From sequence record PZ445514.1: 64,000 bases of DNA; one strand, written 5' to 3'. Made by a program: the position numbers and the translations under genes. Positions 1 through 64,000 of this stretch are shown here, one piece after another. Source of the DNA: a phage. How positions within the stretch are numbered: the stretch's first letter is position 1; each line of letters opens with the position of its first letter. The notes below the pieces were generated by a model. It was not told the DNA's origin. It did not search any database and was given only the letters and a program-made list of their open reading frames with translations.

Positions 1-258
1 CCAAAAGTCTACGATTTTTGCGCCTCCAGCCTTTAGGCGGTATAGTGTTTCTTGCATCTTGTAAGCCGGGATCGGTCGCGGTGTTACCTGGTCGCCCTTC
101 TCATTCTTGTACTTGATAATATAGTCTTCATTGTCGTTGAATACCCAAAACGGGTATTCTGTAAGGGCGTTGCTATCTTTTTCGTTTTTAGATTGGATCT
201 TGTTTACAATTAAAGCCGTAGCAATAGCGCCAATAATAAAACTTGCCCCGCTGATCAT
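1..258 (-). CDS. hypothetical membrane protein, C-terminus cut by window edge
   Basis: ATG at 258-256 with AAGGAG 7 nt upstream; frame stays open to position 1; hydrophobic N-terminal helix ISGASFIIGAIATALIV. Confidence 0.5.
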   Translation of the reverse strand, partial: MISGASFIIGAIATALIVNKIQSKNEKDSNALTEYPFWVFNDNEDYIIKYKNEKGDQVTPRPIPAYKMQETLYRLKAGGAKIVDFW

Positions 259-333
259 GTACTTTCTCCTTTCATTGTATTGATAAACTATCTTTATAGA
301 TGGCCCTGCTACCAGGACCACCGAAAAAACAGC

Positions 334-579
334 TTATTTGACGATACCGACAAAACAGATCCCGCCTTCCCCTATATAGGCAATATCGGTAATTTTATAA
401 TTTGTCAAGATCCGCGTGTTCAGATCATTAATAAAATCGGTCATCGCGTTGGTGTAGTTGTCTTCCGTGTCTAAGGCATAATCCCAGGTGTACACCTTTT
501 TACGTCCGAAGCCTTTTACCATGATACGGGCGCTTTTGGTGTTGGTAGGGGCATAATATTTGGTGATTAGTGCTGCCAT
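334..579 (-). CDS. hypothetical protein
   Basis: 81-aa ORF with AGGAG 7 nt upstream of ATG. Confidence 0.55.
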   Translation of the reverse strand: MAALITKYYAPTNTKSARIMVKGFGRKKVYTWDYALDTEDNYTNAMTDFINDLNTRILTNYKITDIAYIGEGGICFVGIVK

Positions 580-622
580 GGTTTTAACTCCTATGCATTA
601 GTTCAGTGTTAACAGTATAAAG

Positions 623-666
623 TTTACTTTATTGATGGCCCTGGAGTCAAGGCCATCTAAAAATAA
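623..666. repeat. 44-bp repeat element with internal stem-loop, copy 1
   Basis: Exact copy of 1244-1287; contains GATGGCC-CTGGAGTCAA-GGCCATC; lies 2 nt past the stop of gene 669-1010. Confidence 0.7.
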
Positions 667-668
667 TC

Positions 669-1010
669 TTACTCGTTTTCTTCCAGTTCTGCAAGCTCTT
701 CTTTTGCTTCTTCTAACTCTGTCTGTAATTCCTGGTATTCTTCATCGTCCTCAATATCCAGGCTGTCGATGTAGTCGCTAAATCCGCAGCGGTAAGCGAT
801 AGGATCTAGCTCCTTGAGGATACGCGACGGAAGAAAAGAAATGTTTCCGATCATAATTTCGCCGTAGATCTCGTCTAACCATTCATCATAGTTTTCGTCG
901 TACTTGTCCTCGTCGATTTCAAAGTTATCGATCTTGTTCTCAAGGTCTGCGATCTGTTTTTTCAGTGCGGCGATCTGAATAGCTTTTTCTGCGGCGGTCA
1001 TAGTAGTCAT
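669..1010 (-). CDS. hypothetical acidic coiled-coil protein
   Basis: 113-aa ORF, AAGGAG upstream; very acidic, heptad-like sequence. Confidence 0.6.
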   Translation of the reverse strand: MTTMTAAEKAIQIAALKKQIADLENKIDNFEIDEDKYDENYDEWLDEIYGEIMIGNISFLPSRILKELDPIAYRCGFSDYIDSLDIEDDEEYQELQTELEEAKEELAELEENE

Positions 1011-1089
1011 GGTGTTTTCTCCTTTTGTGTGCTCTGGGAAGTTTTCCCGTTTACGTGTTTAAGTATATCAATCTAAGTTAGCTTGTCAA

Positions 1090-1209
1090 TTAAAAATTTA
1101 AGAAAAATTTTGCAAAACTGTTAGCGCTACTCATTAACATTTGCGCCAGGATGTAACCGACAACGCAGGCGATAATAGTTACCTTTGTGTATTGGCGTGT
1201 AGTGCTCAT
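1090..1209 (-). CDS. putative small membrane peptide (39 aa)
   Basis: Short ORF below ORF-track cutoff; AAAGGGGG upstream of ATG; one hydrophobic helix; sits between two copies of the 44-bp repeat. Confidence 0.3.
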   Translation of the reverse strand: MSTTRQYTKVTIIACVVGYILAQMLMSSANSFAKFFLNF

Positions 1210-1243
1210 CTTAAAGCCCCCTTTTTCGCTTAGCTGAGATTAA

Positions 1244-1287
1244 TTTACTTTATTGATGGCCCTGGAGTCAAGGCCATCTAAAAATAA
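1244..1287. repeat. 44-bp repeat element with internal stem-loop, copy 2
   Basis: Exact copy of 623-666; lies 2 nt past the stop of gene 1290-1694. Confidence 0.7.
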
Positions 1288-1289
1288 AT

Positions 1290-1694
1290 TTAGTAAGTTT
1301 TAAGTACTTTACCGTCTAACCTGTCAAGCTGGATCTCAATAGCTGCAGAGAATCTATTGTACACCACATCGCCCATAGAATCCAACCAGTCTATGACATT
1401 ATACACTTGCTCTTTGTTCTTGCAGGTCCGGATCCGTTTCATGATGTAAGCCGGATCAATATTGGTACTCTCGTTGGTGCTCCCCTGTACCTGGTTTGCC
1501 GTATTAGTTACATCTTTAATGGCCTTTACCACCACCTGGAATGGCTTTAAGGTGCCTTTTGCGTTCATCTCACGCGCTTTTGCGGCGCGGTTGTTATATG
1601 TTACACAACGGCGGCAAATGTTGATCAAATGCATGTCAATAATTTTTTCATCGTTTGCCAGTTCATTCATGATGCGGCGTACGTTCTTATTCAT
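1290..1694 (-). CDS. hypothetical protein
   Basis: 134-aa ORF with AAGGA upstream. Confidence 0.6.
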   Translation of the reverse strand: MNKNVRRIMNELANDEKIIDMHLINICRRCVTYNNRAAKAREMNAKGTLKPFQVVVKAIKDVTNTANQVQGSTNESTNIDPAYIMKRIRTCKNKEQVYNVIDWLDSMGDVVYNRFSAAIEIQLDRLDGKVLKTY

Positions 1695-1742
1695 GATCTT
1701 TTTCCTTTGTGTTGGCGGGAAACATTCCCGCCTTTTGTGACT

Positions 1743-1770
1743 AGTTTACTTGAATTTTGCAGCGTGTCAA
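1743..1770 (-). promoter_or_regulatory. candidate sigma70 promoter (TTGACA -35, 16 nt, TAAACT)
   Basis: Consensus -35 upstream of gene starting at 1694, followed by 5'UTR hairpin GGCGGGAA-TGTT-TCCCGCC. Confidence 0.3.
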
Positions 1771-1776
1771 CAATTT

Positions 1777-2175
1777 TTATTCGTGGGCGCATGTTACAAT
1801 GTGCTTTTTATAGCCAAGGTGGTTAGCAAGTGCCGACAAAAACTCTTCTTCATAGATCCAGCCGTTGGCAGTGATCCCCATAGCATTTAATGCGCTCTCA
1901 AGTGCTGCATTAGCTTTATCGTAACCGTGACCGCTCGCCTTCCCGCCAGTATAACCGTACTTATTGTTCTTGTTGTCGTGAATCCAAAAAACGCAGTATT
2001 GAGTGTTCCCGCTGGCGGCGGCATAATACCGGATCTCAGCTACTTCGTGCAAATTATTGTCATCGTCCAGGCCAACCAGATTATAAGCCTTGTAGAATCC
2101 ACGATCACGGCGGCAGTTCTTGACATCAGAAAAAGAAAAGTCCGCATTATCAAAGTTAAAGGTAGTGGTTTTCAT
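1777..2175 (-). CDS. hypothetical protein
   Basis: 132-aa ORF with GAGGATAAAAT upstream of ATG. Confidence 0.6.
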   Translation of the reverse strand: MKTTTFNFDNADFSFSDVKNCRRDRGFYKAYNLVGLDDDNNLHEVAEIRYYAAASGNTQYCVFWIHDNKNNKYGYTGGKASGHGYDKANAALESALNAMGITANGWIYEEEFLSALANHLGYKKHIVTCAHE

Positions 2176-2207
2176 GATTTTATCCTCTTAGTGTCTTTTG
2201 TGCTTTT

Positions 2208-2236
2208 AGTGTATTTGGTGTCGGACTATATGTCAA
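2208..2236 (-). promoter_or_regulatory. candidate sigma70 promoter (TTGACA -35, 17 nt, TACACT)
   Basis: Consensus -35 with weak -10 upstream of gene starting at 2175. Confidence 0.3.
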
Positions 2237-2239
2237 TAC

Positions 2240-2437
2240 CTATTTTTTATTAAACCAGTGGTTGATCTGGCCTTTTGTCAGGGCGCAACGATTAAGCTGT
2301 TGCCGGGTATAGCTCTGACCGCGACGGAATTTATAAAGGCCTTGCCCGTTGTTGATGGTTACGTCCGCCTGGCAAACCATTTGATCGGTGACGGCCTGGC
2401 GAGTGTTGCGACGTACTTTAATTCCGTAGGCGTTCAT
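2240..2437 (-). CDS. hypothetical small basic protein
   Basis: 65-aa ORF with the same GAGGATAAAAT-ATG context as the neighbouring gene. Confidence 0.5.
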   Translation of the reverse strand: MNAYGIKVRRNTRQAVTDQMVCQADVTINNGQGLYKFRRGQSYTRQQLNRCALTKGQINHWFNKK

Positions 2438-2524
2438 GATTTTTATCCTCTCTGTTAATTAGTGTGGTGTTGTTCACCTTGCGAGGATAAGAATAACAGA
2501 ACTATCCGAGCTGTCAACCATTGG

Positions 2525-2695
2525 TTAGAATTTTTTTGGTAAGAATTCTCCAGCCGCCGCCCCTGCCAGGTTAACCATCATTTTTTCGTACTCTTCTTTA
2601 TGTTCCAACGCTCCCGCCATAGCCTTTTCAACCAGGGCGATAGCCTCAGCGTCATTAATAGCTACATTTTCCAGGGGGATCATATTACCTTTCAT
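2525..2695 (-). CDS. hypothetical small protein (56 aa)
   Basis: Short ORF not in ORF track; strong GAGGAGG 7 nt upstream of ATG at 2695. Confidence 0.4.
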   Translation of the reverse strand: MKGNMIPLENVAINDAEAIALVEKAMAGALEHKEEYEKMMVNLAGAAAGEFLPKKF

Positions 2696-2699
2696 TTTT

Positions 2700-3650
2700 G
2701 TACCTCCTCTTCAATTGTTACCTATCCTATAGCATAGGCCCACCAGGTTTGCAAGCCTTCATTCTCTCCTACCTGGTCAGTTAGGTCCTGCCAGGCTGGC
2801 CCCGCCAGGTTGCAGCGGTCAGCGCATCAGGTTAGAAAAATTTTTTTGAAAAGTGTTGACAGCGGCCCCGCCAGGTGGCACAATATACCTATCGAAAGGA
2901 CGGCAGGCACCGGTGACGGGGAGACAACCACCGGGGATGGGCGCTGCATAAAATGAGAACGGTTATCATTATCGTCTAAAAATTTATGCAAAAACTTCTT
3001 GCTTTCTTTGTCCTGTGTGTTACTATAATAACAAGCCGGGGCAGTAGGGGCCGGGAGACAATCACCGGGGGTGCCCGTTATTCTGCAAACGAGAATGATT
3101 ATCATTCAAAATTCTAAATGAGAACTTTTCTCATTTCATAAATTTAGTTAGCATGCTAATTACCTACCGTGACAATTCTATATAAAATAATACCTCCTAA
3201 AATATTTCCATATACAAATTTTAAAAATCCATTTCCGAAAACGAAAAATCGCTTTCGTTCCCAAAAATTTTAGACCTGGTGCTGGACCAATTTCAAGAAA
3301 ATCCGATTCAGAAAACGAAAAACAGATCGAGTACTGAGAAGTTTATCGAGAAAAATTTTCAGAAAATTCAATCTTTGAAACGAAAAACAGATCGAGTACC
3401 TAGAAAGCTGCACCGCAATTTCAAGATGGTGGTTAGATTATTACCATAAAAGGTCAAGGGTGAGTGGGAAAGTTCTGGTAGAGGGGTGTGAGCATACGCG
3501 GAAAATCTAGAATGGTAGTCCGGAATATGGTGCAAACGATAGGATGAGTGGTTCAGCTCGTCGTGCCTACTCTGAAAAAATCCATTTTAGTTTTCGATCC
3601 ATTTTCTGATTTTCTAACAATTTTAAAATATCTGGCCGGGTGAAATATCA
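2700..3650. repeat. ~1 kb non-coding region with several families of short direct repeats and hairpins
   Basis: No RBS-supported ORF; repeats GAAAACGAAAAACAGATCGAGTAC (x2-3), AAATCCATTTT (x4), GGCCCCGCCAGGT (x2) and two related hairpin-containing ~60-bp units near 2900 and 3040. Confidence 0.55.
2856..2884 (+). promoter_or_regulatory. candidate plus-strand promoter (TTGACA, 17 nt, TG-n-CACAAT) reading into the non-coding repeat region
   Basis: Consensus -35 with extended-minus-10-like TG; no protein gene downstream on the plus strand. Confidence 0.3.
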
Positions 3651-3651
3651 A

Positions 3652-3682
3652 AAGGAGGAAATCCATTTTAGAAATCCTCCTT
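3652..3682 (-). terminator. candidate stem-loop terminator
   Basis: 8-bp inverted repeat AAGGAGGA/TCCTCCTT with T-rich tract after it on the minus strand; downstream of gene ending at 3712. Confidence 0.35.
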
Positions 3683-3711
3683 ATACTTGATATGTCAGAA
3701 ATTTTCAAGTA

Positions 3712-4041
3712 TCAGCTATCTTTGTTTTTAGGTTTATACATGCGGAGAGGTATAGTCTTTGTAACATTCCATTTACTCAACCCTTCCCAGCTCCAGTTGT
3801 GGGCATGGTATCCGGTTATGCATGCACTGCTGGAGTGATCGTAAGCATAAGAGAACGCTAAGCGCACCAGGTGAGGCCAGTCTTTCCACGGTTGTGGTCC
3901 GTAAGCTTTTCTCCAACACCGACACAAACTAAATGTCTCAAGAATAGGCAGGATAACAAATCCATACACCGCCACCAGAATAGCCAGCGCAATGATTGTC
4001 AGGAATACATACCCTGCAGTTGAAACGATGATCTCTGTCAT
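3712..4041 (-). CDS. hypothetical membrane protein
   Basis: 109-aa ORF with N-terminal transmembrane helices; stop/start overlap with next gene. Confidence 0.55.
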   Translation of the reverse strand: MTEIIVSTAGYVFLTIIALAILVAVYGFVILPILETFSLCRCWRKAYGPQPWKDWPHLVRLAFSYAYDHSSSACITGYHAHNWSWEGLSKWNVTKTIPLRMYKPKNKDS

Positions 4042-4235
4042 TTGTCGTCCCCTTTCTTACGGATATAGATGTGAGAGCCTGCCTGTATATAAATTTCTCG
4101 ACCATCTTCTGCAAAGATATGAAATACACGATCACCTTCATACTCGATACGTGATATCTTCATAATGGTCTTTCCACCTGGGATGCGGATCTCGTCCCCC
4201 ACAGCGATGTTCCATGCAGATTTAAGCTTAAACAT
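4038..4235 (-). CDS. hypothetical protein
   Basis: ORF-track start at 4241 is GTG; ATG at 4235 follows AGGAGG by 6 nt. Confidence 0.55.
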   Translation of the reverse strand: MFKLKSAWNIAVGDEIRIPGGKTIMKISRIEYEGDRVFHIFAEDGREIYIQAGSHIYIRKKGDDK

Positions 4236-4473
4236 CTGCACCCTCCTTTGGGAACTTAAACTCTGGCATAGCCATATACGCTACAACAGGGTTGTGATCA
4301 AAGTAGAACTGACCGTTAATTATCCCGGTTTTGTCCACATAGTTACCAGATCCTGCAAGAACAACCTCGCAAGCTCCGAAATCCACATTGCCATCCTCAT
4401 CAGCCATGGCTACGATATACTTTCCAAGAGGCATGTTTTTAACGCCGTCTACAAATGTCCACCCTTTGTTCAT
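4228..4473 (-). CDS. hypothetical protein
   Basis: 81-aa ORF with AGGAG 7 nt upstream. Confidence 0.55.
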   Translation of the reverse strand: MNKGWTFVDGVKNMPLGKYIVAMADEDGNVDFGACEVVLAGSGNYVDKTGIINGQFYFDHNPVVAYMAMPEFKFPKEGADV

Positions 4474-4493
4474 ACTTTATCTCCTGCATTCTC

Positions 4494-4826
4494 TTAAGGT
4501 AACCAGTAAACAATCTCGCCTTTCAGCTTCATGTCGTTTCCAACATAAATTTGCCAGCCATCCATCTTAGCAGCTGCAGGCCCAAAGTCATCCGCACCCC
4601 TTACCTCTTTCCAGGTCCCGTAGTCAGGTTGCCAGATGTAAAATCCACCTTCTTTGTCCCATGCTCCATACACTACGTTTAACAAGTTTCCCATTGCAAC
4701 AATAGTGGGCCGTGGGAACAATGCATCTACAGATGCGCCACAATATCTGGTATCTTTTAAATTGCACTCCCAAAAGATGTCTGCCAGTGTGGCGGCGATA
4801 GCTTTACGTCTTTCTAATGTTACCAT
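4494..4826 (-). CDS. hypothetical protein
   Basis: 110-aa ORF, weak RBS, tightly packed in operon. Confidence 0.5.
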   Translation of the reverse strand: MVTLERRKAIAATLADIFWECNLKDTRYCGASVDALFPRPTIVAMGNLLNVVYGAWDKEGGFYIWQPDYGTWKEVRGADDFGPAAAKMDGWQIYVGNDMKLKGEIVYWLP

Positions 4827-4833
4827 ATCATAC

Positions 4834-5025
4834 TCACTTGTTGTTAATAAGTTCTAAAACTTTCTGTCTTACCTTATCAATATCTGTTGATTCAAAAACT
4901 GTACGATATCCCCAACTTTGCCCATAAGAATGGCTGCAATCACCATAACACCATTGCTCAATTTGATAGTATTCAAGGAACGGGTGCTGTCTAACTATGA
5001 TACCGTCCCGGTTAAAAATTACCAT
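4834..5025 (-). CDS. hypothetical protein
   Basis: 63-aa ORF immediately downstream of a consensus TTGACA/TATAAT promoter. Confidence 0.5.
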   Translation of the reverse strand: MVIFNRDGIIVRQHPFLEYYQIEQWCYGDCSHSYGQSWGYRTVFESTDIDKVRQKVLELINNK

Positions 5026-5056
5026 AATACATCACTCTCTGTTAGTTTATGCGTAT

Positions 5057-5084
5057 ATTATACACTGCAGTTTTCAGATGTCAA
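5057..5084 (-). promoter_or_regulatory. sigma70-type promoter (consensus TTGACA -35 and TATAAT -10, 16-nt spacer)
   Basis: Minus strand reads TTGACA-16 nt-TATAAT about 30 nt upstream of the gene starting at 5025. Confidence 0.5.
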
Positions 5085-5088
5085 CCTC

Positions 5089-5283
5089 TTACAGATTGCT
5101 CCAGTACAATCGGCATTTACATTTTGGGCAATGAGGTTCTTTTATGTAATAACCGTCAGTCTTTGGAACACTTTTTGGTGCAGTTTTAATATTGTACCTG
5201 GTAAAACATCGGAAGCAGGTTACCTCTCCAATCTGTTGATCGTTGATCCACTCGCCAGAGTAAAGTTCTTTCTTGTTCCTCAT
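5089..5283 (-). CDS. putative zinc-ribbon protein
   Basis: 64 aa with CxxC...CxxC pairs (CFRC, CPKC); GAGGAGG upstream. Confidence 0.5.
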   Translation of the reverse strand: MRNKKELYSGEWINDQQIGEVTCFRCFTRYNIKTAPKSVPKTDGYYIKEPHCPKCKCRLYWSNL

Positions 5284-5492
5284 AAGCCCTCCTCAGTCCT
5301 CCAGAACAAATACCAACTCTCCGGTAAATGTTTTTGCAAAGTAATAGCCTGAACATTCATCACTTTTGTACAGCCACCACGTGTCCCAGTCAGGAAGTCG
5401 TACAAGGATATGCTAGGCCCATCTATTACTGGGTATTCTTCAAACGGCCCTTGATTATCCGATTGCGTGGACACACATATGCAGGTTTTCAT
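5280..5492 (-). CDS. hypothetical protein
   Basis: Start moved to internal ATG preceded by GGAGA 7 nt; ATGA overlap with upstream gene. Confidence 0.45.
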   Translation of the reverse strand: MKTCICVSTQSDNQGPFEEYPVIDGPSISLYDFLTGTRGGCTKVMNVQAITLQKHLPESWYLFWRTEEGL

Positions 5493-5659
5493 GCCAGAAT
5501 CTCCAGCCAGAAAGCGCACGGGAACACTTTGATGATTGAATCTTTACCCGGTTCGGCAGTTCTTTTTCCGTAGGGTAGGTAGAAATACCCTCCTGCAGAT
5601 TCGAACACAGCCCCTTCGGTTGTATCTATCACAGCTAGAATTAAGATTTTAGTCTCCAC
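5489..5659 (-). CDS. hypothetical small protein (56 aa, GTG start)
   Basis: GTG preceded by GAGAGGAGAG; stop overlaps start of next gene; not in ORF track. Confidence 0.35.
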   Translation of the reverse strand: METKILILAVIDTTEGAVFESAGGYFYLPYGKRTAEPGKDSIIKVFPCAFWLEILA

Positions 5660-5713
5660 AGTGCTCTCCTCTCTTAGTTGTTGTGGAAACTATATCACCT
5701 CAGAAGATGGTCG

Positions 5714-6172
5714 TCAACACTTTTTGTACTCTACTACAACCACATCAATATCTGTGGTTGCAAGATTAATTACATCTTCTACATGTTCCCACTTTAGACC
5801 GCCAATACCGCATCCGATTTTAGGAATGTAGAACGGCAATGACACACCTTTGAATACCTCGTTGACTCGCTCAAAACCTTTCATGATTGAGAAGTATTCA
5901 GCATTGGGCCCTGGGTAGAACTGGGTATACAGGTTGATTCCATATACGACCCTGTTCTTGGCAAAATGCTCCCAACAAGAAAACATACCCAGCTTGTCTA
6001 GATTCCCATAAGCAGTCTCTTTGTCGGCTGCCAGTGCTTGAGGGAACTCACGGGCAATATCTTTCGCTATGCCTGCACCCATTGTGTGAAAGCAGTTACA
6101 ACCGTGGATCATGTGGCCTGACCCTTTCTTGAAAATGGAGATTAGATCTCCCTTTACAGTATCAATAATCAC
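5714..6172 (-). CDS. macrodomain protein, OARD1/TARG1-like putative ADP-ribose hydrolase
   Basis: By-eye match to OARD1/TARG1 signature from memory: VKGDL, H-x-C-N, MGAGIA, PKIGCGIGGLKWEHV; start uncertain (GTG at 6172 with GAGGAG upstream, or ATG at 6211). Confidence 0.7.
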   Translation of the reverse strand: MIIDTVKGDLISIFKKGSGHMIHGCNCFHTMGAGIAKDIAREFPQALAADKETAYGNLDKLGMFSCWEHFAKNRVVYGINLYTQFYPGPNAEYFSIMKGFERVNEVFKGVSLPFYIPKIGCGIGGLKWEHVEDVINLATTDIDVVVVEYKKC

Positions 6173-6587
6173 GGTATTCCAGCTCCTCTTCTGCAATTTC
6201 CAAAAACTCATCCCAACCCTGTGGCATATTTGAGTTGCCGAAGTGGCTTTCGTAGTAGAGATTTTTACCACTTGGAAGGTAGAAATCTGTTACCTCATAG
6301 AATCCACAATCGTCGCACTCACCTTCTTCAAACTTGGCCTCAACCTTAATACCGAGGAAGGTGAAAAGTTTATGGATATCTTCAGTTTCGAACTCCCAGT
6401 GAATGTTGTTTTCCGCATCGGTGTAGAACTGGATCAGCAGACCATTGTCCAGTTTACCAAAATACTCTGTGAAGTAACTTCCTTCCCAGAAATCTTTATG
6501 ACAAATAATATCCATGCGTTTGCCCATAATAATGGTGTGAGCGTTTTGGGCATCGTCACGAATCAGTTTTGGCATTTCATAGATCAT
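6162..6587 (-). CDS. hypothetical protein, translationally coupled to macrodomain gene
   Basis: 141-aa ORF with GGAGAA upstream; 3' end overlaps the macrodomain gene start. Confidence 0.6.
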   Translation of the reverse strand: MIYEMPKLIRDDAQNAHTIIMGKRMDIICHKDFWEGSYFTEYFGKLDNGLLIQFYTDAENNIHWEFETEDIHKLFTFLGIKVEAKFEEGECDDCGFYEVTDFYLPSGKNLYYESHFGNSNMPQGWDEFLEIAEEELEYRDY

Positions 6588-6655
6588 CTTAGTTCTCCGG
6601 GTTCAACAGGTGGTGGTGCTACAGGAAGATCATAAAACATGGCTATCACAGTCTC

Positions 6656-6853
6656 TTACACAGGAATTGCTTCAAATAGACCGTTATCTATACCGTCCTT
6701 CAGATAGAGATTATATTCTATGTCGGTATCTGTATAAAGGGCAGCATCCAGCATTCTATCTGTGAGTCCATCCATCGGGTGGAGAAACCACCACCCACGC
6801 CAGTCAAAGTAACAGCCTGGTGCATCTTCTCTTACACGGATTCGATAAATCAT
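6656..6853 (-). CDS. hypothetical protein
   Basis: 65-aa ORF with AGGAGG upstream. Confidence 0.5.
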   Translation of the reverse strand: MIYRIRVREDAPGCYFDWRGWWFLHPMDGLTDRMLDAALYTDTDIEYNLYLKDGIDNGLFEAIPV

Positions 6854-6949
6854 GGGCAGTGGCCTCCTGTTAGTTATACATCCCAGTTTTCTTCGTTCAT
6901 CACGTCCTCCCGTTCTATGAAGTTATAATTGCACACCTTTCAACTTGTG

Positions 6950-7366
6950 TCAACAGAAAACTTCAACAAATTCTTCCACAGTTTTAATGTCGTGGGAAAA
7001 AGGTTTACGGCTATAACGGGCAATAGCACTATCAACCACCGCCCGGTACTCCAAATCTTCAGAATATTTCATGAAGCATTGCAGCGTCTCTGGGCAGATA
7101 GCTAAATAGCTCCACCACCCCTCTTCAGATTGGTAGTCGAATCCCATACTCTCCAACCATGAAGCATATACGCCTGCACCTTCAAGCCAGTGAGTATTTT
7201 CATCCAGAAACTTGTTAATAGACATGTGAGCTTCTAAGCATTTATCCAGCTCTTTTCCGTTAACCAGCCATGCACTGACTGTGGCGCATCCGAGGTCTAC
7301 AGATTGAGTTGACAGGTTGTATTGGTCATAGTTCTCAGGTTTAACAATGATATCTTCTAATGTCAT
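6950..7366 (-). CDS. hypothetical protein
   Basis: 138-aa ORF with AAGGAG upstream; first gene after terminator at 7384-7413. Confidence 0.6.
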   Translation of the reverse strand: MTLEDIIVKPENYDQYNLSTQSVDLGCATVSAWLVNGKELDKCLEAHMSINKFLDENTHWLEGAGVYASWLESMGFDYQSEEGWWSYLAICPETLQCFMKYSEDLEYRAVVDSAIARYSRKPFSHDIKTVEEFVEVFC

Positions 7367-7383
7367 TTTTCAGATCTCCTTAT

Positions 7384-7413
7384 ACAAAAATGCCCCACCC
7401 TTTCGGGCAGGGC
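7384..7413 (-). terminator. rho-independent terminator
   Basis: Minus strand GCCCTGCCC-GAAA-GGGTGGGGC followed by TTTTT; downstream of gene ending at 7429. Confidence 0.6.
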
Positions 7414-7428
7414 TATGTTAACTAGATG

Positions 7429-8655
7429 TTAGAATGGGATGTCATCATCAAAGGCGTACTGTGCTGGATTCTGATCCATCGGGTCATCTTCCTCGTCATT
7501 TACAGGAGGAGCGTCTACAGTGTTTTGCTGTGGAGCTGCTTCCTGTTTGGCAGCTTGAGGTTCTTGATGGTCAGTGGACTCAGCACCGTTCTTGATCCAA
7601 TCGTACAACGGCTCAGCCAGATTAGTCAAGACATCTTTTGCTTCTGCAGTAATTGCCGCTGCAAAATCATCAACTTTCGTTTTCTTGTCAATACGGCGAC
7701 AAGCGTTCAACACCGCATTACCGACACTGGCACCTACTTCATCTTCAGTTCGGTTGGTGGCTTGAGCATACTCTTTCTTAAGCTCAATGGTGACTACGTG
7801 CAGTGTTTTAGCCACGCTTAGTGGGTCATCCACTTTAAACCCGCGATCCAGGATGATCTGCAAAGCATTGATGCTATGCCCCGTCTCTACACCAATAGGG
7901 TCGTAAGAGGATTTACGCTTGCCACCAGAGCCTTGAGTGCCGTTCTCTGCCTTAGGTGGATAGGCTTTGAAACCACTGATAATGTTTCCGGTGTCTTTGT
8001 CAACAATGGCTGCAACACGACCACCTACTACCAGGTCTTTAAGCTGCTCATCAGTGACAACCATAGCACCTTCGCCAATCTTGTGGTCATTAACAGTAAC
8101 CACGTTGCCAACAATCTGAGTCACATCACCATAGATGCGTAAAACGTCCTGATTGGCATTCTGCTGAGGTTTCTGCTTCTGGCCTTGTGATTGTGCACCT
8201 TGTTGCTGTTTTTGCTGTTGAGTCGCTGCTGGGGCCTCTCCTGCACCCAGCTTAACCATTTTAGCCAGTGATCCTTTATAATAGGTCTTACCGTTATGCT
8301 CGTTTGCCTTCAAAGGGATATTTACGATCCATCCCGGCGTTACGGTTTCCCACTTGTCATCAATTTTAACAGAGACAGAGTCTTGATGACCAGGTTTAAG
8401 CAGCTTATCACCCATACTGATCCAAACTTCTTCACCACCTTGAAGCAGGTTATCAGAGGAATCCAGTTCAGAAATCAGTAAAGAGATGGTGTGGCTGGAT
8501 TCAATTTTCTTACCTTGCCACACAGTGGTTTTAATACCTGTTGTAGGATCAGCACCTTTGATAGGTTTGATGCTGACACGTTTAATCATGCCGTGAGCCA
8601 GTAAAACAGTTTCACGCGGATTCATCGGGTTAGCAAATTGTTGAATAACGCTCAT
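7429..8655 (-). CDS. putative ssDNA-binding / replication accessory protein with SSB-like acidic C-terminal tail
   Basis: 408 aa; Q-rich low-complexity linker; ends ...AFDDDIPF, the same tip as E. coli SSB; AAGGAG upstream. Confidence 0.55.
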   Translation of the reverse strand: MSVIQQFANPMNPRETVLLAHGMIKRVSIKPIKGADPTTGIKTTVWQGKKIESSHTISLLISELDSSDNLLQGGEEVWISMGDKLLKPGHQDSVSVKIDDKWETVTPGWIVNIPLKANEHNGKTYYKGSLAKMVKLGAGEAPAATQQQKQQQGAQSQGQKQKPQQNANQDVLRIYGDVTQIVGNVVTVNDHKIGEGAMVVTDEQLKDLVVGGRVAAIVDKDTGNIISGFKAYPPKAENGTQGSGGKRKSSYDPIGVETGHSINALQIILDRGFKVDDPLSVAKTLHVVTIELKKEYAQATNRTEDEVGASVGNAVLNACRRIDKKTKVDDFAAAITAEAKDVLTNLAEPLYDWIKNGAESTDHQEPQAAKQEAAPQQNTVDAPPVNDEEDDPMDQNPAQYAFDDDIPF

Positions 8656-9020
8656 TATTTGTCTCCTTGTTCTTCGTTAGTGTTTGCCGTGTGTGCAAAC
8701 CCTGCTTGAATTAATTTGTCCTGAACTTGAGCCAGCAGGCCCATTGCAAAACTTGTGGTCCCAGAGAGGGCCATCAGCATATCTCGTTGTTGAGCTACCC
8801 AACCTAAGGCATAGTCCAAACGACGATATTTTTCTTCTTCACGCAAAGCTTGGAATAATTGTTCAGCCTCTGGCTGTTGTGTGAGCTCCTGAAGTCTTCC
8901 CATGAAAGAAGAAAGCACTAGCAGAAGAGACACTTGATCTTTACTTAACCCTAAGAAAAATTCTTGAGGTTGTTCTTGCTCGTTCATCGCAACCGACGCT
9001 TGATCGTTCATTTGTTCCAT
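8655..9020 (-). CDS. hypothetical protein
   Basis: 121-aa ORF with GGAGA upstream; TAATG overlap with next gene. Confidence 0.55.
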   Translation of the reverse strand: MEQMNDQASVAMNEQEQPQEFFLGLSKDQVSLLLVLSSFMGRLQELTQQPEAEQLFQALREEEKYRRLDYALGWVAQQRDMLMALSGTTSFAMGLLAQVQDKLIQAGFAHTANTNEEQGDK

Positions 9021-9103
9021 TATGGAATCTCCGATTTTATTTGAACAACATAGAAGGAGACACTATTTTAGCATCCCCTTCTGTAAATTACAATAGGTAT
9101 TTG

Positions 9104-9349
9104 TTAGCCAATCACTTCGAAAGTTCCCCAATTCCCGTCCAGCAGGCAGGTGATCGGATCTCCATCGTCGTCAAAGATTTCAAAGTTTTCAGCATCCAGG
9201 ATGTGGCCCTCGAACACAATACTCTCGTCGCCACCACCAGAAATAACAGCGTATTCCTTACCTTGAGTCAAGTTTTGACACCCTTTGCCACCAAAACCTA
9301 CTTCCACACAACGTACTTTCTGTCCTGCGCGAGCAACTACTTCAGCCAT
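9104..9349 (-). CDS. hypothetical small acidic protein
   Basis: 81-aa ORF with AGGAGA upstream. Confidence 0.55.
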   Translation of the reverse strand: MAEVVARAGQKVRCVEVGFGGKGCQNLTQGKEYAVISGGGDESIVFEGHILDAENFEIFDDDGDPITCLLDGNWGTFEVIG

Positions 9350-9366
9350 CTTAAGGTCTCCTGATA

Positions 9367-9669
9367 TTAATCGTCAAGTTCAAAATAGATTTTAACAGCT
9401 TCATCAAAGATTGGAATCCCGATGTTGTTGATAAGCTGCCAAACTACCATATCTTTACCTGGATCTGGGAGAATGTCAACCTTTCTCCATGCGCTGTATA
9501 TCCAGTTCGGACCACCTTCTGCACTAACTGGCAGATTTTCACCAGCTTCCTGTAGATACTTATACAGCAAAAGATATTCTGGATACTCTAGAACACTGTC
9601 CTCTGTAGTATATAGCAGTTCACGGTATACTTTTAAAAACCCTGCGGGGGTGATGTTTTCAGTCTTCAT
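9367..9669 (-). CDS. hypothetical protein
   Basis: Start set to ATG at 9669 preceded by CAGGAGAAG; overlaps upstream stop. Confidence 0.5.
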   Translation of the reverse strand: MKTENITPAGFLKVYRELLYTTEDSVLEYPEYLLLYKYLQEAGENLPVSAEGGPNWIYSAWRKVDILPDPGKDMVVWQLINNIGIPIFDEAVKIYFELDD

Positions 9670-10048
9670 TTGCTGCTTCTCCTGCATTCATCAGATCTGC
9701 CATAGCGTCACCAACGAAGAGGACAACCACATCGTTGACAGCGTCAGCATCATCTTTGTTGACGTTGCTGAATTTAGGACACACAGCAATGATCATATAG
9801 ACACCGTTGCCCACCTGAACTGTCCGTGTGGTGCACATCATGGCGGTATTTGTGCCTTCTTTGAAGGCGAAGCCTTGAAGACGCTCCTCTAGAGTGTTAC
9901 CGGTAGATTTCAGAAGCGCCAGCTCGTCCAAGGCATAGATGATATCTCCGGAAGTTAGTGTTGCCTTTCCATCAGACACCATAATCACTCCATCAGCACC
10001 GTCAAGCTTAGAGGCTTCAAAGATATCAATATCCCAAATATTTTTCAT
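9659..10048 (-). CDS. hypothetical protein
   Basis: ATG at 10048 with GAGGA upstream; ATGA overlap with upstream gene. Confidence 0.55.
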   Translation of the reverse strand: MKNIWDIDIFEASKLDGADGVIMVSDGKATLTSGDIIYALDELALLKSTGNTLEERLQGFAFKEGTNTAMMCTTRTVQVGNGVYMIIAVCPKFSNVNKDDADAVNDVVVLFVGDAMADLMNAGEAANED

Positions 10049-10320
10049 CACGCTTCCTCGTCGTCTAAGTAATCATCAAGAGAGGTGAAGATTTCACCGA
10101 AGTATTCTAAGATTTCTAGCTCACGTGTGGTGCAGCAAACATAATCTCCTTGGTCGTCCTTAATAGTGGCCTCTTTACCCAGAATATCTACTTCAAGTTC
10201 ATCGTTCAACAGGACGGCCCCTGTGTAAACTTTGTCAGCTGTGCAGTCCCGAAAAGCAGAGTCCTTCTCCAGATAGTCTGGCTTAACCTTGGCTTTAATT
10301 CGTTGATATTGTTTGGTCAT
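10048..10320 (-). CDS. hypothetical small acidic protein, paralog of 10384-10638
   Basis: Shares AFRDCT..Y and KDDQGDYVCCT motifs with neighbour; start set to ATG after AAGGGG because ORF-track start is TTG inside a hairpin. Confidence 0.5.
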   Translation of the reverse strand: MTKQYQRIKAKVKPDYLEKDSAFRDCTADKVYTGAVLLNDELEVDILGKEATIKDDQGDYVCCTTRELEILEYFGEIFTSLDDYLDDEEA

Positions 10321-10383
10321 TGCTGTGGTCCCCTTTCGTTTTGATAGGGCCATTATAGTAGGCCCTATCACTGTTGTCAAGTA

Positions 10384-10638
10384 TTAATGTTCAGGTTTTA
10401 CAAAAACTACTTCATTAACAGTGCACCAGACAGAGTCTCCTTCATCATCTTTAAAGGTAAGGCACTGTGCTGAGTTTTCCAGCTCATCGATCTCTTCTTG
10501 TGATAAAGGGGCCCCTTCTTCCAGGAGGGCTTTTACCAGAGGGTTCTCACAAAACTCTGCTTCATAAATTGCACCGACTGTGCAATCTTTAAAAGCTCGG
10601 TCATTTGCAACGCATTCTGACTTCAAAGTAATTTTCAT
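10384..10638 (-). CDS. hypothetical small acidic protein, paralog of 10048-10320
   Basis: 84-aa ORF with AAGGAG upstream; AFKDCT and KDDEGDSVWCT motifs. Confidence 0.55.
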   Translation of the reverse strand: MKITLKSECVANDRAFKDCTVGAIYEAEFCENPLVKALLEEGAPLSQEEIDELENSAQCLTFKDDEGDSVWCTVNEVVFVKPEH

Positions 10639-10689
10639 CTTAGCAGTCTCCTTAGTTATTTAAAAATCAACGCTCTGTTTGTGTAAAGC

Positions 10690-10718
10690 ATCTTATATCT
10701 AATCTTACTTCTTGTCAA
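10690..10718 (-). promoter_or_regulatory. candidate sigma70 promoter (TTGACA -35, 17 nt, TAAGAT)
   Basis: Consensus -35 with weak -10 upstream of gene starting at 10638. Confidence 0.3.
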
Positions 10719-11086
10719 TGACTATTTTCAATCAGCCACACAGGGTCGAGGTAAATTTGTTGGCGTGTTGCCCAATGACAAACTTCATTGTACATCTGAA
10801 CCTCTTTGTCCGTCAGTTCACGAATAGGCTCATCTATACCCCCATTTTTGTGGTAATCCCAGTCGGCATCGATTTCCCACAGCCATGACTTGTTGTCACC
10901 ACGCTTACGCACACAGAAGTCACCAGGACGGCCTGCCAGTGCATTTAAGAACTCGTTCTCCGCTCGCTCCTGAAGAATACTAAGGAGCAAAACGTTGGAG
11001 CATGACCGTAAAATATGCTTCAGCTCACAATCATCAATCTCAACTTCAATACGTTGTTTGACTGTGTGGGTACCTTTTACTAACAT
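10715..11086 (-). CDS. hypothetical protein
   Basis: Start set to ATG at 11086 preceded by AGGAGG. Confidence 0.5.
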   Translation of the reverse strand: MLVKGTHTVKQRIEVEIDDCELKHILRSCSNVLLLSILQERAENEFLNALAGRPGDFCVRKRGDNKSWLWEIDADWDYHKNGGIDEPIRELTDKEVQMYNEVCHWATRQQIYLDPVWLIENSH

Positions 11087-11096
11087 ACTACCTCCT

Positions 11097-11291
11097 CTAA
11101 ACGAACTCTGCAAGAGTTGTGTTGTTCACTGCACCGCAGTAAATGGAGTATCCCAGCCCATTAGAGTGCAGAAACCACGGCGTGCCGAAATTATCTTTCA
11201 CGTAGACATCACCGTTGTTTGTAAAGGGCCAATATTCTTCCCCAAGGGTAAAATACCTATTCATACCTTCAGCAAGATACTTTACTTTCAT
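11097..11291 (-). CDS. hypothetical small protein, paralog of 11288-11515
   Basis: 64-aa ORF; similar to neighbour over the W-F-(I/L)-(S/H)-x-x-G and Y-x-I-Y(/C)-G motifs. Confidence 0.5.
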   Translation of the reverse strand: MKVKYLAEGMNRYFTLGEEYWPFTNNGDVYVKDNFGTPWFLHSNGLGYSIYCGAVNNTTLAEFV

Positions 11292-11515
11292 AGGTCCTCT
11301 TCAACAACTACAAACTTGGCAAGCAAAGTGGTTCCGTAGATATGATACTCGCCGTTTGCCAGATGGGAGATAAACCAGGCAACCCCTTCCTCGTCTTTAA
11401 TCATTTTATTTGCACGAGCTTTATCGTAATAAACCTCGTAGGTCTTTCCTTCTTTAAAGAATGACAGGTCTGTCATCTTTTCTTCTACAAAAGTAGCTTT
11501 AACCAAAGTTGTCAT
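11288..11515 (-). CDS. hypothetical small protein
   Basis: 75-aa ORF with AAGGAG upstream. Confidence 0.5.
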   Translation of the reverse strand: MTTLVKATFVEEKMTDLSFFKEGKTYEVYYDKARANKMIKDEEGVAWFISHLANGEYHIYGTTLLAKFVVVEEDL

Positions 11516-11829
11516 TGATCGGTCTCCTTCTTGTTAAGTCTGAATACTGCAATAATAGCATTCCCAAGGTGCAGTGTCAAATCATTTCCAAGATACCACA
11601 GCATCCCACGGTCATCTTTAATGAAAGGGTAGCAATTTGGTGCCTTCTCTTTAATGAAAGGGTGACAATCTGGTGCCTTCCAGACATTGTACACTTTCCC
11701 AACCTGAAAGAAATCAGGCCCTGTCGGGATTTTGGTGCCTGGCCACACTTGAGATACCTGAACACACTCCACCTGCATAATAACAGGGATAGTCATGGAT
11801 GTAAATGTTTTTGTTGGCTCTACTACCAT
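11512..11829 (-). CDS. hypothetical protein with internal 11-aa tandem repeat
   Basis: Start set to ATG at 11829 after AAAGAGGAGA; encodes HPFIKEKAPNC / YPFIKDDRGML from a 33-bp tandem duplication. Confidence 0.5.
   Translation of the reverse strand: MVVEPTKTFTSMTIPVIMQVECVQVSQVWPGTKIPTGPDFFQVGKVYNVWKAPDCHPFIKEKAPNCYPFIKDDRGMLWYLGNDLTLHLGNAIIAVFRLNKKETDQ
11615..11680. repeat. 33-bp tandem duplication (2 units) inside a CDS
   Basis: Units starting 11618 and 11651 differ at a few positions; in frame, giving an 11-aa protein repeat. Confidence 0.6.
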
Positions 11830-11878
11830 AAAAGTCTCCTCTTTGCTCAACAACACTTCCATGTGTTGATAGTTTACA

Positions 11879-14656
11879 TTAGTGACAATCACCCCAATTA
11901 CGACCACACAAGTATTCACCTGTGATCTGGAACGGGACTCCCATCATTTTAGAAGCTTGCCAGAAGCAATGCACCACCATTTCACCCACAGGGCTCCAGA
12001 TAAGTTCAAGCTTCCCGTCATCGTTCAGGATAGGATCGTACACCGTGTTTCCGTCTCTGTCAACCACTTCGTTTCCGTTCTCATCCTTGCGTGCCTTTTT
12101 GTACTTATGACCGTCAAACACATGAAGTTTGGCTTCCTGCTCTGCCTTAAATGCTTCCAATTCTTCAATTGTGTCGAAGGTGTACACAGTCTTATACTTA
12201 GGCGTGTCAGGGACTTGAAGTTGGTACTCATCATGGTAATAAATAATACGACGAACACCTTCATCGTACCACCCACGCTTCACCATTTGGTGGTGCATGA
12301 GTATCCCAACTAAGTCACACAACGATGCACCGCCATTTTGTTGGTATGCATTGAGTAAAGAGTGTTTAGATCGAGTCCAGATAGCATGACCATCAAAAGA
12401 GTAGATAAACTTCTTACCCGTTGCTTCCCAGAATTTCTCCAGATCTTCTTTACGCCCCTTAAGACCCGGGTTGGCATCCCAGAGTGCATCGATTACCCTT
12501 TGTCCCAACTCTGGAGAGATATCCAGCATATCTGCAACTTTATCTTTTTGTGCCCCGTACATAACCCCATACGTGATAGGTTTACCGTCGTTACGAGATA
12601 CCTCTCTGCCTGCTACTTTTGTATATGCCTCGGCGTTGTTTTGGTGTGCGTCTCCGTTACTTACAACATCATAATACAAGCCGTTGTCGAACTCAAAGGC
12701 ACCCCAAGCCCCGATAAGCTGCTCTAAGTTGGACCCGTCAATACCGATCTCAAAGTATCCCGGAGGAACACCCCACAGACTACGCATCTCTTTACCCATA
12801 ACCACTTTAGGAGATGGTTTAGGCATGTTCGCACAAATACTGTGTTTCTGTCGGGAAGTGTTTGTTAACCCAGAACTTTTAGCAGGAAGCTTATGGTCAA
12901 TCTTCAAACGTGGGTGATTAAGAAGACCAGTATCAACCTTATCCTCCTTGATTGGATCAAGTACCGATCTGCGGTTTCGCAATGATAACCACAAGACGAT
13001 ATCTTTAGCCATCTCTCCGTTCAATTTTTCAAGATTAGGGCATAGGTGTCCAAACGTATCTTTCAGTTGCGGAGAAGTAATAAGTGCCCTAGCTTTTCTA
13101 CGTATTTTCCCGAATACTTCCTTTTTAATCCTTTCGGAGTTAGGAAAGCTTCGGAACTTGTGCACGGTTGTCTGGAACTTAGCATCAGTTTTGTTCCAGA
13201 AGTTGATAATCAGGTCACAATACTCTGACTCTAAAAGCTCGTCCATATATGCATATACTCGTGCATCAACATCTGCATCAGGTAGAGCTTTCTTCTTGCT
13301 GTCTTTAGTTACATCCTTAGTTCTCCACATTGTCGGAAGCCAACCAGCACTGATCAGGTATCGCTTAATGTCGTCCTGGTTGCTGATTTTCATAGGTATC
13401 TTGCAGTCCGGCATTCGCTTCTGCTGTAGATCACTTATTGCCTGATCCATTAGCTCTTTAGGTAAAGGTTGTGGTGTGGAGGTGCCCTTAATATAGCCTC
13501 TCAAGAAATCAGCCATCTTATCGGGGTCTTTGCAGCCCATCTCTTCACACCATTTTATCCCCATCTTACTGACATCTCCTGTAGAGGTAAATGCTCGCTT
13601 AGGCGGGGCTTTGAACTCTAAAGCGCTCATATCTACAGGATAGCCAAGCTTATCTTTTAACCATTTCCAACCATTATTGGAGATTGTCCCATCTTGGTTA
13701 AACGGCTTTTCAGGGAACTTGGGCCGCTGAGACATTGACAGCTCTTTTAAAGGTAGTTGCGGTTCAACACGATCAGCGATTTCTTTCATCCACGCATCGC
13801 AACGGTCACGTAAAGCAATAGCCCCATCTATGTCAAAATACACACCCTGACGGGCCTGCAGCTCCATCAGGAAGTGCTGCAGCATGCCTCGGCGTAATGC
13901 GTTCTTCCAGGTGATCTTCTTGAACCCTTTCGGCTTCTCTTTGGCAGGATCGTACATAAAGTTCTGCATGTCAGATTTGCCGTAGAATACACCTTTTGAT
14001 TCCGCTACCAGCTCTTTCCAGAGCAGCTCCTGGATGATAACGTCCTCGAATACACGATCCACATACTTCCACAACGGAAGATCGCGCCAGTCATCAATTT
14101 GAACTTTCTGGTTACCAAGGGCGTAGCCCCATGCCATAAGGCCGTGAGGACCGACAGGCTGCATTTTCTTAGTAACCGGGTTGAATACAGAGTCCGGACA
14201 ACCTTTTGGTAAAGGGCGATCAGGCCATAAGATTCGGCTCATCGCCAACGTATCAAACAGGTTGACCTGGTGGTCGTTGATAGTCCCCATGCATTTAGGA
14301 TCACGGAACATATCAAAATGAATACCGGATAATCTTTCCATCAGCATAAAGTCATAACTGTAGCAGTTATGGCAGTTCAAAGCTGTTGGTGACCAGTCGG
14401 AATTGCCTGTAAGCCAACCTTCTAACTCCGAAAAATCTGCTATGCGAACTTCAAAATCTTTATAAAGAGTTTTCTTTGCCAGAATAAAGTTCTTAGCCTT
14501 CTCTATATCCTCCTCGGAGTAGTGTGTGCGGTCATTTAGAGGAAGGAACAGCATAAAACGGTTCTTATTCAGCTCTTTAAACAGGCCGCAGTGATAATAA
14601 AGATCTGGGTCTTCCAGCAAACCGGATGACTCAAAATCGAAAGACCACATGCTCAT
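11879..14656 (-). CDS. DNA polymerase, family A, with 3'-5' exonuclease domain
   Basis: 925 aa; Exo I FDFESSG near N-terminus; Pol motif B K..YGVMYG and motif C YYHDEY; AAGGAGA upstream. Confidence 0.9.
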   Translation of the reverse strand: MSMWSFDFESSGLLEDPDLYYHCGLFKELNKNRFMLFLPLNDRTHYSEEDIEKAKNFILAKKTLYKDFEVRIADFSELEGWLTGNSDWSPTALNCHNCYSYDFMLMERLSGIHFDMFRDPKCMGTINDHQVNLFDTLAMSRILWPDRPLPKGCPDSVFNPVTKKMQPVGPHGLMAWGYALGNQKVQIDDWRDLPLWKYVDRVFEDVIIQELLWKELVAESKGVFYGKSDMQNFMYDPAKEKPKGFKKITWKNALRRGMLQHFLMELQARQGVYFDIDGAIALRDRCDAWMKEIADRVEPQLPLKELSMSQRPKFPEKPFNQDGTISNNGWKWLKDKLGYPVDMSALEFKAPPKRAFTSTGDVSKMGIKWCEEMGCKDPDKMADFLRGYIKGTSTPQPLPKELMDQAISDLQQKRMPDCKIPMKISNQDDIKRYLISAGWLPTMWRTKDVTKDSKKKALPDADVDARVYAYMDELLESEYCDLIINFWNKTDAKFQTTVHKFRSFPNSERIKKEVFGKIRRKARALITSPQLKDTFGHLCPNLEKLNGEMAKDIVLWLSLRNRRSVLDPIKEDKVDTGLLNHPRLKIDHKLPAKSSGLTNTSRQKHSICANMPKPSPKVVMGKEMRSLWGVPPGYFEIGIDGSNLEQLIGAWGAFEFDNGLYYDVVSNGDAHQNNAEAYTKVAGREVSRNDGKPITYGVMYGAQKDKVADMLDISPELGQRVIDALWDANPGLKGRKEDLEKFWEATGKKFIYSFDGHAIWTRSKHSLLNAYQQNGGASLCDLVGILMHHQMVKRGWYDEGVRRIIYYHDEYQLQVPDTPKYKTVYTFDTIEELEAFKAEQEAKLHVFDGHKYKKARKDENGNEVVDRDGNTVYDPILNDDGKLELIWSPVGEMVVHCFWQASKMMGVPFQITGEYLCGRNWGDCH

Positions 14657-14714
14657 ATACAGTTCTCCTTAAAGGGGAGGCGGTTGTACTACCCCTCCCA
14701 CTCTTTGTTAAACA

Positions 14715-16793
14715 TTAAAAAGGTGTTTCATCATCCTCAAAACCAGGAACATGGTCAGAGGACGGATCATCGTACTGGAGTTCTTCCTGCGTGTCAACAG
14801 GCTTAACAGTAGGAGTTACAACCTTATCAGCCACAACCTTGCCCATAGGTGTTTCTACAACTGCATGCTCCTGATCCTCAAACATAGCCTGAGGTCTCCA
14901 AACAACCTCCCCACCTTCTCCATCTGTAAACATTTGCATTTCTTTGTCCCAGTACCAATTACTGGCATCATGGAACTTACCTGTGTGCGGGTCCATAACC
15001 AAAGTGTCAGCAATACCTAGAGTTTTTGCTGGACGGTTTTTAAGACCTACCAGACGGACACGTCCACGAGAACGATCCACCATTTCTTCGGCCTCGACAC
15101 CTATGACTACCCAACTCAACTGTTCAAGCCCCGCCGATCCTCGCAAATTCTCTTTTCGCACAGGATACCAGAAAGGTAACGGGTTACCATCCTTGTCCTT
15201 AGGAGGCACAATCTCTGTACGTTTGAGGTGAGCGATCACCAAGATAAACACGTTAAACTGCTTACAAAACGCAGCCAGCTGAGTCATAGCCATGTCCAGT
15301 TCTTTTCGCTCATCCTTAACATTAAGCCCTGAAATTACCATGGACAGGTGATCCAGCACAATATAACGGCAATGGTACAGGCAAACCATTTGCTTAAGCT
15401 TGGTAATCAACTCATCCACCGGAATAGACCCGAAATGTTTGAACACCTTGATTTTTCCAGCTTTTGCCCATGATTGGTGAATCTCTGCGTGTTCTTGATC
15501 AGTTAAAAACTGGCTAGGATCTTCAACAAACTCTTTAACATCAAACCCTAACTGGTTTGCATACAAGGAGTTAATTGCTTCCTCTGGGTCCTCCTCAAGA
15601 TGGATCATACATAGACGATCATCCTCTTCATAGTCATCAGCCTTCGGGCATGTCGGGTCCATTAGGTATCTTGCAATACAGTGTTCCAGTTTTTTAGCTA
15701 CGGTTGTTTTACCGCCACCTGATGGACCTGTAAGCATTACGAGTGTCCCTTTGTGCAAGCCTTTTAGCATTTTTTGCAGTTTTGGGAACTCTGCGCTGAT
15801 ATCTACCCCGTTGGAAGTCTTTTTCCGCAAAGACTCGATAGAGAAGTCTTCTAAATCCGACACCGCATCAGGCACATATTTAACAGGATGCCGGAACATG
15901 TTGACAATATCTTCCAGCTTTTTAGCCTTCAGCATGTCTCGGATATCTTTTACACCGTCAGGGTCGTTTACTTCACCAGGGTATTCTACGTGGTAAACGT
16001 TATCAGCCATCAAAAATGCTGCGATATTGTGCGTGGCCTCAACACCTTTAATGACGTGTTTTTGCTTCTCTACCTCGTTAGCTGCATCGTTATCCATTGC
16101 CAGCACAACTGTTCCATAGCTACGGATAAACTTCTCATTGTTTGCAAAAGTATCTACTGCGTTTGCACATCCACAGTTAATTCCAACAAAAGGCAGGCAG
16201 GGTTTTCCTGCCAGATCACCACCGTTGATAACTGCATCGATCCCGTCCTGGACCTCTTTAGCCCACTGCTTCACCTTTGCCGGGGCTTTAGCGTTGGTGA
16301 GAATCCCTTTTACTTGTATCTGATATGCAGCCTGCCATGCTGCAATAACATCACCTTCCCCCTCACAAACGTTAATTTGCTTACGGTTGTTGGAAGATGC
16401 ACACAGCTTTTGCCCAAACATCTGAGAGTTAGCCTTTACTATGCCAACAACTGAGAAATGGCCCCTTTGCTCTTTAGGAATCGTCCAGTCACGCTTTTTG
16501 AAACCGGACAGATTTCCGTAGCGGTCGTAATATGGGAAATATGTTGCAGTGACTGTCACACCGTCTTCTTGTGACAATGCTGATCGCACACCAAAATATT
16601 GTGCAGCCATCAGACCGATATTTTGTTGTGGGACAGGGACAATTTTAGTATTTTCTAAAACAGTCTCTACAGTTTCAACTTCTTTTTCATCACGATAGTC
16701 TCGTTTCACACTTCCCCCACTTTTATACTTAGTTGCTTTCGGGTTTGGCTCACCGAAACGGTTGTATGCAGATGCCATAAATTTACTTCCCAT
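14715..16793 (-). CDS. bifunctional DNA primase/helicase (Toprim primase plus DnaB-family helicase)
   Basis: 692 aa; Toprim acidic motifs EGEGD and MDNDAAN; Walker A GPSGGGKTT and Walker B IVLDHLS. Confidence 0.9.
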   Translation of the reverse strand: MGSKFMASAYNRFGEPNPKATKYKSGGSVKRDYRDEKEVETVETVLENTKIVPVPQQNIGLMAAQYFGVRSALSQEDGVTVTATYFPYYDRYGNLSGFKKRDWTIPKEQRGHFSVVGIVKANSQMFGQKLCASSNNRKQINVCEGEGDVIAAWQAAYQIQVKGILTNAKAPAKVKQWAKEVQDGIDAVINGGDLAGKPCLPFVGINCGCANAVDTFANNEKFIRSYGTVVLAMDNDAANEVEKQKHVIKGVEATHNIAAFLMADNVYHVEYPGEVNDPDGVKDIRDMLKAKKLEDIVNMFRHPVKYVPDAVSDLEDFSIESLRKKTSNGVDISAEFPKLQKMLKGLHKGTLVMLTGPSGGGKTTVAKKLEHCIARYLMDPTCPKADDYEEDDRLCMIHLEEDPEEAINSLYANQLGFDVKEFVEDPSQFLTDQEHAEIHQSWAKAGKIKVFKHFGSIPVDELITKLKQMVCLYHCRYIVLDHLSMVISGLNVKDERKELDMAMTQLAAFCKQFNVFILVIAHLKRTEIVPPKDKDGNPLPFWYPVRKENLRGSAGLEQLSWVVIGVEAEEMVDRSRGRVRLVGLKNRPAKTLGIADTLVMDPHTGKFHDASNWYWDKEMQMFTDGEGGEVVWRPQAMFEDQEHAVVETPMGKVVADKVVTPTVKPVDTQEELQYDDPSSDHVPGFEDDETPF

Positions 16794-17547
16794 TAATTCT
16801 GCTCCTTACTACAGGCTCGTTTGCCAGGAATACGGCTTTTGCCCAGCCACGTGGTGTGAGGCTTCGAATCATCTTCGTTCTTGCACTCTTTCCACCCAGC
16901 TTGGCGTGTTGCATGGAATACCCGCTAACCACGTCAACTATTTGCGGGACAGGTTTTGTGGCTGGGATTATAAATCCATTACCTATCCAGCCGCAAGTTA
17001 TTTTTGGATAGGCATCACGTGGAGCTATAAATTCAGGAAACCATGGGTTTACATCATCTTCCGGTAAATACCCGCCATAATCCGAAGGGTGAAAACGGTA
17101 ATCAGGTTTGCGCCACAGTGTGGACATAACACCCACAGGATTCTCTACATGCCACGGGCAATCGTAAATCTCTCCCAGCTCTTCCGCAACCCGAGCATCC
17201 TTTACAGCATTAATTTGGATCATGGGGTCCTTAGCCAGCTTTTTCTTAAAATGTGCAGCACCTGATACCGCTAAATGCGTGCACGGAGGAAATGCAAGAA
17301 TAAAATCTGGAGCCGGATACATGCAAAAAGTTTCCTGAGGGAACCACGGGTCAATCCAATAGTCCACATAGTGAATGTTGGGATGATCGGTGATCACCTC
17401 TGCATAACTGCCGTGATCAGCGCCTTCTGCATTAAAGCACAGGCACAGGTACCCAGCTTTTGCCCAGTCAATGACTGCACCACCAGACCCGTCAAATAGA
17501 CTCCACACAACACCTTTGTGGTAGTGTTCTTTGTAGATAAATTTCAA
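16783..17547 (-). CDS. putative DNA C5-cytosine methyltransferase-like protein
   Basis: Motif I FDGSGG, motif IV FPPC, motif VI-like VENP; short, no obvious target-recognition domain; start set to TTG after AGGAGA. Confidence 0.55.
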   Translation of the reverse strand: MKFIYKEHYHKGVVWSLFDGSGGAVIDWAKAGYLCLCFNAEGADHGSYAEVITDHPNIHYVDYWIDPWFPQETFCMYPAPDFILAFPPCTHLAVSGAAHFKKKLAKDPMIQINAVKDARVAEELGEIYDCPWHVENPVGVMSTLWRKPDYRFHPSDYGGYLPEDDVNPWFPEFIAPRDAYPKITCGWIGNGFIIPATKPVPQIVDVVSGYSMQHAKLGGKSARTKMIRSLTPRGWAKAVFLANEPVVRSRINGK

Positions 17548-17563
17548 TTTGCTGTCTCCTAAT

Positions 17564-17592
17564 GCAAAAAGCCCCACCCTTTCGGGCAGGGC
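17564..17592 (-). terminator. rho-independent terminator
   Basis: Near-identical copy of the 7384-7413 hairpin followed by TTTTT on the minus strand; downstream of gene ending at 17599. Confidence 0.6.
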
Positions 17593-17598
17593 CTAGTG

Positions 17599-18081
17599 TT
17601 AAACCCGGATACCTATTGTATACTCGGTGGATACCAATGTCAAATCTAAATTTAAAATTTCTTGCATCTCATAATATGCGTCCAGGGTTAGATACATTTC
17701 CCCATCCTTTTCTGCATACTTGTCCAAGTGCTTAAGGCATTTCGGATAACTATCGAGTGCAGCTTTCAGACACTCAAATTCTGTGCTGTTAATGAATCCT
17801 TCCATCTTAGCTACCCGTTCTGGAGTAACGATAGCACTGTAGTGAGATTTAGCTTCCTGAATGCAATGGGTCCAAGCATCAACTTTCTCTTCGAAAAGCC
17901 CGAAGAACTTCTTTTTGGTGAGCTTCAGATTCTTTAAGTGCTTAAGCACTCGGTTGCCGATCACAGCCACATCACGAAACTTAAGGATCACTTTGTCGAT
18001 ATCCTCGCGGCCTATTTTCACAAAGCAAGCCTCGCACATTTCAGGAGTGGCATAGCCTACTTTCCACATAAAATCTGACAT
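17599..18081 (-). CDS. hypothetical protein
   Basis: 160-aa ORF with AAGGAGAG upstream. Confidence 0.6.
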   Translation of the reverse strand: MSDFMWKVGYATPEMCEACFVKIGREDIDKVILKFRDVAVIGNRVLKHLKNLKLTKKKFFGLFEEKVDAWTHCIQEAKSHYSAIVTPERVAKMEGFINSTEFECLKAALDSYPKCLKHLDKYAEKDGEMYLTLDAYYEMQEILNLDLTLVSTEYTIGIRV

Positions 18082-18093
18082 AACACCCTCTCC

Positions 18094-18489
18094 TTATTCC
18101 TGAAAAGCAACGATATCATATGAACTTGCAGATGATCCTGGTGAAGAATGACTCCAGTCTAGGTCATCAGAGTAGTCAGCGTACTGTGCACCACTACGTA
18201 GTTTGTATTTTACCCACTTACCTGGTGCAGGGTTTTCACCACCTTCCCATACTTCCCAGCCTTCTGGCAGGCCGTCCTGGGGGTAGTCATCCACCTCACT
18301 AATAATCTTAGGGTTTGGCACCAAGATCCCTGCAGGCTCTTCCTTCCTGATAAGTGTCCACACAGTGTAGGTGTCTGAGCAGGCGCATGATAGCAAAGTA
18401 TATCCACTATTCAGAACTTCTGCAAGCTCTTTCTCAGCATCTTCCAACTTGGTTAAGTGGTATTGGACAATCTTCACATCTGTAATCAT
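18094..18489 (-). CDS. hypothetical protein
   Basis: 131-aa ORF with GGAGG upstream; ATGA overlap with upstream gene. Confidence 0.55.
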   Translation of the reverse strand: MITDVKIVQYHLTKLEDAEKELAEVLNSGYTLLSCACSDTYTVWTLIRKEEPAGILVPNPKIISEVDDYPQDGLPEGWEVWEGGENPAPGKWVKYKLRSGAQYADYSDDLDWSHSSPGSSASSYDIVAFQE

Positions 18490-18794
18490 CAGAAACCTCC
18501 CACTTCTTCGGCAAATGCAGCTGCTGTCGTCGCTGCATCAAGATAGGACTCTAGTTCACGGGCTGCACGTTTGTAAATTGAGTGGCGCATATCGTTTGGC
18601 AGTTTGTGGAAGTCCACCTCTTCACCGTTGTGGTAAACATGCACATCAGTGATCTGTCTAAATCCATAATAGTCAACATCAGAATCACGACACTCTGGGT
18701 CTGGCAACTGGACAACTGCCTGAGCTTCCACAGTGAACATATCGTCAAGTTCAAAATCGATTTCAAAAGTGTATGGTTTATAACGTTTCATCAT
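18489..18794 (-). CDS. hypothetical protein
   Basis: Start set to ATG at 18794 just past the methyltransferase stop. Confidence 0.5.
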   Translation of the reverse strand: MMKRYKPYTFEIDFELDDMFTVEAQAVVQLPDPECRDSDVDYYGFRQITDVHVYHNGEEVDFHKLPNDMRHSIYKRAARELESYLDAATTAAAFAEEVGGF

Positions 18795-18807
18795 TTGATT
18801 GTACTCT

Positions 18808-20133
18808 TTATTGATCAGACTTATCTTTCGCAACTAAGGCCGGGGCAAGTTTGTAATAACGGAAGCCACCACCACCTTGCCAGTTTACAGACTTAGAAAT
18901 ACCCCCTTGATCTTCGCCATCGATCACTTTTTCCAAGCGCGGAATAATATGGGTATGACAATGATCACCTAGCTCGATTGAGATCCAGCGTCTTTTCATC
19001 TTATGAGCTACAGCAGCAGTAGTTCCCGAACCACCGAATGAATCCAATACCAAATCGCCTTCTCGCGTGCACATTTCGAAAATCCGCTTCAAAAGCGCTT
19101 CTGGTTTTTTCCCATTTTTGAAACTAACGCCGCCTTCATTTGCTATTCCATTCCAACTAATGTCTGTCCAAACATCAGTTATTAGTTCCGCAGGTTGCAT
19201 CTCACCGTCAATTTCCAAAAGCCTATTGGAGTAAAAGACCATTTGCCTACCATTTGCGATATAAAATCCTTCAACATCCTCATTTGGATGTACATAAACC
19301 TTATCCCTATCTTTCTTTGACTTCTCGATAGTTTCTTTTCTCTTTATTTTAGCACCACCACCAATTGCAACAGATTGAAATACACGTTCTGCATTATCAA
19401 TTGCGAATTGTGCTAATTCATCATCGAATGTATCAGGCAGTTTTTTCTTGGCTTCTTTTGCATCTTTATAGCCATTGGCCTTTGCAAACGCATCGGCAAT
19501 ACCGCACCACGTCCAATTTTTATAATGGTCATCCGGGTTTAATAGGTATTTGTTATATCCTGTATCATACCCTTTAGGTATATAGATTTTGTTAAGCGGT
19601 TTCTGGGTGCGATCTTTTGCATATACAAGCAAAAAGTTTGCTGTGGAGAAAACTGTGGCTCCTGTTGCCTTAAATCCCGAAGGGGAATTTGTGGTCATCG
19701 ATATAGTATTTAACTGATTTGCACGACCAAAAATCTCGTCCATCAAAACTTTTAAATACGCCATTTCGCAATCATCTAAGTGAACGAATATTACCCCATC
19801 ATCACTTAGAAGATTACGAATTATTTCTAACCTATCCCTCATTAAGCCCAGCCAAATGGAATGCTCCAGGCTATCATCGTAATGCTCAAAAGCCCTCCCG
19901 GTATTGAATGGTGGGTCTATGTAAACACACTTCACTTTGCCTGCATACTCTTGCTCTAGCGCCTTCAATGCTAATAAGTTATCTCCAAAAATCAGTTTAT
20001 TATCAAAAATATCGTTTTCGGTCACTTTCTGGCTGTGGTAAGATTTGCTAGAATCTTCTAACAAAATGTGTGGCTCTAACTTTTTGCGCTCGTTTTTACC
20101 TATCCAGGTAAGTTCTAATTTGGTTTTGCTCAT
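18808..20133 (-). CDS. DNA methyltransferase, beta-class amino-methyltransferase (N6-adenine or N4-cytosine)
   Basis: 441 aa; DPPF motif near N-terminus and FGGSGTT AdoMet motif near C-terminus; AAGGAGAG upstream. Confidence 0.8.
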   Translation of the reverse strand: MSKTKLELTWIGKNERKKLEPHILLEDSSKSYHSQKVTENDIFDNKLIFGDNLLALKALEQEYAGKVKCVYIDPPFNTGRAFEHYDDSLEHSIWLGLMRDRLEIIRNLLSDDGVIFVHLDDCEMAYLKVLMDEIFGRANQLNTISMTTNSPSGFKATGATVFSTANFLLVYAKDRTQKPLNKIYIPKGYDTGYNKYLLNPDDHYKNWTWCGIADAFAKANGYKDAKEAKKKLPDTFDDELAQFAIDNAERVFQSVAIGGGAKIKRKETIEKSKKDRDKVYVHPNEDVEGFYIANGRQMVFYSNRLLEIDGEMQPAELITDVWTDISWNGIANEGGVSFKNGKKPEALLKRIFEMCTREGDLVLDSFGGSGTTAAVAHKMKRRWISIELGDHCHTHIIPRLEKVIDGEDQGGISKSVNWQGGGGFRYYKLAPALVAKDKSDQ

Positions 20134-20194
20134 CGTTTGGTGCTCTCCTTAGTTTTTTGTGGGGAGGAGGCCTCCCCTTTATACTCACATCTTA

Positions 20195-20536
20195 CTACTC
20201 AAGGTCTTCAGAGTCAAGCTCAAAAAGAATCAAACTGTGCATGCCTGCAGATAGATTAACACACCCTGCAACAATAAGGGTCTGATAGTAAGGTTCAGCA
20301 CCCTCAATGTCTTCGTTAAAATCCACAACAAGGTAGTCACCTTTGTTAAAGGTGTATTTGTCCGATGTAAACGCAAAACCTGCCCAGTCCCCTACTGCAG
20401 GGTCTTTATCAGTCACCTTTGTTAACAGTAGATCTTTTTCACGGGATCTTTTAGTAAAATCGTGAATCACAACATCCTTCTCTTCAGGAGTTGGATTGCC
20501 ACACACGTAGTTAACTATATTTCTCCACAAACTCAT
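20195..20536 (-). CDS. hypothetical protein
   Basis: 113-aa ORF; ATGA overlap with helicase gene. Confidence 0.55.
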   Translation of the reverse strand: MSLWRNIVNYVCGNPTPEEKDVVIHDFTKRSREKDLLLTKVTDKDPAVGDWAGFAFTSDKYTFNKGDYLVVDFNEDIEGAEPYYQTLIVAGCVNLSAGMHSLILFELDSEDLE

Positions 20537-21903
20537 ACGTCCCCCTCTTCGGCTCTGGTTTCAAAATCTTTCCTGACAATTTTGTCTAAGTCAGGGAATG
20601 TTGTATTGTAAAACTCTACGACTCGCGGGTCAACAATAATGTCAACTTCTCTTAGTGGACGCAACAAGTTTATTCCTTGTATTGTCTTAACCCGACTCAA
20701 AGCAACATACGTCATCCCAGGAGAGAAAGCTCCGTTCTTTCCAAGGTCCAGGTTGTAACAATCTAGCGTAAGTCCTTGACTTTTATGAGATGTTACGGCA
20801 TACCCAGATTTCAGAGGAAGTTGCCTGTATGACCCAATCACTACCCTCTCTATAAACTTCTCCATCTTCCTTTCTGCAATGTTGTATCTCTGAGATGGCT
20901 TATACTCGTTATTTTCCCACAACCTCTGCTCTATGTCAACCTGTGTTCCATCTTCAAGCTCTACCACCACCGCCTTGTTCTTAAATTTAACAATTGTGGC
21001 ACGTGTTCCGTTAACATAATAAGGTACTTTGTGCGTCGGGTCAACATCGTTGGCGGTTATCATAACTTTCATGCCAATTTTCAACTTCATCTCCTGCTCA
21101 ACTGGCAGGGTGGAGGGAAACTTACCCTTCATTTCACCAGTGTATACCTTCTCTGGGGCGTTGATGGCATCATAGAACCTTCTGTTCACTTCCTCTGCTT
21201 GTTTGTTGGTGGCGCAAATTGTGAGAGCGTCTGTTGGTACACCGCCTTTGTAACAGCGAGCATTAAGTTCTGCTACAACCTCTTTTATGCGACGACCCTC
21301 ACGAACACAGTTGAGCATTGTGGCAAATCGAATAGACTCCTGTCGGAACTGGTCTATTAGGGCTATGTTGTGAAGGTCCAGCTCTTTCCAAGATTCGGTA
21401 TAGCAACATAGGTCTGTGTGGTAGAAGTTGAAGTAGGCCTCCTTCTCCATAGAAGAGACAACAGGAGGTGCCTGGTAAAAATCGCCAAACAATATGACCT
21501 GTATGCCTCCGAAAGGTTTGTCATTTTTTCGAAGGAAGCGGAGTTTCCTATCCATCTCTATAAACTTATCAGCACGGATCATAGAGATTTCATCGATAAT
21601 TAGGATGGTAAATGCCTTGCTTTTCAAAGGCTTTGCTGTTTTTGCCCTTATTGCAGTCCAGTCAGACTCCATGCTCACACCTGCTGCAAGATCGAAGGTT
21701 CGGTGTGCTGTTGCTCCATTAACGTTTAAAGCGGCTACCCCTGTCGGGGCAACCGTTATGCAAGAGTCTCCATACATTGACTGGATCATGTTGATGAGGT
21801 ACGTCTTCCCACAACCTGCGGGTCCTGAAACGAAGACATTCTCCCCACTCATGATTGCAACAAGGGCAGCATCTGTGCCTACATCATACTGCCCTTTTTC
21901 CAT
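20533..21903 (-). CDS. SF1 DNA helicase, Dda/RecD-like
   Basis: 456 aa; Walker A GPAGCGKT; C-terminal TSHKSQG and ALSRVK motifs typical of RecD/Dda helicases. Confidence 0.85.
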   Translation of the reverse strand: MEKGQYDVGTDAALVAIMSGENVFVSGPAGCGKTYLINMIQSMYGDSCITVAPTGVAALNVNGATAHRTFDLAAGVSMESDWTAIRAKTAKPLKSKAFTILIIDEISMIRADKFIEMDRKLRFLRKNDKPFGGIQVILFGDFYQAPPVVSSMEKEAYFNFYHTDLCCYTESWKELDLHNIALIDQFRQESIRFATMLNCVREGRRIKEVVAELNARCYKGGVPTDALTICATNKQAEEVNRRFYDAINAPEKVYTGEMKGKFPSTLPVEQEMKLKIGMKVMITANDVDPTHKVPYYVNGTRATIVKFKNKAVVVELEDGTQVDIEQRLWENNEYKPSQRYNIAERKMEKFIERVVIGSYRQLPLKSGYAVTSHKSQGLTLDCYNLDLGKNGAFSPGMTYVALSRVKTIQGINLLRPLREVDIIVDPRVVEFYNTTFPDLDKIVRKDFETRAEEGDV

Positions 21904-23108
21904 TACGCCTCCTCGTAAAGAATGTCGATAGTGTTACCGTCTCGGTCAACCACGTATTCAATCGGGTCTCCGTCCTTGCGTGCTTCCGGAGCTACCACAA
22001 TCTCATAGCGGCATGCACGGCACTTAGCGCTATTGTGTTGGTATGGCACACTAACCACATCTGCAGGGTCAACCATGACAGTCATTACAGTGCCGTAGCT
22101 CTTTGCATACTCCTTGCTGGCGCAGTGTAAGCCATAGGAGCACGCAGCTTCAGGATCATCCTCTACAAAGTTACGAGGCATGGATACAAAAGCACCCTGG
22201 TATTGTGGAACTTTACCACTGTGCCAATCCACCCACTTGCTGCCGTTAAACTGAACCCCTTTGTAGCAAATGATTCGACCATCTTCTGCAATCTGGATAT
22301 CGTTGGCCTGCATAAAATCGTAGAGCATGTTTACAGATTTTGCAGAAGGATTGCGTAGCAGGCGAACGAGGAATTTCACATAGCGGTCATCCAGTGTTCC
22401 GTCTGCATAGTCTTTCTCAATTTTCTTTGCAATGGTGGATCGCATCTCTACACCGTAGTAGTAGAGCTTACCATCTTTCATGATCAGGTTGTCTGCAAGT
22501 GTGGTGAACTCATTCTTGCGTTCCAGCCAGACAAGGATTTCACCAATTGCCTCATCATATTCCTGAACAGAGATATGGTCGAAGACTTTCTGGTAAACTT
22601 CCTCACTTTCGCTGCGGCGAATTTCAAAAATGCCTTCGTTGCAGGTGATCTGGAGGAGTTCCCCACAAATAACTACTAAAGGCTCGATGCTTCGAGTCTG
22701 TTGCTGAGACACACTGCTCACCACCTCCAGCACCGGGTCTTTGACTTCTACTAAAGGTTCTTCTGACTTGATTGCCACCCCAGTGAACCCCACACCGTGA
22801 ACAACACACAGTGGGTATACCACGCCCCAACGTTTAACGGAACCTTCGCCTAAGTCTAAGATCATGGCGTACTTACCATTATCTTCCAGCCCATATCGAA
22901 ATAGACGGGCCTCTTCACGGGTTTCAAAATCCTCACGGGTGTAGCAGACGCTGTCACGGTCAGGATCGAACAACTCTGGGGCACCAACTGCCAGTGTCCA
23001 GGTTGTGTCGCCTTTCTCAATGGCACATGTGAAACCCTTCTTCTCAAGTTCTGCACGGCGGTCGCGTGCTTCTTTACGAGTTTTGAAGTGTTCGTAGATG
23101 AAAATCAT
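21903..23108 (-). CDS. hypothetical protein, possible rIIB-like partner of GHKL ATPase
   Basis: Start set to ATG at 23108 after AAGGAGA; rIIB assignment is positional inference only. Confidence 0.55.
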   Translation of the reverse strand: MIFIYEHFKTRKEARDRRAELEKKGFTCAIEKGDTTWTLAVGAPELFDPDRDSVCYTREDFETREEARLFRYGLEDNGKYAMILDLGEGSVKRWGVVYPLCVVHGVGFTGVAIKSEEPLVEVKDPVLEVVSSVSQQQTRSIEPLVVICGELLQITCNEGIFEIRRSESEEVYQKVFDHISVQEYDEAIGEILVWLERKNEFTTLADNLIMKDGKLYYYGVEMRSTIAKKIEKDYADGTLDDRYVKFLVRLLRNPSAKSVNMLYDFMQANDIQIAEDGRIICYKGVQFNGSKWVDWHSGKVPQYQGAFVSMPRNFVEDDPEAACSYGLHCASKEYAKSYGTVMTVMVDPADVVSVPYQHNSAKCRACRYEIVVAPEARKDGDPIEYVVDRDGNTIDILYEEA

Positions 23109-23118
23109 AACTGTCTCC

Positions 23119-25101
23119 TTATTTGGTGTTATTCTTTGTATCAATCAGCTCACGGTATTCAATCATAGCAGGGGTGTCCCAATATTTCAAGCCTACATGC
23201 TTCAAAAGTGGGTATTTCTTTTCCAATCTCGCAATATAGGCCTTCCCGCATTTAACTCGGTTGGCGATTAAGATTTTGGCACGATGATTTAGCTCACTGT
23301 GCTTCCACGTGGTGTTACCTTCCCACTTGTGGAAATGTGGCCGATAATTTCCAAAATCTTGCATGGGAATAATTTTCCCTAATTGTCTATACAGGCTGTC
23401 ATAAGAAGTCTCATTTGCTGCACGGGTCAGTAAGAATTTCCAAGCATCCTCTTTCAACAGGTGCTCCACATTCTTCTCTGTAACATACTGGCAATCAGGA
23501 TCAGTCCAAAGCAGACGAGATTCAGATACCAGATACAGATCTTCACCTTCAGGAATCTGAAGTGCCGCACGTACACGGTCATAATCTTGCTGGTAGATGT
23601 TACTCATCTGCCCCAGCCAACAACTTCCACGTTGGATATCACCCTCATAAGGGATGCAGTGTTTAATCTTCCGGAACTCTGCCTTAGTAATACGCTCACG
23701 GCGGAAGTAACCATCCTTCTCAAGTTTTTTAACCCAATAGCCTGGCTCATAACGAGTTTTTGTTTCACCTTTCTTGACAGGTCGGCGAGGGAGCTCTGAT
23801 AACAATTTGACCGTATCTGCAAAGAACGGGTGGTGTGCCGCCTCTTTAAACTCTTTCACCAGATCAGTGTTCCGGCAATAGAAAACGTTGCGTCCGGTGA
23901 TCTCGCTTAAGTAGTTACACTTATTTCGGTTATATTTGCCGTCTCCGTCGTTAAATACTAAATAAACTCCCCGTAAGAATTCTACCTTTCCGTAACAAGC
24001 GTAACCTATGCGGCCTTTATTTAAGCCGCCAGCGAAGATCTCACAGTCCCCCAAATTTCCTAGGCCTGTCTCTTCCCATCGTTCCCACATAAAATTCTTA
24101 CCGAAGATGTGCCCGAACACTCCACTGTTCTTCATCATCTCGCGTGCTTCTGAGGATGTTTTTGCTGTCTCCAATTCCGCAACAACTTCTGCCCCACGTA
24201 GACGGATACCCTCTTTGACAAAAGCCTCCAGACGCTCTTGGAATCCACCATCGTCGTGACCCTCTATAGTCCATTCACGCCCTGGGTTAATATTGCAATC
24301 CCCGATAGGGATCTCTACACAGATTGCAGGGTAGTCTGTTAATGTCTCCAAGAACTTAGAACGGTAAGGTTGGTGACCCATTACCACGCGACTCTCGTCA
24401 GAGCTGGTATAGCCCTTTAGGATGGTCATTTTCCAACCATCTTTCTCGTAGTGATACTGCGCCTCAACCTTGTCACCTTCCAGCATCTTACTGGTCATAG
24501 GGTCGGTAACGGTAAACGGAAACTTTGCATAGCGTAGGCATGATGCAATAGCAGTGCGATATTTCAGAACATGCTCTTTCTTAACATGGAACTGAACTTT
24601 TACCCCATTGTGCTCTTCGGTCTTCCGCTCGCGGATCTTGGTAACGTTTGGGATACCTTGATCCAAGAACAATAGATATGTGCTTTCAACACCATTGTGC
24701 ACACTGATCACATCGAAAGTGTCCACCATGCTGAACGGAGCCTTCGAACCAACACCTTTATTACCTACCAGAGCGTTGCTGTTGCGCTTGGTTGACTCCC
24801 CGAGGTTCATGAAAGTGTTGCGGACCATCTCTTCTGACATGCCTAACCCAACGTCCTGCACAAAGAAGTACGGTTCAAGATCTGTAGGAGAGTGAATGAT
24901 GATCGGCACATCACCCCGTCCAGACTCAACATGGGAGTCCACAGCATTAAAGATTGGTTCACGGCAGCTTGCCAACACCTTATCTTCGTAAATCCCTTTA
25001 ATGATTAGCCCAAAAGTCTCTTTGTTCAGAGAAATTGAGCCCCTGGTGACCTCCATATTTCCAGTTAGCACCGCTTTAGTTTCATTACTGTTTACAATCA
25101 T
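23119..25101 (-). CDS. GHKL/Bergerat-fold ATPase domain protein, rIIA-like
   Basis: 660 aa; N-terminal DVGLGM and GNKGVGSKA match G1/G2 boxes of HATPase_c; AAGGAG upstream. Confidence 0.55.
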   Translation of the reverse strand: MIVNSNETKAVLTGNMEVTRGSISLNKETFGLIIKGIYEDKVLASCREPIFNAVDSHVESGRGDVPIIIHSPTDLEPYFFVQDVGLGMSEEMVRNTFMNLGESTKRNSNALVGNKGVGSKAPFSMVDTFDVISVHNGVESTYLLFLDQGIPNVTKIRERKTEEHNGVKVQFHVKKEHVLKYRTAIASCLRYAKFPFTVTDPMTSKMLEGDKVEAQYHYEKDGWKMTILKGYTSSDESRVVMGHQPYRSKFLETLTDYPAICVEIPIGDCNINPGREWTIEGHDDGGFQERLEAFVKEGIRLRGAEVVAELETAKTSSEAREMMKNSGVFGHIFGKNFMWERWEETGLGNLGDCEIFAGGLNKGRIGYACYGKVEFLRGVYLVFNDGDGKYNRNKCNYLSEITGRNVFYCRNTDLVKEFKEAAHHPFFADTVKLLSELPRRPVKKGETKTRYEPGYWVKKLEKDGYFRRERITKAEFRKIKHCIPYEGDIQRGSCWLGQMSNIYQQDYDRVRAALQIPEGEDLYLVSESRLLWTDPDCQYVTEKNVEHLLKEDAWKFLLTRAANETSYDSLYRQLGKIIPMQDFGNYRPHFHKWEGNTTWKHSELNHRAKILIANRVKCGKAYIARLEKKYPLLKHVGLKYWDTPAMIEYRELIDTKNNTK

Positions 25102-25598
25102 TTATTGCGCTCCTTGTAGTAGATATGACTCCCGAATTGAGCTGTCCTCTGCATCTTTTTTGCCCATTTCGGTCGTACTTTGGTTGTATGGTAGTGTGTT
25201 GCTCCACCTGTTATATCCATAGCCATGTATGCAACATGGTTGTTATTATAGACCTTTAGAAGCATCTTTGCAAGACTTTTAGCGTGATCCCATGAATCTT
25301 TTTCTGTCACCTTAAAAGTTTTGCCGTGGTTTGTCCACGAAAACTGGTTAGGTTGGTAGACAATCTTTCTTATAGTGTCTGGGTATTTGGGGTGAGATTT
25401 CCTGTTTAGTGTGGCAAACCCAGATGCCAGCATACCCATCGTGCCATCTCCTCTGGCCTCCCTGTAGATATTGCATGCCAGAATGTTTTCCTTAGTATCC
25501 GAGGGCTTGCAAGTATGATATACTTTTTGTTTTGGTGCTGCAACAACAGGCAGCGATAAAAATGCGCTCAAAATAATAGCAAAGATCTTAATTTTCAC
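25098..25598 (-). CDS. secreted cell-wall hydrolase, SleB-like
   Basis: 166 aa; GTG start after GGAG; signal peptide ending VVAAP; NIYREARG motif of SleB/Hydrolase_2 family. Confidence 0.65.
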   Translation of the reverse strand: MKIKIFAIILSAFLSLPVVAAPKQKVYHTCKPSDTKENILACNIYREARGDGTMGMLASGFATLNRKSHPKYPDTIRKIVYQPNQFSWTNHGKTFKVTEKDSWDHAKSLAKMLLKVYNNNHVAYMAMDITGGATHYHTTKVRPKWAKKMQRTAQFGSHIYYKERNK

Positions 25599-25611
25599 AA
25601 TAACTCCAAAT

Positions 25612-25635
25612 AGAAAATCCCCGCCGAAGCGGGGG
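25612..25635 (-). terminator. rho-independent terminator
   Basis: Minus strand CCCCCGC-TTCG-GCGGGG followed by ATTTTCTATTT; downstream of gene ending at 25647. Confidence 0.55.
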
Positions 25636-25646
25636 TGTCTTAGAAA

Positions 25647-26027
25647 TTAATCGTAGTGTGCCAAAATCTCTCCATCGTTGCAAGTTCCCTCTACAAAGTT
25701 ATGAAGATTCATGCACTCATCTTGATAGAAGAATTTACCGCTTTTCAGCCGTAGGCCAAACAACTCCGCATCTCCACGATGGCAAGCCTCTACAAGTTCA
25801 TAGATTTCATACGGCAACTCTCCGTCGTCATGGAAGAACCCAGCCTTATCGTTGACATAGATGAAGAAATAATCACTGCTGTCGCAAGCGTCTAGTATTT
25901 CAAACCAGATTTCATCTACATCTTTTTCTCGGATATCGATCACGCAAGTGGAGCTGCATTCGTACTCCTTCTCCGGCTCTTCGGTCAATACTACCAGGTA
26001 GTTTCCCCGCTTACCTACTTTAGCCAT
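25647..26027 (-). CDS. hypothetical acidic protein
   Basis: 126-aa ORF with GAGGAGG upstream. Confidence 0.55.
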   Translation of the reverse strand: MAKVGKRGNYLVVLTEEPEKEYECSSTCVIDIREKDVDEIWFEILDACDSSDYFFIYVNDKAGFFHDDGELPYEIYELVEACHRGDAELFGLRLKSGKFFYQDECMNLHNFVEGTCNDGEILAHYD

Positions 26028-26036
26028 ACAACCTCC

Positions 26037-27221
26037 TCAAGCTTTAGCCAAAATGGCGCTAAACTCTTCACCAAACTCTTTTACAATCTTCATCAGGTTT
26101 GGGTATGCTTTAATCAGCTGAGCAACAATCTTGTCACGCCCTTTACCGATAAGCAAGGCATTTCCTAAGGCATTAGGTTTCATCATCGCCATAAAGACTG
26201 AGAATACAAAATCTCGGTTCTCGTCCTTGAAGTTTTCCCAAAGGAAATCGAGGAAGTTTGCCACGCAGCTGACAAGATCTTCGTCTGAGATACTTGCATT
26301 TTCCATCATATTACGAATAGCGATACAACCTTCAGATCCAAGAATCCACAAAATGTCTGGCTGCTTAGGACCTACGTATTCTTTGCAACCACCTGCCATA
26401 ATCCGACCGATTTCAGGTAAATTGCGTTTCTTGGTGTGGTATGTCCAGATCTCTACCGCTGCAGTGTGACCAATAGCACCTTGCAGAAGAACACGGGCCA
26501 TAGCGTCAGAAATAATACCGCTGTCAAAATCGTGCAAGATGTCAGATGCAGCAACCCAAGATCGCGGTGTGGCAAAAGATGGACAATTAATCTCAGCCAT
26601 AGCCTCATAATTATCGATAGCTGATGGAACTCTTTTCAGATACCCAATTACAGAGGAGTGCACCCCATTGAGGAATGCGTAGTCCTCAATAAACACCTCT
26701 GCATTGCTTGTAACCTCTACAATGATAAAGCGGTTAGCCAGAGGAGCTTCGAGCGCCGAAAGAACAGCACCATCTGTAGAACGGTTACCCGCAGCCACAA
26801 AAACAGAGCCTTTAGGGAATGCATAGGTGCCGCACTTGTGGTCGAGCATAATCTGCATTGCAACCTTTTGCAGATAGTTATCTGCATGAGTAAGCTCATC
26901 CAGAAAGATAATTCCACTCCAGTTCGGATCTGCAGGCCAAAATTCTGGAATTGCAAACACTGTACGTGTAGTTCCATCAGCTTCTACAGGGATAGGTAGC
27001 CCAGATAAGTCGGCAGGATCTTTATCTGACAGCCGCACGTCAACCAGGTTGTCATCTCGCTCACCGAACATATTATCGGCGATCTGCTTCATCACCTGGC
27101 TCTTTCCCACGCCCATTGGTCCTAAAATCAGGACAGATCGGTTATGACGCTGGGCAAACTGAATGATAGCTGGCAACTCACGGACAGTGATTTGACCACT
27201 TTCAAATACGTTTCTTGACAT
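26037..27221 (-). CDS. AAA+ ATPase, MoxR/CobS-like
   Basis: 394 aa; Walker A LGPMGVGKS, Walker B IIFLDELTHA, sensor-1-like FVAAGN. Confidence 0.8.
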   Translation of the reverse strand: MSRNVFESGQITVRELPAIIQFAQRHNRSVLILGPMGVGKSQVMKQIADNMFGERDDNLVDVRLSDKDPADLSGLPIPVEADGTTRTVFAIPEFWPADPNWSGIIFLDELTHADNYLQKVAMQIMLDHKCGTYAFPKGSVFVAAGNRSTDGAVLSALEAPLANRFIIVEVTSNAEVFIEDYAFLNGVHSSVIGYLKRVPSAIDNYEAMAEINCPSFATPRSWVAASDILHDFDSGIISDAMARVLLQGAIGHTAAVEIWTYHTKKRNLPEIGRIMAGGCKEYVGPKQPDILWILGSEGCIAIRNMMENASISDEDLVSCVANFLDFLWENFKDENRDFVFSVFMAMMKPNALGNALLIGKGRDKIVAQLIKAYPNLMKIVKEFGEEFSAILAKA

Positions 27222-27514
27222 TAGTAAAAGTCCTCTACTTGTGTGTAAGTGTTTTCGAAGTTTTCCAAAACAGATGTCACATCGGATCTGTCAATATCGT
27301 ACACAACTTCCCAGTTGTATGCAACCCTTTCTGCTGTTGCTTCTTCAGGGCTTAGTCGCCTGCTGGGGTGAAAGAATGCTGGAGTGCACCTTTTTAGGTA
27401 TCTTCCGGGTTTCCCGTAACAATATTTGTGGATAACTTTGTCAAAATTTAACTCTTTTTCTGCACAAAGTTCGTGTTTCTGGTATAACATGTTTATTACT
27501 CTTCTAAGCGGCAT
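27221..27514 (-). CDS. hypothetical protein
   Basis: Start ambiguous between 27526 (GTG), 27514 and 27490. Confidence 0.4.
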   Translation of the reverse strand: MPLRRVINMLYQKHELCAEKELNFDKVIHKYCYGKPGRYLKRCTPAFFHPSRRLSPEEATAERVAYNWEVVYDIDRSDVTSVLENFENTYTQVEDFY

Positions 27515-27529
27515 CCCTGCCACCACCTA

Positions 27530-27910
27530 CTAGAATGCAGTTCGAATCCAGACAAGGTTCTTATCTGCCCAATCATAGAGGCAAGTCATTGCGCTATTGA
27601 ATTGCTCACACGGAGGATAATCTTCTTCCATCTGGCGCATAGCGGAGCCTTGTGGGTAAAGCTCCCGTGCTGCAAGCCACGCATCGTAGTCATCCACGGT
27701 ATCGAAGTAGTATACAACATCCTCCAACTCAGGATCGAACTTTGAATTATCAGGATCCAGTTGTTCAGGGAACTTGGAGCGTAACTTGCCAGCCACAATG
27801 CTTGCCAACTCGCTAACATGCTTATTGTCCCACTCTACTAGTTTCCCGTCTTCAGCGATGCGTCCTAACCACTGATCATGAAGGTCAACTGTTGTCTTCC
27901 ATCGGGCCAT
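27530..27910 (-). CDS. hypothetical protein
   Basis: ATG at 27910 after GAGGTGGA; ORF-track start is TTG. Confidence 0.55.
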   Translation of the reverse strand: MARWKTTVDLHDQWLGRIAEDGKLVEWDNKHVSELASIVAGKLRSKFPEQLDPDNSKFDPELEDVVYYFDTVDDYDAWLAARELYPQGSAMRQMEEDYPPCEQFNSAMTCLYDWADKNLVWIRTAF

Positions 27911-27912
27911 TA

Positions 27913-28170
27913 TCAATCCACCTCTTCTTCTCGTTGTAGTTCAAGATACCCGTAGGTCTGGATATCTTCAAGAGTGTGGAACTCCCCATCTGCCGCTAAA
28001 GCACGAACAACTTGGCACAAAACCTTATGAGGAACTTCATCCAGACCCAGATTCAGTGCAGGGAACACCTTATCTAAGTCAACAAAATAAACGAACTGTA
28101 GCTCACCAGCTTCAAAAGGCGTATCTTCAATAAACATCTTCTCGGCATTAGTCAAAATCTGCACTTTCAT
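27913..28170 (-). CDS. hypothetical protein
   Basis: 85-aa ORF with GAGGAGG upstream. Confidence 0.55.
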   Translation of the reverse strand: MKVQILTNAEKMFIEDTPFEAGELQFVYFVDLDKVFPALNLGLDEVPHKVLCQVVRALAADGEFHTLEDIQTYGYLELQREEEVD

Positions 28171-28526
28171 TATTCTACCTCCTCTTCTTTTTCTTCGGCG
28201 TTAGTTTCAGTGCTACCCCACTCTGGAGTTTCCACCTCGATAGTAAACTCACGCACTACACGGTAATTGCCCATGAAGCGCTCCACTTCGTCGAGGTTTA
28301 TGGAGAGGCCATTGGCAACCAGGTCTGCAGCACCATCTTCTACCAGGTAGTCCAGGTTGGCTTCCAAAGCTTCAGGCTCAAACCCTGTCAATGCAATCAG
28401 ATAACCTTTCCCTTCATCAGGGAGGACAATACAGCCCAACTGATTTTCTTTAAAAAGCCAGTGACCATCATTATTGATTGGGTGTTCATTGCAGTAAATA
28501 GCTGCACGATAAGTAACTTTAGACAT
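28170..28526 (-). CDS. hypothetical acidic protein
   Basis: ATG at 28526 after AAGGAGG. Confidence 0.55.
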   Translation of the reverse strand: MSKVTYRAAIYCNEHPINNDGHWLFKENQLGCIVLPDEGKGYLIALTGFEPEALEANLDYLVEDGAADLVANGLSINLDEVERFMGNYRVVREFTIEVETPEWGSTETNAEEKEEEVE

Positions 28527-28539
28527 AGGTAAGGCCTCC

Positions 28540-28812
28540 TTAGGCAATTGTCATTTTACATTCTTGAAATTTTAACACAAGACGGTGATTGTGTCTAGTG
28601 TCTAAAAAGATTTTTTCAACCATCAGGCACACGGTATAACCGTCCATCTTGTTAACAACAAAATCTCCAGGGTGAGGGAGGATGTCTCCCGGGTTGGGGA
28701 AACATAGTCCGCTCAAGAAGGCATCGTCGGTGGTAGACTTAATAGATTTCCACACGCTATCTGCCTGAACATTCTCACCCACATAGTATACGCTACCACA
28801 TGTCTTCATCAT
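28540..28812 (-). CDS. hypothetical protein
   Basis: ATG at 28812 after GGAGA; ORF-track start is TTG. Confidence 0.5.
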   Translation of the reverse strand: MMKTCGSVYYVGENVQADSVWKSIKSTTDDAFLSGLCFPNPGDILPHPGDFVVNKMDGYTVCLMVEKIFLDTRHNHRLVLKFQECKMTIA

Positions 28813-28814
28813 AG

Positions 28815-29714
28815 TCAAATCTCCGCGTAAATTAAACTGGAATCAGTATACTTCTTTAATGGGTAAATATCCTGTCCATAGATGCAGTCATTAAACACCT
28901 CATCTACCCAAAGGCTACACTTATATCCCATCATTTCTAAAACACCCATCTCTTCTTCGGTAAACTTATCACCGCTCTTGCAAGATGTCAATACCTCATT
29001 CTGTACTCTTGCTACCTCGAAGCGGTTATTGGCAATATCGCTATTGGCGATCAAATACTCACCTAAAGGGTGTGCGGCATTAAAGATGCACAGTGGGCGG
29101 TTGACGTAATAGTCTCCAGGTGTATAAAAATTATTGAGGTCTTTCACTAGAACATTCTTATCAGTCACTTCATTTATAACATCATGCATATCGCACATCT
29201 TTATATGTTTGAGGATTCCATCTCCCATCACAAAATAAAAACTTGCTGAGGCACTTTCGGCATAGATCTTACTAGATCCGTTGTAGTTGTATTTTACTCG
29301 GATGCTAACGGGGGTTTTTCCTGTCGCGTTAGCCATCATCCAAAGAAATGGCAGCTCATACTTCTCCTCTGAGGAAACAAAAGGTGAAGTAGCCAGAGAT
29401 CGAAAACCTCCAGAGAAGTTGAAAGTTACAGAACCGCTCCGGCGGTATGATACCGCGTATTCTACTTTTATATCGACATACCCGTTGGAATAGGTGTGTC
29501 CTTCATTATCTAAATATGTCCACTTATCAGACCCAGATACCAATCTACGCTCAATCACCTTCATCACTATAGGAATTAGTGGGTTGGTACAAACCGCTTT
29601 TGAAGTAGCTTTATCATCCAGAGCTTCGTAAATTGCAGAAAGGATATCTCCAGCTGAGAGATTGGTTGTTATATCCTGTTGCCACCTGGTGCTAAAACTG
29701 TTAAGATTTGCCAT
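28815..29714 (-). CDS. hypothetical protein, first gene of leftward operon
   Basis: 299-aa ORF with AGGAG upstream; divergent from plus-strand block. Confidence 0.6.
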   Translation of the reverse strand: MANLNSFSTRWQQDITTNLSAGDILSAIYEALDDKATSKAVCTNPLIPIVMKVIERRLVSGSDKWTYLDNEGHTYSNGYVDIKVEYAVSYRRSGSVTFNFSGGFRSLATSPFVSSEEKYELPFLWMMANATGKTPVSIRVKYNYNGSSKIYAESASASFYFVMGDGILKHIKMCDMHDVINEVTDKNVLVKDLNNFYTPGDYYVNRPLCIFNAAHPLGEYLIANSDIANNRFEVARVQNEVLTSCKSGDKFTEEEMGVLEMMGYKCSLWVDEVFNDCIYGQDIYPLKKYTDSSLIYAEI

Positions 29715-29793
29715 GAGTAAGTGCTCCTATGTTAGTTTTCTTTCGAATGGGTGCACTATATCGGAGATTTAGCGTAAAGTCAACACGTTTTTG

Positions 29794-30834
29794 ATGTTGA
29801 CATCTGTTGGGACAGTTGATACGATTTCTTCACTTACAGAGCACGAGAAACAACTCATGAATCTTGAAAAATATTATACACCAGAAGAGTTAGAGCGCCT
29901 GCTCAAAAAATATAGACGCAAACAGAATAATGCACGGAAACGAGATATAGAGTTCGACCTGTCGTGGGAAGAATACCTCCTATTTGGTAAAAAACTTTTA
30001 GGAGAAGGGGTATGCGACTACACTCTTATACCTTTCGACATGCACACAGATGAAAACGGGCTGGGAAATCCTTTCTATCCATCTCTGGAGCGGATAGATG
30101 ATGAAGGTCCTTACGCAATTGATAATTGTTGTGTGGTAGGATTGAGGTGCAACTCTCTGAAGGACTGTCTGGTAGATAAAAAGACTGCAATCCTGATTAA
30201 AGACAAAACTGATCGAAAAATTGTCCAGCAGATGATGCTCCACCTGAGCGAAGAGCGTATGGAGAAGTTGAAAGGTGATTATACTTTTGAAGATTTCATC
30301 TTGCAATACGGGACAGAAGAAGATAAACTAGCACTTTTTGACGAAGAGGAAGAAGATATGTCACCAATGCAGGACTTTAAAAATTTCATGGCTGATCGTG
30401 CAGCCAACAAACACATTTCAGACATCGTAAACGAAACTGTGACAGAAGAAATTGAAGAACAGAACTCTGAAAAGGAAAAAGAGCCTCAGAAGGTCGAAGA
30501 GGAGATTGCAGAAGAGGTTCCTGCACTGCCTGATGATGTTGAGGTTGCTAAGGCTTACACTTTCTATTGTCAAACGTTCTACGATGCAGGTATGAAAGTT
30601 GATCTGTCGTTCAGCCAGTTTAAGAGTTCGTATATTCGCAAATGCTGTGCTTTAACTGGTGAACGTCTCGGAGCTGGACTTAAACCACTACTGGTGACCG
30701 ACTGGAATAAAGGTTTCACTAAAGGAAACTTTATGGTAGTATCTCCAATTATGGAGAAAGCTATGACAGATCTTATGAAGACCACCCGCATGACAATGAC
30801 CGAGTTGGCAGGTATTTTCAAACACGTTAAATAA
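29794..30834 (+). CDS. hypothetical protein with possible degenerate HNH-like segment and acidic linker
   Basis: 347 aa; segment ERIDDEGPYAIDNCCVVGLRCNSLK resembles HNH spacing but lacks the catalytic His; poor RBS, start uncertain. Confidence 0.5.
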   Translation: MLTSVGTVDTISSLTEHEKQLMNLEKYYTPEELERLLKKYRRKQNNARKRDIEFDLSWEEYLLFGKKLLGEGVCDYTLIPFDMHTDENGLGNPFYPSLERIDDEGPYAIDNCCVVGLRCNSLKDCLVDKKTAILIKDKTDRKIVQQMMLHLSEERMEKLKGDYTFEDFILQYGTEEDKLALFDEEEEDMSPMQDFKNFMADRAANKHISDIVNETVTEEIEEQNSEKEKEPQKVEEEIAEEVPALPDDVEVAKAYTFYCQTFYDAGMKVDLSFSQFKSSYIRKCCALTGERLGAGLKPLLVTDWNKGFTKGNFMVVSPIMEKAMTDLMKTTRMTMTELAGIFKHVK

Positions 30835-30867
30835 TGACAGGGGCCAATGGCCCCTTCTGGAGTTTTA

Positions 30868-32328
30868 ATGGATAGCAGAAGTTCAGAAATCATTGCCTCA
30901 CAAAAAGATGATGCCCTGAGAATGTTGCAGGCTGCACGTATGTATCTCCTTGAAAAGCTGCCGTTTTATGGCACACTGCTGTCAGGGTTGCAGTTCGTAG
31001 AAAACCACACATGGTGCTCCACCATGGCAACCGACCATAAACGCATCTATTACAGTCCTGAGTTCATTATGGGGTTGGCTGATGAACGCAAGGCTATTCT
31101 TAAGGCTTCTCTAACTGACGAGCAGTTTGAGATGGCTGAAGTTTTCTATTCCCCCAAATCTGTGAAAGAGGTAGCCTTTCTTCTGTCACATGAGGTGGGT
31201 CATATTATCTGTGATCACCTGGTCCGTGGTAAAAGCTTTGAGCCGGAACTGTTCAATATTGCTTGTGATCACGTTATCAACACAGGTCTTGTGGTTGACT
31301 TTAGCAAGCCACCTTGTGTTTTCTTCCCGAAAGGGAAAAGCACTACGTTCGTAAAAGGTAAGCCTTTTGGCTTCTTAGCCAGCTGCTACTGTGACATGAA
31401 GTTTCATGGATGGATTGCTGAGAACGTCTATGCAGTTCTTGATAAGCAAAGAGATCAGAATAACGGTAAAAGTAAGAGCGGTAAAGGTGAGAACTCTCAA
31501 GGAGATAAGCGACAAACCGATGATCACATGAGTGGGAACGGTGGCACCAGCGATGATCTTGGAAAGGCTATGGGGTATGATCAGCCACAACCTGTAATCA
31601 GCCAATCTGATAAAGATCAGGCCATGCAGGACTCTGGTGACATGCTGGAGGCAGCAATGCAAGCTTCCGGAGGCCGTTGCCCTGAGGCGGTGCGTGAGTT
31701 TGTCAAGAACAGGGGTAAGCCTGTAATCAACTATATAGACATTATTAAGCAACGCATGTTGTCTAAACGAAAGGCTGAACTGACCTACAGAAAACCTGGT
31801 CGCCGATCTGGTTCTTTGACCAGCACAATGCGAAAAGTTGGGGCTATAAACAAGAACCAGCACGTTATTGTTCCCGGTCGTAATCCTGAAAACACTATAG
31901 ATATTGTGGTGGCTTTAGACGTTTCTGGCTCGATCTCTCAAAGAACTTTAAAGAAAATGTTCAATGAAATCACCGGATTGTGCAATCTGTATAAAGAGTT
32001 TAAGGTTACAATGTTCTGTTGGTCAACCGAGGTTGGAGAGGTCAAAGTATACACTCGCGGCAACATAGACGAGATGATCAACTATGAGGTCCACTCAACA
32101 TGGGGCACAACAGCTGCTTGCGTGTTCGAGTATCTGGATGCCAATATACCGAATGCAAAAGATGTCATCGTCCTGACCGACCTATACTTTGAGCATAACT
32201 TTGAACAAAAGGCTGTTGACAACAAGTGGAAAAAGTACGATACTTTATGGGTTCTCACCGAGGGGTATAATAAAAATTATATCCCGAGCTTTGGGAAAAC
32301 TGTGGAATTAATCGAGTACGCTAAATAA
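30868..32328 (+). CDS. VWA-domain protein with N-terminal putative zinc metallopeptidase domain
   Basis: HEVGH (HExxH) in N-terminal half; MIDAS motif DVSGS in C-terminal half; start moved to 30868 (GGAG 5 nt upstream) because ATG at 30847 lies in a hairpin. Confidence 0.75.
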   Translation: MDSRSSEIIASQKDDALRMLQAARMYLLEKLPFYGTLLSGLQFVENHTWCSTMATDHKRIYYSPEFIMGLADERKAILKASLTDEQFEMAEVFYSPKSVKEVAFLLSHEVGHIICDHLVRGKSFEPELFNIACDHVINTGLVVDFSKPPCVFFPKGKSTTFVKGKPFGFLASCYCDMKFHGWIAENVYAVLDKQRDQNNGKSKSGKGENSQGDKRQTDDHMSGNGGTSDDLGKAMGYDQPQPVISQSDKDQAMQDSGDMLEAAMQASGGRCPEAVREFVKNRGKPVINYIDIIKQRMLSKRKAELTYRKPGRRSGSLTSTMRKVGAINKNQHVIVPGRNPENTIDIVVALDVSGSISQRTLKKMFNEITGLCNLYKEFKVTMFCWSTEVGEVKVYTRGNIDEMINYEVHSTWGTTAACVFEYLDANIPNAKDVIVLTDLYFEHNFEQKAVDNKWKKYDTLWVLTEGYNKNYIPSFGKTVELIEYAK

Positions 32329-32343
32329 AGGAGGAGATTATTT

Positions 32344-32607
32344 ATGGCAACAGAGTTAAAATTTGCATCAAACCGTAAAACTAAGAAGTATCTGTCTTCC
32401 GTAGCTCCAGGCACTGTGGTGATGTTTGTTGATGAGCTTGGGGATGTGAATACAGCACTTGTTGTAAAATCACATCCTGCAAACATATATGTTGGGGTAT
32501 TTGACTTGTTCAGAAAGGTGTTTGTAGAACTACCTCACAGTTTGGTTGTTACAGAAATGGATGCCTGCATAGAAATTCTTGGCGAAGTTATGGTGGAGGA
32601 ACAATAA
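32344..32607 (+). CDS. small protein, tandem paralog 1 of 4
   Basis: 87 aa; AAGGAGGAG upstream; shares K-F-x-C/S-G-x-V-V core with next three genes. Confidence 0.6.
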   Translation: MATELKFASNRKTKKYLSSVAPGTVVMFVDELGDVNTALVVKSHPANIYVGVFDLFRKVFVELPHSLVVTEMDACIEILGEVMVEEQ

Positions 32608-32870
32608 TGGCTACTAGCATTGTATTCAATTCTAAGGTGAAGAACAAAAAGCGTGCAGACAGCTTCCCGTGTGGGACCGTGGTAAGTTGTGACGGAGACG
32701 GCATTCAAAACATAGTTATGATTGTCAAAACAGGAGAACATTGTGTGTGGGGGTTTGATTTAGAAAATAATGAGTTGTACGATCTGCCACCAAACATGAA
32801 AGTTACAGAGCTTGACACCAAAATTACCATCCTTGGAGAGACAAGCTATTCAAAAGAAGGAGGAGAATAA
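32607..32870 (+). CDS. small protein, tandem paralog 2 of 4
   Basis: 87 aa; TAATG stop/start overlap; GGAGG upstream. Confidence 0.6.
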   Translation: MATSIVFNSKVKNKKRADSFPCGTVVSCDGDGIQNIVMIVKTGEHCVWGFDLENNELYDLPPNMKVTELDTKITILGETSYSKEGGE

Positions 32871-33133
32871 TGACCACAAAAATCACTATCGCAGAACCGA
32901 AAGCTAACACTCAACCTATCGAAAAGTTTAAATGCGGTGAGGTGGTAACATTCACACCAGATAATGAAGATGCTAAGATTTTCGCCATGGTCACAGCAGA
33001 GTGGATGTGTGACAACACCACACAGGTTCTGCGTTTTGACACCTATCTTACCGATGAAATCAGGAACGACAAGATCGTGACTGGTGTGGATACTGAGATT
33101 GTTTTCTACAAGAGCTTTTTAGAGGGTTTCTGA
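32870..33133 (+). CDS. small protein, tandem paralog 3 of 4
   Basis: 87 aa; TAATG overlap; GAAGGAGGAG upstream. Confidence 0.6.
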   Translation: MTTKITIAEPKANTQPIEKFKCGEVVTFTPDNEDAKIFAMVTAEWMCDNTTQVLRFDTYLTDEIRNDKIVTGVDTEIVFYKSFLEGF

Positions 33134-33134
33134 T

Positions 33135-33368
33135 ATGGCAAAAATTCGTAAATTATCCAACAATCAGGTTGTGAAAGACTTTGAATCTGGAGAGATTCTT
33201 TATGTTCGTGATGCAGATGACGAAGGTGAAGATCTTGTTATGTTGGTAGGGCACGCTGAGGACGGATGCATCCAAGCTGTTTTTCTTGAAACAGCTATGG
33301 TGCACTGGATAGAGCTGGACCTGAAAGCACGAAAACCTAAAGCAGAAATCTTGATTTACGAAGATTAA
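33135..33368 (+). CDS. small protein, tandem paralog 4 of 4
   Basis: 77 aa; related FESGEILYV...LVMLVG core. Confidence 0.55.
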   Translation: MAKIRKLSNNQVVKDFESGEILYVRDADDEGEDLVMLVGHAEDGCIQAVFLETAMVHWIELDLKARKPKAEILIYED

Positions 33369-33384
33369 CAAAAAGGAGAGAGCC

Positions 33385-33834
33385 GTGTTGAGCAAACGTG
33401 AATGCGACAGCATTAGCCTAAATTCTTATAAGAAACAATGGTTTGGGGTGGAAGTTTGCCGACTGCGGCTAGGCTCCTACCTGAACTTCGTTTATTATGA
33501 GAGCGACAGTCGTATCGTTTCTTATGAAGTGTTCTACACTAAGAACACATTCGAACTGCGCCGTAAAGCAGAGGGAGGGAGAACTACCACCCAGAATAAT
33601 TGGGAAACTATTCTGCCTCCAGATGTCATAGGAAGTCCCCTGAATGTATCTGAAGATGAAAATCTTATGGTTCATGCTATGATGGGACTTGACAGCTTAG
33701 AGCTGGCGATCTATGATATGTCCATCGAAGCAGTTAAGCTGGACTACATCGAAAACACTTTAGAGGAAGGTATCAAGAAGTTTCTCAGTGAGAAATTAAA
33801 AGATCACTTTCATAAGGAGCTATACCTGTTATGA
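33385..33834 (+). CDS. hypothetical protein
   Basis: 149-aa ORF, GTG start after AAAGGAGAGAG. Confidence 0.55.
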   Translation: MLSKRECDSISLNSYKKQWFGVEVCRLRLGSYLNFVYYESDSRIVSYEVFYTKNTFELRRKAEGGRTTTQNNWETILPPDVIGSPLNVSEDENLMVHAMMGLDSLELAIYDMSIEAVKLDYIENTLEEGIKKFLSEKLKDHFHKELYLL

Positions 33835-34076
33835 AGACCCGTAAAGAACGTAACAAAATTTTACCTGGGGCTCTCGAACACCTGATGAAGTGCAGATCTA
33901 TTTGGCACTCTGCCAAGGAAGGGCAGAAGGTGGTTGTGGTTAGTGACAATACCAACCCGTTTGGAGATTATACCACCATGATGGCCCCATATGTCCGTGA
34001 TGGCGTTGTGGAAGTGGTCCCTTACAACGGTCTGCATGAACGTCACTTTGAAAGCACTTTGCTAGTGGAGCTATAG
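33831..34076 (+). CDS. hypothetical protein
   Basis: 81-aa ORF; ATGA overlap; AAGGAG upstream. Confidence 0.55.
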   Translation: MKTRKERNKILPGALEHLMKCRSIWHSAKEGQKVVVVSDNTNPFGDYTTMMAPYVRDGVVEVVPYNGLHERHFESTLLVEL

Positions 34077-34078
34077 TC

Positions 34079-34645
34079 ATGGCGGTCAATGTGGCTTACA
34101 ACACAGGAAAGCTTGACAGAGACATTGGGTGTCTTGTCCTTTCAGATACAGAAGAGTATTGGGGCTATGGGTTGCTGTCAGACCCACACCCGAGCAACCT
34201 CGTATCAACAGTGCTATACCGCTACGACCCTGTGCCAACGGTACACGACAAAGACATTCACGACCTTCGGATTAAGTGTTTGGAAGATCTGCTGAACAAT
34301 GGTTGCAACGATCTGCGGGTAGCCAAAGAGAAGCTTACAAACATTCACAAAGAGGAAGTGATGAGCACCCTCAGTAAGAGATCAGTGCACAAAAAGATGA
34401 TGCTGAACTTTGCAATGGGTATCTACATGGACGGGTATAAGGGAGGTGATCCGATTCTCAAGCTTCGCTGCCCAACACTGTGGGAAAGAGTGGTTGACAG
34501 TAAGGACGGCACTGCCCTGCTCGAACTCCACACCGCAGGTTGGATTTGGCGGTATGTAGACGGATACCCTCTGTGGGCATGTGGACCTGGGGAATTTGTT
34601 GACAGACCTAGCGCGGTAGTGGACTTGCTGTTACAGTTTGAATAA
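34079..34645 (+). CDS. hypothetical protein
   Basis: 188-aa ORF with GGAG upstream. Confidence 0.55.
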   Translation: MAVNVAYNTGKLDRDIGCLVLSDTEEYWGYGLLSDPHPSNLVSTVLYRYDPVPTVHDKDIHDLRIKCLEDLLNNGCNDLRVAKEKLTNIHKEEVMSTLSKRSVHKKMMLNFAMGIYMDGYKGGDPILKLRCPTLWERVVDSKDGTALLELHTAGWIWRYVDGYPLWACGPGEFVDRPSAVVDLLLQFE

Positions 34646-34704
34646 AAGGTGAGTTATAAGGTATTCATGCACCTACCAACAACAATACAACAGGAGAGAC
34701 TGAG

Positions 34705-34980
34705 ATGACGAAAGAAGAGGCCGACGTATTAGATTTTGCACTAGAGGCTACGCAGGAGGCTTTGGTGTTAGCTTGGAAAATGAACCAGCGTGCTGCAGAA
34801 TGCAACCGCCGCATCAATGAGATTCTGGGCATGTCTATGTATGATTTTACCATGCATGCCGGAGAGATTCCTGAATTAACTGCAGAGATGAATGATCTTG
34901 ACAATAAAATTAATATCATTCTGAAGACAGCAGAAACAACTCACCAAACCGCCCGTAAATTTATCAACGAGAAGGTGTGA
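34705..34980 (+). CDS. hypothetical helical protein
   Basis: 91-aa ORF with AGGAGAG upstream. Confidence 0.55.
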   Translation: MTKEEADVLDFALEATQEALVLAWKMNQRAAECNRRINEILGMSMYDFTMHAGEIPELTAEMNDLDNKINIILKTAETTHQTARKFINEKV

Positions 34981-34982
34981 AT

Positions 34983-35456
34983 ATGGACTACAGCTACTGC
35001 GGGGAAGAAGTTCCTTTTAACTACAGCAATCTTACCACGAGCAATCCATATGAGACTCGCCACGGCACGCACATCATCGCCATTGACTTTGATGGAACGT
35101 TTAATGCGAGCCCTTTCATCTTCTCCCGCCTGATCAGGGATCTGAAGAAAGAGGGGTGGACAGTCTACCTTGTGACTTTCCGATTCATTACTCAAGACAA
35201 TGTAGACATCGAGTATTGGCGCAAGGAGCTCAATGTTGGTGTGTTTTATACTGGTGGTGTTCAGAAGGCAGCCTATCTGGCGCAGTTTGATATCTACCCA
35301 GATATCTGGATTGATGATTCTCCGGCATGTATTCCGGCTAAGAATCAGTTAGAGTTTGCAATGAAGGAGATCGAGTATAAGTCTGAGGCTAAGCGGAACG
35401 GATGGCCCTTTATTATTGAAGATTACCCAGATCCTGAACCGGAGCAAGAGCCATGA
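34983..35456 (+). CDS. HAD-superfamily phosphatase, possibly nucleotidase-like
   Basis: HAD motif I IAIDFDGTF; acidic C-terminus; ATG at 34983 just after upstream stop. Confidence 0.6.
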   Translation: MDYSYCGEEVPFNYSNLTTSNPYETRHGTHIIAIDFDGTFNASPFIFSRLIRDLKKEGWTVYLVTFRFITQDNVDIEYWRKELNVGVFYTGGVQKAAYLAQFDIYPDIWIDDSPACIPAKNQLEFAMKEIEYKSEAKRNGWPFIIEDYPDPEPEQEP

Positions 35457-35623
35457 GGCGAAGATATCATTACCTGATGTGGAAGTTATATCAAAATGCT
35501 GCCAAAGCCTATCATACCATGTTTGGCAATGACGATCACTACATCATGCTACATCTCACCGCTATTGAGCATCACAATGAGTGGATTCATGCAATCGTGG
35601 CAGGTGATAAAGACTTTAAGTAA
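35453..35623 (+). CDS. hypothetical small protein (56 aa)
   Basis: Not in ORF track; ATGA overlap with HAD gene; GGAG 8 nt upstream; His/Tyr-rich. Confidence 0.45.
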   Translation: MRRRYHYLMWKLYQNAAKAYHTMFGNDDHYIMLHLTAIEHHNEWIHAIVAGDKDFK

Positions 35624-35750
35624 GATATGACTTAAAACGCAACAGGAGCCCCTGCAGCGCACTTAACTCACCGCAGGTATAAGATTGCATTGCTAGGTAG
35701 TTTTGTGCGTCATTTTTAGTTACATAGCTTTCTAGACGGAGACTGATTAA

Positions 35751-36131
35751 ATGTGCAAGTGTAAATCCTATAATTGGAAAGTGAAAGGTGCCAAGCATCC
35801 AAATGTTATCGTTGATGTGCCTAAAAAGCTCCGTGACGGCAAAAAACGTGTGTGCCTTGATAAGTGCATGGTTAAGCCTATTATGAGTCTATGGGCAGCA
35901 GGATTGAAAACTCTAAACTGCTGCTGTGGTCACAACAAAGATGTTCCAAGCATCATTATCCCAGAAGATGCAGACCCTAAAGCTTATGCCAAAATACTGA
36001 CCCGCTACCCAAGCACCTTTCTGATCGGAAAATGGTGTCACGATGAACTTCAATGGTGGATAGCGTACGGTAGTGTAGGTGCTGCTTTTGGCTTCCCAGC
36101 TTTGTCAGAGCGCTACGTCAAAGCGTCATAA
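35751..36131 (+). CDS. hypothetical Cys-rich protein
   Basis: 126 aa; GGAGA upstream; clusters CKCK, CLDKC, NCCCGH suggest metal binding. Confidence 0.55.
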   Translation: MCKCKSYNWKVKGAKHPNVIVDVPKKLRDGKKRVCLDKCMVKPIMSLWAAGLKTLNCCCGHNKDVPSIIIPEDADPKAYAKILTRYPSTFLIGKWCHDELQWWIAYGSVGAAFGFPALSERYVKAS

Positions 36132-36236
36132 TCTGTTTTAAGGCCTCAAACGAGGCCTGTGCCTTCATAAATTGCCCTACCTTATGTGATTACCCTCCTG
36201 AACAAAATACCTCCCCAAAATCGTTTAAAATTAAGC

Positions 36237-36265
36237 TTGACCCCAACATCAGATCTATGTATGAT
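36237..36265 (+). promoter_or_regulatory. sigma70-type promoter (TTGACC -35, 17-nt spacer, TATGAT -10)
   Basis: Sits about 30 nt upstream of the RBS and ATG at 36296. Confidence 0.5.
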
Positions 36266-36295
36266 TATCTCACCAACCAAACAGGGGAGATCGTC

Positions 36296-36703
36296 ATGGA
36301 TAATCTTGCAAATGTGAACGTCGAAATTGTTAAACTAAAGTTTTTGGGATTTCGAGACCCTAATTCTTTAACAGCCATACTAATGGATACCCACTTCACG
36401 CCAGGGAAAGAGTACACCGCCTTCCGTTATATTTGTGGAGATCACGAATCAGCTTATAGTGTGAATACAAACCTCGGCGAGGGATATTTCATCAGAGATA
36501 TCACAGATCACTTATGGGGAATGTGGGAGTTGGTGGAAGAAGAGAATAAATCCCTTCCTAAAGAGATTTGGGTGCACACCTTCCACACAGGTAAGTTTGG
36601 AGGTACGGAACATAAGTCTATCCACTATGATGAAGAAAGTGCCATCAAACAACAAGCTGTGCTTGGTGGATCTGTAGAAAAATTTGTTAAATGCGAGGAC
36701 TGA
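36296..36703 (+). CDS. hypothetical protein
   Basis: Start set to ATG at 36296 after GGGGAGA; the ORF-track ATG at 36257 lies inside the predicted promoter. Confidence 0.55.
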   Translation: MDNLANVNVEIVKLKFLGFRDPNSLTAILMDTHFTPGKEYTAFRYICGDHESAYSVNTNLGEGYFIRDITDHLWGMWELVEEENKSLPKEIWVHTFHTGKFGGTEHKSIHYDEESAIKQQAVLGGSVEKFVKCED

Positions 36704-36706
36704 GAA

Positions 36707-36907
36707 ATGGCTGATTTTTGTAAAGATTGCTCTGAAGAGTTGTTTGGCTTTGACTGCAAAGATTTGGAAGGTCTGATCACTGAGGATCAGTGGAAGGAAG
36801 GCTATGCAGCACCTGTTATTTGTGAAGGTTGTGGCTATACCTATGTTGACCATAAAGGTAAGCGCGTCAAGCCGTCTGAAGATGGGGCATGTTGGGAGTA
36901 TTACTAA
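36707..36907 (+). CDS. putative zinc-ribbon protein
   Basis: 66 aa; CxxC pairs (CKDC, CEGC); GAGGA upstream; followed by strong terminator. Confidence 0.55.
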   Translation: MADFCKDCSEELFGFDCKDLEGLITEDQWKEGYAAPVICEGCGYTYVDHKGKRVKPSEDGACWEYY

Positions 36908-36912
36908 CTATA

Positions 36913-36946
36913 AAAAGAAAGGGGCCAAACGGCCCCTTTTTTATTT
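36913..36946. terminator. bidirectional rho-independent terminator between convergent operons
   Basis: GGGGCC-AAAC-GGCCCC flanked by AAAAAGAAA and TTTTTTATTT, between plus gene ending 36907 and minus gene ending 36956. Confidence 0.65.
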
Positions 36947-36955
36947 ACCCCCTTG

Positions 36956-39900
36956 TTAACGAGAAAAGGTTGCGTAGGCTTCTAGACGATACTGCTGGTC
37001 ACCAGGGAACATAACACCTATAGAGGCTGTCCCTAGAATCCTGCCTTCCTTTCCAGACTCCATTCTGAACCCTACCCATCCTGAACTCCTTGCAGCCTCG
37101 ATGTTGTCGCTATACCCGAAAGTGGCAAGATCGTCAACACCAGCCCCAAACAGCAACTGAAGCTGACTTCTAGGAAGCCCTATAATTTCAGGAATATACG
37201 CACCAAAGTACACCATCTGCCCTACCTTAGGACCGCTGCCGTACTCCATCGGTTTGCTTGTAGAGAAAGTCTTCATACCAGAAGTACCTGCCGGATTAGG
37301 GTATGCCCCGTTTGTTGCTGTACCTATCCACATTCTCCACTGTGGTGCCATCTGTTTGACAGTAAAAGATGTTGAAGACGTTTTGCGCCCTGCATCATCA
37401 GTAACTACAAACTTTATGGTGACATTCCCAGTAGCTTTAAATGTTACCAGCCCTGTGGCAGCATCCACTGTTGCAATGTTGGTATTACTACTTTCCCAAG
37501 TCTTTCTAATACCGGATACGTTGGAAGGGGTAATAGAAGGTTCCTGCATCTGCAGTTTACCACCCACAATCCCTATGCCGTTACCTGGGTTATACAACAC
37601 ACCAACTTCATCTATAATGTTACCTGCTTTGAGACTATACTTCCTTGAAAAGTTGTAGGTTCCGTTATAAGAGTGTGTCCCTGAGAAGGTGACATCTGCC
37701 TTCCCGTAAGATATGCAAACCAAAGCATACTTCCTGTCAGGCAACGTTTCCCCAGTCTCTGGGTGAGTTTTACCCACCTGGAACACACTCGGGTCAGTAG
37801 AGTCGTAACTATCGCTAATGGAGCTTGGACCGCCCATCAACTGTGACAAACAATTCCTTACCCATGTCCAGTTATTATCACTGGAGAAGTCCACAGTCAA
37901 ATCAAACACAACCCACTCATTCGGCTTCCACACAGGTGTTGCAATGGACTTGCCTACACCGCCTCCTTGGAGTGTTGCCGACTGTTCGGTGATCAGTGCC
38001 GCATAGGCCAGAGTTCCTAAACTCAGAGTCTGGCTTGCTGTCCTCACTACCTTAGAATCAGCATCTGTGAAGTTGTTGATGATTTGGAATGTACCATAAG
38101 TGTTTTTACAGGTAATTCTGGCGTTCAGTGTGTCAATCTTCCTCACATCTGCCATAGCAGTGTTAGACACAGAGAAGTCAGAAGCTTTAGCTGAGTTTGC
38201 CGCAACAGCAGGATCAACGTTAAGAGTTGCGTTGAACTGGCAAGCAGGGGTAACCAGCAGCTTGTTATCACCTATTTGCTTCCATGAAACACTTTGAACA
38301 GGAAGATTCCATTTAATACCTGAGAAAACTTTAGCAACCCTCGGCCCCAGAGCTCCAGTCCTGTTGTCTTTACAACACATAGACATGGTGATCGTTGACG
38401 GAGTGGCCTGACCAAATAATTGCTGTGCTTTTGCAGAGGACATGGTGTAGAAATTGTCCTTAACAAACTCATCAGCGGCTAAAGATCCATCAGCCCTCCA
38501 CCACTGGACCTGATACCCTGTTTTATCCCAACCACCGACCTGCTTCAAGTCCTCCCAGGAGATTTCTAGATCCCCGGTGGTAGGGTTGATTGCAGCAGTT
38601 CCTGGTGTTCCAGGTGACCACAATGGAATATCGAACCACGCTGGTTTAACAGACTGCACTGCGCTAGGGCCTATTGCGGCAGCAAGTTGCTGGCCCATCA
38701 ATACACGAGCATCTTTCACCAGACCCCACTCGATCATGGACCCAGAGTAACCTTCTTTCTTGTAGGCTGAGGATCCGTTCAAGTGGATAAGTCGGCTTGT
38801 GCCAAAGTTATATGCCCCGCCACCGTTATCATCTGCAAAATTGTATATGATTCTATCCCTAATATCCTTCCATGCCCTGCCGCCGATCTCGTAGTCATGG
38901 TCATAGCATCTTTGCAGCGTTGTCCAGCAAATGATCGCCATCCTTCTGCCGTCACTAAAGCCAAAGGCCTGATCGTTAAGCTCTCTCCACAAGTAGCAGT
39001 TAGTGGTCCACATAGCTCTGTGAATGTTGAACCAATTTATAGACCTGGCTGCATTGTTGTAGGCGGTGCCTTCTAGCGTAGGCCACACTGCATTAACCAG
39101 CATGTCCTCTGTCCCTGCGTCTATCAGGAATCCTCTCACTTTCTTACCCATTCCTACTCTATCCTTGGCAATCCATGAGCCGAACAATTTCAGTTTAGGA
39201 CCGATTACGGCATCCTCTGGATGCTCAAGAGAGACATACTTCAAGTATACTGTAGGATCACCGTAGGTGCCATCACAAACAGCTTTGTGCATGTTTTCAC
39301 CAAGGTCCAGACGGATACCTGTGAGAGTTTTGGTATCATCTGTGAACTTATCTGTCAAATCAAACTCGTACCACCACCACCCGGCTCCAAGTAAAACTTT
39401 CTTACAGCGTTTAGCGTCTGTGTCGGAGATTCTTTTATCCCCTGCATATGGCGAGTCTGCAAACTGGTAGTGCAGAGCAACTTCAAAAGGATGTGTGGAT
39501 GTCCCGTTTTCTGCAAGAACTTGCTTCCCGATCAGATCGCATTTAATAATCATCACGACACGTTTGTATCCATTGGCAACTGGAACGTCGAACGGATACC
39601 TCGCACCATCCATATTCGCATGCAAAGCTGCGAAATTTATGTATGGGTCAACAGCGTTACCTAAAGTTTCAGGCCCTGGGATCATCTTGTACTTCTTGAC
39701 CTGTCCCATGATATAGTCGCTGCCGTAGGTTGCAGCCTCGAAGCAAGAACCGCTGTCAGGCAGTTCAGCAGGACCCCAAAAGTATGCTCCGTAACAATTA
39801 TAGAACCATTTGTTAGGGTCATAGTTATTCTTGAAGGTCTGAACCTCGTTTGCCTGTTTCAACAAGAAAACCTGCGTATCTGTGAAGATTGCAGGGTTTA

Positions 39901-42592
39901 CTCTCGCCTGACGTGGAGGGTATCCTGTTGATTGGTTAAACCACTGATTACAAGAGTAATCCCTCATATAGTCATAATCAGAGTATTTGTTTGCATCCTC
40001 GTTCCAACACATGTTCAGGTTGGTACCGCCCATGCATACAATATATTCTGCGACATACTTATCACTTCTGGTAGGAATACCTATGAACCATCTGTTAACA
40101 GGCTCATCCCAAGCTGTGCGCTCATCTTTAACGCAGATAGCAATCCAGTCATGTGTTCCTGTTTTCTTGCACACATCTCGCTTCATGCCGTAGTAGAACT
40201 CTTTAGTATTCGGCTCAGGTGCATTTATCAGGTAACTCCATGCCTGGTCTGCATAGGTTCCATTGGTGCGAGGGTCATGATCAAAGGCATACATGATGAT
40301 CCTTTCCCCACCAAGATGTTCGCCAAGAGTAACTTTGACATTCACATCGCCGTAACCGTTGCGAACAACATCCATATTGTCAATAGAGATGCCTCTAGGG
40401 GTGTAGGCAATTTTCAGTGAGTTATCCTCACTAGTGCCTCCAAGGGTGATCCCTATGTTGTTTGTTGTCCCGTCGGCATATCTTACTGTAGCTTCCCAGC
40501 GTATTCCGAAATATCCTGCATCATGGCTAACAATTTTCAGTGTACGAGCACCAGAGTTAGGTTTTCCAGGATCAGGCCAAGGGTTTGGGTGTTCGTGAAC
40601 AGTCAACGATGTCCCGTTTTGTTCATTGACCTGCAACATTTTACCACCCCTTCCGTTTGGGTTGAACTCCCATAGGGCCTGTGTCTGCACCAAGTTATCA
40701 TAGGTATTTCGTCGCTGATTATAAATCTCTTGGGTAACATCATAAGTTACTGATCCAGCATCCATTCTATGGAGTCTGACCATATACGATGTATCCCCTT
40801 CTACTGCAGGCTGGGCCGCATTTAGTCCAAAGTATACAGTGTCATTAACATGGAACTGTTTGTTTCTACCGACAGTATGCCATTTACCATCAGACGGGTA
40901 AGCCGGGACAATAGTGTTCCAGTTCAAAGTCCTTGTTGTGTGGGTCCTGCCTGTGCCATGTTTGTCATGATAAGTTATTTTTACAGAGTACAGGCCACGT
41001 CTGTTAACATTCCTGTTATACTGGGTAACAATAACTTCGTTGGCTCCACCGTGGTTCCAGTTGGTAGAGAATTGGTAATTTGCATCTGTAACAACCGTGC
41101 CTGCAGCATTTACCAGTTCAATCTTGTCAATAATGAACGTGGCCCCTTCTGGCTGAGGCTTCAATTTCATCTTGACCGTATCACCAATGTAAATATTGCT
41201 AACGCTGCTAACACCGTTAACGTCGAAAATATCATCAACACCCCAACTGTCTACTGGGACATTTTTATACCAATTCTCAGGTACCTCCGTGAACCCTTGG
41301 CTATTAAGCCTGCCGCCAAACAGGTTATTAGAGCCTGCAAAACTTCCCCTTGGGATACCTGACCACCAAAGTTTACCATTAACAACAGTAAAGGTTCCTA
41401 AAAAACCTTCTCTGTGAATGCCTTGGAAATAAACACTCTCTGTCCAGCTAACTGGCAAACGTTGCTCAACATATTTAGCCGTAGCAAGGGCCTGGTAATG
41501 AATAAAATCGGCACGGGGGTTATTGTTTGCAGATTGTGCGCCAATATCGTTGCACAGGTTTCGAGAGAAGCCACGATACTGCTTGGTGCCGTTGTTGAAG
41601 AAAATACCACTGGTGCCATAGCCACGAGCCATTATTACTTCATGGGTGTAGGTAATATTTAATGGACGCCAGGTATCATCTCCCCAAACGTTTTGCCCGT
41701 AGAATACGTTAACAAGTTGTTGGTCATCAGGTCTGTGCATTCTTTGTGTTACAACCACTGCCCCGTTCGGACCGCACATGAACCCTTTCCACTCCTCATC
41801 TGCAGGAATACCTCTCAAATCGTCACGGGTAATCTGAGCAGGAGGCCAAACAAGGTCGTTTCTACTGTTGTTTCTCAGAAAATCGTACCCAGCAATCCAG
41901 AAACCTCTAGGACCACCGAAAATAACAGAGTTATCATGCACCTCACAGTTGATGCTTGGGTTTTTCCAAGGACCTGTTTCAGGATTTTCCGATGTTTCAC
42001 CAATCTTTACAGGAGTTGCATGCTGGTTTTTATCCACATGCAAAGATCCATAGGTGTTGTTACCAGATCCGTACAGGTGTAAAATGCCAGCGCCTTCTGC
42101 CTCTGCAATAACCCAGACCGTGTTGTTAATACCTCCCATCACCTCAATAAGGCGCTCTGGGTGGGTGTCAAGGTGCAACCCTTTAACGATCTGTTCAGGA
42201 AGAGGTGTCCACTCTCTTACACAAACATCATTACCGCCTGCAGCATCAGACCCAATAAGCCCTGCCGTGCAGCCGATGTAGAAAAACTGGTTATCAAAAG
42301 TTCGGATCACAAACGCACGGTCTGCTCTCCACACATGATCAACGTTCCAGGCAGCCTCGTTGGGATAGTTTATCGTGTCAAGATCCCCAGTGCGGCACTC
42401 TCCGAACCTGTTATAGCCCGTGATATTAAGTTGACCATCATCAAAAAGTATAGCTAAGCTATTTACATAGGATACTGTAGTGCTTGTGCCATCACTGTTG
42501 TCTATTGGGTATGACAGAACAGCAAGTTCCTTAATTCCACCCCTCTTATCGAGGAAATGACGACCAAGTTTTAGCAAAGGGATTGGAAGCAT
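36956..42592 (-). CDS. giant tail/host-recognition protein with Big_2-like Ig domain
   Basis: 1878 aa; Gly/Asn/Thr-rich beta-type sequence; Big_2-like segment NIATVDAATGLVTFKATGNVTIKFVVTDDAGRK; last gene of tail operon. Confidence 0.65.
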   Translation of the reverse strand: MLPIPLLKLGRHFLDKRGGIKELAVLSYPIDNSDGTSTTVSYVNSLAILFDDGQLNITGYNRFGECRTGDLDTINYPNEAAWNVDHVWRADRAFVIRTFDNQFFYIGCTAGLIGSDAAGGNDVCVREWTPLPEQIVKGLHLDTHPERLIEVMGGINNTVWVIAEAEGAGILHLYGSGNNTYGSLHVDKNQHATPVKIGETSENPETGPWKNPSINCEVHDNSVIFGGPRGFWIAGYDFLRNNSRNDLVWPPAQITRDDLRGIPADEEWKGFMCGPNGAVVVTQRMHRPDDQQLVNVFYGQNVWGDDTWRPLNITYTHEVIMARGYGTSGIFFNNGTKQYRGFSRNLCNDIGAQSANNNPRADFIHYQALATAKYVEQRLPVSWTESVYFQGIHREGFLGTFTVVNGKLWWSGIPRGSFAGSNNLFGGRLNSQGFTEVPENWYKNVPVDSWGVDDIFDVNGVSSVSNIYIGDTVKMKLKPQPEGATFIIDKIELVNAAGTVVTDANYQFSTNWNHGGANEVIVTQYNRNVNRRGLYSVKITYHDKHGTGRTHTTRTLNWNTIVPAYPSDGKWHTVGRNKQFHVNDTVYFGLNAAQPAVEGDTSYMVRLHRMDAGSVTYDVTQEIYNQRRNTYDNLVQTQALWEFNPNGRGGKMLQVNEQNGTSLTVHEHPNPWPDPGKPNSGARTLKIVSHDAGYFGIRWEATVRYADGTTNNIGITLGGTSEDNSLKIAYTPRGISIDNMDVVRNGYGDVNVKVTLGEHLGGERIIMYAFDHDPRTNGTYADQAWSYLINAPEPNTKEFYYGMKRDVCKKTGTHDWIAICVKDERTAWDEPVNRWFIGIPTRSDKYVAEYIVCMGGTNLNMCWNEDANKYSDYDYMRDYSCNQWFNQSTGYPPRQARVNPAIFTDTQVFLLKQANEVQTFKNNYDPNKWFYNCYGAYFWGPAELPDSGSCFEAATYGSDYIMGQVKKYKMIPGPETLGNAVDPYINFAALHANMDGARYPFDVPVANGYKRVVMIIKCDLIGKQVLAENGTSTHPFEVALHYQFADSPYAGDKRISDTDAKRCKKVLLGAGWWWYEFDLTDKFTDDTKTLTGIRLDLGENMHKAVCDGTYGDPTVYLKYVSLEHPEDAVIGPKLKLFGSWIAKDRVGMGKKVRGFLIDAGTEDMLVNAVWPTLEGTAYNNAARSINWFNIHRAMWTTNCYLWRELNDQAFGFSDGRRMAIICWTTLQRCYDHDYEIGGRAWKDIRDRIIYNFADDNGGGAYNFGTSRLIHLNGSSAYKKEGYSGSMIEWGLVKDARVLMGQQLAAAIGPSAVQSVKPAWFDIPLWSPGTPGTAAINPTTGDLEISWEDLKQVGGWDKTGYQVQWWRADGSLAADEFVKDNFYTMSSAKAQQLFGQATPSTITMSMCCKDNRTGALGPRVAKVFSGIKWNLPVQSVSWKQIGDNKLLVTPACQFNATLNVDPAVAANSAKASDFSVSNTAMADVRKIDTLNARITCKNTYGTFQIINNFTDADSKVVRTASQTLSLGTLAYAALITEQSATLQGGGVGKSIATPVWKPNEWVVFDLTVDFSSDNNWTWVRNCLSQLMGGPSSISDSYDSTDPSVFQVGKTHPETGETLPDRKYALVCISYGKADVTFSGTHSYNGTYNFSRKYSLKAGNIIDEVGVLYNPGNGIGIVGGKLQMQEPSITPSNVSGIRKTWESSNTNIATVDAATGLVTFKATGNVTIKFVVTDDAGRKTSSTSFTVKQMAPQWRMWIGTATNGAYPNPAGTSGMKTFSTSKPMEYGSGPKVGQMVYFGAYIPEIIGLPRSQLQLLFGAGVDDLATFGYSDNIEAARSSGWVGFRMESGKEGRILGTASIGVMFPGDQQYRLEAYATFSR

Positions 42593-42604
42593 TGTGTTCT
42601 CCAG

Positions 42605-42633
42605 ATAAGAAAACCGCCCCGTCAGGAGCGGTT
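42605..42633 (-). terminator. rho-independent terminator
   Basis: Minus strand AACCGCTCCTGACGGGGCGGTT followed by TTTCTT; downstream of gene ending at 42643. Confidence 0.5.
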
Positions 42634-42642
42634 AGATATATA

Positions 42643-44388
42643 TTAACGTTGTGCAATTACTACGTCTACGATATCACCAACACCACAATATGTTAATTGC
42701 AGCAAGGTAACACTATTAGCCTTGTTATTAATAACAGGTGTTGCCGACAGGATAGCATACTTATCGTGCAAAGTCACGTTGTGACCTACAGCATCCTGAA
42801 TGACATAGATAACTGCAGTGAATGGATAAGGTTTATCTTCCGCTGATGTCCCAGGCCACTGCCCTATTGTAAAATCCCCTTTCGCGTGGACAACATACAT
42901 GCTGGCCTGCCCGTTAGGTGTCCATGTCCCACTGGACGCGTCAACCTCCTCTAAGTCAAAATCTACCTTTCCTGCGTGGAAAGTAGGGGCAGTAATGGTT
43001 TTACCAGCCTCAATTTCTTGAGAGGTGGTTATCTTACCGCTGGAGTTAATGCCATTACAAACAAAGTTGACATTAGAGAAGTCTGGCAGCCACCCAGTCA
43101 CTGTGCCGGATATTTCAAGGTTGTGAAGGTAGGTGGTGCCCGTCCCTGCTGCGTTTAAACTAACATCTCCATTTACCTGCAAGTTTCGGGTAACGTTGCA
43201 GTTTTCAGAGTTTGCAGTTGTTGCAGTTAAAGTGGTGGTTGTCAGCTCGGTAATTGTACCTTTATTAGCTGTAAGCCCTTCTCCTTCAAAAGTTGCACGC
43301 TCATTAACTCTTAAGGTATTCAGAGCTATGTTTTGGATAGAGGCTGTACCTCGAATAACTACAGATCCACCAACCTCCAAATCGCCATTTATCAATGCGT
43401 CACCCGTGCTTTCAATATAGCTAGGGTAGATCATGGTGCCATCGACAGAGTAGGTTATCCCTGTAACAGTACCTGTCACCTCAAGGTTCTTAACCCTGGT
43501 GGTCCCATCGACCTGCAATGTCGGTTCGGTTGCTGCCTTCATGGCATTACCACGAATGTACACGTAGTCAAAAAAGTTATTACCCAGACCATCAAAATGT
43601 ACATCGTTATTATTAGCCACTGGTTTCCCAGAAGTTATAGTGTCAGCTATAATCCTGTGGGTAGACACTTCATGAGGTTGCAGCTCTGTGCTTCTCCAGT
43701 CTGCATGCTTAGGATCACTCCACGCAAAAGTAAGTGTAGAAGTATTTGCCGTGAGGATTAGGTTCCTGAAGCGTGCAGTAGAATCTGCTCCATTAACAGG
43801 CCCATGTAAGGTGAGTGTGCCCCCAACTATGGTGTTAGCAAGTTCTGTAAGACCTTTTACCACCAAAGACCCTACAGTAACTTTCATCCCCTCCATGGCT
43901 TCAAATATGCTATCCACATAGTCAACAACAAACTCTGTGTTTGCTATAGACTCAGACTTATCGTCCATTGGAGGCGTAGGTACTCGCGGGTCACCTTCGA
44001 ACCTCGGACTGTTAAGTTTTGCGTAGTATTTTGCCATTACTGCAGAGTCGGTATATAATCTCCAGTTTGGAGATTGTGAAGGATCTGCTGGCATTCTAAC
44101 CGGGTTAGATTTTGATGCTGCGGGAGCGTACCACCACTGAGGGCCTGTGTCCCCCTTAAACTCGTACAGCTGGTTAAAAACTGTTGTGGATGCACCATAC
44201 GCCCAAGGGATCGGTGGCGTTTTAAAATAAAGGGTGTCAAGCATGGCTTTTCGTACCGTAGGGATGGTGGTCCCATCCTCTACGACAACTTCATCCACAG
44301 CGTTACCGTTGACAATCAGGTGCAAACGTTCAGAATCAACAATTACTTGATCTACCGCCTGCTCAAAGCTTGTCATGTCTTGCGCCAT
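42643..44388 (-). CDS. putative tail fibre / receptor-binding protein
   Basis: 581 aa; repetitive G/T/N-rich beta segments; AAGGAGA upstream; terminator downstream. Confidence 0.6.
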   Translation of the reverse strand: MAQDMTSFEQAVDQVIVDSERLHLIVNGNAVDEVVVEDGTTIPTVRKAMLDTLYFKTPPIPWAYGASTTVFNQLYEFKGDTGPQWWYAPAASKSNPVRMPADPSQSPNWRLYTDSAVMAKYYAKLNSPRFEGDPRVPTPPMDDKSESIANTEFVVDYVDSIFEAMEGMKVTVGSLVVKGLTELANTIVGGTLTLHGPVNGADSTARFRNLILTANTSTLTFAWSDPKHADWRSTELQPHEVSTHRIIADTITSGKPVANNNDVHFDGLGNNFFDYVYIRGNAMKAATEPTLQVDGTTRVKNLEVTGTVTGITYSVDGTMIYPSYIESTGDALINGDLEVGGSVVIRGTASIQNIALNTLRVNERATFEGEGLTANKGTITELTTTTLTATTANSENCNVTRNLQVNGDVSLNAAGTGTTYLHNLEISGTVTGWLPDFSNVNFVCNGINSSGKITTSQEIEAGKTITAPTFHAGKVDFDLEEVDASSGTWTPNGQASMYVVHAKGDFTIGQWPGTSAEDKPYPFTAVIYVIQDAVGHNVTLHDKYAILSATPVINNKANSVTLLQLTYCGVGDIVDVVIAQR

Positions 44389-44397
44389 GATTTCTCC

Positions 44398-44664
44398 TTA
44401 AGCTTTTTGCTCTTCGTTTTTAACGTGGTCAGGGTGCTGGCAACCCCACCGGAGCGAGATGAATTTGCTAATAAGCTGGGGGCAAGCTACTGAAGGCGCG
44501 TATATCCACGCATACCATTCAGGAAGCGTATCATTATACCCCATATGAATAAACACCCCAGTCATCACCGCCATGCCTATGTTCGACCATAGCTTAGATT
44601 GGGACACTTTCGTAGGGTCATCGGATGCCGCAACCAGTCCCCATAAAAACTGAGTTAGTTTCAT
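44398..44664 (-). CDS. hypothetical small membrane protein downstream of tail fibre A
   Basis: 88 aa with hydrophobic segments; weak RBS. Confidence 0.45.
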   Translation of the reverse strand: MKLTQFLWGLVAASDDPTKVSQSKLWSNIGMAVMTGVFIHMGYNDTLPEWYAWIYAPSVACPQLISKFISLRWGCQHPDHVKNEEQKA

Positions 44665-44675
44665 TTACCCTCTTT

Positions 44676-45719
44676 TTAAGCATAAGATATAGTGATCCAT
44701 TGACCATTTACAAGTTTTTGGATAGCACCTGTCCAGTAGTCACCTTGATAAGGGTGTTTATAAGCGTAGTTACCAGAGCACATCACATGTCCAGGGTAGA
44801 CTCTTGACTCTCTGTAGGTGGTTTTGAAACGGTTTGCTATCCTTACATCATCAACCCCTCTGCTAGGCATAGGAATAGTAAGGTTACCACTGCTGTCTGC
44901 GCCGTTACCATTTACCCTGCGGACCACGTTTCTTCCACCAACTGTTGCATATTGGCCCCTGACGGTTTCATCGTTACAATCAACTCTTCCACCTATTTGA
45001 GCGCTTCCGCAGGATTGTTGTCCATTAACAGTGGCTCTTGGTATAGTAACTGCATTGGCATTTGCAGAGGAACTTTTTGCATCGTTGCATTCAAGATTTC
45101 CTTGGATAGCCAGTCTTGCACGGTTGGCAGTTATAGCATTGAGCTTCATAGCCGAAAACACAGGCTGCCCACCAGAAGGCTGAAATCTCCAACGGAACCC
45201 GTCTATTTGGTGAGAAGGATCATCAAGGTCTGTGCCGTCAGCACCACCGATGTTGTCCATAATCCAGAAATCCATAGTCGTCTTGTCTGGCGTTATGGTG
45301 GTATATATTGCCGCACTGTCTGTTGACGCAGATGCAAACTCGATTCTTTGGAGACCTAAAGTTTGAGTCTGAGTCATTATGTCTCCAGACTTGTCAACAT
45401 ATAGATCGTCCATTTCTTCAGGTGAGTATACATTGAGAACTTGACGTGCAGCAGCTTTGTCTGGAACGTCTGCTAGATTATTAGTGACCCTTAAGAATCT
45501 ATTATCCCATCCTGGGACAACATCTTCTGTTAAATGCTTTAACCACGCAGAAAGCATGTGAAGTTCAAAGTTAACAACTTCACATGCCATTCTTTGTGTC
45601 ATATCCCAACCTTTCAATCTCTCTTCTTTTTTTGGTTGAGACTTATTCAACTCTCCTGTATTTTCAAGCACAACATCCTGATTGGCCCAAATATCAAGAG
45701 GGATAACTGGTTTAGTCAT
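44676..45719 (-). CDS. tail fibre protein, paralog A
   Basis: Paralog of 46734-47774: shared N-terminus and C-terminal LVNGQWITISYA; ATG at 45719 after AGGAGAA. Confidence 0.65.
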   Translation of the reverse strand: MTKPVIPLDIWANQDVVLENTGELNKSQPKKEERLKGWDMTQRMACEVVNFELHMLSAWLKHLTEDVVPGWDNRFLRVTNNLADVPDKAAARQVLNVYSPEEMDDLYVDKSGDIMTQTQTLGLQRIEFASASTDSAAIYTTITPDKTTMDFWIMDNIGGADGTDLDDPSHQIDGFRWRFQPSGGQPVFSAMKLNAITANRARLAIQGNLECNDAKSSSANANAVTIPRATVNGQQSCGSAQIGGRVDCNDETVRGQYATVGGRNVVRRVNGNGADSSGNLTIPMPSRGVDDVRIANRFKTTYRESRVYPGHVMCSGNYAYKHPYQGDYWTGAIQKLVNGQWITISYA

Positions 45720-45808
45720 CACGTTCTCCTGAGAAAATTCCTTAGGACTATTTTAACACTTTAGAGAACAAAATGCAAGAACGGAGTCCTTTCCGTTCTG
45801 ACCTTTGT

Positions 45809-46123
45809 TTACCTTTTACTATGCTCTACGAGCATGTGCAAAATCTTTTGTACATCAGCTCGGATGCCGGAGACATCTGTCCTGACATCCTGCTTAAGGT
45901 CGTTAATATCGGCCTCTAGCTTGCTTAACCGGGTCTCGATAACGGAATCAAGTCTATCTTTTGTAACCATACTGTTTTTCACTAAGATGAGGTCTTTCTC
46001 CAGCTCATCTAACCTCTTGGAAATGCCTTTCCATTTGGTGTGCCACTGGTTGAAAGCCCATACACAGATCGGGACAACGGTACCCATGCAGATACCGTAC
46101 AATGCCGCCAAATCCAACTCCAC
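45809..46123 (-). CDS. hypothetical membrane protein with coiled-coil segment
   Basis: 104 aa; GTG start after AAGAGGAGG; N-terminal TM helix then heptad-like region. Confidence 0.5.
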   Translation of the reverse strand: MELDLAALYGICMGTVVPICVWAFNQWHTKWKGISKRLDELEKDLILVKNSMVTKDRLDSVIETRLSKLEADINDLKQDVRTDVSGIRADVQKILHMLVEHSKR

Positions 46124-46134
46124 AACACCTCCTC

Positions 46135-46719
46135 TTAGAGGGTAGGTCGCTCCGGGAAGAAAATGTCAGGGGCTTTAGATGTATCTATTTCAAGAAGTTT
46201 TACCCTGTACATTTTCAAATCTCTGATGTTACGTTTCTGGTCATCAGTAAGATCATATTCAAGGTCAATCATGTCTTGATAGGCACCAATTCTAGCAGTA
46301 GCCCAAGCAAGTTCTGTCTCTATGACACCCTCTGCCTGTTGAACAAAGAATTCATTGTCTGTGACAAATTCATCACCAACTAAACGCAAAGCGTCGTGGT
46401 GAAGCATAATGTTTTCTGGTACCTCTTCTTTTTTGGCGATAACCACACGAAGACCTGGAGCAGGCCATAAGGCATCAGGTTCTTCTGTAGATGTCTTAAG
46501 AATTCCCTTTTCGTCAACAAGTAGGAAGATACAACCCGGATTTTCTTGTCGTAATGTTCGTGACTGCACATACCAATCGCCATCATCATTACGTAAAAAA
46601 TACCCAGTGTATGCGGTGTAATCCTCAACCTCTTGAGGGGTCAGCTCTTTGGTTTCCTTGTTGGCGTGGTATTCGCCAGATCCCGGCTGGTAAAGTTTAA
46701 ACTCTTGAAGTATTTTCAT
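46135..46719 (-). CDS. tail fibre assembly protein, lambda Tfa-like
   Basis: 194 aa; C-terminal KMYRVKLLEIDTSKAPDIFFP resembles lambda Tfa [21 protein letters not shown] from memory; directly downstream of tail fibre B. Confidence 0.65.
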   Translation of the reverse strand: MKILQEFKLYQPGSGEYHANKETKELTPQEVEDYTAYTGYFLRNDDGDWYVQSRTLRQENPGCIFLLVDEKGILKTSTEEPDALWPAPGLRVVIAKKEEVPENIMLHHDALRLVGDEFVTDNEFFVQQAEGVIETELAWATARIGAYQDMIDLEYDLTDDQKRNIRDLKMYRVKLLEIDTSKAPDIFFPERPTL

Positions 46720-46733
46720 GCTAGTCCTCCGAT

Positions 46734-47774
46734 CTATGCATAATTAACAGTGATCCATTGACCGTTTACAAGTTTTTGTAAAGGTCCTGCCCAGTAAGTT
46801 GAACCACGCATCTCTTTTTTGTCACCGAAATGCCAGCCTGTGACAACGTAGCCGTTGCGGATTGGAGATTCAGAAACGCCGTCCACAAGTCTTGCACCGA
46901 TTCTGATGTCTTGCACACCTGTCTGCGGGATAGTGATCGTTACATCACCGTTACCGTTAGCCGTCACTCCGTTCACAGAGCGAACCACATTTCTGTTACC
47001 GACAACACAGTGCTGGCTTCTTACAACCATACTGTCACAACTTGCACCACCATTAACATATACTGACCCAGCAGTCAATTGACTAGCCACATTACAGTTG
47101 GTGAATGTTGCGGTATTGCTGATAGTAAGGTTATTACACCTCATGTTATCGACAACTTCAACATTGCCTACCACTTTCAACAGCGCACGGTTAGCTGTGA
47201 TCGCGTTAAGGTACATCAAAGTGAACTCTGGATTAATATCCGGCTGAGTTGGCTGGAATCTCCAACGAAACGCATCTATTGTAGATGTGCCACCATCATC
47301 AAACGACCCAAAATTATCACTTAACCCAAAGTCGAGAGTTGTCTTATCTGGGCCAATAGTTGTCTCTATCCAAGCCTTATCTGTCTCGGCAGCTTTAAAG
47401 TTGATACGTTGCAAACCCAATGGGCCTGTCATTGTATCACCTGTAACTTTTACATACCTGGCGTCTGCCTCTTCCTTGGTAATAATCCCAAGGTTTCTAC
47501 GGGCAACAGGAATGTTCAAAAGATCACTCAAGTTATTATCACGTACCAGATAACGGCCTTCTTGAGCGGGGATCTGCTCGTCAGCAATGTATTTTGCCCA
47601 AGTTCCGAGCATATTGAAAATATAGTTAAGTTCTTCACATGAGGGCTTTTGACCAAGATCCCAACCTTTTCTCCACAAATCATCAATCGGGCGTAGCCTG
47701 TTCTGTCTGTGGGTGTTAGGCAGAACCTGATCCTCCTCTGCCCAAATCTCTAATGGAAAACTAGGTTTTGACAT
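46734..47774 (-). CDS. tail fibre protein, paralog B
   Basis: 346 aa; AGGAGA upstream; paralog of 44676-45719. Confidence 0.65.
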   Translation of the reverse strand: MSKPSFPLEIWAEEDQVLPNTHRQNRLRPIDDLWRKGWDLGQKPSCEELNYIFNMLGTWAKYIADEQIPAQEGRYLVRDNNLSDLLNIPVARRNLGIITKEEADARYVKVTGDTMTGPLGLQRINFKAAETDKAWIETTIGPDKTTLDFGLSDNFGSFDDGGTSTIDAFRWRFQPTQPDINPEFTLMYLNAITANRALLKVVGNVEVVDNMRCNNLTISNTATFTNCNVASQLTAGSVYVNGGASCDSMVVRSQHCVVGNRNVVRSVNGVTANGNGDVTITIPQTGVQDIRIGARLVDGVSESPIRNGYVVTGWHFGDKKEMRGSTYWAGPLQKLVNGQWITVNYA

Positions 47775-47786
47775 TTTATCTCCTGA

Positions 47787-49859
47787 TTATGAGAAGTCTG
47801 GCGGGACAACATCTTCTACATACCCTTTCAGAGCAACCTGCCCCATATGAAGCACGGTAGAATCTCTAGCGGTAACAGTGATGCTGTCAGACATTACTTG
47901 CGGGTATGCCCACACATACTGTTTTACCTCAGGGTATCTATACTCTATAGTTGCCATGTTTCCGCAAATACATCTCCATAAAAATTCTTGGTAATTCCTA
48001 GTTGGGTCGTAGCCATATACCGGAGCAAGCTCTTTACTAGGAACGAACCCTGCAAGGTATTGTATTTCAGACGGTTGCCAACCTAACTTAACGATAGGTA
48101 TGTTTACAGACTCTTTTGCCTTTTCAATACCTCCCTGCATCACCCAATCGTAGCACTCGGTGCAGAAGAAATCAAGAGCACCTGCTTCCTTTTTATATTG
48201 GTCAGCAAGGTTCAGCTTTTGTGTAAGCTCAGTTTCCATAATGGTTGGGAAAAACAACAAAGCTGTCATCTGAGCTGATGCAGCGTGTGCCTTTATTGCC
48301 TTTGAAATAGCCGCAATACGAGCGCCAAGCTTACCACGACAAAATGCTACATACTTGTCGTAAACACCGCCAGTTTTAGGATCGTCAATAGTCCCAATAT
48401 CTAATGCATACTCACCTGTCTCATCATAAAACGCCTGTTTTGTAGGGTAATCATAAATACAAGGTCTACGAGTATCGGTATTGTACCACCACCACGGTTC
48501 ACCAACCTGCATAATCACTGGCAGGTTGTTTCTCATAGCGGCTGATGCAAAATTCTTAAATACTGCAGTAAGGAAATTCATACCCTCTTCAATGGTTGGA
48601 GACAGGAGGTAGCTACAAGGTGTATACCCTGTTTTAGCGTAGTTATCGTTCCAGTCTCTTTGGGTCCATTCCAACGGGCAGGCATCGCTGAAAAGCTCAA
48701 AACTTACAGATTGCATAACGTCGAAGTTATGTCGTTTGGCATTGTACATAAAATCATCATGCCATTTATAAGCTGCAGCGTTTAGCGCTCCTGTTCTGTT
48801 TATAGACCATTGGGTTCCTGACCATGTGTAGTCATAATAATGACTCATACCAACATAATGGTTTATGGTTCCGGTATAGCCCAGACGCTTGATATTGTTC
48901 AACACCCTTAAAGGAGATACGTTCCACATATCGTCATATGCGGTGCAGATCCCAACGTCGTGCTCTCTCACCTGAATATTGTTAAGTTGCATCATTTTCC
49001 AGCCTGTGTCTGGCTGAAGCAGATCTAGGCGCAACTCACACTCTACGTTTTCCGTTCTCGGGTCTGTGCTGTTACTTACCCAGTCTTTAGGCATAAGCGG
49101 TATTAAAATCCTTCTCACCTGCCGAGGATCAACACCCATCATGCTGTTGTTCTGGTCCATCCCGACGCAGTCCTCAAAATCAATATGAATTTCTGCAACA
49201 TTCTTATCCTCTGAGATGCTGACAGCATATTGAGCTAAAGGAACATAGATGATTGTGCCATCAACAAGGTCTACAGTCATAATCATCTTTTCAGGAGTGG
49301 AGAAGTTGCTGGCGTTGGTTATTGACATTCTGAACCAAAGCTTGGTATTTCTCATCTCATAATGATCATCAAACCCAATACCGAAATGATCATACTTGTC
49401 AACTGTTTCCCAAATGCACCCGGCCATACCTCCATATGTTCTTGACACTAAACGGTTAATACAACAGTTATTATCTGCAACAATACAGGTACTTTCAGTC
49501 TGCTGAGTAGTTGTAACCCAATATCTTGGGTGGAACATTCTCTCCTCAACAGTATCCCAAGATATCCTGTCAAGATTCTCATCTGAAACTATTGTACATT
49601 TCGCCCTTTGTGTTCCAATCATCACCCCTTGGGATTTTGATGAAAACTCCATAAAGAAGCTTCTTGGCAACCTATTGGGTAATTTGTCAACAATTTCCAC
49701 CGGGATCTCAATACTGGTTGCCCCAATTGGGATAGTTACATCGCCCTCAACATGATTATAATCCCTACCAGGAACGGCAGTATCCTGAACTGTTCGGTAA
49801 TGAAACTGTGCAGCCATTGTAGAGTAATCACGGTAAGGTTTAAAAACAGCTGTTGCCAT
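47787..49859 (-). CDS. putative tail/baseplate-associated protein
   Basis: 690 aa; N-terminal Calx-beta-like segment GDVTIPIGATSIEIPVEIVD; W/Y-rich; function unknown. Confidence 0.55.
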   Translation of the reverse strand: MATAVFKPYRDYSTMAAQFHYRTVQDTAVPGRDYNHVEGDVTIPIGATSIEIPVEIVDKLPNRLPRSFFMEFSSKSQGVMIGTQRAKCTIVSDENLDRISWDTVEERMFHPRYWVTTTQQTESTCIVADNNCCINRLVSRTYGGMAGCIWETVDKYDHFGIGFDDHYEMRNTKLWFRMSITNASNFSTPEKMIMTVDLVDGTIIYVPLAQYAVSISEDKNVAEIHIDFEDCVGMDQNNSMMGVDPRQVRRILIPLMPKDWVSNSTDPRTENVECELRLDLLQPDTGWKMMQLNNIQVREHDVGICTAYDDMWNVSPLRVLNNIKRLGYTGTINHYVGMSHYYDYTWSGTQWSINRTGALNAAAYKWHDDFMYNAKRHNFDVMQSVSFELFSDACPLEWTQRDWNDNYAKTGYTPCSYLLSPTIEEGMNFLTAVFKNFASAAMRNNLPVIMQVGEPWWWYNTDTRRPCIYDYPTKQAFYDETGEYALDIGTIDDPKTGGVYDKYVAFCRGKLGARIAAISKAIKAHAASAQMTALLFFPTIMETELTQKLNLADQYKKEAGALDFFCTECYDWVMQGGIEKAKESVNIPIVKLGWQPSEIQYLAGFVPSKELAPVYGYDPTRNYQEFLWRCICGNMATIEYRYPEVKQYVWAYPQVMSDSITVTARDSTVLHMGQVALKGYVEDVVPPDFS

Positions 49860-50545
49860 TAACCCTCCTGTCTAGTTGCGTTTACTGTAATACTTTCACA
49901 ATAAATGGTTGTGGTGTCCCAATCAGGTCTTACGTCAGGAACATACAGCAAAGTAGCCAGCCCACCAACTCCGAATTGGTTTTCTTCCCACACTGATCCG
50001 AAGCCAAGAGCTGTAGAGTCCCCTTCAAAACCAAAAGCTTGCCCTTGCGATTCTGTAAGACGCAAATGACAAGGCAATGGTAGCATATCTAAGATCTGAT
50101 CGATAGACTGCAATATGTCAAAGCAAGTTTTTCTAATATTTATGTCAAACCGGAAGTTGTCTCCTTTCCACGTATCGAAATTGTCTCTTCCGAACAATTG
50201 TCGCAAGGTGGAGATGACATCTTCGCGAGTCCCGCCCCTTGATGCTGCGGCCTGCTGAATAATTAGTGTGGCACGAAAATCAGCATCTGAAAGTCCATTC
50301 CTAAGAATACCAAGTTGATTACCAACTTCGTCAAGGTATCTTCCGCTGGCATTGTTAAGCAACCTTCCTTCAGCCAAACCTACCAGCATCTTATCAACAT
50401 CCTCCAACCTTTTAAGGTATACGGTTAAGAATGTGACTAAATTAACCTTCTCAGCCAGAAAATCTCCAGGCAGGTAGTCAAGACCTCCCTGAACAAAATC
50501 TGGCAGAGTGTGGATGTGGTTAACATCCGACTTAATCTCTGCCAT
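49859..50545 (-). CDS. putative tail/baseplate protein
   Basis: 228-aa ORF in tail operon; assignment by position only. Confidence 0.5.
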   Translation of the reverse strand: MAEIKSDVNHIHTLPDFVQGGLDYLPGDFLAEKVNLVTFLTVYLKRLEDVDKMLVGLAEGRLLNNASGRYLDEVGNQLGILRNGLSDADFRATLIIQQAAASRGGTREDVISTLRQLFGRDNFDTWKGDNFRFDINIRKTCFDILQSIDQILDMLPLPCHLRLTESQGQAFGFEGDSTALGFGSVWEENQFGVGGLATLLYVPDVRPDWDTTTIYCESITVNATRQEG

Positions 50546-50556
50546 ATCTCGCCGCC

Positions 50557-52047
50557 TTAAATAGTTTGTTGGAAAGTTATATTACTTTCGTCGAGGTCAA
50601 ACACCTCGGTCATGTTCGCAACAATATCGTTTGTAGTGTAAGCTTCATCAGAAGCCCCTACTGGTTTAACTTGAATTACCAGCCTATTAAATCTGCCTAT
50701 TGACACAGCAGCAGATGCAGCACCGACCAATTGTATATTATACAACGTATCTGCAACATCCAGTCCGTTAACAACCTGCAAAAGAGCCTCTATAATGGCA
50801 TCTTTTTCGGTTGTGGAAAGCGCAGCACCGGAGTAGGTAATTCTTACATCTAGGCGGTAGGTATTTGCCTTGGAGTAATAAATTCTTTCAGTTTGACCGT
50901 CAGATGTAGTGACATCGTAGAAAATATTACCATAAGTCCTGTTCGTACAGGCTATAGTTTGGTAAAGTGCTTGGCAAATGTCCTCCGTTGCACCACCAAA
51001 CACAACCACTTGGAACTTGTAAGGAGGTATACCTTTAGCATCAGTTTTATCAGTGTTGTTGGAAAACACTCTCACTTTCTCAACACCTTTCACCTCGCTT
51101 ACAGCGCTAAGGATTGCAGGACGGGTAGCCTTCGATGTTAACTGTTTTGTGCTGGAAGCTCTTAAGCGATACTCTGAGTCTTTCTCAACATCCCTGCCCT
51201 CATTGAATCTTTCTCGGTTGGTAAGCTTGATAAATCCGCTGGGAGTAGGTGACATTGTTGTCACGGTTTCTGCCTCTCTTGACAGCTCACCAGCCTCGTT
51301 AGCGATAACATCCAGTGTGATAGTTCTTTCCCCTACAATCGGGGATACTCTGAAATCTACCCTGCTGTTAAGTCCAACTTGATCAAGATTCGAATTGTAC
51401 CCTATCCACAACGTTCCTGTCAACATATCGATCTGAATCAAATCGTCGTTCAACAGGGTTGTATTATCGACAATGAATTGCTTAATCTCTCCGTAAAAGC
51501 TTGGCAAATCAGAAGAGTCCAGAGACTTATCTGTTAAAACCAGGCTTTTTGTTTTGATACTTCCATCTGTCTGGTTGGTAATTTGAAAGTTGTATTTACC
51601 AATCCTTAGGTCTGGAGCATTTATTCTGTGAGCAATAAGATTCCCTGCTACTTGCACATCGTTGCTAAGAACAAAGTTGCCACTGTCCAGCGTATAAGTT
51701 TTGGAATCATAAATCATATTGTACGGCACAGTTGTGTTGATTGTCAACTGGCAGGTACCTGATGATTTAGAACGGCCTCTTCGGTAAATACCCTGTCTTC
51801 CAAGAAGCTCATCCAGGTAAATACCTTCTGCCCCATACAGCGTCTGTGATGCGTATACAGATGCTGCCATAAGAATAAGTTGATACTCTCGCTCGTTGAA
51901 GATAGTGGTAAGCTTATCTGCAACGGAGTTACTCTGTACGTTGAAGTTTTCGCCAAAAGCACGGATCAGGCTTTGCTTAGTTTCAACGATTAGGTCATTT
52001 AGGGTTGGTATAACGAAACCAGCCTCTGTCAATCCATACTTAGCCAC
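50557..52047 (-). CDS. putative tail protein, possibly baseplate-J-like
   Basis: 496 aa; GTG start after GGAGGAG; N-terminal region loosely resembles Baseplate_J proteins. Confidence 0.5.
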   Translation of the reverse strand: MAKYGLTEAGFVIPTLNDLIVETKQSLIRAFGENFNVQSNSVADKLTTIFNEREYQLILMAASVYASQTLYGAEGIYLDELLGRQGIYRRGRSKSSGTCQLTINTTVPYNMIYDSKTYTLDSGNFVLSNDVQVAGNLIAHRINAPDLRIGKYNFQITNQTDGSIKTKSLVLTDKSLDSSDLPSFYGEIKQFIVDNTTLLNDDLIQIDMLTGTLWIGYNSNLDQVGLNSRVDFRVSPIVGERTITLDVIANEAGELSREAETVTTMSPTPSGFIKLTNRERFNEGRDVEKDSEYRLRASSTKQLTSKATRPAILSAVSEVKGVEKVRVFSNNTDKTDAKGIPPYKFQVVVFGGATEDICQALYQTIACTNRTYGNIFYDVTTSDGQTERIYYSKANTYRLDVRITYSGAALSTTEKDAIIEALLQVVNGLDVADTLYNIQLVGAASAAVSIGRFNRLVIQVKPVGASDEAYTTNDIVANMTEVFDLDESNITFQQTI

Positions 52048-52117
52048 GTCACTCCTCCGGTATGAAAATCTCTACAAGGTATTTTACCAAATTTTGTAAC
52101 AATAGTCAATCTGAGCA

Positions 52118-52144
52118 TAAAAATAAACCCCGCCGAAGCGGGGC
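52118..52144 (-). terminator. rho-independent terminator
   Basis: Minus strand GCCCCGC-TTCG-GCGGGG followed by TTTATTTTTAT; downstream of J-like gene. Confidence 0.6.
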
Positions 52145-52152
52145 TTTAAAGG

Positions 52153-55100
52153 TTAGTCGTGAGACTCGTTCCAAGGTCCTTGGAAACTAGAGTTAGAACG
52201 GCTTACCACAACAGTAGGACAGGATATTGCAACCCCTGTTACAGAAGACGTTGACCATGGTGTGTAGATTTCAACAACAATATCTATGGTTTGTTCACCA
52301 AGACCTGTTATCCCTACCGCACACATGCCGTTGTTGTCGTTTCCGTACTTCTTACCTGCAAGGATTTGATGTCCGGCTATCCAAACGTTAAGCTGGGAGC
52401 CAGACAAGGTTCCGTTTAGTTTAAAGAAGAATGTTACGTTCTTACCTTGTCCTGAAACGTTGTCCACATATCTCCACCTCCAACGGCAAACCCTCTGCTG
52501 CGAGTTATATACTGGAGGACAGTCACCGTAGGTTCTGTGTGCAACTATTGCACCTTCGAACTGGTTAGCACGGATAACAGAAGCTTCTACACGACCACGG
52601 AAGGTACCTCCGGTTGCATCTATGGTGCCTCTAAAGCTACCATTATTGGCATAAACATCCCCACGGAAGGTACCACTAGTGGCGTTAACTGCCCCTGTGA
52701 AGTTACCAGAACTGGCGTTGATGTTGCCTTTCACCCACACATCCATAAATTGGGCGTGCCCGTTCTTGTTAATATACCAACCGTATTTATGGTACCCGTT
52801 GCCATCGTAGTTGTTTGACGAAATTTCTTGTGCAATCTTGGCAGAGGAGATCGTGCCATTCTCTATAAAAGCGTCTTTCAAGAACGCTTGGTTGTTCTTG
52901 ATTGCGAAAGCAAGGGTTGCTGTTCCATTTCCAGGGTTGTATACCGCAAAATTATTTGCACTAACCATGAAGTAGGATTGAACTTGGCCCCCAGACCCTT
53001 CCATCCCCAGCTGGATACCTGCAACATATTTATTCCCTGCGGAGTCTACCTGTATTTTTGTGCCCCACTGAGCGTTTACTTTACCCTCTAAGTCGGTTAC
53101 AGCCTTAGATGTTGTAGCTACTGCAGCCCTGATCTCAGACACATCCCCAACATCGTCAATGATCTCCTGCTTAGCAACAGCAAGTTCTTGACGAATAGCT
53201 GACGCTGTGCCGTTGATAAGGTCCACAGTGGCTTTGTTGGTATCGGAAATTGTAGCATCCAGCGCTGTTTTTGTGGAGGTCAGTTTTCCATCCAAAGCAT
53301 CAATCGCTTGCTTGTTGGTAGAAATCTCCCCACGTGCAGAAGTTATCTGCTCTGACAGTGCAGATGTTTTCTGATTCAGCAAGTCAGTTGTGGCCTTGTT
53401 GGTATTGGCAATCAAGGTGTTGAGGTCAGTTTTTGCGGTAGTTATCTTGCCGTCAAGGGTGGTATAGTTTTTAGATACCGTCGCGTTTGTCTGACTAATC
53501 TTTTGATCCAGAGTTTCAGATGTCCTGTTCAAAAGATCTACAGTGGCTTGGTTAGTGCTCAAGATGCTTGCGTCAAGTTCTGTTCTCTGAGTATTGATCT
53601 TACCATCCAGAGTTTTATCTCCGGCTAAATACCCGCTCTCAACTCCCTCTATCTGCTCTACCAGCTCACCTTTGGCGGCAACCAATTTCTCATCTAAAGC
53701 CTCTGTCTTTTTGTTCAGAAGATCAGTAGTTGCTTTATTGGTTGTCTCAATCAGGGATGCCAATCTTCCACTTTCAGTGTTCAGATCGTTGGTGAACTTG
53801 TTCTGTGCAGCAACAAGTTTCCTATCCAGCGCTGTGATATTGCCATTGACATCCTCAAACTTCTGAGTTGTCTCTGTAACTACCGCACCTATTCTGTCTC
53901 CAAGTTGCTGGAATGCCTCATCTACCCTACCATCCATGTACCTGTTAAGTTCTGTGACCCTATTTTCAACCTCTTCAATAGATGAATCTAAAGTGCTCAT
54001 CAACTCTTTATAAGTTTCTGTCTTTTTAAATTCAGCATCTATCTGAGGCATCAAATCCTCAATAGAGGTGTAGCAGCGTGCAGCGCATTCTACAAACTGA
54101 GAACTACCAAAAGCGTTTGTGGTTCGAATATACCAATAATAAACCTTATCGTTCTGCAGACCTTCAGATGTCCAAGTTGAACCAACACCCATACGGGTGG
54201 CGTTTGAAGTAACGGTTGCATCACTGGTGTCGGGCAACCTTGTCATACCGGATGTCCAAAAGTCATACTGGGTGCTAACACTTGCTAAATCCCTACTATG
54301 CGGAATCAAGGTGATAGCAAAGTATCCTTGCTTAACCTCTACAGAAACCGGAGCTTCAGGTGCCTGAATGTTAAACTCACAATACGCTTCTGGAGATACA
54401 CCACCTTTATAAGATGTTGCAACCACGGTTGCTGTGTATGACCCTTTTGTCAAACCTTCTACTCTGACAAACTGCTCAACTGTCTGTGCTGTCCAAACAA
54501 TCTCTCCGTTCTTTCTTACCTGCACAATATTTTGAGCGTAAGTCCCAACGTTGTCCCAGGCCAAAACACCGTGAGTTACTTCCCCAGCTTGGAGAACGGA
54601 GTATCTGAAGTTTTGCGGCTGAGCCACACCGGACGGGGATATCGGAATATCTACATCGCCGGAATCCGGAAGTTGCCCTGTGGCATCATTCCACTCTTTA
54701 GCATCTTGACGAAGTTTTACCTTGACACCGCCCTTTTTGGTGAACTCCCATTCAAGAACCCTCATTTCTTGGCCCACTATACCAATACTTGGGAGGTCCA
54801 TTGTAACATAACGGCCAGGCTTAAATTTAAAACCTCGCATATTGCAGGTGACTTCAATAATCCTGCCAGCTCTAGCACGTCTTAAGAAGATTGCAGAAAC
54901 ACGTTGAGCTTGATAAGGGCTGGTAACAAAGCGATAGTCTATATCGATTATCTTTCTTTCTCCATCCTTCTCTATCCACTCTGGGACAAACACTGATGGA
55001 AAATCTGTTTCAGAATACCCTTTGGTCGGGCTAGTGAATCTGCCAGTTATTGTGTTGGATCTTTTGTCAAATGAGGCTTCCGGATAGATCTTAACCTCAC

Positions 55101-55992
55101 CGCAGACACAGTCCTCACTCAGTGTCATCGTTGCCGGACCATAGTATGCACCAACCAGCAAACCATACTTACCAGCAACATAACTAAGATCTGCACCGCA
55201 AGCTTTCAGCATTTCTGCCATAATACTTGCTGGGGCCTCATCCATGTCAAACTCACCGTTAATGGTGTAACGTCGCTCACTGGTCCCGTCAGCGTTTTTT
55301 ACCGCCTCGTCGCATATGTTGGCAGCCTCCTTGAAGGACTCCCAGTTGATGGTTTCGTCAGGACATTTAAGGTACGTTCTTAAATAGTCCAGGATCACCA
55401 AGGCTGCGTTATTGGTGTATACCTCTTTACTGATACGAGGATCATAGCATTTTTTACCAACCTTAACGAGTGTAACGTTTGGCAACCCAAAAGGAAACTT
55501 GTTAGGGTCAAACTTGAAACTGGCACGTAGCCAACTGATCCCTCTACCTATCATGTCGGGTGACCATGATGGGCAGTGTGTACCCATGAAAGGATCAGAT
55601 GTTTTTCTGTCGTTATGTAGCTCCCACGATACCAGATCTCCATACGAGGAAATAGGATTACCGTCGATGAGTATGTCTTCTATACCTTCCAGAGGATGAT
55701 TAGCAAGAACAATAGCACAATGGAGGGTTCTGTCGCTATCCTGCTCCAAAAACGCAAGCAATCCGGATGTGCGTGTCTTCCCATACACTACAGAGCAGGG
55801 TGCAGCAGAAGATCTGAGAAGCTTTTGTCTATCTTGCTGACTTCTGTAAGATTTGTTGCCCTCAAAAATCTTATCCAGAGTTCTGGTGGTAACAGTGTTC
55901 AGGCTGTCAGCCAGAGCTGCCTTGGATGCGTTCCAGTCATAACTTGAAGATCTTGCAGAAGCAACGATGTTATCAATCATTGCAATTGGCAT
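52153..55992 (-). CDS. tail tip / host-specificity protein, lambda gpJ-like
   Basis: 1279 aa; J-like N-terminal domain, FN3-like segment YYWYIRTTNAFGSS, four coiled-coil repeats containing ATTDLLN, C-terminal Gly-rich domain. Confidence 0.75.
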   Translation of the reverse strand: MPIAMIDNIVASARSSSYDWNASKAALADSLNTVTTRTLDKIFEGNKSYRSQQDRQKLLRSSAAPCSVVYGKTRTSGLLAFLEQDSDRTLHCAIVLANHPLEGIEDILIDGNPISSYGDLVSWELHNDRKTSDPFMGTHCPSWSPDMIGRGISWLRASFKFDPNKFPFGLPNVTLVKVGKKCYDPRISKEVYTNNAALVILDYLRTYLKCPDETINWESFKEAANICDEAVKNADGTSERRYTINGEFDMDEAPASIMAEMLKACGADLSYVAGKYGLLVGAYYGPATMTLSEDCVCGEVKIYPEASFDKRSNTITGRFTSPTKGYSETDFPSVFVPEWIEKDGERKIIDIDYRFVTSPYQAQRVSAIFLRRARAGRIIEVTCNMRGFKFKPGRYVTMDLPSIGIVGQEMRVLEWEFTKKGGVKVKLRQDAKEWNDATGQLPDSGDVDIPISPSGVAQPQNFRYSVLQAGEVTHGVLAWDNVGTYAQNIVQVRKNGEIVWTAQTVEQFVRVEGLTKGSYTATVVATSYKGGVSPEAYCEFNIQAPEAPVSVEVKQGYFAITLIPHSRDLASVSTQYDFWTSGMTRLPDTSDATVTSNATRMGVGSTWTSEGLQNDKVYYWYIRTTNAFGSSQFVECAARCYTSIEDLMPQIDAEFKKTETYKELMSTLDSSIEEVENRVTELNRYMDGRVDEAFQQLGDRIGAVVTETTQKFEDVNGNITALDRKLVAAQNKFTNDLNTESGRLASLIETTNKATTDLLNKKTEALDEKLVAAKGELVEQIEGVESGYLAGDKTLDGKINTQRTELDASILSTNQATVDLLNRTSETLDQKISQTNATVSKNYTTLDGKITTAKTDLNTLIANTNKATTDLLNQKTSALSEQITSARGEISTNKQAIDALDGKLTSTKTALDATISDTNKATVDLINGTASAIRQELAVAKQEIIDDVGDVSEIRAAVATTSKAVTDLEGKVNAQWGTKIQVDSAGNKYVAGIQLGMEGSGGQVQSYFMVSANNFAVYNPGNGTATLAFAIKNNQAFLKDAFIENGTISSAKIAQEISSNNYDGNGYHKYGWYINKNGHAQFMDVWVKGNINASSGNFTGAVNATSGTFRGDVYANNGSFRGTIDATGGTFRGRVEASVIRANQFEGAIVAHRTYGDCPPVYNSQQRVCRWRWRYVDNVSGQGKNVTFFFKLNGTLSGSQLNVWIAGHQILAGKKYGNDNNGMCAVGITGLGEQTIDIVVEIYTPWSTSSVTGVAISCPTVVVSRSNSSFQGPWNESHD

Positions 55993-56417
55993 TAATACCT
56001 CCAGACATCAACAACGATAGAATCTTTCATGTCGAACATAAAGACCCCTTTATCACCTTTCGCCCAAATCTGGTTGTTCCAGAACACACCAGCGGTGAGC
56101 CCGTTCAGACCCTCGAAGATAACAATATCGCCACGCTGAACCTGTTTAGGAGTATCTAGTCGAGTCATAAAGAGATCAAAAATAGTAGGCAGGTGTGTGG
56201 TTTTGAAACGGAGCATGCACCATCTTTTGCTTTCCAACTCTGTTTTATACGTTCCTTCGAAGTTAGAAAGAAAATCTGTTCCGTATTGGGCATCAACACA
56301 CTTAGCTGCAAAGGTGCAGCAATCGTGGAATCCCCATTCAAAAGGTATGGTGGCCTCTTCGTCAAACACTTTCCACAATCTTTCTTGCCAATCCACTAAA
56401 CGAGGGTGTGTGCTCAT
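55992..56417 (-). CDS. putative tail-associated NlpC/P60-like protein (gpK-like position)
   Basis: 141 aa; possible catalytic Cys context FHDCCTF; directly upstream of J-like gene. Confidence 0.5.
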   Translation of the reverse strand: MSTHPRLVDWQERLWKVFDEEATIPFEWGFHDCCTFAAKCVDAQYGTDFLSNFEGTYKTELESKRWCMLRFKTTHLPTIFDLFMTRLDTPKQVQRGDIVIFEGLNGLTAGVFWNNQIWAKGDKGVFMFDMKDSIVVDVWRY

Positions 56418-56968
56418 TAAACCTCCCAAATGATCGGGCGGCTCGCCACCTGATCCACATATTTAAAAAATCTGTCATTATCGTTTCTTGAGCTGTGGCT
56501 TTCCTCCGTGTACCGATAAGGAAAACCTCTTAACCAACTGTTGAAGATGGAAGAGATGGATATGGACAAAGCACTATTCTCCCCTGTCTGAATAGCCATA
56601 TCTGTTATAAGGCCGTCAAACAAGCCATTAGTTGTGACAGGCAGACCATTCTCCATAGCGGTAATGTACAACGTGGCACGACAACCAGAATACTCCGTCT
56701 TCAGCAGATCACCCACATACTTAGGATCAAACCCGTTCAATGTTGCTACCACAGATCCGAAGTTGGTGGCATCTTTCTCAGACACAGCAGTTAATGTTGC
56801 TGATCCCCCTATCCCTATAAAATGTTGCCCCTCAATTACCACAACACCAGTGCCTGAGCACACCCTGACAGTTCCTGTCGGTAGCTCCAGCTTTGCAGCA
56901 ATTAAGATCTCAACACCATCAAGCTCCAGCTTTTCAAGAAATAAATTATCTAATGGCGCTCTGATCAT
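56417..56968 (-). CDS. putative minor tail protein
   Basis: ATG at 56968 after GAGGA; ORF-track start is TTG; position in tail-tip cluster. Confidence 0.5.
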   Translation of the reverse strand: MIRAPLDNLFLEKLELDGVEILIAAKLELPTGTVRVCSGTGVVVIEGQHFIGIGGSATLTAVSEKDATNFGSVVATLNGFDPKYVGDLLKTEYSGCRATLYITAMENGLPVTTNGLFDGLITDMAIQTGENSALSISISSIFNSWLRGFPYRYTEESHSSRNDNDRFFKYVDQVASRPIIWEV

Positions 56969-56969
56969 C

Positions 56970-57560
56970 TTAGAAATCCTCAAAGAAGTTGATAACTATA
57001 TTATCACCTTTTTGCATAGCATCGACTTTTTGCTTAATTTTATAAATATCTCTGATATGAAACCTACCCTTCGGGGATTGAGTTATTATCTTCATAGTGT
57101 CCCCTGCGGCAATAGGTTTTCTAAGTCTTGGAGATATGCTTATAACAGCAGACCCAACACCATCGCTACGCACTGGAGCTGTTACCACTTTCAATTCATC
57201 ATTGACAGATATTTTATCCCCAGCTCTGGCTATGTCTCTGTTTGGCTCCCACCCAACCGTCTTCAAAAAATCGTCGTTACCAGTAGGCCCAAGGGCGATT
57301 GGCTCATTAGCTGTAACTGAGTGACCGTAAGTTTTAATAAGAAAGATGTTTCCATCTTTATACACCTGATCAACAAAGCTCTTAAGCTCTAGCAACTGTG
57401 ACTCGCTGATATTGGAAACCGTCAAAGTGCCTTTCCAGTTAGGTGTGGCATAGGTTACTTTTTGCGTTTTACCTGTAAACGGACTTTTAAACGTAACAAT
57501 ATCTGCCAGCAGCTCCAATCTAATATCTGGAAGGTATCTAGGCCTTTCCCATAAAAACAT
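56970..57560 (-). CDS. putative minor tail / distal tail protein
   Basis: 196-aa ORF with GGAGG upstream; first gene after terminator at 57626-57652. Confidence 0.5.
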   Translation of the reverse strand: MFLWERPRYLPDIRLELLADIVTFKSPFTGKTQKVTYATPNWKGTLTVSNISESQLLELKSFVDQVYKDGNIFLIKTYGHSVTANEPIALGPTGNDDFLKTVGWEPNRDIARAGDKISVNDELKVVTAPVRSDGVGSAVISISPRLRKPIAAGDTMKIITQSPKGRFHIRDIYKIKQKVDAMQKGDNIVINFFEDF

Positions 57561-57625
57561 TGTGCCTCCAGGTTAAACAATCATGATAGCTATTTTACCA
57601 GATTTTGAGTTAATACGCAATACAA

Positions 57626-57652
57626 ACAAAAAGCCCCCGCCGAAGCGAGGGC
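57626..57652 (-). terminator. rho-independent terminator
   Basis: Minus strand GCCCTCGC-TTCG-GCGGGGGC followed by TTTTTGTTTGT; downstream of S74 fibre gene. Confidence 0.6.
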
Positions 57653-57659
57653 AGAACAG

Positions 57660-60600
57660 TTACTTCAGTTTCTCTTGCAATCCAGTAACAACCTCTGTCA
57701 ATTTTTTAACCTGCTCCTCAAGGGCGGTTATTTTATCGTCCTGTTCCCTGCAAACCTGGACAAGCAAGCCTGTTACAGCTGCGTAGTCAACGTTATAGAA
57801 CCTTTCCTCGGTCATCAGAGGAATACCGTCTTGAGTAGGACCTTCTATTTCCTTCCTTTTCACGAAAGATCCTACTGCCTCTGGCAATGCTTCCATAACC
57901 TCTTGAGCAATCACGCCTGCATAAGGCATACCATTCTCTTTCAAGGTGTAGGTATAGCCTTTCATCTTTCTAATTGCTTCCAGAGCGTTAGGTATGACCT
58001 CTATATTATCCTTCAGGTCTCTATCGGAACTTTGGCTAACAGTGGTACATTCTACCGTGCCGTTGACAGCAAAATATCTTGATTTAGCCTCATCTGCCTT
58101 AGCTCCGCAGTGGAATACCCAGCTGGCGGCTGTTGAGTTATCACTTATCTGAAACTCAAGCACATTCTTCCTATCAGCGCCATTACCCCAATAGTACAAC
58201 CTGCCTGTATTAGAAGGCATGTTCGAAGTGTTGGTAACATCAGTACCACCACCTGTGTGTATTGTGAACTCAGGTTCAAGATTGGACCCTTGAGTTTTTA
58301 AAGTGATACCCTTACCGCCAAGCTGCTGCCAATGGCCCCATGTGAAAACACCACCTATCGTTGTTCCATAACGCAGGAATTTTTCTCCAAGATATGTTGT
58401 ATATTCCTGTACGCAACTCTCTGGAACGTTGGCATAGTTTCTATAGACAAGGAGAGTACCTGCCTGAGAGCATGGGTAGTTTCTATCAAGTGCGGCTTGA
58501 GCATTGGCCTCCTGATGATAAAAACCCTCTCTATCTCCTTTGTAGTCGTTAAGGTCATTAGTTCCCAACCCTTGTCCACGGTGCTGAATAACTTTGTTCC
58601 ACGCTCTGTGGTTTCCCTGCTCTATGGAACGAGTGTACAGCTGGTCTAAACGACCTGCCATCTGGAAAGCGTAGTTTCCAGAAAAACCAACCGACAACCC
58701 TGCTACAACCATGGAACCTTCAGGTCCGTTGACGTTACCAGCCATTATTTTAGAAGGGTTGTTATTCCCGAACTGGTTGTTCCAGTCTGCACCTGTGTGG
58801 CATACAAAACCACCAGGAGCTGAGAAAGTGCCATCTTTGTTGAAGTTGTAGAATCTGTGAGCAGAACCTACAACATCACGAACAATAACTTGACCAGCCT
58901 CTGGAGTAGATCTGAACTCTGCCTGACCTTTGAGACCAGCACCATTACCGCATTTAGAGGTAAACGTACCGTTAGTCAGATCCTCTGTCCCATCGGATGC
59001 ACACTGGAATCCTGCATTAGAGAATAACGCCCTTCTAGGACTGCCGTAGCACAAATAGTCAAGGCCGTCTGCCCATAGCTCGACTTTTGGCATATTCATT
59101 TTGCTCATCACAGCATAGCGTTCAGCAGTGCCTATATAGTGCCACTGTGTGCCGCCACCAGTGTAGAACCCTGAAGTACCTTTGAAGTCAACAATAGGTC
59201 TGGTATTGGTGTTGTTATCTCCAAGAATAGCAAGATTCAAATCTGCTGACTGAAGAGGTGCAACGAACTTAACCCCATCCTGATTGTCTGTTACAGCCCC
59301 GACCTGGTAATCTTGCTCTCTGGTAAACACTTCGACAACATTTCTACTTGCGTATATGCTGACAGGGAAAGCACGAGCCTCTACATAGAAAGCAACATAC
59401 TCTTGTTTACCCCTTGTTGGAGCAACCATCCCAAGAAGTGCTTTTTCATTCTGGTAGAAATTTACTACCCCGTAGAAAGAGTCTCCCCTGTCCGTCCAGC
59501 CACCAGTTCTATAGTGACACTGCAGGGTGGCACAGTTCATAGGGTCATTTCCAGATGAAGACCTGGTGACTATGGTAATATCTGTACCTGTCGAAGGGGC
59601 GTAATACGGATCTGTTCTAACGATAATTGGGTAGTATTTCCCATCTTCCATCCCTGCGGTTCTTGGCAGTGTCAAGAAGTCTTTTACACCTGCTGCTATA
59701 GGAACTTTGAACAGATTCTGAGCATCTGCTAAAGTTGTAGCCCCAGTGCCGCCTGCGGCTTGAGGTAAAGGTTCCCACTTGGCCTTCCGGTTGTTATAAA
59801 CACCCCATTCCAGAGTGCCGTTACCGGATTCGTCCATCCCACCATCCCAGACAACCATCTTGGCGGCTTTCTTAGACCCCCAGAAGCCTCTTTCTGCCCC
59901 TGAACTACGGATCCACTCTCCAAGTCCCCAGTTTGTCAGCTGACCAGTAAGATCCCCAACCTGCATGTATTTAGGGCAGTCTAATACACCGTCTTCGCGG
60001 AAACCCAAATATCTATGAGTTTCAGATCCTTTTGCACCTTTGTGCAGGTGGATTGTCAACCAAGCCTTATTGTCGTTTCTTACTTCAGAGTAGATCCTAT
60101 ACCCGTGCTCAAGGACACCGTCAGCGCTGTATTTGTCCCCGTTAACAATACCTGATGCCGACTTAACATCAGCAGAACTTTGAGACAGGTAAAGGTGCCC
60201 GAAGGTAGGGGTATTTCTAGGCCCAAGACCGATGTGCGATCTAAAGGTATCATCGTTACGAGGTCTGACCATCGGCTGCCATGCAGTCCACTGGTTTGTG
60301 TTGGCCTGATAGGTTCTCAAATACCAAACATCTACGTTAGAGAATGGATAGTATTCCTGACGACAACCTGTACCGCCGTTAGCATTGTTCTGCCAAACAA
60401 TCAAGTGACCAGCACCAGAACCTGCAGGGTAACCATTTGCCTCGGTTGCATAAGCAGTCATCGGTTGGTAGTATACACCATCCTGATTACCAGTCAAGTT
60501 ATTGATATTGAAATTTGGCTCAAGGGCTGCACGTTGCTTATAGAAAGCCCCCAAGTTAATGCGTGCACCTGCGGCATCCCTGGCACCTGTACCGCCTTGC

Positions 60601-61460
60601 TCTATAGCAAGAGGTTGCCACGAGGCTGTTTGTTGGTTCCACATGCCCCAACGGCCTGTTGCGTCAAGCTGCAAGTACCCTGCCGTGTTTAAGTCATCTC
60701 CAGCACGGATAACTGTTCTTGTTGGGTTATTTGCCTCTAGGCGTTTAAATTCATCACGAAGTGCTATTCTTTTTGTTGTTGCCACACCGTTGGTTACTGC
60801 AATGGTATACATGGCTCCTGAAGTAGCGCCACGGAAAATACCATCAACAGTTGTAGTATCACGACGAGATACCACACCATTCAGAAATTTTTCACCAGCT
60901 GCTACAGAAGGGTAGTTGGTAGTTCTTCCCTCTTCAATAACTGCAGGGCCAACAAAGTTATCAAGGTGAATAACATCGCCTACAGTGTGCACTGTACCAA
61001 AATCTACACGCTGTGCAAGGGCTTTAGCATCGTTAGCTGTCTGAACAGTAACATCCATTACATCCTGGACAGACTGCCCTTCGGCTGTCATAATCATAGA
61101 TGCGCCAATGGTAGATTCCAGCTCCTCCCTTAAGGACGGATCTGTATATACCATCCATGCAGCGTCAGTAATCCCACCATCGGAGTACGGTGAAGATAGT
61201 GCAGGGACAGTGTGTGGAAATTCGCCTTTCCAACGCAGGTAGAGGTCTTCCTCTTCGAAGTAGGCAAAATCCATTGGGCCGTTTAACTTACCACCTTCCT
61301 TAAAGGAGATTACATGAGAAACAGTCCCATCCACATGGACAACATCGCCAATTTTTACACGACGAGTCAGGTCTGGTTGTTGAACAACCAGGTAATCATC
61401 CTCTGTCACTGCGGTAGTGGCAGGAAGAGATTCAATTCTGACAACTTTAATATCAGCCAT
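57660..61460 (-). CDS. tail fibre/tailspike with C-terminal intramolecular chaperone (peptidase S74-like)
   Basis: 1266 aa; C-terminal SDRDLKDNIEV...GYTYTLKENG...GVIAQEV followed by coiled coil matches the auto-cleaving chaperone of L-shaped fibres and endosialidases. Confidence 0.75.
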   Translation of the reverse strand: MADIKVVRIESLPATTAVTEDDYLVVQQPDLTRRVKIGDVVHVDGTVSHVISFKEGGKLNGPMDFAYFEEEDLYLRWKGEFPHTVPALSSPYSDGGITDAAWMVYTDPSLREELESTIGASMIMTAEGQSVQDVMDVTVQTANDAKALAQRVDFGTVHTVGDVIHLDNFVGPAVIEEGRTTNYPSVAAGEKFLNGVVSRRDTTTVDGIFRGATSGAMYTIAVTNGVATTKRIALRDEFKRLEANNPTRTVIRAGDDLNTAGYLQLDATGRWGMWNQQTASWQPLAIEQGGTGARDAAGARINLGAFYKQRAALEPNFNINNLTGNQDGVYYQPMTAYATEANGYPAGSGAGHLIVWQNNANGGTGCRQEYYPFSNVDVWYLRTYQANTNQWTAWQPMVRPRNDDTFRSHIGLGPRNTPTFGHLYLSQSSADVKSASGIVNGDKYSADGVLEHGYRIYSEVRNDNKAWLTIHLHKGAKGSETHRYLGFREDGVLDCPKYMQVGDLTGQLTNWGLGEWIRSSGAERGFWGSKKAAKMVVWDGGMDESGNGTLEWGVYNNRKAKWEPLPQAAGGTGATTLADAQNLFKVPIAAGVKDFLTLPRTAGMEDGKYYPIIVRTDPYYAPSTGTDITIVTRSSSGNDPMNCATLQCHYRTGGWTDRGDSFYGVVNFYQNEKALLGMVAPTRGKQEYVAFYVEARAFPVSIYASRNVVEVFTREQDYQVGAVTDNQDGVKFVAPLQSADLNLAILGDNNTNTRPIVDFKGTSGFYTGGGTQWHYIGTAERYAVMSKMNMPKVELWADGLDYLCYGSPRRALFSNAGFQCASDGTEDLTNGTFTSKCGNGAGLKGQAEFRSTPEAGQVIVRDVVGSAHRFYNFNKDGTFSAPGGFVCHTGADWNNQFGNNNPSKIMAGNVNGPEGSMVVAGLSVGFSGNYAFQMAGRLDQLYTRSIEQGNHRAWNKVIQHRGQGLGTNDLNDYKGDREGFYHQEANAQAALDRNYPCSQAGTLLVYRNYANVPESCVQEYTTYLGEKFLRYGTTIGGVFTWGHWQQLGGKGITLKTQGSNLEPEFTIHTGGGTDVTNTSNMPSNTGRLYYWGNGADRKNVLEFQISDNSTAASWVFHCGAKADEAKSRYFAVNGTVECTTVSQSSDRDLKDNIEVIPNALEAIRKMKGYTYTLKENGMPYAGVIAQEVMEALPEAVGSFVKRKEIEGPTQDGIPLMTEERFYNVDYAAVTGLLVQVCREQDDKITALEEQVKKLTEVVTGLQEKLK

Positions 61461-61495
61461 TCTTTCTCCTGAAAGGGGGCAAACAGCCCCCTATG

Positions 61496-64000
61496 TTAAA
61501 GGTACAATCCACGGTATTGAGCATAAAGGCCCAGACCGCGAAGGATTTCGCCAGAGTGATAGCCAACCGGATCAGAAACTGCCCAGCAGCCGTTTAAAAT
61601 ATTATCCCCATTAATGAAGTGGTGCTTTTGCAGTAGCTTCACACAGGCTTCTACAACAATATCTATTTGAGGTATTGTCTCTGAATACCCGCACAGACCT
61701 AGCCAGCAGCAACCTGCAAGCCATTCACCTACCACCCACATCCTGTCCCCTCTGTCTTGATAAGAGTATCCCCCAGAGGTGTTAAAGTCTGTAGGCAGAT
61801 TTCCTGAATGAGATGACTGGAATCTGTTGAGGAACCATGCCCATTTCTGGCAGAACAGGAATAGTCTTTCATCAACAGGTTCTTTATGTTTCTTGAGCTC
61901 ATATATTGTGCGGCACGCAGCAACAAAAGATCTTGACTGTAGTTTAGAGTTATCTACCATCTCCCACCAACCAGTCAGCCCTTCATTGCCTCTCTGCCAT
62001 ACATAACGCGAGGCAACTGGACCTTCTGTCTTAAATGTATTGTTATACCAGACTTGAGCGTCATACAGAAAGCCTATTGTATTTGACAATCTATGGCGAT
62101 CTATGTTTTCTGCACCCATGCAGTAGACTGCTGGGTATTGCATGCCAGGGTAGGGCCAATTTGGCCTTTCCTCCAAGAGATAGTTTTCCTTATCTATCAC
62201 CTTTCCGGCAGGGAACACACCGGGTGTGTGCCTGTATGCACCTTGCTTGTAGTTTCTGACATAGCAATCGCCAACCTTAGCGGTTGATTCTGTCTTGCTT
62301 GCCATCCATACGCTAAACCAGATTAGATAAGCATCCCTATCTGCAATATAAAATTGCGGCAGTGTGTTGACGCAATACAGATCAAACAAGCCATTACCTA
62401 TCTGCCTGTCGCTTAGGCTGAAATCTACAGAGGTGAGCCCCTTAGGATTAGCAAAGAAAGGTTTAATCTCTTCTTCGGTGTGATGAGGCTGTGTCGGATC
62501 TAGTTTGAAATCTCCTAGAGTAAGAGTTTCTGTTATCCATTGTCCATTAGTGGCATATAGATCAGCATACCATAACCACCTGTCTTTGTCAAGAAATTTG
62601 ACCCTTACCATCTCATCATCTGATCGATAAGTTACTGAGTTTAAAGAAATCTCTCTTCCAAAATTGAAAGTTACTTTACCTCTTGCTATATTACAACGGG
62701 TGAAGTTGTCAGAGTGGTTGTAAATGTCGGTATCATACTGCAGACTAACACTAGCACCACCGCTTACGGCAATGTTTTCCTCTTTAGGTAAGAGATACGG
62801 ATTACCGTCTTTACCAACTACCTCTACGAAATCAGTGACCTTGGCAACTATTTCTGTTACCTCTGCCCCTCCAAAAGGAACCCCTATCCTGTACTGTTTT
62901 TTGTTATTGTTGCCATCATTAAGGATGAAATGTGGCTGGAACAGAACCCCTTCTCCTCCGAAATTCATAACAATTTCAGCATCTCTGCCTATTTTGTATG
63001 TAGTCCCTTTTTGAATTATTTCGCAAGGCTGGCGTGCGTTCATTCTAAAATTGATATACCCGTCACTGTCCCTGCTCATGACAGGAACTGTTCCTGCAAC
63101 AAGACAAGTACCATCTGTGAACGGTGCCTTAATCAACGTGGTCTTCCTAAACAGTTTGTCGTAGGCGTTTATATCACTGAAATTAAGCAACTTGTTGTAA
63201 GACTGTTTAAACGCGGTGTAATACTTTTCCTCACCTGTCAAGGTGTAGAGTTGATAACAAGCGTCACACCACATTTCTTCCCCGTCCAACTCCGGGGCCT
63301 GATTATCTGCAACCACGTTTATAGGATTTACAATTACAGGGGATCCTGCAGGTATCACCGATCCACCCTGCTCTTGAGGTAATCTTACACAATAGGTCAC
63401 CTTGTGGCTGCCTGTAACACCCTTATCTTGTAGTTGGATTGTGCCGAACTCTACAGACGTATGACCACTGTCGGCTATGCTACCGTTAGCCCAATAGCGG
63501 TTACCATCCCATGCTATATACCACTCAACCCACCAACTTAATCCGGATGTTGTCCAATCTGGGTTAGCATCTGTACCACCGTAAACATCAGAGTCTACAG
63601 TGTTTCTTCCTAACACACCGTTATATGCTTGGAATGCCTTGTCCAGGTATTCTCCCCATGTCGGAGATCCAGCTGGGATTTTTCCTCTACCATTAGTAAA
63701 AGACACCACCACATCTTTAAACCCACCATGTGATGGAACCCCATCTGTGGATAGAGGGTAGTGGGACAATCTTTGCATTTTACTTTCTACTGCATATGCA
63801 CCCAGAAGATGACTATTGTAAGCTTCCCAAGCATCTTTTGCCCTATCCAAGTAGAAATCGCTTTTCGATGCCCTGTATGCCTCAATGTATCCCAGAATCA
63901 ACACAGCTTGGGACTCATGCATTGCCCAATCATTATTTATCTTATTACCTGCCCACCCTGCAGCTATAAGACCATCAGGGTTTACTAGCTTATTTTGTGT
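61496..64000 (-). CDS. hypothetical W/Y-rich structural protein, N-terminus beyond window
   Basis: Frame stays open upstream of the ATG at 63922 to the window edge and that ATG has no RBS, so the true start is probably outside the window. Confidence 0.55.
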   Translation of the reverse strand, partial: TQNKLVNPDGLIAAGWAGNKINNDWAMHESQAVLILGYIEAYRASKSDFYLDRAKDAWEAYNSHLLGAYAVESKMQRLSHYPLSTDGVPSHGGFKDVVVSFTNGRGKIPAGSPTWGEYLDKAFQAYNGVLGRNTVDSDVYGGTDANPDWTTSGLSWWVEWYIAWDGNRYWANGSIADSGHTSVEFGTIQLQDKGVTGSHKVTYCVRLPQEQGGSVIPAGSPVIVNPINVVADNQAPELDGEEMWCDACYQLYTLTGEEKYYTAFKQSYNKLLNFSDINAYDKLFRKTTLIKAPFTDGTCLVAGTVPVMSRDSDGYINFRMNARQPCEIIQKGTTYKIGRDAEIVMNFGGEGVLFQPHFILNDGNNNKKQYRIGVPFGGAEVTEIVAKVTDFVEVVGKDGNPYLLPKEENIAVSGGASVSLQYDTDIYNHSDNFTRCNIARGKVTFNFGREISLNSVTYRSDDEMVRVKFLDKDRWLWYADLYATNGQWITETLTLGDFKLDPTQPHHTEEEIKPFFANPKGLTSVDFSLSDRQIGNGLFDLYCVNTLPQFYIADRDAYLIWFSVWMASKTESTAKVGDCYVRNYKQGAYRHTPGVFPAGKVIDKENYLLEERPNWPYPGMQYPAVYCMGAENIDRHRLSNTIGFLYDAQVWYNNTFKTEGPVASRYVWQRGNEGLTGWWEMVDNSKLQSRSFVAACRTIYELKKHKEPVDERLFLFCQKWAWFLNRFQSSHSGNLPTDFNTSGGYSYQDRGDRMWVVGEWLAGCCWLGLCGYSETIPQIDIVVEACVKLLQKHHFINGDNILNGCWAVSDPVGYHSGEILRGLGLYAQYRGLYL

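Follow-up and report, generated by a model that had tools for sequence, protein, structure and literature searches.

The closest described counterpart of the gene considered here is gene 2 of the E. coli phage rV5, whose product was already annotated as a "cell wall hydrolase" by Kropinski et al. in 2013; the gene, its Pfam domain and the terminator upstream of it were all published at that time (PMC3606486). The rV5 genome also encodes a lysin, gp89 (PF00959), and a holin candidate with two TMDs, gp129, both outside the region analysed here, and gp2 is not among the lysis genes listed in that paper, nor is a signal peptide or a role discussed for it (PMC3606486). A signal peptide was published in 2020 for the homologue in phage CB7, CB7_83, and the same authors found the SleB-like gene in all Vequintavirinae genera and noted that expressing CB7_83 was toxic to E. 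coli ("data not shown") (PMC7344957). Literature searches for a functional study of a phage SleB-like hydrolase gave annotation-level statements only.

The stretch of 64,000 nucleotides analysed here (PZ445514.1; hereafter the window) belongs to a Vequintavirus (rV5-like) phage and contains the counterpart of rV5 gene 2 and slur16 gp061 (Table 1). The gene differs from the slur16 copy by six synonymous and no non-synonymous changes, the computed molecular weight (19053) and pI (10.0) of its product are those listed for rV5 gp2, and the protein is found at 95% identity or more in 116 phage records. New here are the family-wide export signals, a hairpin located 18-21 nt upstream of the gene in five lineages, and frequent non-ATG starts.

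Table 1. Features of the hydrolase locus and its surroundings, in coordinates of the window
Feature	Position	Strand	Basis or remark
SleB-like (Hydrolase_2) cell wall hydrolase ORF	25098..25598, including stop codon	(-)	166 aa
GTG start and Sec-type signal peptide, MKIKIFAIILSAFLSLPVVA	25539..25598	(-)	codons 1-20; composition, -3/-1 rule
Hydrolase Shine-Dalgarno sequence, GGAG	25604..25607	(-)	5 nt 5' of GTG
Hydrolase_2 / SleB catalytic domain	25116..25448	(-)	Pfam residues 51-161; PDB alignment from residue 38
Glu47, putative catalytic acid, motif Y-R-E-A-R-G	25458..25460	(-)	aligned with Bacillus SleB Y-G-E-S-R-G
Cys30 and Cys42 (H-x-C-K ... L-A-C-N)	25473..25511	(-)	homologue alignment
Intrinsic terminator-like hairpin, CCCCGC-TTCG-GCGGGG, then ATTTTCTATTT	25608..25634	(-)	rV5 t003
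ATGA overlap of hydrolase TGA with rIIA ATG	25098..25101	(-)	sequence; likewise annotated in slur16
rIIA homologue, 660 aa	23119..25101	(-)	immediately downstream, same transcript
rIIB homologue	21903..23108	(-)	start from slur16 annotation
126-aa acidic ORF (rV5 gp3, PHROG 12370)	25647..26027	(-)	last gene before terminator
Sigma-70-type promoter, TTGACT-17-TATAGT (rV5 P010)	29755..29783	(-)	nearest strong upstream promoter
Next strong same-strand terminator downstream (rV5 t232)	17569..17594	(-)	about 7.5 kb on

Gene, catalytic domain and export signal

The original prediction placed a SleB-like hydrolase with a GTG start at this locus, and the ORF was recovered exactly there, preceded by GGAG. 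The protein had also been described as the only recognisable peptidoglycan hydrolase in the window, which agrees with the PHROG-annotated slur16 genome, where no other is named in the corresponding part; the slur16 endolysin and spanins gave no tblastn match in the window. The domain assignment is likewise upheld by profile, fold and active-site motif. The PF07486 Hydrolase_2 profile matches over positions 2-100 of 100 with 70.4 bits (E=2e-19; the curated gathering cut-off is 27 bits), and a sequence comparison aligns the protein with the SleB catalytic domain (4F55, E=2.5e-6). When an AF2 model of the hydrolase (pLDDT 88.4) was searched with Foldseek, only 4F55 and 4FET were returned, with a probability of 1.0 and target TM-scores of 0.72-0.78. 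The Glu of YGESRGE in both structures, presumably the catalytic residue of SleB, is aligned to Glu47, which is nearly invariant across the homologue alignment. Cys30 and Cys42, which may form a disulfide in the periplasm, are kept in the Vequintavirinae and Stephanstirmvirinae homologues.

The signal peptide (residues 1-20) is followed by a short linker (residues 21-37). Pfam gives Hydrolase_2 alone, the N-terminal peptidoglycan-binding domain being absent, and the SleB equivalog profile TIGR02869 scores 48.3 bits (cut-off 236.5), with coverage limited to the C-terminal catalytic portion (profile positions 83-201). Judged by this score and the lack of the N-terminal domain, the protein would not be a bona fide spore cortex-lytic enzyme SleB.

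The N-terminus, MKIKIFAIILSAFLSLPVVA/APK, contains two Lys and then a 16-residue hydrophobic core with a mean Kyte-Doolittle value of 2.57 (62% L/I/V/F/M, 31% G/A/S/T, no Gly). A Pro at -4 and V-x-A at -3/-1 precede the predicted signal peptidase I cut between A20 and A21 (VVA/AP). The signal peptide was called by composition and the -3/-1 rule rather than by SignalP, and by that rule the charged n-region, the core and the cut site bear out the cleavable-looking signal peptide of the original prediction. A word-indexed homologue search returned 10 proteins only, and an exhaustive search of representatives was needed to show the family. Signal-like N-termini are present in all nine of the divergent phage homologues compared (those of the window, Hena1, CR9, KB57, VivaForever, ETEC-TG, T5-like JLBYU40, Mendera and PAK_P4), whose signal sequences are mutually unrelated, and in 132 of the 147 Met-starting representatives among the top 150 of the hydrolase family. 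The Vequintavirinae homologues all end the signal in A-x-A-type sites (AMA/T, ALA/K and VLA/K), and some metagenomic homologues have a lipobox in place of such a cleavage site, which points to ordinary export routes.

Transcription unit and upstream hairpin

Upstream of the hydrolase gene lie a MoxR-like ATPase gene and the 126-aa ORF; downstream, rIIA is followed by rIIB and a helicase gene. The stem-loop proper of the hairpin (25634..25619), to which a T-run is joined, stops 21 nt short of the start codon. On the 3' side the gene is joined to rIIA through the ATGA overlap, with no terminator between them, and an AAGGAG belonging to rIIA lies 8 nt ahead of its start, within the 3' end of the hydrolase gene. 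Thus, the description of the gene as isolated by terminators holds for the single hairpin upstream and fails for the 3' side. The description of it as lying between replication genes fits these neighbours only loosely, and the accompanying statement that it lies outside a lysis cassette stands, as neither a cassette nor a late promoter motif was seen around the gene. No sigma-70 promoter was found between the terminator and the hydrolase gene; the closest one, P010, is 4 kb away on the upstream side, and transcripts from it would have to read through the terminator to reach the hydrolase. A TTGCAA-17-TATAAT sequence, a candidate promoter, is located inside the hydrolase gene at 25273..25245. 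The unit, which runs from the hydrolase through rIIA, rIIB and the helicase to further genes, is likely ended by t232.

Terminator hairpins with differing stem sequences are found 18-21 nt before the start codon in the window, Hena1, CR9, KB57 and PAK_P4, and a similar hairpin is located upstream of the gene in the metagenomic relative L014. The hairpins were identified by a scan of each locus, with a background of 0.2-0.4 such sites per kb. An RNAalifold analysis of the five upstream regions was discarded because MAFFT misaligned hairpins of unequal loop length, rendering the covariation meaningless. GTG or TTG starts are used in five of the nine homologues (plus L014) compared with 10 of 109 slur16 genes. 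The upstream 126-aa ORF does not travel with the hydrolase in other phages. A SPOR-domain match in rIIB was considered as a link to wall binding and rejected, being weak and absent from the homologues.

Possible functions of the putatively exported hydrolase

The original prediction offered a choice between a Sec-exported endolysin and a hydrolase with a non-lytic role, and the part common to both, an exported muralytic enzyme, is well supported by domain, fold, motif and signal peptide. It also stated that no holin or spanin is adjacent, which is correct in that no TMD ORF flanks the hydrolase in the window. With an export signal and no such neighbours, the hydrolase does not appear from its sequence to be a canonical holin-dependent endolysin. 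As counter-evidence, a separate lysis cassette together with dispensability of this gene had been named; of these, separate lysis genes were found outside the window in near-identical genomes, namely an endolysin and spanins, together with the rV5 holin candidate. The slur16 genome has a signal-less lysozyme-type endolysin, gp191 (YP_009177530), and Rz/Rz1 spanins, gp122/123. LysECP26, which was purified and is lytic in vitro, was aligned in its paper with slur16 gp191 (both are 156 aa). The slur16 endolysin gene also sits among DNA-metabolism genes, and the genomic location of the two enzymes therefore gives no ground for telling them apart. The second endolysin is a PF00959 protein in Phapecoctavirus and an M15 peptidase in CB7 and Septuagintavirus, and a T5-like phage has a lysozyme and a holin in addition to the SleB-like gene.

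Since near-identical phages possess a separate cytoplasmic endolysin, a holin candidate and a spanin pair, the hydrolase is probably not the main endolysin. The reading favoured here, with slightly better than even confidence, is that it acts as a weakly expressed, exported accessory lytic transglycosylase. The pre-protein would be exported to the periplasm via Sec and most likely cut by signal peptidase I after Ala20, giving a predicted mature protein of about 17 kDa that is very basic (pI about 10) and consists of a single SleB/Hydrolase_2-type domain. The mature enzyme is most likely a lytic transglycosylase that would cleave the glycan strands of peptidoglycan using Glu47. As the gene is the first after a partial terminator, in a unit that also contains rIIA, rIIB, helicase and polymerase genes, and has a weak GTG start, small amounts would probably be made from the early or middle phase onward. 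From the periplasmic side the enzyme may loosen or remodel the wall in an accessory role, conditioning the sacculus and possibly speeding or securing final lysis. Against this reading, an active exported wall hydrolase should endanger the cell if made early, and control through its amount, the membrane potential or its disulfide state has therefore to be assumed.

Transcripts of gp151, the distant homologue in PAK_P3, are seen at 3.5 min and again at 13 min, without differential expression; compared with the adjacent upstream gene, the density of reads is reduced about 7-fold early and 2-fold late. The PAK_P3 authors proposed gp151 as a cause of wall degradation in the course of infection. Counting against the accessory reading, identity is only about 35% for this homologue, and its N-terminus resembles a signal anchor.

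A genuine Sec-dependent endolysin, either a second one or the ancestral core enzyme, is a doubtful but serious alternative. Such an enzyme would be exported in advance, remain harmless in the energised envelope and be unleashed upon depolarisation by a holin or pinholin; Lys44 of Oenococcus phage fOg44 is reportedly exported in advance and set free on holin-driven collapse of the potential. The placement of a signal peptide before a muralytic domain fits this alternative, as do the linkage to rIIA and rIIB, genes historically tied to lysis timing, and the occurrence of the hydrolase gene throughout the Vequintavirinae genera, among which the type of the other endolysin differs. The CR3 homologue is "implicated in host lysis" in the literature, although this is an annotation-level claim. 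That the SleB-like gene is kept when the other endolysin is exchanged may just as well indicate that its product is the core lysis enzyme.

The same alternative draws on a small membrane protein of 51-77 aa encoded directly 3' of the hydrolase in Hena1, KB57, L014 and CB7. Two TMDs are present in the Hena1, L014 and CB7 proteins, whereas that of KB57 (51 aa) has a single clear TMD and a less pronounced hydrophobic segment; the CB7 authors considered theirs a class II holin candidate (PMC7344957). The hydrolase and two-TMD ORF of the sister genera resemble an endolysin-holin pair, an observation that favours a lysis role and runs against an accessory one. However, the window has no small membrane ORF, the hydrolase abutting rIIA, and the ORFs of the sister genera match no recognised holin family. 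In CR9 this place is taken by a 61-aa ORF that lacks a TMD. A homologue of the Hena1 two-TMD ORF was not found in the window, and a search across all phage records returned Hena1 alone, so that a relocated partner was not identified. The small ORFs were also considered as relatives of the rV5 holin candidate (slur16 gp153) and rejected, having no similarity to it and no PHROG function. The separate signal-less endolysin, proven lytic, and the spanins of the same genomes also argue against a Sec-dependent endolysin, as does the absence of a late promoter motif and a lysis cassette around the gene.

A more speculative and rather unlikely proposal joins the hydrolase, rIIA/rIIB and the two-TMD protein of the sister genera, which Vequintavirus would have lost or relocated, into a single conserved envelope module transcribed through a terminator of fixed position, in which the hydrolase would be periplasmic early and gated by membrane energisation. 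If this were true, a holin-independent, potential-sensing hydrolase would set lysis timing and perhaps also the outcome of host abortive-infection membrane attacks that are countered by the rII proteins.

Slightly less probable still is a role unconnected with lysis, as an auxiliary metabolic or competition factor acting in muropeptide recycling or changing the wall against superinfection or host envelope defences. PAK_P3 infection raises the levels of cell-wall precursors, which the authors link to gp151, and gp151 is expressed both early and late. Gram-negative SleB homologues act in wall remodelling, and loss of SleB in Zymomonas alters growth, shape and cross-linking. However, this evidence is purely correlative. 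The auxiliary and the accessory transglycosylase readings overlap, only the proposed benefit differing.

A SAR endolysin, whose uncleaved N-terminal segment would tether the inactive enzyme to the inner membrane until depolarisation, is very improbable: a hydrophobic segment directly precedes the muralytic domain, the cores of the Hena1 and CR9 homologues are rich in Ala, Ser and Thr (56-63% G/A/S/T) and the conserved Cys pair near the active-site helix recalls the disulfide control of P1 Lyz, but the window segment is short and strongly hydrophobic, with Pro and V-x-A at the cleavage site, and the homologues have A-x-A-type sites (all Vequintavirinae) or a lipobox (some metagenomic ones). A virion lysin was rejected since packaging is inconsistent with a signal peptide and Table S3 of the rV5 paper gives gp2 no MS-evidence label as a structural protein.

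Many large, virulent phages infecting Gram-negative hosts (rV5-like, phi92/Phapecoctavirus-like, T5-like and PAK_P-like) keep a small exported SleB-type hydrolase besides an ordinary endolysin. If the hydrolase prepares or sets off lysis from the periplasmic side, it bears on lysis timing in therapeutic phages and would also represent a naturally secreted, very basic wall-cleaving enzyme for Gram-negative walls. As things stand these findings matter little, the gene, domain and terminator having been catalogued in 2013 and the signal peptide of a relative in 2020.

Comparison with known systems

The Sec-exported and SAR endolysins (Lys44 of fOg44, Lyz of P1 and R21 of phage 21) reach the wall without a holin hole. 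Each is the sole endolysin of its own phage, belongs to another enzyme family and is encoded in a cassette with a holin or pinholin. In contrast, the window hydrolase has a second endolysin (in relatives), no cassette, and a signal of the cleavable rather than the SAR type. Bacillus SleB (4F55, 4FET) shares the catalytic-domain fold and the Y-x-E-[AS]-R-G motif with the window hydrolase at 21-24% identity, but it has an N-terminal peptidoglycan-binding domain that the window hydrolase lacks and acts on the spore cortex (muramic lactam), a substrate absent in E. coli.

Among phage proteins, ORF81 of T5-like AKFV33 and the gp151 proteins of PAK_P3/PAK_P4-like phages are likewise small Hydrolase_2 proteins with an N-terminal export or anchor signal. 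They are 35-40% identical to the window hydrolase, are encoded among early or nucleotide-metabolism genes with no linkage to rII, and coexist with a different endolysin and a holin. In PAK_P4 a terminator precedes the gene just as in the window, but the N-terminus is signal-anchor-like, whereas the T5-like gene starts with ATG and lacks a hairpin upstream. The homologues in CB7 (CB7_83), Certrevirus, Henunavirus and Mydovirus likewise combine a SleB-like domain with a signal peptide (PMC7344957). Those of CR9, Hena1 and KB57 are about 50% identical to the window hydrolase and have the same upstream hairpin. Unlike the window, CB7 lacks rIIA/rIIB, and CB7, Hena1 and KB57 have a small membrane ORF downstream of the hydrolase where the window has none. 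The nearest match is rV5 gp2, which equals the window hydrolase in length (166 aa), mass (19.05 kDa), pI (10.0) and Pfam domain. Like slur16 gp061, it is encoded in the same place upstream of rIIA, with the 4-nt overlap and the same terminator sequence (t003), and nothing of substance distinguishes it from the window hydrolase.

Identity and fold of the hydrolase

The phage is a Vequintavirus (rV5-like), and its SleB-like hydrolase gene is rV5 gene 2, a 'cell wall hydrolase' of 166 aa, 19,052 Da and pI 10.0 carrying PF07486 (Table S3, PMC3606486); the values computed here are 19,053 Da and pI 10.0. Many E. coli phage genomes match the 6.1 kb round the gene at 96-98% identity, and the protein recurs at 95% identity or more in at least 116 phage records. 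Compared with the copy in slur16, a near-identical PHROG-annotated genome, there are six synonymous and no non-synonymous differences. Sixteen records named 'Campylobacter phage' (e.g. MG065646, 137 kb, host C. jejuni) are ~96% identical to window 21900-28000, a sign that phages in this deposit may be mislabelled or contaminants.

A Pfam profile search places PF07486 (Hydrolase_2) at residues 51-161 (E=2e-19; 70 bits, cut-off 27 bits), and the assigned PHROGs family, 938, is labelled 'endolysin'. The only solved structures with a sequence match are Bacillus SleB catalytic domains, 4F55 (E=2.5e-6) and 4FET, whose Y-G-E-S-R-G aligns with Y-R-E-A-R-G of the hydrolase. An AlphaFold2 model built with ten homologues as input is confident (mean pLDDT 88.4), and a Foldseek search of the PDB with it returned SleB domains only (probability 1.0, target TM-score 0.72-0.78). 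The protein is very probably a SleB-type wall hydrolase that is exported and catalytically competent; judging from its family, it would act as a lytic transglycosylase. An orthologue of spore SleB is ruled out: the hydrolase reaches 48 bits on the equivalog profile, where the cut-off is 236 bits, and the wall-binding domain is missing from its N-terminus.

Predicted export

The N-terminus reads MKIKIFAIILSAFLSLPVVA/APKQ, the slash marking the predicted cut. Two lysines accompany a hydrophobic core of 16 residues (62% L/I/V/F/M and no Gly; mean Kyte-Doolittle 2.57). At the site, position -4 is Pro and positions -3 and -1 are Val and Ala; an alternative cut one residue further on is blocked by Pro22. 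Segment composition and cleavage motif disfavour a SAR-type anchor. Signal peptides with A-x-A-like sites occur in the homologues of Hena1, CR9 and KB57 (phages of sister genera), VivaForever, ETEC-TG, a T5-like phage and Mendera, while the N-terminus of the PAK_P4 homologue is signal-anchor-like. The feature is thus kept across homologues although the signal sequence itself has diverged, making predicted export a family trait. An exhaustive search gave 11,334 representatives at E<=1e-3; among the best 150, 132 of the 147 that start with Met have an N-terminal hydrophobic segment. Some homologues carry a lipobox in place of the signal peptidase I site, so one catalytic domain appears to reach the envelope by different export routes. 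For the homologue of Pectobacterium phage CB7 (CB7_83), a signal peptide and toxicity upon expression in E. coli have already been reported (PMC7344957).

A lipoprotein-type signal (…STASC/D) marks one subgroup (metagenomic homologues P0006, P0007 and P0009; locus L017), whose context resembles a phage or mobile element (DUF932, ADP-ribosylglycohydrolase).

Transcriptional context

Upstream of the hydrolase lie a MoxR-like ATPase gene and then a 126-aa acidic ORF without assigned function; downstream are rIIA, rIIB, a helicase gene and further replication genes. The 48-nt gap that separates the hydrolase from the 126-aa ORF holds CCCCGCTTCGGCGGGG then ATTTTCTATTT, the hairpin of rV5 terminator t003 (reported free energy -16 kcal/mol; PMC3606486). 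The original prediction, that the gene is isolated by terminators, therefore holds for the upstream side but fails at the 3' side, where the stop codon overlaps the rIIA start; there is no terminator there, and rIIA's own AAGGAG sits inside the hydrolase 3' end. Since P010 is the nearest consensus promoter upstream, the hydrolase would most simply be expressed by read-through of t003, sharing a transcript with rIIA and rIIB.

Features of the hydrolase locus and its relatives
Feature	Coordinates	Strand	Remarks
Hydrolase ORF	25098..25598	-	166 aa, GTG start; GGAG 5 nt 5' of start
Hydrolase TGA/rIIA ATG overlap	25098-25101	-	ATGA
Promoter-like site	25245-25273	-	TTGCAA-17-TATAAT; within hydrolase ORF
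126-aa ORF	25647-26027	-	rV5 gp3, PHROG 12370
rV5 P010	29783..29755	-	TTGACT-17-TATAGT; nearest consensus promoter 5' of hydrolase; rV5 promoter list
rIIB ORF	21903-23108		
SPOR match in rIIB	22983-23087	-	N-terminus
rV5 P231 and t232	17569-17643	-	TTGACA-17-TACAAT; 11-bp hairpin
Next strong same-strand terminator	17594..17569	-	
Hena1 small ORF			77 aa, two TMDs; between hydrolase and rIIA
KB57 (L003) small ORF	5536-5691		51 aa, hydrophobic, MKKFLVIFVCITPLCVILS...; unannotated; between hydrolase and rIIA
L014 small ORF			76 aa, two TMDs, charged C-terminus; between hydrolase and rIIA

A terminator-like hairpin ends 18-21 nt 5' of the hydrolase start in the window, Hena1, CR9, KB57 and PAK_P4, with stems differing in sequence; the background rate of such hairpins, taken from the sense strand at the same loci, is 0.2-0.4 per kb. 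In L014, a metagenomic relative, the hairpin ends ~17 nt from the start and has a poor T-tail, and in Stephanstirmvirinae copies it is followed by the gene's own TTGCAA-17-TA(C/T)A(A/C)T promoter. GTG or TTG starts are found in five of nine homologues and in L014, as against 10 of 109 annotated slur16 genes, the lineages being related rather than independent events. Upstream hairpin and non-ATG start are both consistent with selection that keeps expression low for an exported enzyme which could be dangerous.

Several further features of the region were observed. The sigma-70-like site inside the hydrolase ORF (10/12 matches), ~145 nt 5' of the rIIA start, might serve rIIA as a promoter of its own; it is not among the promoters listed for rV5, and the region has no more sites resembling promoters than chance would give. 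P231 (11/12 matches) lies ~20 nt 5' of the strong same-strand t232 and would therefore fire straight into that hairpin. The 126-aa ORF is reported to resemble T5.083 (PMC3606486); though T5-like phages carry a SleB-like hydrolase too, neither the T5-like locus examined nor the other loci have the two genes side by side. The N-terminus of rIIB weakly matches the Pfam SPOR domain, which binds peptidoglycan glycan strands (19.3 bits for the whole protein, 22.6 for an N-terminal fragment, cut-off 21; half of the profile covered). The match is missing from the Hena1 and KB57 rIIB homologues, no export signal is visible, and the resemblance is probably a chance one to an RNP-like fold.

Role of the hydrolase and comparison with relatives

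An accessory role is somewhat favoured, because a complete ordinary lysis set lies elsewhere in the genome. In rV5 gp89 (PF00959) is described as an 'obvious lysin', and gp129 is a holin candidate with two TMDs (PMC3606486). slur16 encodes a signal-less endolysin of 156 aa, gp191 (YP_009177530), and an Rz/Rz1-type spanin pair adjoining the terminase gene. The enzyme LysECP26 was aligned with YP_009177530 in the paper describing it and, once purified, lyses Gram-negative cells whose outer membrane has been permeabilised. None of these other lysis genes is in the window by tblastn, and no second peptidoglycan hydrolase is annotated in the matching slur16 region. Elsewhere, the endolysins paired with a SleB-like gene are, by lineage, T5 lysozyme with holin, PF00959 or M15 peptidases. 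The upstream terminator, weak start codon and rII/replication transcription unit also favour an accessory role, as does expression of a distant homologue throughout infection: published RNA-seq counts for PAK_P3 gp151 show transcription at 3.5 and 13 min without significant differential expression. Its read density, computed from those counts and gene lengths, is ~7-fold (early) and ~2-fold (late) below that of the gene just upstream. The PAK_P3 authors suggested that gp151 degrades the wall during infection.

Literature searches turned up no work on the function of a SleB-like hydrolase from any phage. The gene, domain and terminator (in rV5) and the signal peptide (in the CB7 homologue) are already published, and the finding itself is ordinary; what is added here is the corrected terminator claim and operon structure and some comparative regularities.

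The main rival, a Sec-type endolysin under the control of membrane potential, is a tentative possibility that draws on strict conservation of the hydrolase across the subfamily and on small 2-TMD ORFs directly after it in sister genera. The order hydrolase, small membrane ORF, rIIA, rIIB, helicase is found in three relatives, Hena1, KB57 and L014. In KB57 this order spans the ends of the linear record, with the small ORF at the record end, and that ORF matches PHROG 24442 (no assigned function). CB7 differs in that rII genes are absent and the hydrolase is accompanied by a 65-aa ORF with two TMDs, named a 'class II holin candidate'. Unlike all four, the window lineage has no small membrane ORF beside the hydrolase.

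What the first reader, a model, noticed from the sequence alone, without database searches (positions are those of the whole stretch)
32344..33368. Array of four tandem paralogous small genes with stop/start overlaps
Four consecutive ~87-aa ORFs (the last 77 aa), each with its own RBS and joined by TAATG overlaps, encode diverged proteins sharing a K-F-x-(C/S)-G-x-V-V ... hydrophobic-strand core. Tandem expansion and divergence of small proteins in a phage accessory island is typical of host-interaction or anti-defence factors under diversifying selection. The family is not one I recognise.
Basis: seen in the sequence. Interest (0 to 1): 0.6.

Follow-up and report, generated by a model that had tools for sequence, protein, structure and literature searches.

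The report
Tandem small beta-barrel phage early genes
Four adjacent small genes in an rV5-like E. coli phage are diverged copies of one gene and are predicted to encode acidic SH3-like beta-barrel proteins of unknown function; this is a tidy but fairly ordinary phage early-gene family.

Summary
The window is a Vequintavirus genome, 100% identical to Escherichia phage APECc02. It carries four co-directional ORFs: A 32344-32607, B 32607-32870, C 32870-33133 and D 33135-33368. Each has its own Shine-Dalgarno site. Two junctions are TAATG overlaps; the third is TGAtATG.

All four are homologous. A and B share 37% identity. A profile built only from A/B-type sequences picks out C (E 1.8e-6) and D (E 2.6e-4) as the best other ORFs among 716, and no shuffled sequence comes close. 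AlphaFold models of A and D (pLDDT about 80) both show an SH3-like/Tudor/KOW-like small beta-barrel. All four proteins are acidic and lack transmembrane segments.

The family is tiny: about six clusters among 1.84 billion representative proteins. Copy number is 0 in other Vequintavirinae genera, 1 in a sister lineage, and 3 or 4 in Vequintavirus. C and D are present in all 118 isolates. The first slot holds either A+B (44 isolates) or one gene, X (74), swapped as a gene-precise cassette.

Orthologue dN/dS is 0.01-0.32, so selection is purifying, not diversifying. Function is unknown. My best inference is early-expressed binders of host proteins. Interest is modest.

The parts
29797..29825 (+). 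Sigma-70-type promoter with extended -10 (TTGACA-17-TGaTACGAT), heading the + strand unit that contains the array. It is the equivalent of rV5 promoter P11.
   Evidence: Consensus scan gives 10/12 matches with TG. The sequence aligns with the annotated rV5 P11 promoter. [quoted passage not shown] Predicted only; no transcript data.
30847..32328 (+). Upstream neighbour: DUF2201 putative metallopeptidase with a VWA-like domain (rV5 gp012/013). It forms the left border of the slot.
   Evidence: Pfam PF13203 at 3.5e-28 and PF09967 at 3.6e-11. In Avunavirus, Seunavirus and Mydovirus this gene is followed directly by the homologue of 33385-33834, with no array between them.
32329..32334 (+). Shine-Dalgarno site AGGAGG for gene A, 9 nt before the ATG.
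   Evidence: Read from the sequence.
32344..32607 (+). Gene A (87 aa, pI 5.0). Slot-1 paralogue, type A, phrog_10698.
32595..32599 (+). Shine-Dalgarno site GGAGG for gene B, lying inside the 3' end of A. The A stop and B start overlap as TAATG at 32605-32609.
   Evidence: Read from the sequence.
32607..32870 (+). Gene B (87 aa, pI 4.9). Slot-1 paralogue, type B, phrog_10698.
   Evidence: 37% identical to A, E 3e-12. PHROG match at 4.8e-41. Always found together with A in the phage records. dN/dS 0.13 against phage Aya.
32858..32863 (+). Shine-Dalgarno site AGGAGG for gene C. The B stop and C start overlap as TAATG at 32868-32872. This is also the right-hand breakpoint of the A+B / X cassette swap.
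   Evidence: Sequence. In the window-versus-rV5 alignment, identity resumes exactly at TAATGACC.
32870..33133 (+). Gene C (87 aa, pI 4.5; rV5 gp015; phrog_12861). The most constrained paralogue.
   Evidence: The A/B/X-only HMM scores it at 23.4 bits, E 1.8e-6, with 0 of 3000 shuffles reaching that. Found in 118 of 118 records at 93% identity or more. Versus rV5 there are 21 synonymous and 1 non-synonymous differences; versus L025 there are 41.5 and 6.5. It occurs alone, 81% identical, in a phage whose DUF2201 protein is only 47% identical.
33122..33126 (+). Weaker Shine-Dalgarno site GAGGG for gene D. C stop TGA is at 33131-33133 and D start at 33135, with a 1-nt spacer and no overlap.
   Evidence: Read from the sequence.
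33135..33368 (+). Gene D (77 aa, pI 4.6; rV5 gp016; phrog_12046). The shortest and most diverged paralogue.
33385..33834 (+). Downstream neighbour (149 aa, phrog_6790, rV5 gp017). It forms the right border of the slot and is not a family member.
   Evidence: PHROG match at 1.6e-58. Homologues directly follow the DUF2201 gene in other genera, and follow the single-copy gene in the sister lineage.
36918..36939 (.). Bidirectional intrinsic terminator hairpin at the end of the + strand unit.
   Evidence: Terminator scan: 9-bp stem with 6 GC pairs. Corresponds to the bidirectional terminators annotated after rV5 gene 26 (PMC3606486).

Best explanation
The locus is a tandem family of four diverged paralogues in the host-promoter-driven unit of an rV5-like phage (rV5 genes 11-26), which I take to be early. 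Each gene encodes a cytoplasmic, acidic protein of about 9-10 kDa that is predicted to fold as one SH3-like (Tudor/KOW-like) small beta-barrel.

Shown or directly computed: the four genes are homologous; A and D are predicted to share this fold; every member is under purifying selection; and the copies are strung together with their own ribosome-binding sites and stop/start overlaps, which is compatible with coupled translation.

The family arose in the lineage leading to Vequintavirus. The slot holds no copy in other Vequintavirinae genera, one copy in a sister lineage, and three or four in Vequintavirus. It then split into two fixed core members (C and D) and a first slot that exists in two alternative states, A+B or a single gene X. 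The three slot-1 types are about 40% identical to each other and are exchanged by recombination exactly at the gene borders.

Inferred, not shown: each paralogue type acts on its own as a stoichiometric binder of a different host protein, or possibly a phage protein, early in infection. That would be host take-over or counter-defence. C and D would serve functions needed on every host, and slot 1 a host- or strain-dependent one.
For: Identity and setting:
- 100% match to phage APECc02, with the ORFs annotated as CDS.
- Sigma-70 promoter and terminator bracket the unit (PMC3606486).

Homology.

Fold:
- AlphaFold pLDDT 79.9 for A and 79.5 for D.
- In BFVD the model resembles many uncharacterised 70-90 aa phage proteins.

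Protein properties: pI 4.5-5.0, barrel body net charge -7 to -9, no hydrophobic segment. This favours protein binding over nucleic-acid binding.

Real genes: dN/dS 0.01-0.32.

Autonomy of members:
- A single copy sits in the same slot in six sister-lineage contigs.
- A C-type gene sits alone at another position in a distant relative.
- An X-type gene sits in an unrelated context.

Cassette swap:
- 44 records carry A+B and 74 carry X.
- The breakpoints fall at codon 4 of slot 1 and at the start of C.
- Phage A140 has a DUF2201 protein 99.8% identical to the window's, yet carries X.

Narrow distribution: 12 hits, two of them spurious repeat proteins, among 1.84 billion representatives.
Against: - No experiment or database annotation bears on function, and no binding partner is known.
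- Early expression is inferred from predicted promoters and gene layout, not from transcript data.
- The two structure models were made from a shallow alignment of 10-13 rows that mixes all paralogues. The agreement between the A and D models is therefore not fully independent.
- C and B were not modelled.
- The SH3-like barrel is one of the commonest small folds and says little about function. Its best PDB matches (uL2, KOW, EF-P) bind RNA.
- Stop/start overlaps and near-equal sizes would also fit subunits of one complex.
- The virion proteomics supplement of the rV5 paper was not read. Only the main text was, and it does not list gp14-16.
Confidence: 0.5

Rival explanations
1. The proteins are nucleic-acid- or ribosome-binding regulators. 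They would use the KOW/Tudor/uL2-like barrel to bind RNA, DNA or the translation or transcription machinery directly, and so retune host gene expression.
Confidence: 0.18
2. One reading: the proteins are dedicated anti-defence factors evolving under diversifying selection. The paralogues would be an arms-race series, each tracking a variant host immune protein.
For: They are small acidic proteins in what I infer to be an early unit. Slot 1 is dimorphic within a genus whose flanks are 98-100% identical, and it is replaced as a cassette. Members appear in different genomic contexts in relatives. This pattern resembles anti-CRISPR and other counter-defence loci (my own knowledge).
Against: There is no sign of positive selection: dN/dS is 0.01-0.32 for every orthologous pair. 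C and D are fixed in 118 of 118 isolates and nearly invariant, which points to an essential or general role. Vequintavirinae are reported as exceptionally sensitive to the RM systems tested, and all are sensitive to Fun/Z (PMC8594841). No match to any described anti-defence protein was found, though no dedicated anti-defence library was available.
Confidence: 0.2
3. The four products are subunits of one hetero-oligomeric assembly, such as an Sm/Hfq-like ring of small barrels, made in fixed ratios by translational coupling.
For: The genes have stop/start overlaps, nearly identical sizes and a fixed order. Small beta-barrels often oligomerise (my own knowledge). C and D always occur together in Vequintavirus.
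Against: Copy number is 1, 3 or 4 in otherwise syntenic phages. A C-type gene is found alone and an X-type gene alone in other contexts. Slot 1 can hold one or two genes without any change in C or D. No multimer modelling could be run.
Confidence: 0.1
4. The similarity among A/B, C and D is chance or convergence between unrelated small beta-rich ORFs that share only translation-start context (MAT/MTT).
For: Direct BLAST finds no A-C, A-D, B-C or B-D hit. PHROGs keeps three separate families. hhalign of A/B against D, and of C against D, is weak, at E 0.02-0.03.
Confidence: 0.02

Closest known systems
PHROG families phrog_10698 (A, B), phrog_12861 (C) and phrog_12046 (D), all of unknown function
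   Same: The four proteins match these profiles end to end, at E 1e-41 to 1e-62. They are the same genes as rV5 gp014-016 and their orthologues in more than 100 sequenced vequintaviruses.
   Different: PHROGs treats them as three unrelated families with no function. Here they are linked as one family with a common predicted fold and a copy-number history.
SH3-like small beta-barrel superfold: Tudor, KOW, uL2 C-terminal domain, EF-P domain I, and the UvrD/PcrA C-terminal Tudor domain that binds RNA polymerase
   Different: No sequence-level match to any of these families. The proteins are acidic rather than basic. No Tudor-type aromatic cage or KOW motif was demonstrated. They are stand-alone phage proteins, not domains of larger factors.
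Uncharacterised small beta-barrel proteins of other phages, e.g. N4 gp21, several proteins of phage EP335, and Serratia phage Hera A0A7T3N9D3
   Same: Similar size (70-90 aa) and similar predicted fold in BFVD, at Foldseek E 1e-3 to 2e-2 and TM 0.5-0.7.
   Different: Sequence identity is 8-22%. No homology is detectable by HMM in 1.84 billion proteins. None of them has a known function either.
Tandem paralogue and allelic-cassette organisation of phage early accessory genes (anti-CRISPR loci; small early ORF clusters of T4-like and T5-like phages). This comparison rests on my own knowledge.
   Same: Short co-directional ORFs behind an early host-type promoter, with gene-precise replacement between near-identical genomes and movement of single members between phages.
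   Different: No linked regulator such as Aca, and no demonstrated target. Two of the four members are fixed and highly constrained rather than variable.

Membership tests
One paralogous family comprising A, B, C and D | Sequence similarity significantly above chance over most of the length | tested here: met
   A-B E 3e-12. An HMM without C or D scores C at E 1.8e-6 and D at E 2.6e-4 among 716 ORFs, with the next ORF at 0.12. 0 of 3000 shuffles reach those scores, and the alignments cover residues 1-75 of C and 6-74 of D.
One paralogous family comprising A, B, C and D | Same fold | tested here: inconclusive
SH3-like small beta-barrel fold | Five- to six-stranded closed or partly open barrel superposable on SH3/Tudor/KOW domains | tested here: met
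KOW motif (Pfam PF00467) / NusG-Spt5 / ribosomal L24 and L2 families | Match to the family profile above the curated threshold | tested here: not met
   hmmscan against Pfam-A and NCBIfam at E up to 1 gives no KOW or ribosomal match. A profile search of PDB sequences gives nothing below E 0.5.
Tudor domains (methyl-lysine/arginine readers) and bacterial Tudor-like RNA-polymerase-interacting domains (CarD/TRCF RID, UvrD/PcrA C-terminus) | Family profile match, an aromatic cage, or demonstrated binding to the RNA polymerase beta subunit | tested here: not met
Phage early (host-take-over) genes | Transcription from a host sigma-70 promoter soon after infection | tested here: inconclusive
   A consensus promoter with extended -10 lies at 29797-29825, equivalent to annotated rV5 P11. 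The unit ends at a bidirectional terminator (PMC3606486). No transcriptome was available.
Anti-defence proteins (Acr, Ocr/Ard, Tad, Gad and others) | Homology to a described anti-defence protein, or measured inhibition of a defence system | not tested
   No anti-defence profile library was available. Pfam, NCBIfam and PHROGs give no such label. The literature search found nothing on these genes.
Genes under diversifying (positive) selection | dN/dS above 1, or an excess of non-synonymous change between orthologues | tested here: not met
   Pairwise Nei-Gojobori dN/dS is 0.01-0.32 for A, B, X, C and D across five comparison genomes. Site-specific tests were not run.
Virion structural proteins | Detected in purified particles | not tested
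   gp14-16 are not among the virion proteins named in the main text of the rV5 proteomics paper. The supplementary table was not read.

The most novel reading that the evidence does not exclude
This is a lineage-restricted family that was born or acquired only in the ancestor of Vequintavirus and its sister lineage. It then expanded in place into a small toolkit of single-domain barrel inhibitors, each aimed at a different host protein. Two members (C and D) became indispensable take-over factors. The first slot became a swappable specificity cassette (A+B versus X) that tunes the phage to different E. coli strains or defence repertoires. If so, the natural A+B and X variants already present in the BASEL collection would amount to a ready-made allelic series for finding new host targets.
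Probability: 0.2. Interest if true: 0.5.

Novelty: new member of a known kind. Interest (0 to 1): 0.3.

Why it matters
rV5-like phages are among the most commonly isolated E. coli phages and are candidates for therapy and biocontrol, yet most of their genes in this host-promoter-driven unit have no known role. Linking three 'unknown' PHROG families into one SH3-like family gives a concrete handle on these genes: two members are fixed and one slot is naturally swappable. The members are small, soluble and easy to express. Sequenced phages that are near-identical in the flanking genes differ in this cassette, and the BASEL collection holds both states. If the proteins prove to be inhibitors of host proteins, they would add to the stock of phage-derived tools. 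If not, the locus is still a clean small example of how phage gene families grow by duplication and cassette exchange under purifying selection.

Tried and rejected
1. The word-indexed homologue searches for A, C and D returned only relatives at 79% identity or more, and did not even link A to B. The exhaustive profile search was needed instead.
2. Two of the 12 profile hits (P0030, 1684 aa with 15 stretches; P0031, 408 aa with 4 stretches) are repeat proteins whose weak repeated matches add up. I rejected them as spurious.
3. I tried to predict all four proteins as one linker-joined chain to save jobs.
A single-protein query with the outgroup worked.
5. The nearby 81-aa gene at 33831-34076, which carries a similar G-x-K-V-V-V-V motif, looked like a possible fifth paralogue. 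Neither HMM hits it, so I rejected it.
6. The 85-87 aa genes between the Srd-like and DUF2201 genes in Avunavirus, Seunavirus and Mydovirus looked like possible displaced members. The HMMs do not hit them.
7. I tested whether the family derives from the adjacent DUF2201 gene. C aligns to residues 397-452 at 36% over 61 aa (E 0.002, single subject). The family HMM does not hit any of three DUF2201 orthologues, no other paralogue gives a comparable match to a DUF2201 protein (best E 0.35-0.66 over 15-23 residues), and that region belongs to a VWA-like domain. I treat it as chance.
8. At first I read the 96-98% identity of C and D in locus L011, whose flanks are 56-82% identical, as exceptional constraint. 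Comparison with L025, Aya and rV5 shows uneven dS along the locus, so mosaic recombination contributes as well.
9. The literature searches covered rV5 genomics and proteomics, BASEL, CRISPRi-ART with phage EdH4, an accessory-gene screen and a daunorubicin study. None held data on these genes.

Full report
WHAT THE WINDOW IS. The 2.3 kb around the finding is 100% identical to Escherichia phage APECc02 (Vequintavirus, the rV5-like myoviruses) and 90-100% identical to 118 phage records. RefSeq annotates the four ORFs as hypothetical proteins FDG86_gp160-163. In the type phage rV5 the equivalents are gp014-016.

CHECKING THE OBSERVATION. The ORFs sit exactly as described: A 32344-32607 (87 aa), B 32607-32870 (87 aa), C 32870-33133 (87 aa) and D 33135-33368 (77 aa), all on the + strand. 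Each is preceded by a Shine-Dalgarno-like site: AGGAGG, GGAGG, AGGAGG and GAGGG, 6-9 nt upstream. The A/B and B/C junctions are TAATG overlaps. The C/D junction is TGA-t-ATG, so 'joined by TAATG overlaps' is true for two of three junctions. The quoted motif is literal only in C. Across the four proteins only the glycine is invariant.

ARE THEY PARALOGUES? A and B clearly are: 37% identity, E 3e-12, and both match phrog_10698. C (phrog_12861) and D (phrog_12046) give no direct BLAST hit to A or B, so the claim needed testing.
- Local-alignment scores against 2000 shuffles give B-C z 4.7, B-D z 4.35, C-D z 4.9 and X-C z 3.6. A-C and A-D are not significant.
- hhalign of an A/B/X profile against C gives 75% probability and E 2.5e-5 over 76 columns. 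Against D it is weak, at E 0.02.
- The cleanest test used an HMM built only from A-, B- and X-type sequences and the single-copy outgroup, with no C or D. I searched it against all 716 six-frame ORFs of 45 aa or more from the window and seven related loci. It ranks C (23.4 bits, E 1.8e-6) and D (16.5 bits, E 2.6e-4) immediately after its own members. The next ORF is at E 0.12.
- None of 3000 composition-matched shuffles of C or D reaches these scores (maxima 9.4 and 12.0 bits). The alignments are collinear and cover residues 1-75 of C and 6-74 of D.

I conclude that all four are homologous. The window holds no fifth member. The nearby 81-aa gene at 33831-34076, which has a similar-looking motif, is not hit.

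So the proteins are predicted SH3-like small beta-barrels. Three caveats apply. The alignments are shallow (10-13 rows) and shared between the two jobs. B and C were not modelled. This fold is very common and says little about function.

In the BFVD viral library the A model resembles dozens of uncharacterised 70-90 aa phage proteins, including N4 gp21, three proteins of EP335 and Serratia phage Hera. None has a known role. There is no sequence-level match in Pfam, NCBIfam or PDB sequences.

All members are acidic (pI 4.2-5.0), with barrel bodies of net charge -7 to -9, and have no hydrophobic segment long enough to span a membrane.

DISTRIBUTION AND HISTORY. An exhaustive profile search of 1.84 billion representative proteins found 12 hits. 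Two are spurious repeat proteins. The rest are 55-92 aa proteins that fall into about six clusters: A, B-like, X-like, C, D and an outgroup type.

Copy number in the slot between the DUF2201 metallopeptidase/VWA gene (30847-32328) and the 149-aa gene at 33385-33834 varies as follows:
- Zero copies in the three other Vequintavirinae genera where the 33385-33834 homologue abuts the DUF2201 gene: Avunavirus 18-1-2, Seunavirus SSE121 and Mydovirus KB57. The family HMMs also find no member in the Certrevirus CR9 locus.
- One copy in a metagenomic sister lineage whose DUF2201 protein is 62% identical, seen in six contigs.
- Three copies (X, C, D) in rV5 and 74 of 118 isolate records.
- Four copies (A, B, C, D) in 44 of 118 records, including this window.

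C and D are present in all 118 records, at 93% and 90.9% identity or more respectively. A, B and X are about equally distant from one another (36-42% identity). The outgroup is 22-32% identical to them. C and D are 16-30% identical to everything else.

Members also occur on their own elsewhere. An X-like gene lies in an unrelated gene context (L009). A C-like gene, 81% identical, sits alone upstream of the Srd-like gene in a phage whose DUF2201 protein is only 47% identical (L022-24). So members function independently and move between phages.

CASSETTE SWAP. Aligning the window with rV5 shows about 99% identity up to the fourth codon of the first gene. Similarity then collapses, and identity resumes exactly at the TAATG that starts C. 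The 258-nt X gene and the 527-nt A+B pair are therefore alternative, gene-precise cassettes. Slot state is uncoupled from the flanks. For example, the record named Campylobacter phage A140 has a DUF2201 protein 99.8% identical to the window's but carries X.

SELECTION. Pairwise Nei-Gojobori estimates give dN/dS well below 1 for every member:
- A: 0.18-0.21.
- B: 0.13.
- X: 0.13-0.32.
- C: 0.01-0.12. Against rV5 there are 21 synonymous and 1 non-synonymous differences. Against L025 there are 41.5 and 6.5, with synonymous sites saturated.
- D: 0.02-0.10.

Diversity at slot 1 comes from the replacement of whole genes. dS is uneven along the locus: between the window and rV5, C has dS 0.55 while D and the next gene have dS 0.08. 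In L011, C and D are 96-98% identical to the window's while the flanks are 56-82% identical. This indicates mosaic recombination in addition to constraint.

EXPRESSION CONTEXT. The array lies in a + strand block. The block is headed by a consensus sigma-70 promoter with extended -10 at 29797-29825, which is the counterpart of annotated rV5 promoter P11. It ends at a bidirectional terminator at 36918-36939. The rV5 paper proposes genes 11-26 as one transcription unit, notes that gp11 is Srd-like (a putative anti-sigma factor), does not mention any paralogy of gp14-16, and does not list them among the virion proteins named in the text (PMC3606486). Early expression is therefore inferred, not shown.

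MECHANISM. Shown: a four-member paralogous family, a predicted SH3-like barrel, acidic soluble products, purifying selection, autonomy of members, and a dimorphic first slot.

Inferred: each type is an early-made stoichiometric binder of a distinct host protein, or possibly a phage protein. I favour protein binding over nucleic-acid binding because of the uniformly acidic barrels. I favour independent action over an obligate hetero-complex because copy number varies and single members exist alone. I put about 0.5 on this reading. The rivals are nucleic-acid or ribosome binding (0.18), dedicated anti-defence factors in an arms race (0.2; this overlaps the main reading in part and is weakened by dN/dS, by the fixation of C and D, and by the reported high sensitivity of Vequintavirinae to the RM systems and to Fun/Z in PMC8594841), a hetero-oligomer (0.1), and chance similarity (0.02).

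COMPARISON WITH WHAT IS KNOWN, AND NOVELTY. The genes themselves are already in the databases as hypothetical proteins and as three PHROG families. What is new here is the link between those families, the predicted fold, the copy-number history and the cassette dimorphism. The kind of thing is familiar: small paralogous single-domain proteins in a host-promoter-driven phage unit that I take to be early. I file it as a new member of a known kind, with interest about 0.3. No paper in the searchable library addresses these genes.

Noticed in passing
window 30847-32328: This protein is a DUF2201 putative metallopeptidase with a VWA-like domain by Pfam. Public records label it 'HNH endonuclease' or 'putative anti-sigma factor', which looks like label propagation from PHROG 1314. 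In the rV5 reference it is split into gp012 and gp013 by a 1-nt indel near window position 32116.
   Followed up: partly
window 33385-33834: This 149-aa gene (phrog_6790) is called 'tail protein' in some records and 'holin' in another. It nevertheless sits in the unit I infer to be early and directly follows, even overlaps, the DUF2201 gene in Avunavirus, Seunavirus and Mydovirus. Both labels look doubtful.
   Followed up: no
GenBank records MG0656xx (hits H37, H38, H95, H103, H158 and others): Sixteen records named 'Campylobacter phage' with host Campylobacter jejuni are 97-100% identical to E. coli vequintaviruses across this locus. This suggests mislabelled hosts or contamination.
   Followed up: no
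L006 and L007, 2119-3258: The single-copy sister-lineage phage carries a 379-aa TnpB-like gene (OrfB_IS605 / Cas12f1-like TNB domains). It is inserted at the divergent promoter region just upstream of the Srd-like gene.
   Followed up: no
L018-L021, about 4938-6130: In the sister lineage, the homologue of the window's 188-aa gene (34079-34645) appears to be present as two tandem diverged copies in three of the four contigs (L019-L021; L018 has one full copy and a short fragment). This would be a second local duplication in the same unit.
   Followed up: no
window 32870-33133 compared with L002 (rV5): Between the window and rV5, gene C has dS 0.55 (21 synonymous and 1 non-synonymous differences), while the adjacent D and the next gene have dS about 0.08. 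The synonymous differences cluster from about 33016 onward. This points to a recombination breakpoint inside C with the protein kept almost unchanged.
   Followed up: partly
window 32216-32244: A promoter-like site (TTGACA, 17 nt, GATACT) lies inside the 3' end of the DUF2201 gene, 100 nt upstream of gene A, in a stretch 100% identical to rV5. It is not annotated as a promoter in rV5.
   Followed up: no
window 33153-33413, minus strand: An 86-aa ORF runs antisense across gene D and the following intergenic region. Nothing supports it as a gene, and no homologue or annotation was seen.
   Followed up: no
L022, 3080-3986 and 4001-4279: In a distant relative whose core proteins are 37-47% identical, three small genes are much more similar to window genes: 72% to 6162-6587(-), 64% to 35751-36131(+), and 81% to gene C. 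Small genes of this kind appear to be exchanged between otherwise diverged phages.
   Followed up: partly
L013 (GCA_002973135.1 contig JZQG01000001.1, 45.8 kb); also P0003, P0014, P0016: Several family members are recorded in NCBI as 'hypothetical protein [Escherichia coli]'. They come from vequintavirus-like contigs inside E. coli genome assemblies. This is probably phage carried along in the sequenced culture rather than a prophage.
   Followed up: no
window 29791-30834: The mechanical ORF list starts the Srd-like gene at TTG 29791, which overlaps the predicted promoter. Comparison with rV5 and the RefSeq annotation places the real start at ATG 29857.
   Followed up: yes

Follow-up and report, generated by a model that had tools for sequence, protein, structure and literature searches.

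The rV5-like phages are among the most often isolated coliphages, and they are used in O157 typing, biocontrol, and therapy cocktails. Their virions carry a multi-fiber "Swiss army knife," and it is still unclear, also according to the literature, which genes build it. What does the largest gene of this locus contribute? We analyzed it in a 64,000-nucleotide stretch of phage DNA (sequence record PZ445514.1; the window), where it occupies positions 36956 to 42592 on the minus strand. It is an ATG-initiated open reading frame of 1878 codons plus a stop. The very large frame noted in the initial annotation is real, because 1878 codons are far beyond chance and ten orthologues show purifying selection. 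This selection is strong, with a dN of 0.040, a dS of 0.447, and a dN/dS of 0.089 over the full length of the 10 orthologues.

The protein that the gene encodes has been catalogued before, in a phage group that is well known, and our findings bring no conceptual surprise. Its DNA is 100% identical to that of Escherichia phages rV5_ev147 and rV5_ev156, and about 110 Vequintavirus records match at least 80% of the gene at 80 to 95% nucleotide identity. The protein is 100% identical to VUF53492.1 of rV5_ev147 and 92.5% identical to rV5 gp27 (YP_002003529.1; 1878 aa; 208,334 Da). Because size and position agree, the gene is the rV5 gp27 orthologue, and we refer to it as gp27. The match to the orthologous group of rV5 gp27, phrog_15684, spans residues 1 to 1878 of 1878 with 4477 bits. 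Thus gp27, its rV5 counterpart, BASEL bas48_0041, and phrog_15684 represent one family, with the same length and synteny and no material difference. The neighboring genes are also the same in rV5_ev147, CarlMeissner, and one 41%-identical contig. Labels in the records include "hypothetical," "Ig-like domain-containing protein," and "lateral tail fiber protein with intimin domain" (bas48_0041). In the literature we found no experimental study of gp27 function and no host-range or evolution experiment touching the gene. What we add here is evidence for an RCC1-like propeller, a CBM-like module, an orphan middle third, and recurrent natural disruptions. As for composition, gp27 is rich in Gly, Asn, Thr, and Trp, as had been claimed, but only mildly so (1.24-, 1.28-, 1.14-, and 1.59-fold, respectively, relative to the 21 other minus-strand ORFs of the window). 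Glu is under-represented by the same measure (0.63-fold).

gp27 closes a long block of tail and tail fiber genes on the minus strand, as judged by PHROG matches of its upstream neighbors. A plus-strand block converges on it and stops at 36907. Between the converging genes lies a hairpin at 36918 to 36939, with a GC-rich stem of 9 bp (AAAGGGGCC-aaac-GGCCCCTTT). We read it as a bidirectional intrinsic terminator because there are T-runs on both strands. The terminator scan flagged the minus strand, and the plus-strand tail (TTTTTTATTT) was read directly from the sequence. Therefore, the initial annotation was correct in having the gene close the tail operon beside a bidirectional terminator. A gp27-type gene ends the tail fiber cluster in four genera. 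Other fiber genes of the window include one for an N4 gp65-like NGR fiber at 47787 to 49859 (PF23845, E 4e-80), a tfa-like gene at 46135 to 46719 that is grouped with short-fiber paralogues, and a fiber gene at 57660 to 61460 with an S74 chaperone domain (Pfam).

Is gp27 part of the virion? Virion proteomics had been suggested as a check, and published data for rV5 give a positive answer. The rV5 MudPIT virion table has only 19 proteins. One of them is that of locus 27, for which 3 peptides and 9 spectra gave a coverage of 3.1%; these values come from the 92.5%-identical rV5 orthologue rather than from the present isolate. Nine spectra is also the count for the L-shaped/tail fiber protein gp41, and the major capsid protein has 2030. 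Thin 70-nm fibers are occasionally observed on rV5, without assignment to gp27. The cryo-EM papers on phi92 and phiTE assign no gp27 homologue. The only part that phi92-like phages have in common with the Phapecoctavirus counterpart of gp27 (see below) is an Ig segment, so they do not localize gp27. A "proteomics" paper on O177 is in silico only.

One place for a virion protein of this kind would be the head or neck, where gp27 could be a Hoc-like decoration or whisker that adheres to mucus or environmental glycans. T4 Hoc has Ig-like domains and is dispensable, and both properties apply to gp27 insofar as it appears dispensable (see below). In addition, the C-terminal 285 aa match phrog_215, a "structural protein with Ig domain" that is filed under head and packaging. 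However, the gene's place at the end of the tail fiber cluster in four genera points to the tail, as does the match of its N terminus to phrog_11922 ("tail protein"). Also, the rV5 head decoration protein gp61 has 1077 spectra, versus 9 for gp27. We consider a head or neck decoration very unlikely.

No part of the protein is more conserved than the N-terminal region, aa 1 to 450 (41243 to 42592, minus strand), which presumably lies close to the virion. This region begins with an MLPIPLL... peptide, and its repeats had been taken as a hint of a beta-propeller. A YGSGNNTYGSLHV-like motif recurs in it as a G-x-N/G-x-x-G type at approximately aa 59, 107, 153, 175, 226, 341, and 391/412. gp27 itself has no RCC1-family match in Pfam at an E value of ≤1, and several of its homologues have weak PF25390 matches (E 2e-4 to 3e-3). 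However, aa 1 to 197 are about 40% identical to ukendt gp231 (E 2e-27), with collinearity to approximately aa 440, and ukendt gp231 matches both PF25390 (E 9e-11) and PF00415 (23.9 bits; cutoff, 21.7). Both RCC1 families are also present in the precomputed Pfam annotation of P0021. When the N-terminal model was searched with Foldseek, the best 12 matches were all RCC1-type propellers (UVR8, HERC1, and HERC2, then RCC1 and Kti13). Their E values were 4e-5 to 1e-4 over 200 to 375 columns, at a TM score of about 0.3 and with a model pLDDT mostly below 60 (the AF2 mean is 47 for aa 1 to 960). Transitive homology and the Foldseek matches of this low-confidence model support an RCC1-like propeller but do not prove it. 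The repeat motif and best fold matches are what gp27 has in common with the seven-bladed RCC1, UVR8, HERC1, and HERC2 RLDs. Unlike those propellers, it has no direct Pfam match or confident model, it is found in a phage virion, and its presumed role is unrelated.

Relatives of the whole protein are few. Among annotated phages, full-length gp27 is restricted to Vequintavirus. A search of 5.8 billion proteins returned 15 gp27 clusters with 41 to 93% identity, mostly from unannotated assemblies, and the 41%-identical relative has the same gene order. Beyond Vequintavirus, similarity reaches the N terminus only, with weaker matches in 4MG and Cronobacter GAP31. The terminal "tail protein" of Phapecoctavirus and Seunavirus (ukendt gp231 and PVP-SE1 gp40) is the last gene of its tail fiber cluster, as gp27 is, and has a homologous MxPIP N terminus and RCC1-like propeller, with a Big_2 Ig domain behind them and a variable distal part. 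However, the Phapecoctavirus counterpart has only 890 aa, and distal repeats that we call LRR/PARCEL-like, by eye and from a weak NCBIfam match, replace the specific array of about 1400 aa in gp27. Residues 1 to 584 of this counterpart are conserved, and its last 300 or so are exchanged between isolates.

The middle of gp27 is more isolated. An exhaustive HMM search of 1.84 billion representative proteins found no relatives of aa 841 to 1433 outside the gp27 family; for structural studies, this family-restricted stretch of about 600 aa is a clearly delimited target. Hardly anything new came from word-indexed searches, whether the query was the N-terminal profile or the last 294 aa. Because profile searches yielded the family alone or almost nothing extra, the AF2 alignments did not grow beyond 18 sequences, which left weak models (mean pLDDT of 56 for aa 760 to 1878).

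These models nevertheless outline a string of domains that follows the propeller, all encoded on the minus strand. At aa 455 to 840 (40073 to 41230), strands are predicted throughout, with a pLDDT of 60 to 82 at aa 737 to 845 and lower values elsewhere. Weak Bact_surface_Ig-like matches occur at about aa 506 to 558 in gp27 homologues, and the model suggests that the region probably consists of three or four Ig-like or beta-sandwich domains. A conserved segment rich in Cys and Trp follows at aa 841 to 964 (39701 to 40072; pLDDT below 35 over aa 838 to 937). Next is a CBM/lectin-like beta-jelly-roll at approximately aa 965 to 1125 (39218 to 39700), which is a hot spot of allelic variation. The model of this region has a CBM-type beta-sandwich fold, and there is no Pfam CBM match that would place gp27 in a curated CBM family. 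Then come a helix-predicted segment at aa 1126 to 1331 (38600 to 39217; pLDDT below 35, which makes about 330 aa in total together with aa 838 to 937) and a beta-sandwich at aa 1332 to 1433 (38294 to 38599; AF2 strands, pLDDT 55 to 78) that we call FN3-like by eye from its sequence pattern. A variable beta domain at aa 1434 to 1590 (37823 to 38293) has indel hot spots and is replaced in distant homologues.

The Ig-like domains at aa 1591 to 1760 (37313 to 37822) include the Big_2-type segment of the initial annotation, which is clear. Pfam Big_2 (PF02368) matches aa 1682 to 1733 (window positions 37394 to 37549) with an E value of 1.1e-8 and 35.4 bits, above the gathering threshold of 22.8, and the segment has an Ig-like beta-sandwich fold. 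gp27 ends in a beta domain at aa 1761 to 1878 (36959 to 37312; pLDDT 41 to 71), which is more diverse than any other part and presumably forms the distal tip. Foldseek matches of the C-terminal half were to generic tandem-Ig arrays, including NUP210, cadherins, S-layer proteins, a SusE-like glycan binder, and the SU10 tail. Sequence searches of the PDB, for which we used the whole protein as well as profiles of its N terminus and middle, returned at most the Big_2 segment, and an all-against-all hhalign comparison of 12 segments revealed no internal domain duplication. PADLOC returned no match. The sole NCBIfam match was an intimin-like stretch of 39 aa. Bacterial Big_2 adhesins (intimin, invasin, and Lig) and S-layer arrays (Sap and SbsC) are similar in sequence to gp27 over a single segment of only about 50 to 65 aa. 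gp27 does not have a beta-barrel anchor or a C-type lectin tip, so "intimin domain" overstates the kinship. We rejected the "intimin-like" label, because a single Ig domain is all that is in common.

Do these domains make gp27 an enzyme? The initial annotation suggested a receptor-binding or depolymerase protein and looked to carbohydrate-binding or hydrolase domains for support. The CBM/lectin-like jelly-roll is a putative domain of the first kind; no hydrolase, lyase, or esterase domain was found in gp27 by sequence or fold searches. An enzymatic fiber would need a new glycan-cleaving or -modifying fold, at approximately aa 840 to 1330. The helical region beside the CBM-like module does have invariant acidic and aromatic residues. 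Its core (aa 1161 to 1200) is 75 to 82% identical even in homologues that are 41 to 58% identical overall, and the invariant positions of the segment include E1162, D1163, N1186, W1187, F1188, N1189, H1191, R1192, E1235, E1280, and E1288. CBM-type modules usually accompany catalytic modules, and there are glycan-active domains in neighboring fiber genes. However, the absence of a family match extends to this segment, which has a pLDDT below 35, and phage APECc02 is viable even though the whole of aa 840 to 1330 is deleted (see below). We consider an enzymatic fiber unlikely. It is distinctly unlikely that aa 840 to 1330 contain a new glycan-active catalytic fold that makes gp27 a monomeric adhesin-depolymerase of a kind new to phage fibers. 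Nothing that we found speaks positively for a depolymerase, and we rejected it as the default reading. A role as an adhesin is plausible, as an accessory one.

The pattern of variation also bears on function. Members of the genus differ most in three places: a propeller loop (aa 241 to 300), the jelly-roll (aa 961 to 1140), and, most strongly, the C-terminal tip, where aa 1741 to 1800 have an amino acid diversity of 0.23 and a dN/dS of 0.34. The dS between segments spans 0.07 to 1.1, which indicates recombinational mosaicism. Among more distant homologues, the jelly-roll region occurs as two allelic types with conserved flanks. The C-terminal 294 aa also fall into two allele groups, about 95 to 99% and about 80% identical. 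This polarity, conserved at the N terminus and variable in the distal modules, is what one would expect of an N-terminally anchored, host-facing protein.

Deposited genomes also revealed disrupted gp27 copies in five plaque-forming isolates. Two have large deletions (2.9 and 0.7 kb): APECc02 is missing approximately aa 440 to 1416 and has a frameshift in addition, and V18 is missing aa 91 to 316 and has several further frameshifts. The others have single-site disruptions, which are a W82 stop codon in nomine (W82*), a frameshift at aa 763 in naswa, and a frameshift near aa 1777 to 1792 in DrSchubert. The three single-site disruptions are possible sequencing errors, but this is unlikely for the two large deletions. 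The primary receptor on K-12, NGR, has been attributed to another fiber, the N4 gp65-like protein. Because five viable isolates have disrupted copies and the NGR fiber is another protein, gp27 appears to be dispensable on laboratory hosts. Even so, selection maintains it in nature. gp27 is therefore probably a dispensable accessory adhesin that is recurrently lost in laboratory stocks. This is relevant to host-range engineering and to quality control of therapeutic stocks, because laboratory passage may silently remove a factor for in vivo fitness.

These observations bear on the BASEL annotation as well. By that annotation, gp27 would be one of three canonical trimeric lateral tail fibers and a primary host-range receptor-binding protein. 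The gene does lie in the lateral tail fiber locus and has "moderate allelic variation," and the product is in virions, with a conserved N terminus and variable distal parts. However, there is no Peptidase_S74 or Caudo_TAP match in or beside gp27 (Pfam), and no assembly chaperone gene adjoins it. The kinds of domain that it has are typical of monomers built as beads on a string. The five viable isolates with disrupted copies, and the assignment of the K-12 receptor to a different fiber, also argue against a primary receptor-binding role. A canonical trimeric fiber is therefore improbable.

We tentatively favor a different role, to which we give slightly less than an even chance: gp27 might be a low-copy, non-essential accessory adhesin fiber of the rV5-type virion. 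Its domain types (Big_2, Ig-like arrays, a CBM-like jelly-roll, and an FN3-like domain) are those of monomeric surface adhesins. The MLPIPLL peptide and RCC1-like propeller would dock it to the tail or baseplate fiber network, and the string of beta-sandwiches would project outwards from the virion. It would resemble beads on a string, with about a dozen globular domains and a length of perhaps 50 nm. The CBM/lectin-like jelly-roll and the Ig-like/C-terminal tip (aa 1590 to 1878) could touch surface glycans weakly and reversibly. Such contacts might make encounters with the cell more frequent before the dedicated fibers (the NGR fiber encoded at 47787 to 49859 and the LPS-core short fibers) engage. 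For this model we infer the attachment site, copy number, oligomeric state, ligand or glycan binding, and lack of enzymatic activity.

Model phages have dispensable accessory adhesins of this kind in T4 Hoc, the lambda Stf side fibers, and the T5 L-shaped fibers, and Ig-like domains on phages can act as weak glycan binders. Like these proteins, gp27 is virion borne and has Ig-like or adhesin domains, and its role may be analogous. It also resembles them in being under purifying selection in nature and readily lost in laboratory stocks. Unlike them, it is far larger, has a propeller and a CBM-like module in addition, and shares no sequence homology with them.

The interval between the gp28 stop and the gp27 start has a second hairpin, at 42612 to 42633 on the minus strand. 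It is terminator-like, and the scan found this one site versus 0.0 ± 0.2 expected. It is followed by the Shine-Dalgarno sequence GGAGAA at 42597 to 42602. The hairpin may be an attenuator that limits the dose of gp27, which would fit a low-copy fiber. It is conserved across the genus, and in a distant contig the stem is kept through two compensatory pair changes.

Synonymous divergence is strongly mosaic along gp27, the proposed accessory tail adhesin (window 36956-42592, minus strand). We compared this gene with its counterparts at loci L005-L012 from other genomes. Codons 1-60 had a dS of only 0.075, and dS was also low (0.07-0.25) at codons 661-840, 1381-1500, and 1681-1740. Codons 61-420 and 961-1260 had a dS of 0.8-1.1. 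This mosaic pattern implies that gp27 recombines frequently, with conserved "linker" stretches. Separately, the C-terminal region of the gp27 orthologues P0001, P0024, and P0025 is assigned to the Pfam family PF26918.1 in the precomputed annotation.

The positional counterpart of gp27 in Phapecoctavirus is gp231 of Escherichia phage ukendt (L003 9001-11673). In this protein an RCC1-like propeller occurs together with a Big_2 domain and, at the C-terminal end, LRR/PARCEL-like repeats of the form FxGCTSLTxIP. The last ~300 amino acids of the Phapecoctavirus protein are exchanged among isolates that are otherwise 96-98% identical.

Roughly 15 records presented as phages of Campylobacter jejuni (MG0656xx; "Campylobacter phage A147, C9, D#" and others) also contain sequences with 90-94% identity to the gp27 gene. 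Some of these records are UNVERIFIED and unannotated, and the genomes are of Vequintavirus size. These phages are probably coliphages that were mislabelled or present as contaminants.

Directly upstream of gp27 is gp28 (window 42643-44388, minus strand). A local Pfam search with the gp28 sequence of the window returned no match. Its homologue in a distant contig (L004 6211-7965) carries PF26208 and PF26209 (Phage_phiTE_241_N and _C) in the precomputed Pfam annotation. gp28 is not among the proteins in the virion mass spectrometry table of coliphage rV5. A terminator-like hairpin (window 42612-42633, minus strand) lies in the gap that separates the stop codon of gp28 from the Shine-Dalgarno sequence and ATG of gp27; it is a stem-loop of AACCGCTCC-tgac-GGGGCGGTT followed by a T-rich tail. 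Its sequence is identical in six Vequintavirus genomes, and two compensatory pair changes preserve the stem in a 41%-identity relative. The hairpin may serve as an attenuator or affect mRNA stability.

The window encodes fibre proteins elsewhere on the minus strand. One of 690 amino acids (47787-49859) has phage N4 gp65-type domains (NCTSP_N and TIM-barrel_NCTSP, E 4e-80) and a Calx-beta domain; in the literature, this N4 gp65-type fibre is the one associated with NGR/ECA, the primary receptor of Vequintavirus. Another, of 1266 amino acids (57660-61460), has an N-terminal Tail_spike_N domain, which is a TSP1/Gp66-type adaptor, and a Peptidase_S74 intramolecular chaperone at its C-terminal end. 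These domains point to a branched fibre network, as in CBA120 and G7C.

On the plus strand, three adjoining ORFs of 87 amino acids each (window 32344-33133) are diverged tandem paralogues, and their counterparts in relatives are annotated as hypothetical. The second and third are 38% and 18% identical to the first, respectively, and all three have the motifs MxT...G.VV...D...VT..D..I in common.
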